Source: Chiloscyllium plagiosum (lineage: Eukaryota). Taken from it: a stretch of DNA of 22,428 nucleotides. Shown here in pieces: positions 1 through 22,428 of the stretch (its first letter is position 1; each line of letters opens with the position of its first letter). The notes beneath the pieces were generated by a model, which was not told where the DNA came from, did not search any database, and worked only from the letters and a program-made list of their open reading frames with translations. Made by a program: the position numbers and the translations under genes. The DNA lies in the NCBI RefSeq assembly GCF_004010195.1, contig NC_057718.1, positions 72,803,187-72,825,614 on the forward strand, in the 5' to 3' direction.

Positions 1-235
1 GTACTTAGTCTGAACTAACATTAGCAATGACAATGCGAAAATGACAGGGAGAATCTGTTCTAAGATTAAAAATATCTGGACAAATCAACTTGCCACAAGA
101 GAATTTAGAAGTGAACGTATACTCTGTACACCTTATTAGGCTTAAAAAGGCTTTTATTTTAAAAAAGGTGCAATATGATCTTTGTACACCAATCTTAAAG
201 CAAGACCTAACATATCCAACTTAATGCTTCTTAGA

Positions 236-485
236 TCATAAGACATAGGAGTTGAGCAATCAGCCCATCAACTTTACTCCTACAGTCAGTGAGGTCATGG
301 TGTGATCTGATAATCCTCAACTCTACCTTCCTGTCTTTTTGATACAACCCTGATTCCCTTAATGATTAAAAAATGTCTATCTCAGCCCTGAATATGCTTA
401 ATTATCCAGTCTTGACAGCACTCCATGATAATGAATTTCACATGTTAACTATCTTCTCAGATTAGAAATTCCGTCTCATCAGTGA
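236..485 (-). mobile_element. Old CR1 LINE 3' end fragment
   Basis: Reverse complement resembles a CR1 ORF2 C-terminus plus 3'UTR ending ...ctcctatgtcttatga. Confidence 0.65.
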
Positions 486-1312
486 ATGTGCAAGAGAGAA
501 CTTAAAAGGGACATTGGGGCCGCTAAAGAGCAACCTGAAAGGACATTGGAAAGTAAAACAAAGGAAGATCCAATGCTTTACAGGTGCATTAAGGGCAAAA
601 GGATAATAACTCAAAGAGGCCCATTAAAGACCACAGTGGTAACTTGCAAGTGGAACCAGAGGAACACTTTGGGTCAGCATCATTACTGAAAGGGATGACA
701 CAGAGTATAAAATTGGCAAGTCATGTTACAGCAAGTCATGTGCAGAACTGTAGTTAGACCTTGTTTGTAATATCATGTGCAGTTTTGGTCACCACACCAA
801 AAGAATGATGTATCTCGGTACCTATGACAACAAAAACATCAAATCAAATGGTTAACCAGGATGTTGCCTGGTTTGGAGCATATATAGCTATAAGGAGAGA
901 TTCGACAAAGTTGGTTTCTTTTCATTTGAATGTCGAAGGATGAGGAACAACCTAGAGGTAGTTTACAAAATAGATGAAATGTATAGTCAAAGTATTCTCC
1001 CAAGATAGAAATATCAATTACTAGGAGACATGGGTTGAAGATAAAAGAGAGTAAGTTTAAAGGAGATGTGAGAGGCATTTATTCTTTAAGGCACAGTGGT
1101 TGATTAGTGCCTGGAATGGGCTGTCAGACGTGGTGGCAGAGTCAGATACAACAGCAACATTTAAGAGGCATACTGACAGATAGAGGAACATGCAAAGAAT
1201 TGAGGTATACACACCACTTTTAAGCAAAAGGCTTTTAGCTTAGAAGTGCATCATGTGTCAGCTCAGTATTGGTGGGTCATTCTTGTGCTGCACTGTTGCT
1301 TATACTCTGTGA
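486..1312 (+). mobile_element. Degraded CR1 LINE, internally deleted ORF2 through 3'UTR
   Basis: Remnants of the ORF2 linker, LVRP..EY..QFWSP (gttagacc...gcagttttggtcacca), RMLPGL, and a CR1-type 3'UTR ending near tatactctgtgat. Confidence 0.75.
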
Positions 1313-1391
1313 TACAATTGAATAAATTATCACAGGTATAGAGGAGGTTCATTCCTGCCATCGACCAACTAGGTCGTACCTACCACCTAGT

Positions 1392-1709
1392 GGGCGGCAC
1401 GGTGGCACAGTGGTTAGCACTGCTGCTTCACAGCGCCTGAGACCTGGGTTCAGTTCCCGCCTCAGGCGACTGACTGTGTGGAGTTTGCACGTTCTCCCCG
1501 TGTCTGCGTGGGTTTCCTCCGGGTACTCCGGTTTCCTCCCACAGTCCAAAGATGTGCAGGTCAGGTGAATTGGCCATGCTAAATTGTCCGTAGTGTTAGG
1601 TAAGGGGTAAATGTAGGGGCATGGGTGGGTTGCACTTCGGCGGGTCGGTGTGGACTTGTTGGGCCGAAGGGCCTGTTTCCACGCTGTAATCTAATCTAAT
1701 CTAATCTAA
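1392..1709 (+). mobile_element. Full-length HE1-type (V-SINE) tRNA-derived SINE
   Basis: Box A TGGCACAGTGG 1403-1413, box B GGTTCAGTTCC 1447-1457, V-domain core tgtgtggagtttgcacgttctccccgtgtctgcgtgggtttcc, CR1-like tail and (CTAAT)n end. Confidence 0.9.
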
Positions 1710-1912
1710 AAACCTGTGTTCACCTATCACTACCTCACCATTCCACGCTCCACACCCCCCTTTCTGCAGCACCCCTCTAACCTCACCTCCATTCCGGAAG
1801 AAGGGTTATACCCAAACGTTGAATTCTCCACCTACTGATGCAGCTTGGCTTGCTGTGTTCTTCCAGTCTCCTGCTTGTCTGCTTTGGATTCCAACATCTG
1901 CAGTTTTTTTTT
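1710..1912 (+). mobile_element. Penelope-like element 3' end with decayed hammerhead motif
   Basis: attc-cggaaga-a-gggt-tat-accc-aaacgtt-gaat (1791-1824) followed by tgctgtgttcttccag...ccaacatctgcag, homologous to the arms at 7374 and 20967. Confidence 0.65.
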
Positions 1913-3565
1913 GTCTTTGAATGTCTGGCAAGCTTTAGAGTTGACAATCCTCAAGGCCCAGATGAAATGTATCACAGATCTTGAGTCAGGCATGCAGGTA
2001 ATAGCATAGGTGCTTACAAAAATTTTCAATTCCTCCCTGGCCACAGAAGAGGTGCCAAATCAGTGGAGGACAGCCAATGTGATACTATTATTCAAGAATG
2101 AATCAAAGGATAAACTAGGAAACCTTAACATGTTCAGTCTAACCTTGATGGTAGGGAAACTTTTGGAAGCAATTCTAAGAGACAGAATCAATCTGCATTT
2201 GAAAGAGGCAGGGATTAATCAAGAACAGTCAGCATGCTTTTGTTAAAGGCAGGTCACACTTGAGCAACTTGATTGAATTTTCCGAAGAAGTGGCTAGTTG
2301 TGTACATGAGGATATAGTCTACTCGGATGTCAGAAGACTTTGAATAATGTTCCACATCAGAGTCTGATAGCGAAGATAAGAATCCATGGGATCCAAGGGA
2401 ATTTGGCACACAGGATCAACAATTAGTTGGTAACAGGGAACAGAGGGTGATAGCCGAAAGGTGTTATTCTGACTGCAAGTCCAGGGACAGTGGCGTCCCA
2501 CAATGGTCAGTGGTGGGGCCCTTGTTGTTGGCGCTTTATATAAATGATTTAGACTTGAATGTAGGAGGGTTGATCAGTAAGGTCGCAAACGTACAAAAAT
2601 TGGCGAGTGGCAAATAGTGAAGTGGTTAGCCTGGAGATAGGAAGACATAGACAGGCTGGTCAGATGGGCTGATCAATGGCAAATGGAATTTAATCCAGAT
2701 AAATGTGAGGTATTGCACTTGGGAAGGACAAACAAAGGCAAGGGAATACATGATGAACGATAGGACTCAAGAAACTTCGAGGATCAGAGGGACCTTGGTG
2801 TGCACATACTTGGTGCACACTGATCCCATAAAGTAAAGTTAGACAGGGAGATAAAATGGTCAAAAAGGCATATGGAATACTCACCTTTATTAGCCAAGGC
2901 ATAGAGTTTAAGAGCAGGGAGGTTATGCACTTGTTATGCCACAGCTAAGGCATTATGTAATAGCGCTGGACAGAGTGCTGAGGAGATTTACCAGAATGTT
3001 GCCTGGGCTGGAAAGTTTCTATTATGAAGAGAGATTAAACAGATTAGGACTGTTTTACTTAGAACAGAGGTGATTAAGAGGGGACAGGATTGACATTTAA
3101 AATTATGAGGGACAAAGATAGGGTAGACGGCGGGTCGGTGTGGACTTGTTGGGCCGAAGGGCCTGTTTCCACACTGTAATCTAATCTAATCTAATCTAAT
3201 CTAATGTTTTACTTAGAACAGAGGTGATTAAGGGGGGACAGGATTGACATTTAAAATTATGAGGGACAAAGATAGGGTAGACAGGAAGAAACTTTTCCTT
3301 TAATGTACAGATCAAAGTCCAGGGGTGTAGATTTAAGGGGAAGAAGGTTTAGAACAGAAGTGACAAAAATCTTGTTCACACAAAGTGGTGTAAATCTGAA
3401 TCTCACTGCCTGGAAGGGAAGGCAGAAACCTCATCATAACATTAAAGTATTTAGATGTGCACTTGCAATGCCAAGGCATAGAAGGCAATGCTAGAAAATG
3501 AGAGCAGAATAGTCATGTGGTTGTTTTGGATATGATGCGCCGAAAGAGCCTTTGTCTGTACTGTA
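1913..3565 (+). mobile_element. CR1 LINE, ORF2 reverse-transcriptase region to 3' end, frameshifted
   Basis: ORF 2010-2246 (IFNSSLATEEVPNQWRTANVILLFK...LTLMVGKLLEAILRDRI); later GVPQ.SV.GPLL..YINDLD and QMEFNPDKCEVLHLGR motifs. Confidence 0.9.
3129..3204 (+). mobile_element. 5'-truncated HE1-type SINE tail inserted in CR1
   Basis: Nearly identical to the tail of the SINE at 1392-1709, with (CTAAT)n; flanked by direct repeats 3051-3128 and 3205-3282. Confidence 0.9.
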
Positions 3566-3574
3566 GATCTCTAG

Positions 3575-3890
3575 AAAAAGGCCTAACAGGTAAGGCAGAT
3601 GAACTTATGCCATGGTTAGGAATATGGAACTGGGATGTCATTGCTATTAAAGAAATGCAGCTCAGGGATGGGATGGACTGGCAGCTTAATGTTCCAGGCT
3701 ATAGGTGCTATTGGATTGGTTGAAAGGGGGTCAAGAGAGAAGGCAGAGTGGCATTTTTGGTTAAGGATGACATTAAGGCTGTACTTAGGAAGATAATCTT
3801 GAGGGAGCATCTAATGAAGTTATGTGGAACTGAGAAGTAAAAAAAAAAATGATCACCTTATTGCGGTTATACTATAGACTCCACCCAATA
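3575..3890 (+). mobile_element. CR1 APE-endonuclease fragment
   Basis: KADELMPWLGIWNWDVIAIKE.QL...DWQLNVPGYRC, later YYR.P.N. Confidence 0.85.
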
Positions 3891-4847
3891 AAAACTTAAC
3901 TCAGAATCAGCAGCTTCCATTTTTGCAGCAGCAGTGGGAGCAGTGAAAGCGAGGGCTGTGGGGCTGCTGGGAAGGTACATTAGTAACTTATCTCGTGAAT
4001 AGGCAGAGCGCACGCTGAACAGGAGTAGACACGGAACTGCTGAATAAGTAAGTGAGGTAATATATTTGGGTGATTGCTTTACTCAAAACACTACTTTAGA
4101 GTCTCCCACCCATCCTCCTCTTCTAACCAAAAAAAAGGTTCTGTGTGCTGATGAGGTAAGGTTACTAGTTTTTTCAGTAATCTCTTTGGGAATTCAGAAC
4201 AGTGGGAATGGATGCTAGTCCAGTTGCATGCTCCTCCTGTAGGATTGGGAGGTAAGGGTCACAATAAGTGTCCCCACTGACTTCATCTGCAGGAAGTGTA
4301 CCCAACTCTAGGTCCTCAGAAACCACGGTAGGGAGCTGGAGCTGGATAAACTTTGGATCATTAGCAAGGCAGAGGGGGTAATAGAGAAGAGTTACAAGGA
4401 GGTAGTCTCACCTCAGGTCCAGGAAAAAAGTAGATGGGTTACAGTCAGGGGACAGAAAGGGAATAGGCAGATAATGCAGGGATCCCTGTGGCTGTTCTCT
4501 TCAACAATAAGTATACTGTTTGCATTGAGGGGGCCTACCTACCAGGAGAAAGCCATACTGGCCAGGTCTCTGTGGCTCAGAAGGGAAGGGGGGGGGGGGA
4601 ATAGAAAGGCCCTAGTGGTAGGAGGGTCAATACTTACAGGAACGGACAGGAGGTTCTGTGGTCACAGAAGCTATGTTGCCTCCCAGGTGCTAGAGTCCGG
4701 GATATCTCAGAGTCTACAAGATCCTGAAGGAGGAGGGTGAGAAGCCAGAAGTCGGAGTGCACATTGACACCAATGACATAGCCAGGAAAAGGATCTAAAA
4801 AGTGATTTCAGAGAGTTGGGTTGGAAGCTAAAAAGTGGGATGAGCAG
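3891..4847 (+). mobile_element. CR1 5'UTR and degraded ORF1 (zinc finger, coiled coil, SGNH esterase-like domain)
   Basis: From ATG near 4208: VACSSC...DFICRKCTQL, then ALVVGGSILTGTDRRFCG, CCLPGARVRDI, VHIDTNDI, with frameshifts. Confidence 0.85.
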
Positions 4848-5014
4848 GTGGGGGCGGGGGTTCGCGTAGTGTGCTGCTGCCTAGTCTCCTGAACGGGGAG
4901 TAGACTTCACAGAAAACTCCAAGCCCCCCAGAGGAAATCACTAAACCGAACATTCAATTATCTGAATGAAAAATAGTGCCCGCCCATCTCATTCAGATAA
5001 TCGAGGTTCCTCTG
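4848..5014. mobile_element. One end of a Tigger/pogo-like non-autonomous DNA transposon
   Basis: Ends in ttcagataatcgaggttcctctg followed by TA (5015-5016); subterminal inverted repeat attatctgaatga / tcattcagataat. The other terminus is not seen. Confidence 0.5.
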
Positions 5015-5259
5015 TAATTGGAAGAGGGGAAATTATACTGCTATTAAGACAGGAGCTGTGAATATAAATTGGGAACAATTGTTCTACAGGAAATGCACAA
5101 TAGAAATATGGAGGCTGTTTAAGGAGCACTTGTTGCAAGTGTTGGATAAGTTTGTCACACTGAGACAGGCAAGATTTGAAGATGCTGGTGTTGGACTGGG
5201 GTGTACAAAGTTAAAAATCACAACACCAGGTTATAGTCCAACAGGTTTAATTGGAAGCA

Positions 5260-5294
5260 CACTAGCTTTCGGAGCGACGCTCCTTCATCAGGTG
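5260..5294 (-). ncRNA. Minimal type I hammerhead ribozyme motif, mirror copy in the DOP1A sense orientation
   Basis: Minus strand CAC-CTGATGA-A-GGAGC-gtc-GCTCC-GAAA-GCT-A-GTG. Confidence 0.7.
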
Positions 5295-5313
5295 ATAATC
5301 ACCTAATGACTAT

Positions 5314-5348
5314 CACCTGATGAAGGAGCATCGCTCCGAAAGCTAGTG
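5314..5348 (+). ncRNA. Minimal type I hammerhead ribozyme motif (Penelope-associated)
   Basis: CAC-CTGATGA-A-GGAGC-atc-GCTCC-GAAA-GCT-A-GTG: core boxes, 5-bp stem II, palindromic AGCT in place of stem III, CAC/GTG stem I. Activity not shown. Confidence 0.7.
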
Positions 5349-6560
5349 TGCTTCCAATTAAACCTGTTGGACTGGAACCTGGTGTTGTGTGATTTTTAAC
5401 TTTGAGACAGGCAAGGAATCGTAAGGTGAAGGAGCCTTGGATGATAAGAGGAGAGGAGCTTCTCGTCAAGAGGAAGAAGGAAGCAAGGATGTGGCATAGC
5501 TTTACAGGATTACAACGTAGCTAGGAAAGAACTCAAAAATGAACTGAGGGGGCACGAGAAAGCCTTGGCAGGAAGGATAGGGAAAACCCAAAGGCGTTCT
5601 ACATTTAGGTGAGGAATAAGGGAATGATCAGAGAATGTGTGGGGCAGTTCAGGGATAGTGAAGGGAACTGGTACCTGAAGTCTGAAGTAGTAGGGGAGGC
5701 CCTAAATGAGTTTTTTGTTTCAGTATTCACTAGAGAGGGGAATCTTGTTGATAGTGAGAACACGGTGGAGCAGGTTAATAGGCTTGAACAAACTGATATT
5801 AAGAAAGAAGATGTGTCGGAAATTCTGGGAAACATCAAGATAGGCAAGTCCTCAGGGCCATACCAGATATATCCAAGGTTACTATGGAAAGTAAGGAATG
5901 AGATTGCTGAGCCTCTGGCAATGATCTTTGGATCCTCACTCTCGACGGGAGTAGCACCGGATGATTGCAGGGAGGCGAATGTTGTTCCTCTGTTCAAGAA
6001 AAGGAATAGGAAAATCCCTGGGAATTACAGACCAGTCAGTTTTACATCTGTGGTAAGCAGGGTACTGGAAAGGATTCTGAGAGATAGGATTTATGATTAT
6101 TTGGAAAAATGGTTTGATTAAAGATGCCTCACAAACCTTATTGGGTTGAGGATGTGACGAGAGAAGTTGACGAATGTCAAGCAGTAGATGTGGTGTACTT
6201 GGATTTCAGTAGCGTATTTGATAAGGTTTCCCGTGGTAGGCTCATTCAGTAAGTTAGGAGGTATGGGTTATAGGGAAACTTGCTGTCTGGATACAGAATT
6301 GACTGGCCAAAAGACGACAGCAAATGGTAGTGGATGTAAGGTATTTTGCTTGAAGGTCGGTGACCAGTGGGGTCCCACAGGGATCTGTTCTTGGGCCTCT
6401 GCTCTTTGTAGCTTTTATAAAAGTGACTTGGATGAAGAAGTGGAAGGGTGGGTTAGTAAGTTTGCAATGACACACAGGTCAATGGTGTTGTAGACAGTGT
6501 CAAGGGCTGCTGCAGGCTACAAGACTGACAGTATGCAGAGCTGGGCTGAGAAATGACAGG

Positions 6561-6920
6561 TGTGACAAAGATGACTGATGAAAGCAGAGTGATAGACATT
6601 GTCTACACGTATTTTAGTAAGGTGTTCATCAAGGTCCCCCATGGTAGACTGGTTAGTAAGTTTCAATCACAGGAAATCTAAGGGAGCTGGCCAATTAGAT
6701 ATGAAATTGACTTGAAGGAAGACGACAGAGTGGTGGTAGATGGTTATTTTTCAGACCGGAGACCTGTGATCGGTGGTGTGCCACAAGAATCGGCACGGGT
6801 CCAATGCTTTTCATCATTTATATAAATGATATGGATGTGAACATAGGAGATATGGTGAATAAGTTTGCAGACGACACCAAAATTGTGGGTGTAGTTGACA
6901 GTGAAGGTTATCTCAGAACA
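6561..6920 (+). mobile_element. Separate CR1 RT fragment
   Basis: IYINDMDVNIGDMVNKFADDTKIVGVVDSE; it repeats RT motifs already present at 6150-6500, so it is an independent copy. Confidence 0.85.
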
Positions 6921-7373
6921 CATCATCATACTTCCTCTGGCAGCTCATTCCATAGACACACAGTCCTCTGTGTGAAAAAGTTACCACCCAGGTCTTTTTA
7001 AAGTCAATCATTCTCCTCTCACTTTAAACCTATGGCCTCCAGTTCTGGACTCTCCGGCTGAGGAAAAAGACCTTGGTTATTCAGCCTATTCACGACTCAG
7101 GCTCCAGGGAAATAACACCAGCTTATTCAATATCTCCCTCTCGCTCAAACCCTCTAGTCCCTGCAGCATCCTTGTAAATCCTTTCTGCACCCTTTCAAGA
7201 TTAACAACATTCTTCTTCTAGAAGGTAGAAAGAATGCTGGCAAATGCTGGTCCAGGCCTGGATAACCTTACCAAAATTCAGCATCTCACATTTATCTAAC
7301 TCTATTTGCCATTCCTCAGGCCATTGGCCCAACTGATCAAAGTCTCGTTGTATTCTGAAATAATCTTCTCACT

Positions 7374-7465
7374 CGAAAACTGTGTAGTGCTGGAAAAGCA
7401 CAGCAGGTCAGGCAGCATCTGAGGAGCAGGAGAATCAATATTTCGGGCATAAACCCTTCATCAGG
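7374..7465 (-). mobile_element. Single-arm Penelope-derived insertion with hammerhead core and 12-bp TSD
   Basis: AATCTTCTCACT at 7362-7373 and 7466-7477; minus strand CTGATGA-A-GGGT-ttat-GCCC-GAAA-TATT-GATT. Confidence 0.8.
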
Positions 7466-7635
7466 AATCTTCTCACTGTCCACTATACCATTGATTTTGG
7501 GGTCACCTACAAACTTACAAACCATACCTTCTGTATTCACATCCAATACATTAATAAAAGTAACAGAAAGCAGTGGATCCAGCACTGATCCCCTAGGTCC
7601 CATGCAATCTAATCTTATTAACCAGTCTACTATAT

Positions 7636-8487
7636 GTCCTAGGCCCAACCATCTTTAGCTGCTTCATCAATGACCTTCCCCTCATCATAAGGTCAGAAGT
7701 GGGTAGGTTTGCTGATGATTGCACAACATTCAGCATCATTTGCAACTCCTCAGACACAGAAGCAATCCGTGTCCAAATACAACAAGATCAAGTCAATATC
7801 CAGGCCAGGGCTAACAAGTAGCAAGTAACATTTGCACCTTGACCATCACTGAATCCCACATTATCAACATCTTGTGCGTTGTCATTGATCAGAAACTCAA
7901 CTCAACTGTGCTCATTACACAAGTGCAGTGACTACAACAGCAGGTCAGAGGCTAGGAATACTGCAGCGAGTAAATGATCTACTCACTCCTGAAAGCCTGT
8001 CCTCAAACTACAAGGCACAAATCAGGAGTGTGATGGAATACTTGCCACTTGCCTGGATGAGTATAGCTCAAACAACGCAAAAAAAAGCTTGACACCATTC
8101 AGGACAAACTTGATTGGCACTACGCCCACGAACATCCACTCCCTTCACCACCAAAACTCAGTAGCAGTAGTGTGCACTATATACAAGGTACATTGCAAAA
8201 ATTCACCAAAACGTTCTCAGATAACACTTTCAAACCCACGATTACTTCAATCTAGGAGGACAAGGGCAGCAAATATATTCCTCTGCAAGCCACTCATCCT
8301 GATTTGGGAACATACAGCCATTCCTTCAAAATTCTAGAATTCTCTCTTAACAGAATTGTGAGTCAACCCATACTGCAACAGTTCAAGAAGGCAGCTCACC
8401 ACCACCTTCTCAAGGCCAACTAGGGATGGGAAATAAAGGCTGGCCAGCCAGCAACGCCTATATCCCACAAATTGACCAAATAAATAA
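7636..8487 (+). mobile_element. 5'-truncated LINE of a different family (L2/CR1-group; clade not assigned)
   Basis: VLGPTIFSCFINDLP..IRSEVG.FADDCT (FADD 7708-7719), YKAQIRSVMEY, 3' end FKKAAHHHLLK plus aataaa-rich tail; splits the minus-strand CR1. Confidence 0.8.
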
Positions 8488-10304
8488 ACCTTGTTGAACA
8501 CTTTATTATAGTCTTTGTAGACAATGTCTAACACTCCATCTTCAACAGTCTTCTTTGTCACCTCTTCAAAAACTTTAATCAAGTTAGACAGACATGATTT
8601 CCCCACACACATAGCCACACTGACTATCCCTAATCAGTTCTTGCCTTTCCAAATGCATTCAAATCTTGTCCAACAACCTATCCACCAGTGACATCAAACT
8701 CTTGCGACATCAGTCTATTATTCTGTCTTTTCCTTACAGACTTTTTAAATAATGGCACTACATTAGCCAACCTCCATCTTCCAGCACCTCATCAATCGAT
8801 GATACAAATATTTCAGCAAGGGGCCCAGCAATCTCTCCCCTAGCTTTCCACAAAGTCCTGGGAAACACCTGATCAGGTCCCAAGAACTTATCCACCTTTA
8901 ATGTGTTTCAAGAACTTTGGTAACTCCTCTTCTGTAATATGAACTCTTTTCAAGCCAAATTTATTTCCCCAAATTCCCTCGTTTCCATATCCTTCTCCAT
9001 AGTAAATACTGATGCAAAATATTTGTTTAGTATCACATCCACCTCTTGTGTTTCCATGTTGATTTTTAACAGATCCTCTTCTCTTCAGGGTTACACTTTT
9101 GCCCTTAATGTATTTGTTGAATCACTGGATTCTTCTTAACTCTATTTTCCAAAGCTATCTCATCCTCTTTTCTTTGCCCTCCTGATTTTCTTCTGAATCC
9201 CTTATATTCAGGGGATTCATGCAAACCCAGCCATCTATACCTGATGTACGCCTCCTTTTCCTTGACCAGAGCCTCAATTTTTCTGGTTACCCAGCACTCC
9301 CTTAACCTACTAGCTTCATCTTTCACACTAACAGGAACATATTGTCTCTGAACTCTTGTTATCTCTTTCTTAAAGCCCTCCCAATTCCTAACCATGCCTG
9401 TTCCTGGGAATAGCCTTCGCCAGTCAACGTTTGAAAATTCCTGTCTAATACCTTCAAAAGTAACTTTACTCCAACTTAGAACTTTAACTTTTAGATCAAG
9501 ACTATCCTTTTCATTAATTATTTTAAGACTAATCGAATAATGATCACTTCCCCAAAGTGCTCCCCCACTGACATCAGTCATTTGCCCTGCCTCTTTTCCC
9601 AAGGTCAAGTATTGCTCCTTCTCTAGTAGGTACATCCACGTATTGAATAAGAACATCTTTTTGTATACACTTAAATTTCTCCATATCCAAGACCTTAATA
9701 AGTTTCCAGTCCCAATCTAAGTTAAAATCCCCTATCATTTCAACCCTATTTTTCTTACAGATATCTGATATCTCCTTACATATTTGCTTATCAATTTCCC
9801 ACTGATTATTGGGATGTGTAGAATATAATCCCAACGAGGTGATCATCCCTTTCTTATTTTTCAGTTCCATCCATATAACTTCACTTAATGATCTCCTAGG
9901 AATATCTAAATACAGCCATAAGGTTCTCCCTAATCAAAAACACCACTTCCCCTCCTCTCCTGCCTCCCTTTCTATCCTTCCTATAGCATCTACACTCTGG
10001 AACATCAAGCTGCCAGTCCTATCCATCCCTGAGCCAAGATAGCTAAGATATTCCTGTCTCAAGTTCTCAGCCATGCCCCAAGTTCATCTGCCTTACTTTT
10101 CAGGCCTTCTACACTGAAGTAAGTGCAGCTTAACAGTCTTACCTCATTCTCTGCCAAGCTCTTGTCCGCCTTGACTATTAGAATTGCTCCCCTTATCTAT
10201 TGTACCAGCTTCAGCCTCCTCTTTCGCATTACCGCTTTGGATCCCCCAACATTCCCCACACCCCTCTTACTCATTTAAATTTATTTCCCCATTATGTTGT
10301 TAAA

Positions 10305-10740
10305 CTTGAAAAGGTTCTGAAAGATTTACAAGGATGTTGCTGAGATTGGATGGTTTCAAGATAGGGAGACTGTATAGGCTGGGACTTTTTTTTTAAACCT
10401 GGAGGGTTGGACGCTGATCTTATTGATGTTTACCAAATCATGACAGGATAAAGAGCCCAAGTATTTTTCCCAGGATAGTGGCCAGAATAGGTTTAAGGTG
10501 AGAGAAGAAAGATGTAAAAGGGACCCGAGGGGCAACTGCTTCATGCAGAGAATGGTGTCTGTATGGAACAAGCTGCCAGAGGTAGTGCCTCAGGCAGGTA
10601 CAATTACAACATTTAAAAATACCTGGGTGGGTACATGAATAGAAAGCATTTATGGGTCAAATGTTGTCAAATATCTGGTCGGCGCGAACGACATAGCCCG
10701 ACTGTTATGTTTCTGTGCTGTACAACTCCGTGACTCTGTT
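10305..10740 (+). mobile_element. CR1 3' end fragment
   Basis: RFTRML..L, gtatggaacaagctgccagag (WNKLPE), 3'UTR ending tgctgtacaactccgtgactct. Confidence 0.8.
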
Positions 10741-10744
10741 ATTG

Positions 10745-11335
10745 GATGTCTCTGTGCTAAATGTGTGACCCCTTATTTTAAGATTATGCTGTTCCTAGAT
10801 TCTCCCCATAAGGGGAAATAATCTTTAACTTGACAAGACCCTGGAGAATTGCATGTGTTTCAATAAGGTTCATTCTTCTAAATATCAATGAATATAGGCC
10901 CAGCCTACTTAACATCTCCTTGTAAGACAGTCCATTTGTAACTGGGATCAGCCCACTGAAAGCTGTCTGGAATGCCTCCAAAACCAGCATATCTTTCCTT
11001 AGATGAGGAGCTCTAACCTCTACTTATATACACCATCACTTTGAAATAAAAGTCAACATTCCATTTGCTTTCTCTATTACTTGCTGAACTTGGATGCTAG
11101 CGTTTTGATGATTTATGAACAAGGACTCCAAAGTTCCTCTATTTTGAATCTTTCTGTAATATTTCTCCATTTAAATAATATTCAGCTCCTCTATTCCTCC
11201 TACTAAATGTGCACAAATTCATATTTTTCAACTTTATATTCCATCTGCCATGATCTTACTCACTTGTTTAACCTGTCTATATCTGAAGACTCTTTGTGAT
11301 CCTCACCACCTGCCTTTCCACCTATTTTTAGGCAC
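10745..11335 (-). mobile_element. Old CR1 ORF2 C-terminal fragment
   Basis: Minus ORF LVLEAFQ..F..LIP...GLSYKEMLSRLGLYSL; upstream WQMEY and KANGMLTFIS. Confidence 0.8.
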
Positions 11336-11858
11336 TAGCATAAAAAAAAGTTTAATTCAAGTATGCTATAATCTTTTATTATTCTTAGCAAACAAAATAC
11401 TTTAGTGTCCTGGAATCCTTTCCAGGAATCCAACTTTTTGTTTAAATGCATGAAAACAGCTAGTGCTAATCCTTTCTCTTCAATTTCAACAGCCATATTC
11501 AAAACAAAATAAGTAGGTTCAAAATGCCAAAAACAGAATTAAACTAAAAGCTGTTCCCAGTAAAATCATTTAATTGTATGCAATGTGCAGCATCAAAATC
11601 AGATCAAAGAAACAAGGCAGGGAACTGGACATTAGCCAGTGTGGGAAACAAACTGTTCTTTATTTGATCAAACCTGGTTTTGAAACTCAGGAATTATCAT
11701 GCAAGTTAGAAACTGCATAAGTCTATAGTACATAATTGTCCACAATGTAATATTAATTAACTTCTATCAGGAATACCAATAGGTCTGGCTATGCATAATA
11801 TTCACAGCAACCCTAAGACTTGGCCTAGGCCTAGCATGCAATGTCAGAATCGTAGAAC

Positions 11859-12175
11859 GATTAGATTAGATTCCCTATAGTGTGGAAACAGGACCTTCGG
11901 CCCAACAAGTCCACACTGACCCTCTGAAGAGTAACCACCTCCCCACATTTACCCCAACTAATGCATCTAACACTATTTAGCATGGCCAATTCACCTGACT
12001 TGCACATCTTTTTTGGACTGTGGGAGGAAACCGGAGCACCTGGAGGAAACCCACGCAGACACAGGGAGAATGTGCAAACTTCACAGAGACAAACAATCGC
12101 CAGAGGCTGGAATCAAACCAAGGTTCCTGGCACTGTGAGGCAGCAGTGCTAACTACTGAGCCACCGTGCCATCCC
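11859..12175 (-). mobile_element. HE1-type SINE
   Basis: Reverse complement matches the SINE at 1392-1709; (ATTAG)n at the left end. Confidence 0.9.
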
Positions 12176-12829
12176 AAAAAATACTTTAAATGTAACTTTT
12201 GTATAAACGTACACAAAAGAAGCTTTCCTATTCACTCATACTTACTGCCTCTACCCTAAATGAGCAATAAAAACAGCTATTATATCATTGTTCTGAAATA
12301 GTTTTGAAAAGTTTAAAGCACATTTTTTAGCAACCTGCGTACTTGGGAATGAACTTCAAACTTGTAAGAAAAGGGAAAGAAAATCTCTTGTAATTTTACT
12401 TAGTGAGTTGGAGTACAGTCAATGAAGATCAGCTATGTAAGACAGGAAGTGGTAGGCTGAAGAGTTGCTGTCCCCTTTCCAATTAAACAGTGCAAACTAC
12501 CCCCAGAGTTTGTACCATGCAATAAAAATGACTTTTTTTTTAGTTTTTGCTTTAAAAATGTTCAGATATTAATATTAGACAACATGATGAACAATAAGCA
12601 TCGTTGTATTAAAGTTTCTACCGAGATCAATAAATACAGAATGCCAAGGGTCACTCTTTATGGAACAGCTTTGCTCCTTAAAAAATCATCAGTACATAAT
12701 GAGTCAACTGCCTATCGAACCAGAGAGCACATATCATCTGAAAGGGGCTCTCACAAAGAAATCTCTCAGATGGCATCATCTATCAATGGTACCTTTTCTA
12801 GTAAAAGTAGTAAAAAGTAAGACGACAAC

Positions 12830-13196
12830 CCTGGGAGAAGACAGCAGAATCGGAGGGACGGAAAGAAGCAACAGATTCTGAAGACCAGAAGGAAGACAGC
12901 ATAACAGACTGTATGGACTCAGATTAAGCTGATATAATGTTTAATAATTGTTATTGGAGCAGCATATTATAGAGTTGGGGTCAGATAGTGATTAGTTAAT
13001 AAAAAGTAGACTTGGATTTGTTAATAGTTTCTGTTTAGTGTTCACTGTTAGAGTTCAGAAAATGAATTTTTTTCTTTAAATAGTGGAAATCGGGGGTTTT
13101 CTCTCACTCACACATTTAGCAAATTACGAGGCGGGATGAGCTTTACTAACTGTTTTGTTTTAATTAGCAGAGGAGTTCAACCTCAGCATTGTAATA
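12830..13196 (+). mobile_element. LTR 3' portion (family A); 5' boundary not determined
   Basis: Shares tgtttagtgttcac...tagtggaa...tcactcacac...attacgaggcg...taattag with the copies at 17563 (minus) and 19262-19666; ends gtaata. Confidence 0.6.
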
Positions 13197-13271
13197 ATAG
13201 CACTGTTAATGATCCCTTCCAATGCTTTTCTGATACTTGATAAGAGACTGATGGGATAGTAATTGTCTGGG

Positions 13272-13692
13272 TTAGATAAAATGAGGTGGTGCATGGATAG
13301 GATAAATAGATAAGGTCTTTACCTTTTTTTTGTGGGGGTTGATGGAAGAGGGGAAGGGGAAACGTCCAGAATTAGGGCAGTTCTGGGGATAAACCAGTTC
13401 AGGGTGAGAGGGTAAGATATAAAATGGACCTAAGGGCCAACCTTTTTCACACAGAGGGTGGTGTGTGTATGGAATGAGCTGCCAGAGGAAGTGGTGGAGG
13501 CTGGTACAAATACAGCATTTAAAAGGCTGGGTATATGAATACAGCATTTAAAAGATGGGTATATGAATAGGAAGGGTTTAGAGGGATATAGGCCAAGTGT
13601 GAGCAAATGGGACTAGCTTAGGTTAGGATATCTGGTCAGGATGCACAAGTTGGACGAAAGGGTATGTTTCATGCTGTACATCTCTATGACTA
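13272..13692 (+). mobile_element. CR1 3' end fragment
   Basis: ttttcacacagagggtggtg..tggaatgagctgccagaggaagtggtggaggctgg; tail tgctgtacatctctatgact; small internal tandem duplication at about 13509-13565. Confidence 0.9.
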
Positions 13693-13993
13693 TTAAAAAA
13701 GTAATTTTTTTCCTAAGTAGCATATTACTTGTCAGACCACTTACAGGTTAGTGTAAATATAGATATCACTATAATTGCAACATTATTAGTTTGAATAGAG
13801 TGTTTATGGAAGAAGGTTTTCACTTTCACAGCTCCAGTTTTGAAATTCAAAAGTCAATATCTTTGAAAATGCAGCAGCCTTTTAGAAAATTGTATTATTA
13901 AAGGTGCTATAAGAAATTTAAAAATGCTGTAAATATCTTCATCTTTACAGTTTATTTAAATGGATTTTTTAAAAGTCCCATTATTGAAATTAC

Positions 13994-14131
13994 CTTGTTA
14001 AGTTTACCCAGCGCTGATATTAGATCTGCCCATTCACTGGAATACTCGAAGCTTTTTAGTGCTTTATCCACCGCAGCTACATAATTTCTGTATTTGGAAT
14101 CGCCCAGTAACTCCAGTTCCTCTGTGTTCAT
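13994..14131 (-). CDS. DOP1A: First coding exon of DOP1A (DOPEY1, Dopey family trafficking protein), residues 1-46
   Basis: Minus strand reads [46 protein letters not shown] (138 nt), nearly identical to the vertebrate DOP1A N-terminus as I recall it (DOP1B starts MDPEEQELL). ATG has A at -3 (GGAGGATG). Phase-0 donor AAG|GTAATT directly follows. Confidence 0.95.
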
Positions 14132-14200
14132 CCTCCTTAAACATGCACTTGATGGCCAATTCCAAATTCAAAGACCTGGAACTGTTAAATGGAAAATGTT
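14132..14200 (-). other. DOP1A: 5'UTR part of the DOP1A exon and its splice acceptor region
   Basis: Minus strand: aacattttccatttaacAG ttccAG gtctttg...aggaggATG. Pyrimidine tract followed by two CAG acceptors, giving exon start at 14181 or 14175. Confidence 0.7.
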
Positions 14201-14579
14201 ACAGTCTTAAATAAGAAATAACTTAAGGCGTTATTTTCCCCAAAACTCTATAATTAGTTTGCAAACTCCCAATAAAGTTAAAAATTGCATAAACCTGTTG
14301 TATAAAATTGGTCACAATGTGATATAAATAAGCTTCTATCAGAAATACCAACAGTCAAGGCAGCTTATCTAAATATATGCATCATTCTCAATAAAACAGA
14401 GCATCTACAAGACACAAATAGAGGTAAATGGATATGATCTAATGATTACAGAAACTTAGGCTGCATAATGACCATGACTGGAAACTGATTATTAAAGGAT
14501 ATTCAAAATTTAAGAAAGACAAAGGTTAAAGTAGATGGAACTGCGTCCATAAGGATCAGGTCAGTGAAAAGTCAACATT

Positions 14580-14922
14580 GTCCCAGAAGGCTGCCCTCTC
14601 ATTAGAGAGAAACAACTGGTGGTGAGTTTAACCTGAGGGTTTACATGCCTCAGGCAGGGCTTTCCTGTGGCTCAGTGGTAGTGTGCCCAACCCTTGACTG
14701 AGAGAACCAGGTTCAAGTCCCACCTGCTCCAGTGGTATGTAATAACATCTCTAAACAGGTTGATTAGAAAAGTAGGTTAAAGAAAAATAAAGTGACTCAG
14801 GCAAGGAGCAAGGTTGTAACACAGAACCTTCACAGTGACACCAATAGCCAGTAACAGAAATCGAACCTGCGCTTTCAGCGGCACTTGACATCGCAATCAG
14901 CCTTCCAGCCAAATGACTACCA
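14580..14922 (-). mobile_element. Old tRNA-derived SINE (family not assigned), interrupted at 14657-14795
   Basis: Minus strand box A-like tagtcatttgg, box B-like ggttcgatttc, and a cctgagg...cctcagg hairpin in the body. Confidence 0.55.
14657..14795 (+). mobile_element. Short tRNA-derived SINE with 8-bp TSD
   Basis: Box A tggctcagtgg, box B ggttcaagtcc, A-rich tail; CTCAGGCA at 14649-14656 and 14796-14803. Confidence 0.75.
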
Positions 14923-15002
14923 ATCAGATCAGTACATTAAAAAGGCAGGATCATAGATCCGAATAACAAGTGGAATGTGTTCAGTTGGAATTAAAGAAAC
15001 AG

Positions 15003-15094
15003 AGTTGAAAGGTGTGGCGCTGGAAATGATTCCTGATGACAGGCTTACGCCCAAAACGTCAACTCTCCTGCCACAATTTTCAATTCTGATCTCC
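15003..15094. mobile_element. Internally deleted palindromic Penelope-derived element
   Basis: Inverted ends gttgaaaggtgtggc / gccacaattttcaat; CTGATGA at 15033-15039 then cccaaaacgtc; flanking near-repeat ggaattaaagaaacag / ggaactaagaaacag. Confidence 0.65.
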
Positions 15095-15564
15095 TGGAAC
15101 TAAGAAACAGCAAGGGGCAGCAGATATTGGTTGGAGTTTATAACATAACCAAATAGTAATGATGCATGTGGCATGGTATTAATCAGGAGCTGAGGGAAGT
15201 AGTAATCATGGATATAATCTGCATATAAACTGGGTAAAACAATTGAGTGCTAAAGCTATGGAGGAGGGTTTTTTTATATAGTGTGTTGGGCATGGTTTTC
15301 TAGACCAATATATTAAGGAGTTTACTAGAGAACAAGCTATTTTTAGATTTGGTACTTTGTAATAAAAAGGGCTAAATTAATAATCTTGCTGCAAAATAAC
15401 TTTAAGGGATGAGTGACCACATTATGATAGAATCTTGTTTGATGTAACTGGTTGAGGTGGAATGGGAAGATGCATTCCTACAGAGGTAATCTTTAAAACA
15501 ACTATAACATAGCTTTCAGAAACTATACATTCCATCAAGGTCCAAAAACTTAGACTGTAGCCAA

Positions 15565-15887
15565 AGATTAGATTAGATTACTTATTTAGTGTGGAAACAG
15601 GCCCTTCGGCTCAACAAGTCCACACCGACCCTCCAAAGAGCAACCCACCCAGACCCATTCCCCTACATTTACCCTTTTACCTCACACTACGGGCAATGTT
15701 TTGCATGGCCAATTCACCTAACCTGCACATTTTTGGACTGTGGGAGGAAACTGGAGCACCCGGAGGAAACCCACGCAGACACGGGGGAGAATGTGCAAAC
15801 TCCACACAGTTGCCTGAGGTAGGAATTGAACCCAGGTCTCTGGCGCTGTGAGGCAGCTGTGCTAACCACTATGCCACCGTGCTGCCC
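15565..15887 (-). mobile_element. HE1-type SINE, full length
   Basis: Reverse complement matches the SINE at 1392-1709 from gggcagcacggtggcatagtgg to the (CTAAT)n tail. Confidence 0.9.
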
Positions 15888-16446
15888 ATAAAGGAAGTTC
15901 AGAATTAGACAAAATTAAAGAAAAGATTTTTAAAGTGTCCAAATAGTGTACTAAAATTGAGGACTGACAGGTTTTTCTTAAAAGAGCATACAGCAAAGGG
16001 GAATCAAAAAAACTGACAAAGGAAGGTTAGATATGAATACGCTATTTAGCAAACAACAACAATGGACTGTAGAAGTTTCTATACGTTAAGCTGAACATGC
16101 AGCCTTATTACAGGCAGAGTCAGAATTTAGTTTGGGGTATAGAGAAATGGCAGAGATGGTAATTGATTCCCTTATGTTTGTTGTCACTGAGTAGATATGA
16201 GAATTCTCCTAGAATTTCTTTAAATTATGTATTCAAACATTCTTGACATTGGGTAGTTAGTACTTAACGCTATTTCAAAACTAACATTTGGTCATGTCTG
16301 AATGCTGAGCCAGTTCCACTAAATGGCTGAGCTTCACTGTCCTTTTTCTGTGATGACAAAGTATAATCAACTGGGATCCGAATAACCCTCCTCAATCAGA
16401 TTGATGATTTAGTTATTCCCAGAACTACTTTGCTTAATAGCTAATA

Positions 16447-16766
16447 TAGGCAGACAACCCTTTATCCGAAATCCAAAAAGCTCCAAAGTCCAAAGGTTTT
16501 TGTGAATTTTCTTTCTCATTAACAAGGTTGTTTGGCATGCAAACAGTTAACCCAAGTCCACACCCACTCGATGCGTGTCACTCAGTTGCGACATGTGGGG
16601 GCACGGCCCAGCACTAACAGGCCTCAATTTTGTTGCAGGGGCCATTTTACTCAAAGTCTGTTCTTTGGAAAGACTTTAAAAAATGTTACCATTAAGCTGC
16701 TGCTTTTTCTGAAATTTGAAAAATTCTGAAAACTAGCTGGTCCCGAGCATGTCGGATGTGCACCTG
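16447..16766. mobile_element. Tigger/pogo-like MITE
   Basis: TA at 16445-16446 and 16767-16768; degenerate terminal inverted repeats taggcagacaaccctttatccga / tcggatgtgcacctg. Confidence 0.55.
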
Positions 16767-18025
16767 TATATTTTGAAAATTTCACAAGGCTTACTCTCAA
16801 TTTTAAGTTTAATTGTAGTCTGATTAATAACATGTATATTTTCATTTATGATATTAAGACAAGATTGGAGGATCTGCTTTTCATTGAGCATAACATATTT
16901 TCAGCAAAGCAACTCTCACCAAAAGAATACGCTGCTCTGGAAACATTCATTGTATGCTACAGTTAGATCTGGAATTCAATAAGTGAAATTACGTCAGGGC
17001 TGAAGTGAAAAGCACCTAAAAAGGTGCATTGCAGAACAACAGGACAGGAATGTGGGAGTGTGACTCAATTGTACTTGCAATGAACTGGCATGCAATTATT
17101 GGCAAATGCCACCCTTATGTGGTGTAGCTAATCTGTGATCCTAAGTTTTGTTCAGTTTCCATAATTGTTTTGTACATCTGATTTTTTTTTTTAAAATGAT
17201 TTCATAAGTTTTTCTAACATATATTTCCTTTCAAAATTGTAGCTTTCATACTGCTCGATCTACACTTCCATGAATGTGGCCAAAAGAGCAGTAAGATTTT
17301 CAAGGTTACTTTTTCAGCTGTGAGATAGTCCATTTGTAATGTCTGAATCATCCATTTATTCTTTACAAATCCTAGCAATCCTGAACAGTCTTTTTCAGTT
17401 CAGTTTCACCCATATGATGAAATTGGTTGGCCTTTACCTGGTACCTCAGTATAAACACCAAATTATCTCCAACTATCAAACTCCCTTTGTTTGTTTCCCA
17501 CAAGGGCCTCAAAAGGTAGTAATTTCTGAACTATTTCCGGTGCCATGTGCTAGTGAGAGTAGTGTTACGACCCAGAGGTGAACCCTTTTCTAAATTAAAC
17601 CAAGCACCCAGAAAAGCCCACCTCGCCTCGTAATCTGTTAAAGTGTGAGTGACAGAGAGCTCCCAAATTCCACTATTTACAGAAAATAATTTTTAAAAAA
17701 CTCTAAAAGTGAACATTAAACAACTATTCACAACTCTAACCCCCTTTCTCTTAACTGATTATCTGCCTCCAACTCTCTAACAATATGCTGTTCCAATAAA
17801 ACACTTATTAAAATTACATCAACTTAATTTCAAAACCACACAGCTGCTGTTGTCTTCTGTGCCAATCTTCTTCTGACTGAGGATCTCCCTGGATTGTCTT
17901 TTTTTTTTTACTGTGAGTATGTTTCATATGAAAAAGTACCTTTGATTGAGAGTGTTTCCTAAGTTCTTGACAGCAAGACGTTAGCTCACCAGGTGTTTCT
18001 GTCTTGATGGCAGTTGCTCTCTTGC

Positions 18026-18551
18026 TGTTCCGTTTCCCTATCCCCATGTCAGTCAAAGCAAACACTCAGACACAGTATGGCTTTACCTCCTTCATCTTTA
18101 TTCAGGACCCTGGAGTGAGAGAGAACAATCACCCATGCGCACAGAGACATGAGTTCTCAATCATCTCTCGAACAGATTCTTAATGAATTACATAGTCACT
18201 TACAGGGAGCAGCATCCAAATAAGGCAATCATTACCATTACAATCAGCAAGCATCAAGCCATCTGGCATTATAGCTGGTTAACTGACTTTGCATAGAGAT
18301 GTACAGCATGGAAACAGACCTTTCGGTCCAACCCGTCCATGCCGACCAGATTTCCCAACCCAATCTAGTCCCACCTACCTTTAAATGGCTTTACATAAGG
18401 AATGTTTTTTCACCGAGTCAACCCACTACCCTGACCTCCAGCACCTCATTGTTTACTGCAAGTTCTTATCTGATCCACGTCATGCTAGCTGAGCCTTTGT
18501 CCCACACAACCCAAAACTTAACTCTTTCCTTATCTGTTCATACCTTATACA
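18026..18551 (-). mobile_element. Solo LTR (family B) nested in LTR A
   Basis: TGT...ACA termini, flanks CTTGC / CTTTC (5-bp TSD, one mismatch), minus-strand AATAAA at 18097-18102. Confidence 0.6.
18292..18376 (-). mobile_element. Short CR1 3' tail nested in LTR B
   Basis: Reverse complement tgggactagattggg...ggaccgaaaggtctgtttccatgctgtacatctctatg matches the CR1 end at 13610-13690. Confidence 0.85.
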
Positions 18552-19261
18552 CTTTCTCACTCTGACCAATTTTCAAAATGTCCGCATTTTATATCCCTGC
18601 CAATATTGGATCATCTCATTGTTTTGCTAACATCAAACCAATAAGTTCAAACTTGATTGAGTTTTACTATTCTGGGGCAATATGTAAACTGATCAGTTAA
18701 ATTTGAATTGTTGTCAAAACAGCAACCAATACTCAGGTATCCATTTCACTGCGAAATGTTACATATTTTCAATTTTCAGTACACTCTGGGACTGCCATCT
18801 AATCATATATACGGGTGCTTGTAAATCAGTTCAGAACAGGACTCACTCTCTATCTCTTAAACTACAATACACACCTTCAACTTCATAACTATAGGGATAA
18901 GAGGATATGACTAATGAATACATGGCTGAAGAGTTAATGCAGGGATTTCTGGAACATTGGGATCTCTTCTGGGGCAGAAGTGACCTAGACAAGAGTAACA
19001 GGTTGTACCTGAACTGGAGGGCCAATATTGCTAGATCACTTTGATCAGATTGTACTATGGGCACACAGTAGTCAGTGGGAAATTCAGAATAATAGGGTTA
19101 TAATAGGGTGTGTCAGAGCAGGCTTGGAGGACCAAAGGGCCTGTCCTGTGCTGTAGGACTTCTAACTTTCCAAACAGAGACTAAGACTGCCATAGTGTTA
19201 AGGGCTTGGATGGGGAGGAATTTTTTAAAATGTGCCCAAAAAAACTTTCTCAATCAACATA

Positions 19262-19666
19262 GAAATCGAAGTGACTAGAGAAAATAAGATGAAGGAAATG
19301 AATATTAGCAAGAAGACTGAACAGCAGAAGACCGAAGACTACCCAGGGAGATGTACAAACAGAGGAAGATCAACACCAGAGACGACAGTCGCTGTTTGGT
19401 TTTGAAAATTGAATTGCTGTAAATTTAAAAGGGGCTTTATTGGATCAGTATATTGTCAATAACAAATCTTTAAGAGTAAGGAGGCTTAGAGTTATAAATA
19501 GTTGTTTAATGTTCATTATTAAGAGTTCAAGAACAAAATTATTTTTTTCTTTAAATGGCGGAATTTGGGTAGTTCTCCATCACTCATATCTTAATAGATT
19601 ACGAGGAGAGATGAGCTTTTCCATCTGTTTTGTTTAATTAGAAGGGTTTACAGCCATGTTATAACA
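19262..19666 (+). mobile_element. LTR 3' portion (family A)
   Basis: Homologous to 12830-13196 and to the reverse complement of 17563-17760; ends ATAACA. Confidence 0.65.
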
Positions 19667-19669
19667 TCT

Positions 19670-20545
19670 CAAAAAAATGCAGGAAAGGTAACTTTGAAAA
19701 TCTTTTCAACCATTTTAAGAACCTTTTCTTGGAAGTGTAACTATATAGATATGAAAACGTTGTTCCTTCAGGGTAACCTGTTCGAGAGGGAAATATTCTT
19801 ACAACCCCCAAATGAAACATCAATAGAGGAGAAGCTCTGGAAATTTCATAAATATGTTGATGGATTAAATTACTCTTCTTGGGTGTGGTGTTTTCAGTGA
19901 GGGCAGTTCCAGTCACAACTAGAAGCAGATGCATCAATGTTCTATTGGTATTATAATGGAAATTTCTAGGCATTTTTGTGTTAACTTTTATTGGACATAG
20001 GAAATAGGAATTAGGGGTCAGAGTAGGCAATGCAACCCTCCGAGCCCACTATGCCATTTAACATGATCATCACTGATCTTATCCTGATCTCAATTCCACT
20101 TTCCTGTCTGCTTCACATAGTCCTTTATCCCACTTTTCATTATAGGGGTCCCAAGATCAAAGAAAAAAAAACAAAAAAACTTAAGAAGAAATTCAAAATC
20201 GGTTTCAACCTTCTGGAACTTTCAAATTTGCAGGTTTGGAATTTAAGCAAGGTGAATCAAATGTAATTCTCCACCAATAGTCTTACTGGAAAATATCAGT
20301 TCAATTGCAGATCTGGACAGAAGGGTGAAGCTGATACCCAAGGTAGGGTGGAACAGCGAGAAGCCTCATTGGAATGGCTTAACTGATTCAGCACACAGTT
20401 CAGATCCAATTTTTATGAACTGAAATGTAGTTTGGTCAATGAAAATCCCAAAGATAGGGAATGTACGGATAGGAATAATATTGTGTAAAATGATAAACTA
20501 GAGAAATTAATGAAGTTCTCAGTTTTGGATGATCCCAACATTATA
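19670..20545 (+). pseudogene. Fossil Ty1/Copia-type reverse transcriptase (RVT_2-like), interrupted by a CR1 tail
   Basis: WKCNYIDMKTLFLQGNLFEREIFLQPP...KLWKFHKYVDGLN.SS..W matches the Copia D.K.AFL.G...PP...L.K..YGL...R.W pattern; later KLKKKFKIG, FKFAGLEFKQ...ILHQ*SY and RSLIG.LN*FSTQFR. Confidence 0.8.
19994..20140 (-). mobile_element. Old CR1 3'UTR fragment inside the Copia fossil
   Basis: acataggaaatagga...gagtaggc...ccctccgagccc...gccatttaacatgatcat is the reverse complement of a CR1-type tail. Confidence 0.7.
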
Positions 20546-20574
20546 AAAATCATCTTTAGTAAATAAAAACTTGA

Positions 20575-21210
20575 ACTGCTGGGGCACTACCAGGAGGGTT
20601 GCCAGAAGCCAAAAGGTCCAGGTTCAAGTCCCACCTACTCCAGAGATATATAATAACATCTTCAAAAAGGTTGCTGAGAAAATGTACAAGGTTCAAGTCC
20701 CACCTGCTCTCGAGGTATATTACAGCATGTCTGAACAGGTTGATTAAAACAAGCAGATTCCTAGGTCTCTTATGGTAGTCTCCCTCTGTCTGACCAGGAG
20801 ACCCGGGTTTAAATTCCACCTGCTCCAGAGGTATACAATAACATATCTAAGCAGGTTGATCAGAAAATACATTTTTTAAAAAAAAAGGGGAGTCCTTGAA
20901 TGGCTGATGTGCTACAGTAGTCAGTCATTCCCTGGTCTCTTGGCCAGAAGGTCTGGTTTCAAGTATGAGGCAGTGAGGTCTGCAGATGCTGGAGATCAGA
21001 GTTGAGAATGTGTTGCTGGAAAAGCACAGATCAGCAGCATCTGAGGAGCAGGAGAATCAACATTTTGGGCCCTGAGCCCTTCCTCAGGAATTCTTGAAGG
21101 ACTCCGGCCCAAAACGTCGATTTTCCTGCTCCTCGGCTGTTGCCTGACCTGCTGTGCTTTTCCAGCAACATACTCTAGTTTCAACTATCACCTGCTGTAG
21201 AGGTGTGCCT
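20575..21210 (+). repeat. Head-to-tail array of four short tRNA-SINE units
   Basis: Repeated ggttcaagtcccacct(g/a)ctc..gag.tat...aacat...aggttg near 20621, 20691 and 20806, plus a fourth unit near 20955 split by an insertion; same family as 14657-14795. Confidence 0.7.
20967..21177. mobile_element. Palindromic Penelope-derived mini-element (second family), both hammerhead cores decayed
   Basis: Inverted arms centred on GAATTC 21088-21093; TSD GTTTCAAGTAT 20956-20966 / GTTTCAACTAT 21178-21188; left extension gcagatgctggag. Confidence 0.8.
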
Positions 21211-21224
21211 GTAGAGATGTGTCT

Positions 21225-21606
21225 TCAGAATCCTTAAGGGGTAGGGTGTGCAGCCAGAAGTCGTGTGCACGTTGGCACCTATGACATAGGTGGGAAGAGG
21301 GGTGGGGAGGTCATTCAAGAGCTCAGGGAGTTAGGCTGGAAGCTAAAGGCTAGGACGGACAGAGTCGCCATCTCTGGGTTGTTGCCGGTGCCACGTGACA
21401 ATGAGGCAAGGAATAGGGAGAGAGTGCAGTTGAACACGTGGCTGCAAGGATGGTGTAGGAGGGAGGGCTTCAGGTATTTGGACAATTGGACTGCATTCTG
21501 GGGAAGGTGGGACCTGTACAAGCAGGACGGGTTGCACCTGAACCAGAAGGGCACCAATATCCTGGGAGGTAGGTTTGCTAGCACTCTTCGGGGGGTTTTA
21601 AACTAA
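21225..21606 (+). mobile_element. Young CR1 ORF1 C-terminal half (SGNH esterase-like domain), 5'-truncated
   Basis: HVGTYDIG...VAISGLLPVPR...LNTWLQGWCRREGFRYLDNW...DGLHLNQKGT...GVLN*. Confidence 0.92.
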
Positions 21607-21620
21607 TTTGGCAGGTGGAA

Positions 21621-21876
21621 GGGATCCGGACTTGTAGTCCAGCAAGTAGGCTAGCTGTTTGTCAGGCTGTCCAAGAATGTAGAGAGGCTGTGGAGAAGGT
21701 AGCACTGACAGGGAGTACTTGCGGACACAGAGATGGGCTCAAGTGTGTGGGATCCGGACTTGTAGTCCAGCAAGTAGGCTAGCTGTTTGTCAGGCTGTCC
21801 AAGAATGTAGAGAGGCTGTGGAGAAGGTAGCACTGACAGGGAGTACTTGCGGACACAGAGATGGGCTCAAGTGTGT
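21621..21876 (+). repeat. Perfect 128-bp tandem duplication in the CR1 ORF1/ORF2 junction
   Basis: 21621-21748 is identical to 21749-21876 by direct comparison. Confidence 0.95.
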
Positions 21877-22428
21877 ATACTTCAATGCAAGGAGTATCAG
21901 AAATAAGGTGGGTGAACTTAAGGCGTGGATCGGTACCTGGGACTACGATGTTGTGGCCATCACAGAAACGTGGATAGAAGAGGGACAGGAATCGTTGTTG
22001 GAGGTTCCTGGTTACAGATGTTGCAGTGAGATTAGGGAGGGTGGTAAAAAAGGAAGGGGGGTGGTGTTGCTAATTAGAAATGGTATAACGGCGGCAGAAA
22101 GGAAGTTTGAGGGGGATCTGCCTCTGGAGGTAGTATGGGCTGAAGTCAGAAATAGGAAAGGTGCAGTCACCTTGTTGGGTTTTTACTATAGGCCCCGCAA
22201 TAGCAGCAGAGATGTGGAGAAACAGATGGGGAAACAGATTGTGGAAAGGTGCTGTTGCCACAGGGTCGTAGTCATGGGCGACTTCAACTTCCCAAATATT
22301 GATTGGAAGCTCTTTAGATCAAGTAGATTGGATGGGGCGGTGTTTGCGCAGTGTGTCCAGGAAGCTTTTCTAACACAGTATGCAGATTGTCCGACCAGAG
22401 GGGAGGCCATATTGGATCTGGTACTCGG
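21749..22428 (+). mobile_element. Young CR1 ORF2 N-terminus (APE endonuclease), stop-free to the window edge
   Basis: LKCVYFNARSIRNK, DVVAITETW, GVVLLI, YYRP.N, VVMGDFNFPNIDW, PTRGEAILDLVL with no stop codon. Confidence 0.93.

What the first reader, a model, noticed from the sequence alone, without database searches (positions are those of the whole stretch)
5174..5402. Palindromic mini-retroelement with an intact minimal hammerhead core on each strand
Seen: a 229-bp insert with a perfect 13-bp TSD, two inverted arms of about 90 bp and a one-sided extension of about 30 nt. Each strand reads CAC-CUGAUGA-A-GGAGC-loop-GCUCC-GAAA-GCU-A-GUG. Known: Penelope-like elements carry minimal type I hammerheads in their pseudo-LTRs, with stem III reduced to a palindrome that is thought to need dimerisation; inverted pseudo-LTRs with a short 3' extension are typical of them. 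Inference: this is an ORF-less unit reduced to inverted pLTR plus pLTR-tail, possibly mobilised in trans as its own family. A transcript from either strand holds one ribozyme plus its antisense, so cleavage (predicted after A5345 on plus) would compete with long-hairpin folding.
Basis: partly seen in the sequence, partly recalled or inferred. Interest (0 to 1): 0.75.

Follow-up and report, generated by a model that had tools for sequence, protein, structure and literature searches.

The report
Head-to-head Penelope retrotransposon end stub
This 229-base mirror-image insertion is real, but it is one of very many short end-stubs of what is likely a Penelope-type jumping gene rather than its own palindromic family: it was likely built on landing from two short DNA copies of the front of the element's RNA, and its two ribozyme motifs are predicted to be silenced by the hairpin they sit in.

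Summary
Observation confirmed: 229-bp insert, perfect 13-bp TSD, two ~95-bp inverted arms, a 32-nt one-sided tail, and a minimal hammerhead core on each strand. The Penelope link holds indirectly: the same hammerhead (34 of 36 nt) lies at the end of an RT plus GIY-YIG-type element in two metagenome contigs. No such ORF was tied to this family in the host. The replicating-palindrome idea is not supported. In three DNA runs the arms are very abundant with sharp shared 3' ends, but depth at this centre is 0.1-0.7% of the adjacent arm bins, and the junctions shown all differ. In RNA, 606 reads leave into upstream sequence and 2-3 cross this centre. On either strand the antisense arm is transcribed first and buries the ribozyme (54-66 kcal/mol). 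Sense RNA is polyadenylated 12-15 nt after an A(T/A)TAAA inside the arm, upstream of the tail. Best reading: a twin target-primed, internally initiated run-off stub, a known Penelope insertion layout. This scan has noted it often before, in this genome and in at least 36 genomes.

The parts
5161..5173 (.). left target-site duplication, 13 bp
   Evidence: exact match to 5403-5415
5174..5205 (-). 32-nt one-sided 'tail'; 5174 is the family's outer 3' end (inferred outer RT start)
   Evidence: 1315, 1012 and 988 contigs leave into heterogeneous flanks at 5173 in three DNA runs, agreement 0.38-0.39
5206..5297 (-). left arm: pLTR end read on the minus strand, starting 6 nt upstream of hammerhead C3
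   Evidence: family reads carry a different letter from 5298 on
5260..5294 (-). minimal type I hammerhead motif (stem I 3 bp, stem II 5 bp, palindromic AGCU in place of stem III); predicted cut after 5263
   Evidence: 34 of 36 nt identical to the motif in L002
5246..5251 (-). poly(A) signal ATTAAA (AATAAA in 33-49% of family depth); family RNA ends at about 5234 and 5231, followed by a GU-rich stretch
   Evidence: 994 of 2676 RNA reads laid carry poly(T) loose ends there; geometry
5298..5308 (.). copy-specific junction: 11-nt fold-back copy of 5286-5296 with one mismatch
   Evidence: depth at 5305 is 0.12-0.70% of the flanking bins
5309..5402 (+). right arm: pLTR end read on the plus strand, starting 8 nt upstream of C3 and ending at the inner 3' end (inferred inner RT start), no tail
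   Evidence: 279 contigs leave into heterogeneous flanks behind 5400 in run X1
5314..5348 (+). minimal type I hammerhead motif; predicted cut after A5345
5357..5362 (+). mirror poly(A) signal; 233 reads carry poly(A) behind 5373
5403..5415 (.). right target-site duplication, 13 bp
5001..6121 (+). host of the insertion: a decayed LINE ORF2 fragment (CR1-like from recall, not from a call)
   Evidence: frame restored on removing the insert; only a weak RVT_1 hit, E 0.012, at 5609-6118; far lower depth than the insert

Best explanation
The insert is a truncated, head-to-head copy of the end of a very abundant repeat that is likely an endonuclease-positive Penelope-like retrotransposon, likely assembled at this site from two short cDNAs, one primed on each cut strand. 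Shown: the TSD, the arms, the one-sided tail, two sharp family 3' ends about 30 nt apart, a rare centre, and polyadenylation of sense RNA inside the arm. Inferred steps: (1) the element's RT/GIY-YIG protein nicks both strands 13 nt apart. (2) Each 3' end primes reverse transcription internally on the element RNA, one at the outer start (giving the tail) and one at the inner start, as shown in vitro for the anole element PAc. (3) Both cDNAs stop just past the front edge of an uncut hammerhead, probably the RNA's 5' end. (4) The two 3' ends are joined by repair, which left the 11-nt fold-back scar. The hammerheads are passengers from the pLTR: a transcript of the whole insert is predicted to zip into one long hairpin before the ribozyme can fold, so this copy is most likely inert.
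For: Family abundance and fixed 3' ends: summed contig depth on the arms is about 0.3-6.6 million against about 0.002-0.07 million on the flanking LINE; 1315, 1012 and 988 contigs leave at 5173. Rare centre: depth at 5305 is 0.70, 0.27 and 0.12% of the flanking bins. Of 15 joints shown (of 724), 3 are empty-site joints, 6 end at 5376 beside a mismatch private to this copy and were dropped, and the other 6 all differ, at depth 12-390. RNA: 304 + 302 reads continue into upstream family sequence at 5294 and 5297 against 2-3 across this centre; on the single arm, 733 continue upstream against 26 on the 11 fold-back joints shown. Penelope link: 2 of 2 metagenome hits to the hammerhead pattern (near-identical, so one family) carry PLE coding sequence. 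L002 has a CxxC linker and GIY-YIG-type region about 750 nt upstream of the motif on the same strand, and L001 has an inverted RT fragment. These two copies also have different head-to-head junctions (about 375 in L001, about 109 in L002). Poly(A) sites at 5234 and 5231 lie upstream, in the sense direction, of both 3' ends, so that RNA end cannot template the tail. The right arm carries 2 more template letters than the left arm, which fits two separate cDNAs. 5 of 5 arms in the window's 3 TSD-bounded inserts begin within about 8 nt of C3. Literature: two-strand cleavage and extension and two internal RT starts that define the tail (PMC11167929); inverted 5'-truncated copy and 30-40 bp tail at one end (PMC8557442, PMC3846280). 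Folding.
Against: No host genome was available, so no autonomous partner of this exact family was found and no centres were counted on assembled copies. Downstream of the hammerhead, L002 does not align to the window above shuffles (208 of 1000 score as high), so the Penelope link rests on the 36-nt motif, 26 nt of which were fixed by my search pattern. Contig assemblies break at perfect palindromes and hairpins are under-sequenced, so palindromic centres are probably under-counted. 60-95% of the depth at 5305 carries G, a simpler centre shared by 18-39 contigs per run. The RNA 5' end was not measured. The poly(A) evidence comes from one run; a second run of the same sample laid 0 reads. PMC3846280 explains such junctions by self-priming instead, and the 11-nt scar shows that some fold-back synthesis did occur here.
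Confidence: 0.7

Rival explanations
1. A single target-primed cDNA stalled at the hammerhead's front edge, folded back and copied itself (or an antisense template self-primed). The inversion is then copy-specific but needs no second priming event.
For: 5298-5308 is a fold-back copy of 5286-5296. PMC3846280 (Discussion) reads palindromes at inverted junctions as self-priming. Variable centres fit equally well.
Against: The right arm starts with 2 template letters that the left arm lacks, and it ends at the family's second fixed 3' end (279 contigs at 5400). A plain self-copy gives neither without a further rule. PAc extends both strands in vitro (PMC11167929).
Confidence: 0.18
2. One reading: a short palindromic non-autonomous unit is transcribed whole and mobilised in trans as its own family, this copy being a member with a later duplication at its centre.
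For: A simpler centre recurs: 7166 of 7557, 864 of 923 and 732 of 1210 depth units at 5305 carry G, in 39, 18 and 26 contigs. pLTR ends alone are enough for mobilisation in trans in Adineta (PMC3846280). Palindromes are under-represented in contigs.
Against: That centre is under 1% of arm depth and is also what a fixed RNA start would give repeatedly. Other junctions are many and differ. A full transcript is a -165 kcal/mol duplex. Only 2-3 RNA reads cross this centre. A second family in the window shows the same layout with its own centre, plus a solo arm.
Confidence: 0.08
3. A TIR DNA transposon (MITE) or a microRNA hairpin that resembles a hammerhead by chance.
For: Inverted repeat with a TSD; Rfam gives hairpin microRNA hits at 5247-5361.
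Against: All Rfam hits are below gathering scores (best 54 of 90 bits). The repeats are not terminal, since 32 nt lie outside on one side. Most family RNA is single-armed. The same motif ends an RT/GIY-YIG-type element.
Confidence: 0.04

Closest known systems
Insertion layout of endonuclease-positive Penelope-like elements (Pen2a_Av in PMC3846280; overview in PMC8557442; PMC8969392)
   Same: Inverted 5'-truncated pLTR at the 5' end, head-to-head junction with a local palindrome, 30-40 bp tail at one end only, TSD (9-10 bp in Adineta, 13 bp here).
   Different: Both copies here are cut down to about 95-125 nt of pLTR with no ORF between them, and both start at the hammerhead's front edge.
Minimal hammerheads (min-HHR) in metazoan PLE pLTRs (PMC4209133)
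   Same: CUGANGA and GAAA boxes, a bulged base between positions 9 and 10.1, G10.1-C11.1 pair, palindromic 15.2-16.2, no stem III. That paper also reports pairs on opposite strands 100-700 bp apart and mostly single motifs from truncated PLEs.
   Different: Stem I is 3 bp here (4-5 bp in the schistosome consensus); the two cores are 26 nt apart and fully complementary; no cleavage data for this family.
PAc (Poseidon of Anolis carolinensis; PMC11167929)
   Same: Two fixed 3' ends about 30 nt apart that define a tail, and a hammerhead upstream of them. Copies appear to come from uncut RNA, and PAc inserts without needing cleavage.
   Different: PAc's ORF starts at stem II, whereas the ATG in this core is followed by a stop after 9 codons. 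The relative with the same motif has a CxxC linker, which PMC8557442 gives for the Neptune and Nematis clades, not Penelope/Poseidon.
Non-LTR retrozymes (bioRxiv 10.64898/2026.07.22.740005)
   Same: Short, ORF-less, hammerhead-bearing PLE derivatives, also found in one chondrichthyan genome.
   Different: Retrozymes are head-to-tail tandems that allow dimer cleavage; this is head-to-head, which blocks it.

Membership tests
EN+ Penelope-like element insertion | pLTR belongs to an element with a telomerase-like RT plus GIY-YIG ORF | tested here: inconclusive
   Met for a relative with a 34/36-nt identical motif (L001, L002). Not shown for this family in the host: no genome, 0 hits in the window.
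EN+ Penelope-like element insertion | inverted 5'-truncated pLTR in head-to-head arrangement | tested here: met
EN+ Penelope-like element insertion | 30-40 bp tail at one end; two fixed 3' ends | tested here: met
   32 nt; pile-ups at 5173 and 5400
EN+ Penelope-like element insertion | target-site duplication | tested here: met
   13 of 13 nt
Minimal PLE hammerhead | catalytic boxes, bulge after A9, G10.1-C11.1, palindromic 15.2-16.2 | tested here: met
   against the features listed in PMC4209133
Minimal PLE hammerhead | preferential conservation of the core and stems | tested here: inconclusive
   Between families the motif is kept while downstream sequence is unalignable, with 7 of 7 positions outside the search pattern identical. 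Within the family G12 decays at its CpG (9-10%) like neighbouring CpGs (8-16%), so genomic copies show no selection.
Minimal PLE hammerhead | stem II covariation | tested here: inconclusive
   The pair count on a 7-row sequence-only alignment found 0 two-sided changes and did not beat shuffles; the alignment misplaces the loop gap and 4 rows are decayed. Within the family the non-CpG variation falls in the loop.
Minimal PLE hammerhead | self-cleavage as a dimer or with protein help | not testable with these tools
   Predicted blocked in the full palindrome.
Replicating palindromic mini-family | most copies share one centre and length | tested here: not met
   centre depth under 1% of arms, varied joints, with the caveat of assembly bias
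Non-LTR retrozyme | head-to-tail tandem units each with a hammerhead | tested here: not met
   arms are inverted
MITE / TIR transposon | terminal inverted repeats at both ends | tested here: not met
   32 nt lie outside the repeat on one side

The most novel reading that the evidence does not exclude
The Penelope pLTR works like a retroviral U3-R-U5: RNA starts at the hammerhead's front edge, is polyadenylated about 60 nt downstream in the 3' copy, and is reverse-transcribed from two internal starts just beyond. Stubs like this one are twin 'strong-stop' cDNAs, one per nicked strand, that failed to jump to the RNA's 3' end. That would explain inverted pLTRs, one-sided tails and partial tandems from a sense template, and would make the many stubs a map of the RNA start and of in vivo ribozyme cuts (the best-supported fold-back joint, 5260/5294, could be an arm starting at the cut site).
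Probability: 0.45. Interest if true: 0.6.

Novelty: new member of a known kind. Interest (0 to 1): 0.3.

Why it matters
As an object it is ordinary: a dead stub with a published layout and a published ribozyme type. Its value lies in mechanism. How Penelope elements make inverted pLTRs is called undefined in PMC8557442, and PMC3846280 proposed an antisense template. The geometry here (both arms starting at the hammerhead front, two fixed 3' ends, a poly(A) site upstream of the tail) gives a testable sense-template, two-primer model. The family's poly(A) signal is also in use in one RNA run, so its many copies may end host transcripts.

Tried and rejected
Host genome: none held, so no genome-wide BLAST. 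Pattern scans: viral contigs 0 loci, and no relative; prokaryote genomes 0 loci. Rfam gave no hammerhead family, only sub-threshold hairpin microRNA hits. Run search: no RNA holder on record listed. Run X22 laid 0 reads, so it is no test. Neither lay listed a place where many molecules begin or end; the library type cannot show a 5' end or a cut. Pfam found nothing on the L002 endonuclease ORF, and the PDB sequence hits for it were not informative and were not pursued; the assignment rests on homologues. One protein aligned past the L001 junction; the extension was poor and crossed a stop, 1 of 117 matches, so the junction stands. The covariation count was null. Single arms fold only weakly (z -1.3 and -1.9). 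Look-ups of earlier findings by sequence and by nearby place returned nothing. Paper searches for a shark Neptune description (0 papers), for a strong-stop model of PLEs (2 listings, neither on it by title) and for pLTR polyadenylation (2 listings) found no paper stating these points; the library lacks most subscription papers, Repbase and Dfam, so this is not proof of novelty. I considered reading the 5260/5294 joint as proof of in vivo cleavage and rejected that: a common 2-nt deletion clips alignments at 5260, and deletion across a hairpin through the CAC repeat gives a similar join.

Full report
1. Observation. The insert spans 5174-5402 (229 bp) between two identical 13-bp copies at 5161-5173 and 5403-5415; no other length from 5 to 19 matches. 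Removing the insert and one copy restores an open frame in the surrounding decayed LINE fragment. A joint 5160->5403 with 13 shared letters is seen in 4 of 4 runs laid, which may reflect paralogous LINE copies. The arms align over 98 columns with 4 mismatches and a 2-nt gap, and a 32-nt tail lies on the left only. Each strand has CUGAUGA, a bulged A, a 5-bp stem II, GAAA, GCU, A, GUG, with the predicted cut after 5345 (+) and 5263 (-). A relaxed scan found 3 cores in the window against a chance mean of 0.165. The window looks like a shark genome; that rests on my recall of its SINEs and on earlier notes, not on a test.

2. It is a huge family with fixed 3' ends. No genome was held, so I used sequencing runs. 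Of 24 runs listed, 20 hold part of the stretch, under 4 organism labels and 10 studies. I laid 4 of them on 5040-5540 and 4 on the single arm 5174-5297; 5 distinct runs in all. Summed contig depth on the arms is about 0.3-6.6 million against about 0.002-0.07 million on the flanking LINE. This is not a copy number, but 1315, 1012 and 988 contigs leave into unrelated flanks exactly at 5173, and 279 leave behind 5400 in one run. These two ends match the tail-end and the inner end of the two arms.

3. The centre is not shared. Depth at 5305 is 0.70, 0.27 and 0.12% of the neighbouring arm bins. Of 724 joints, 15 were shown: 3 are empty-site joints, 6 end at 5376 next to a mismatch private to this copy and I dropped them, and the remaining 6 all differ, at depth 12-390. 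On the single arm, 15 of 24 joints were shown; 11 change strand, at depth 6-238, and several sit at 5222 or 5260, where common 2-nt indels clip alignments. In raw RNA reads, 304 and 302 leave at 5294 and 5297 into two consistent upstream sequences, while 2-3 cross this centre. On the single arm 733 go upstream and 26 fold back. Against my reading: 60-95% of the small depth at 5305 carries G, a simpler centre found in 18-39 contigs per run, and both contig assembly and library preparation under-report perfect hairpins. The share of palindromes in the genome is therefore unmeasured.

4. Link to Penelope proteins. A 26-letter hammerhead pattern found 2 loci in metagenome contigs and none in viral contigs or prokaryote genomes. 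The two loci are nearly identical over their shared part and count as one family. Their motif matches the left arm at 34 of 36 nt, including 7 of 7 positions outside the pattern; downstream sequence does not align above shuffles (208 of 1000). L002 has an ORF at 48-581 with a CxxC linker and a GIY-YIG-type region, about 750 nt upstream of the motif on the same strand. It has no Pfam hit itself but is 44-47% identical to two RT-bearing or linker-bearing proteins and 52% identical over 83 residues to a catshark protein; relatives carry RVT_1 and GIY-YIG above the curated cut-offs. L001 has an inverted RT fragment. The two contigs have different head-to-head junctions, the same variable-centre pattern. 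Five PLE proteins gave 0 hits in the window and 10 in these loci. So the motif is a PLE pLTR motif, but the autonomous parent of this family in the host was not found.

5. The ribozyme. The motif has the features listed for minimal PLE hammerheads in PMC4209133 (parts 1-2 of 4 read), which also reports opposite-strand pairs and low activity even as dimers. Within the family the non-CpG variation falls in loop II (32-45% at 5277), while G12 decays at its CpG at 9-10%, like neighbouring CpGs at 8-16%: inserted copies show no selection on the core. A formal covariation count was null on a poor 7-row alignment. In a transcript of the whole insert the core starts at nt 144 (+) or 112 (-), after its complement. 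It is predicted 96-100% paired as it emerges, and forcing the hammerhead fold costs 54 and 66 kcal/mol. Both arms extend about 30 nt past the predicted cut, so they were copied from uncut RNA (inference).

6. A poly(A) site inside the arm. In the one informative RNA run, 542 + 452 of 2676 reads laid on the single arm carry poly(T) loose ends at 5231 and 5234; the mirror site shows 233 poly(A) reads behind 5373. These lie 12-15 nt after ATTAAA, which is AATAAA in 33-49% of DNA depth; the next 20 nt hold only 4 A, so internal priming is unlikely. Hammerhead-strand RNA therefore ends upstream of both family 3' ends, and that RNA end cannot template the tail. A second run of the same sample laid 0 reads. 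Two earlier notes on this genome mention such a signal in use; I had seen it before reading them.

7. Mechanism. PMC11167929 (parts 1-2 of 4 read) shows that the anole element nicks and extends both strands, starts reverse transcription at two internal sites that define the tail, and needs no ribozyme cut for insertion. Applied here (inference): two nicks 13 nt apart prime two cDNAs, one from the outer and one from the inner start. Both stop 6 and 8 nt upstream of C3, and end-joining leaves the 11-nt fold-back scar. The right arm has 2 template letters more than the left, modest evidence for a separate cDNA. Two more TSD-bounded inserts of another family lie in the window: a 207-bp palindrome with a one-sided tail (20967-21173, 13 of 15 nt TSD) and a 92-bp solo arm (7374-7465, 12 of 12 nt TSD). 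All 5 arms begin within about 8 nt of C3; these are 3 events, partly selected for holding the motif. I reached twin priming from the paper and the data; reading the stop as run-off at the RNA's 5' end was sharpened by earlier notes and is untested here. PMC2377424 (passages) places the Drosophila Penelope start site within the pLTR. The rival is fold-back self-priming, proposed in PMC3846280 (passages and Discussion read).

8. Comparison and novelty. Inverted 5'-truncated copies, a 30-40 bp tail at one end and hammerheads in pLTRs are standard for EN+ PLEs (PMC8557442, PMC8969392 and PMC6765202, passages read). Retrozymes are head-to-tail tandems (bioRxiv 10.64898/2026.07.22.740005, part 1 of 5 and passages read). 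The dimer-cleavage paper of Lunse and colleagues I saw only as a reference entry and as cited in PMC6765202. This scan holds 259 findings with the same key words in at least 36 genomes, several in this genome. Searches found no paper on this shark family, on a strong-stop model or on pLTR polyadenylation, but the library is incomplete and repeat databases were not searchable.

9. Verdict. A real feature and a new member of a known kind. The replicating-palindrome claim is unlikely (about 0.08). Interest 0.3, carried by the testable two-primer run-off model rather than by this copy.

Noticed in passing
window 20967-21173: A second, older head-to-head palindrome (207 bp) of a different hammerhead-bearing family, with a one-sided tail on the left and a 13-of-15-nt TSD (20952-20966 / 21174-21188); both cores are decayed.
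   Followed up: partly
window 7374-7465: A 92-bp solo arm of that second family with a perfect 12-bp TSD, starting 1 nt before the core and lacking the tail, inserted in a LINE fragment whose frame is restored on removal.
   Followed up: partly
window about 1790-1903: A third hammerhead-like repeat end whose first box reads CGGAAGA instead of CUGANGA; no clear TSD found. Could be decay or a family-level core variant.
   Followed up: no
family 3' end, 5173 and 5183-5188 loose ends; L002 end: Loose-end consensus in two subfamilies suggests that longer copies continue into an ATG right after the tail, and contig L002 ends on ATG; this may be the ORF start.
   Followed up: no
joint 5260/5294 and 5260->5317: Best-supported fold-back joint (depth 238 and 124; 6 RNA reads). 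It could be one arm starting at the ribozyme cut of the 2-nt-shorter variant joined to an arm starting at stem I, or an alignment or deletion artefact.
   Followed up: partly
L001/L002, hammerhead at L002 1325-1365: A marine eukaryote PLE shares 34 of 36 nt of the motif with this family while the rest of the pLTR is unalignable; its stem I has 5 bp against 3 bp here.
   Followed up: partly
window 14695-14771, 20606-20867: Four 77-nt repeats containing a B-box-like GGTTCAA motif, three of them close together; probably tRNA-derived SINE heads (label from recall).
   Followed up: no
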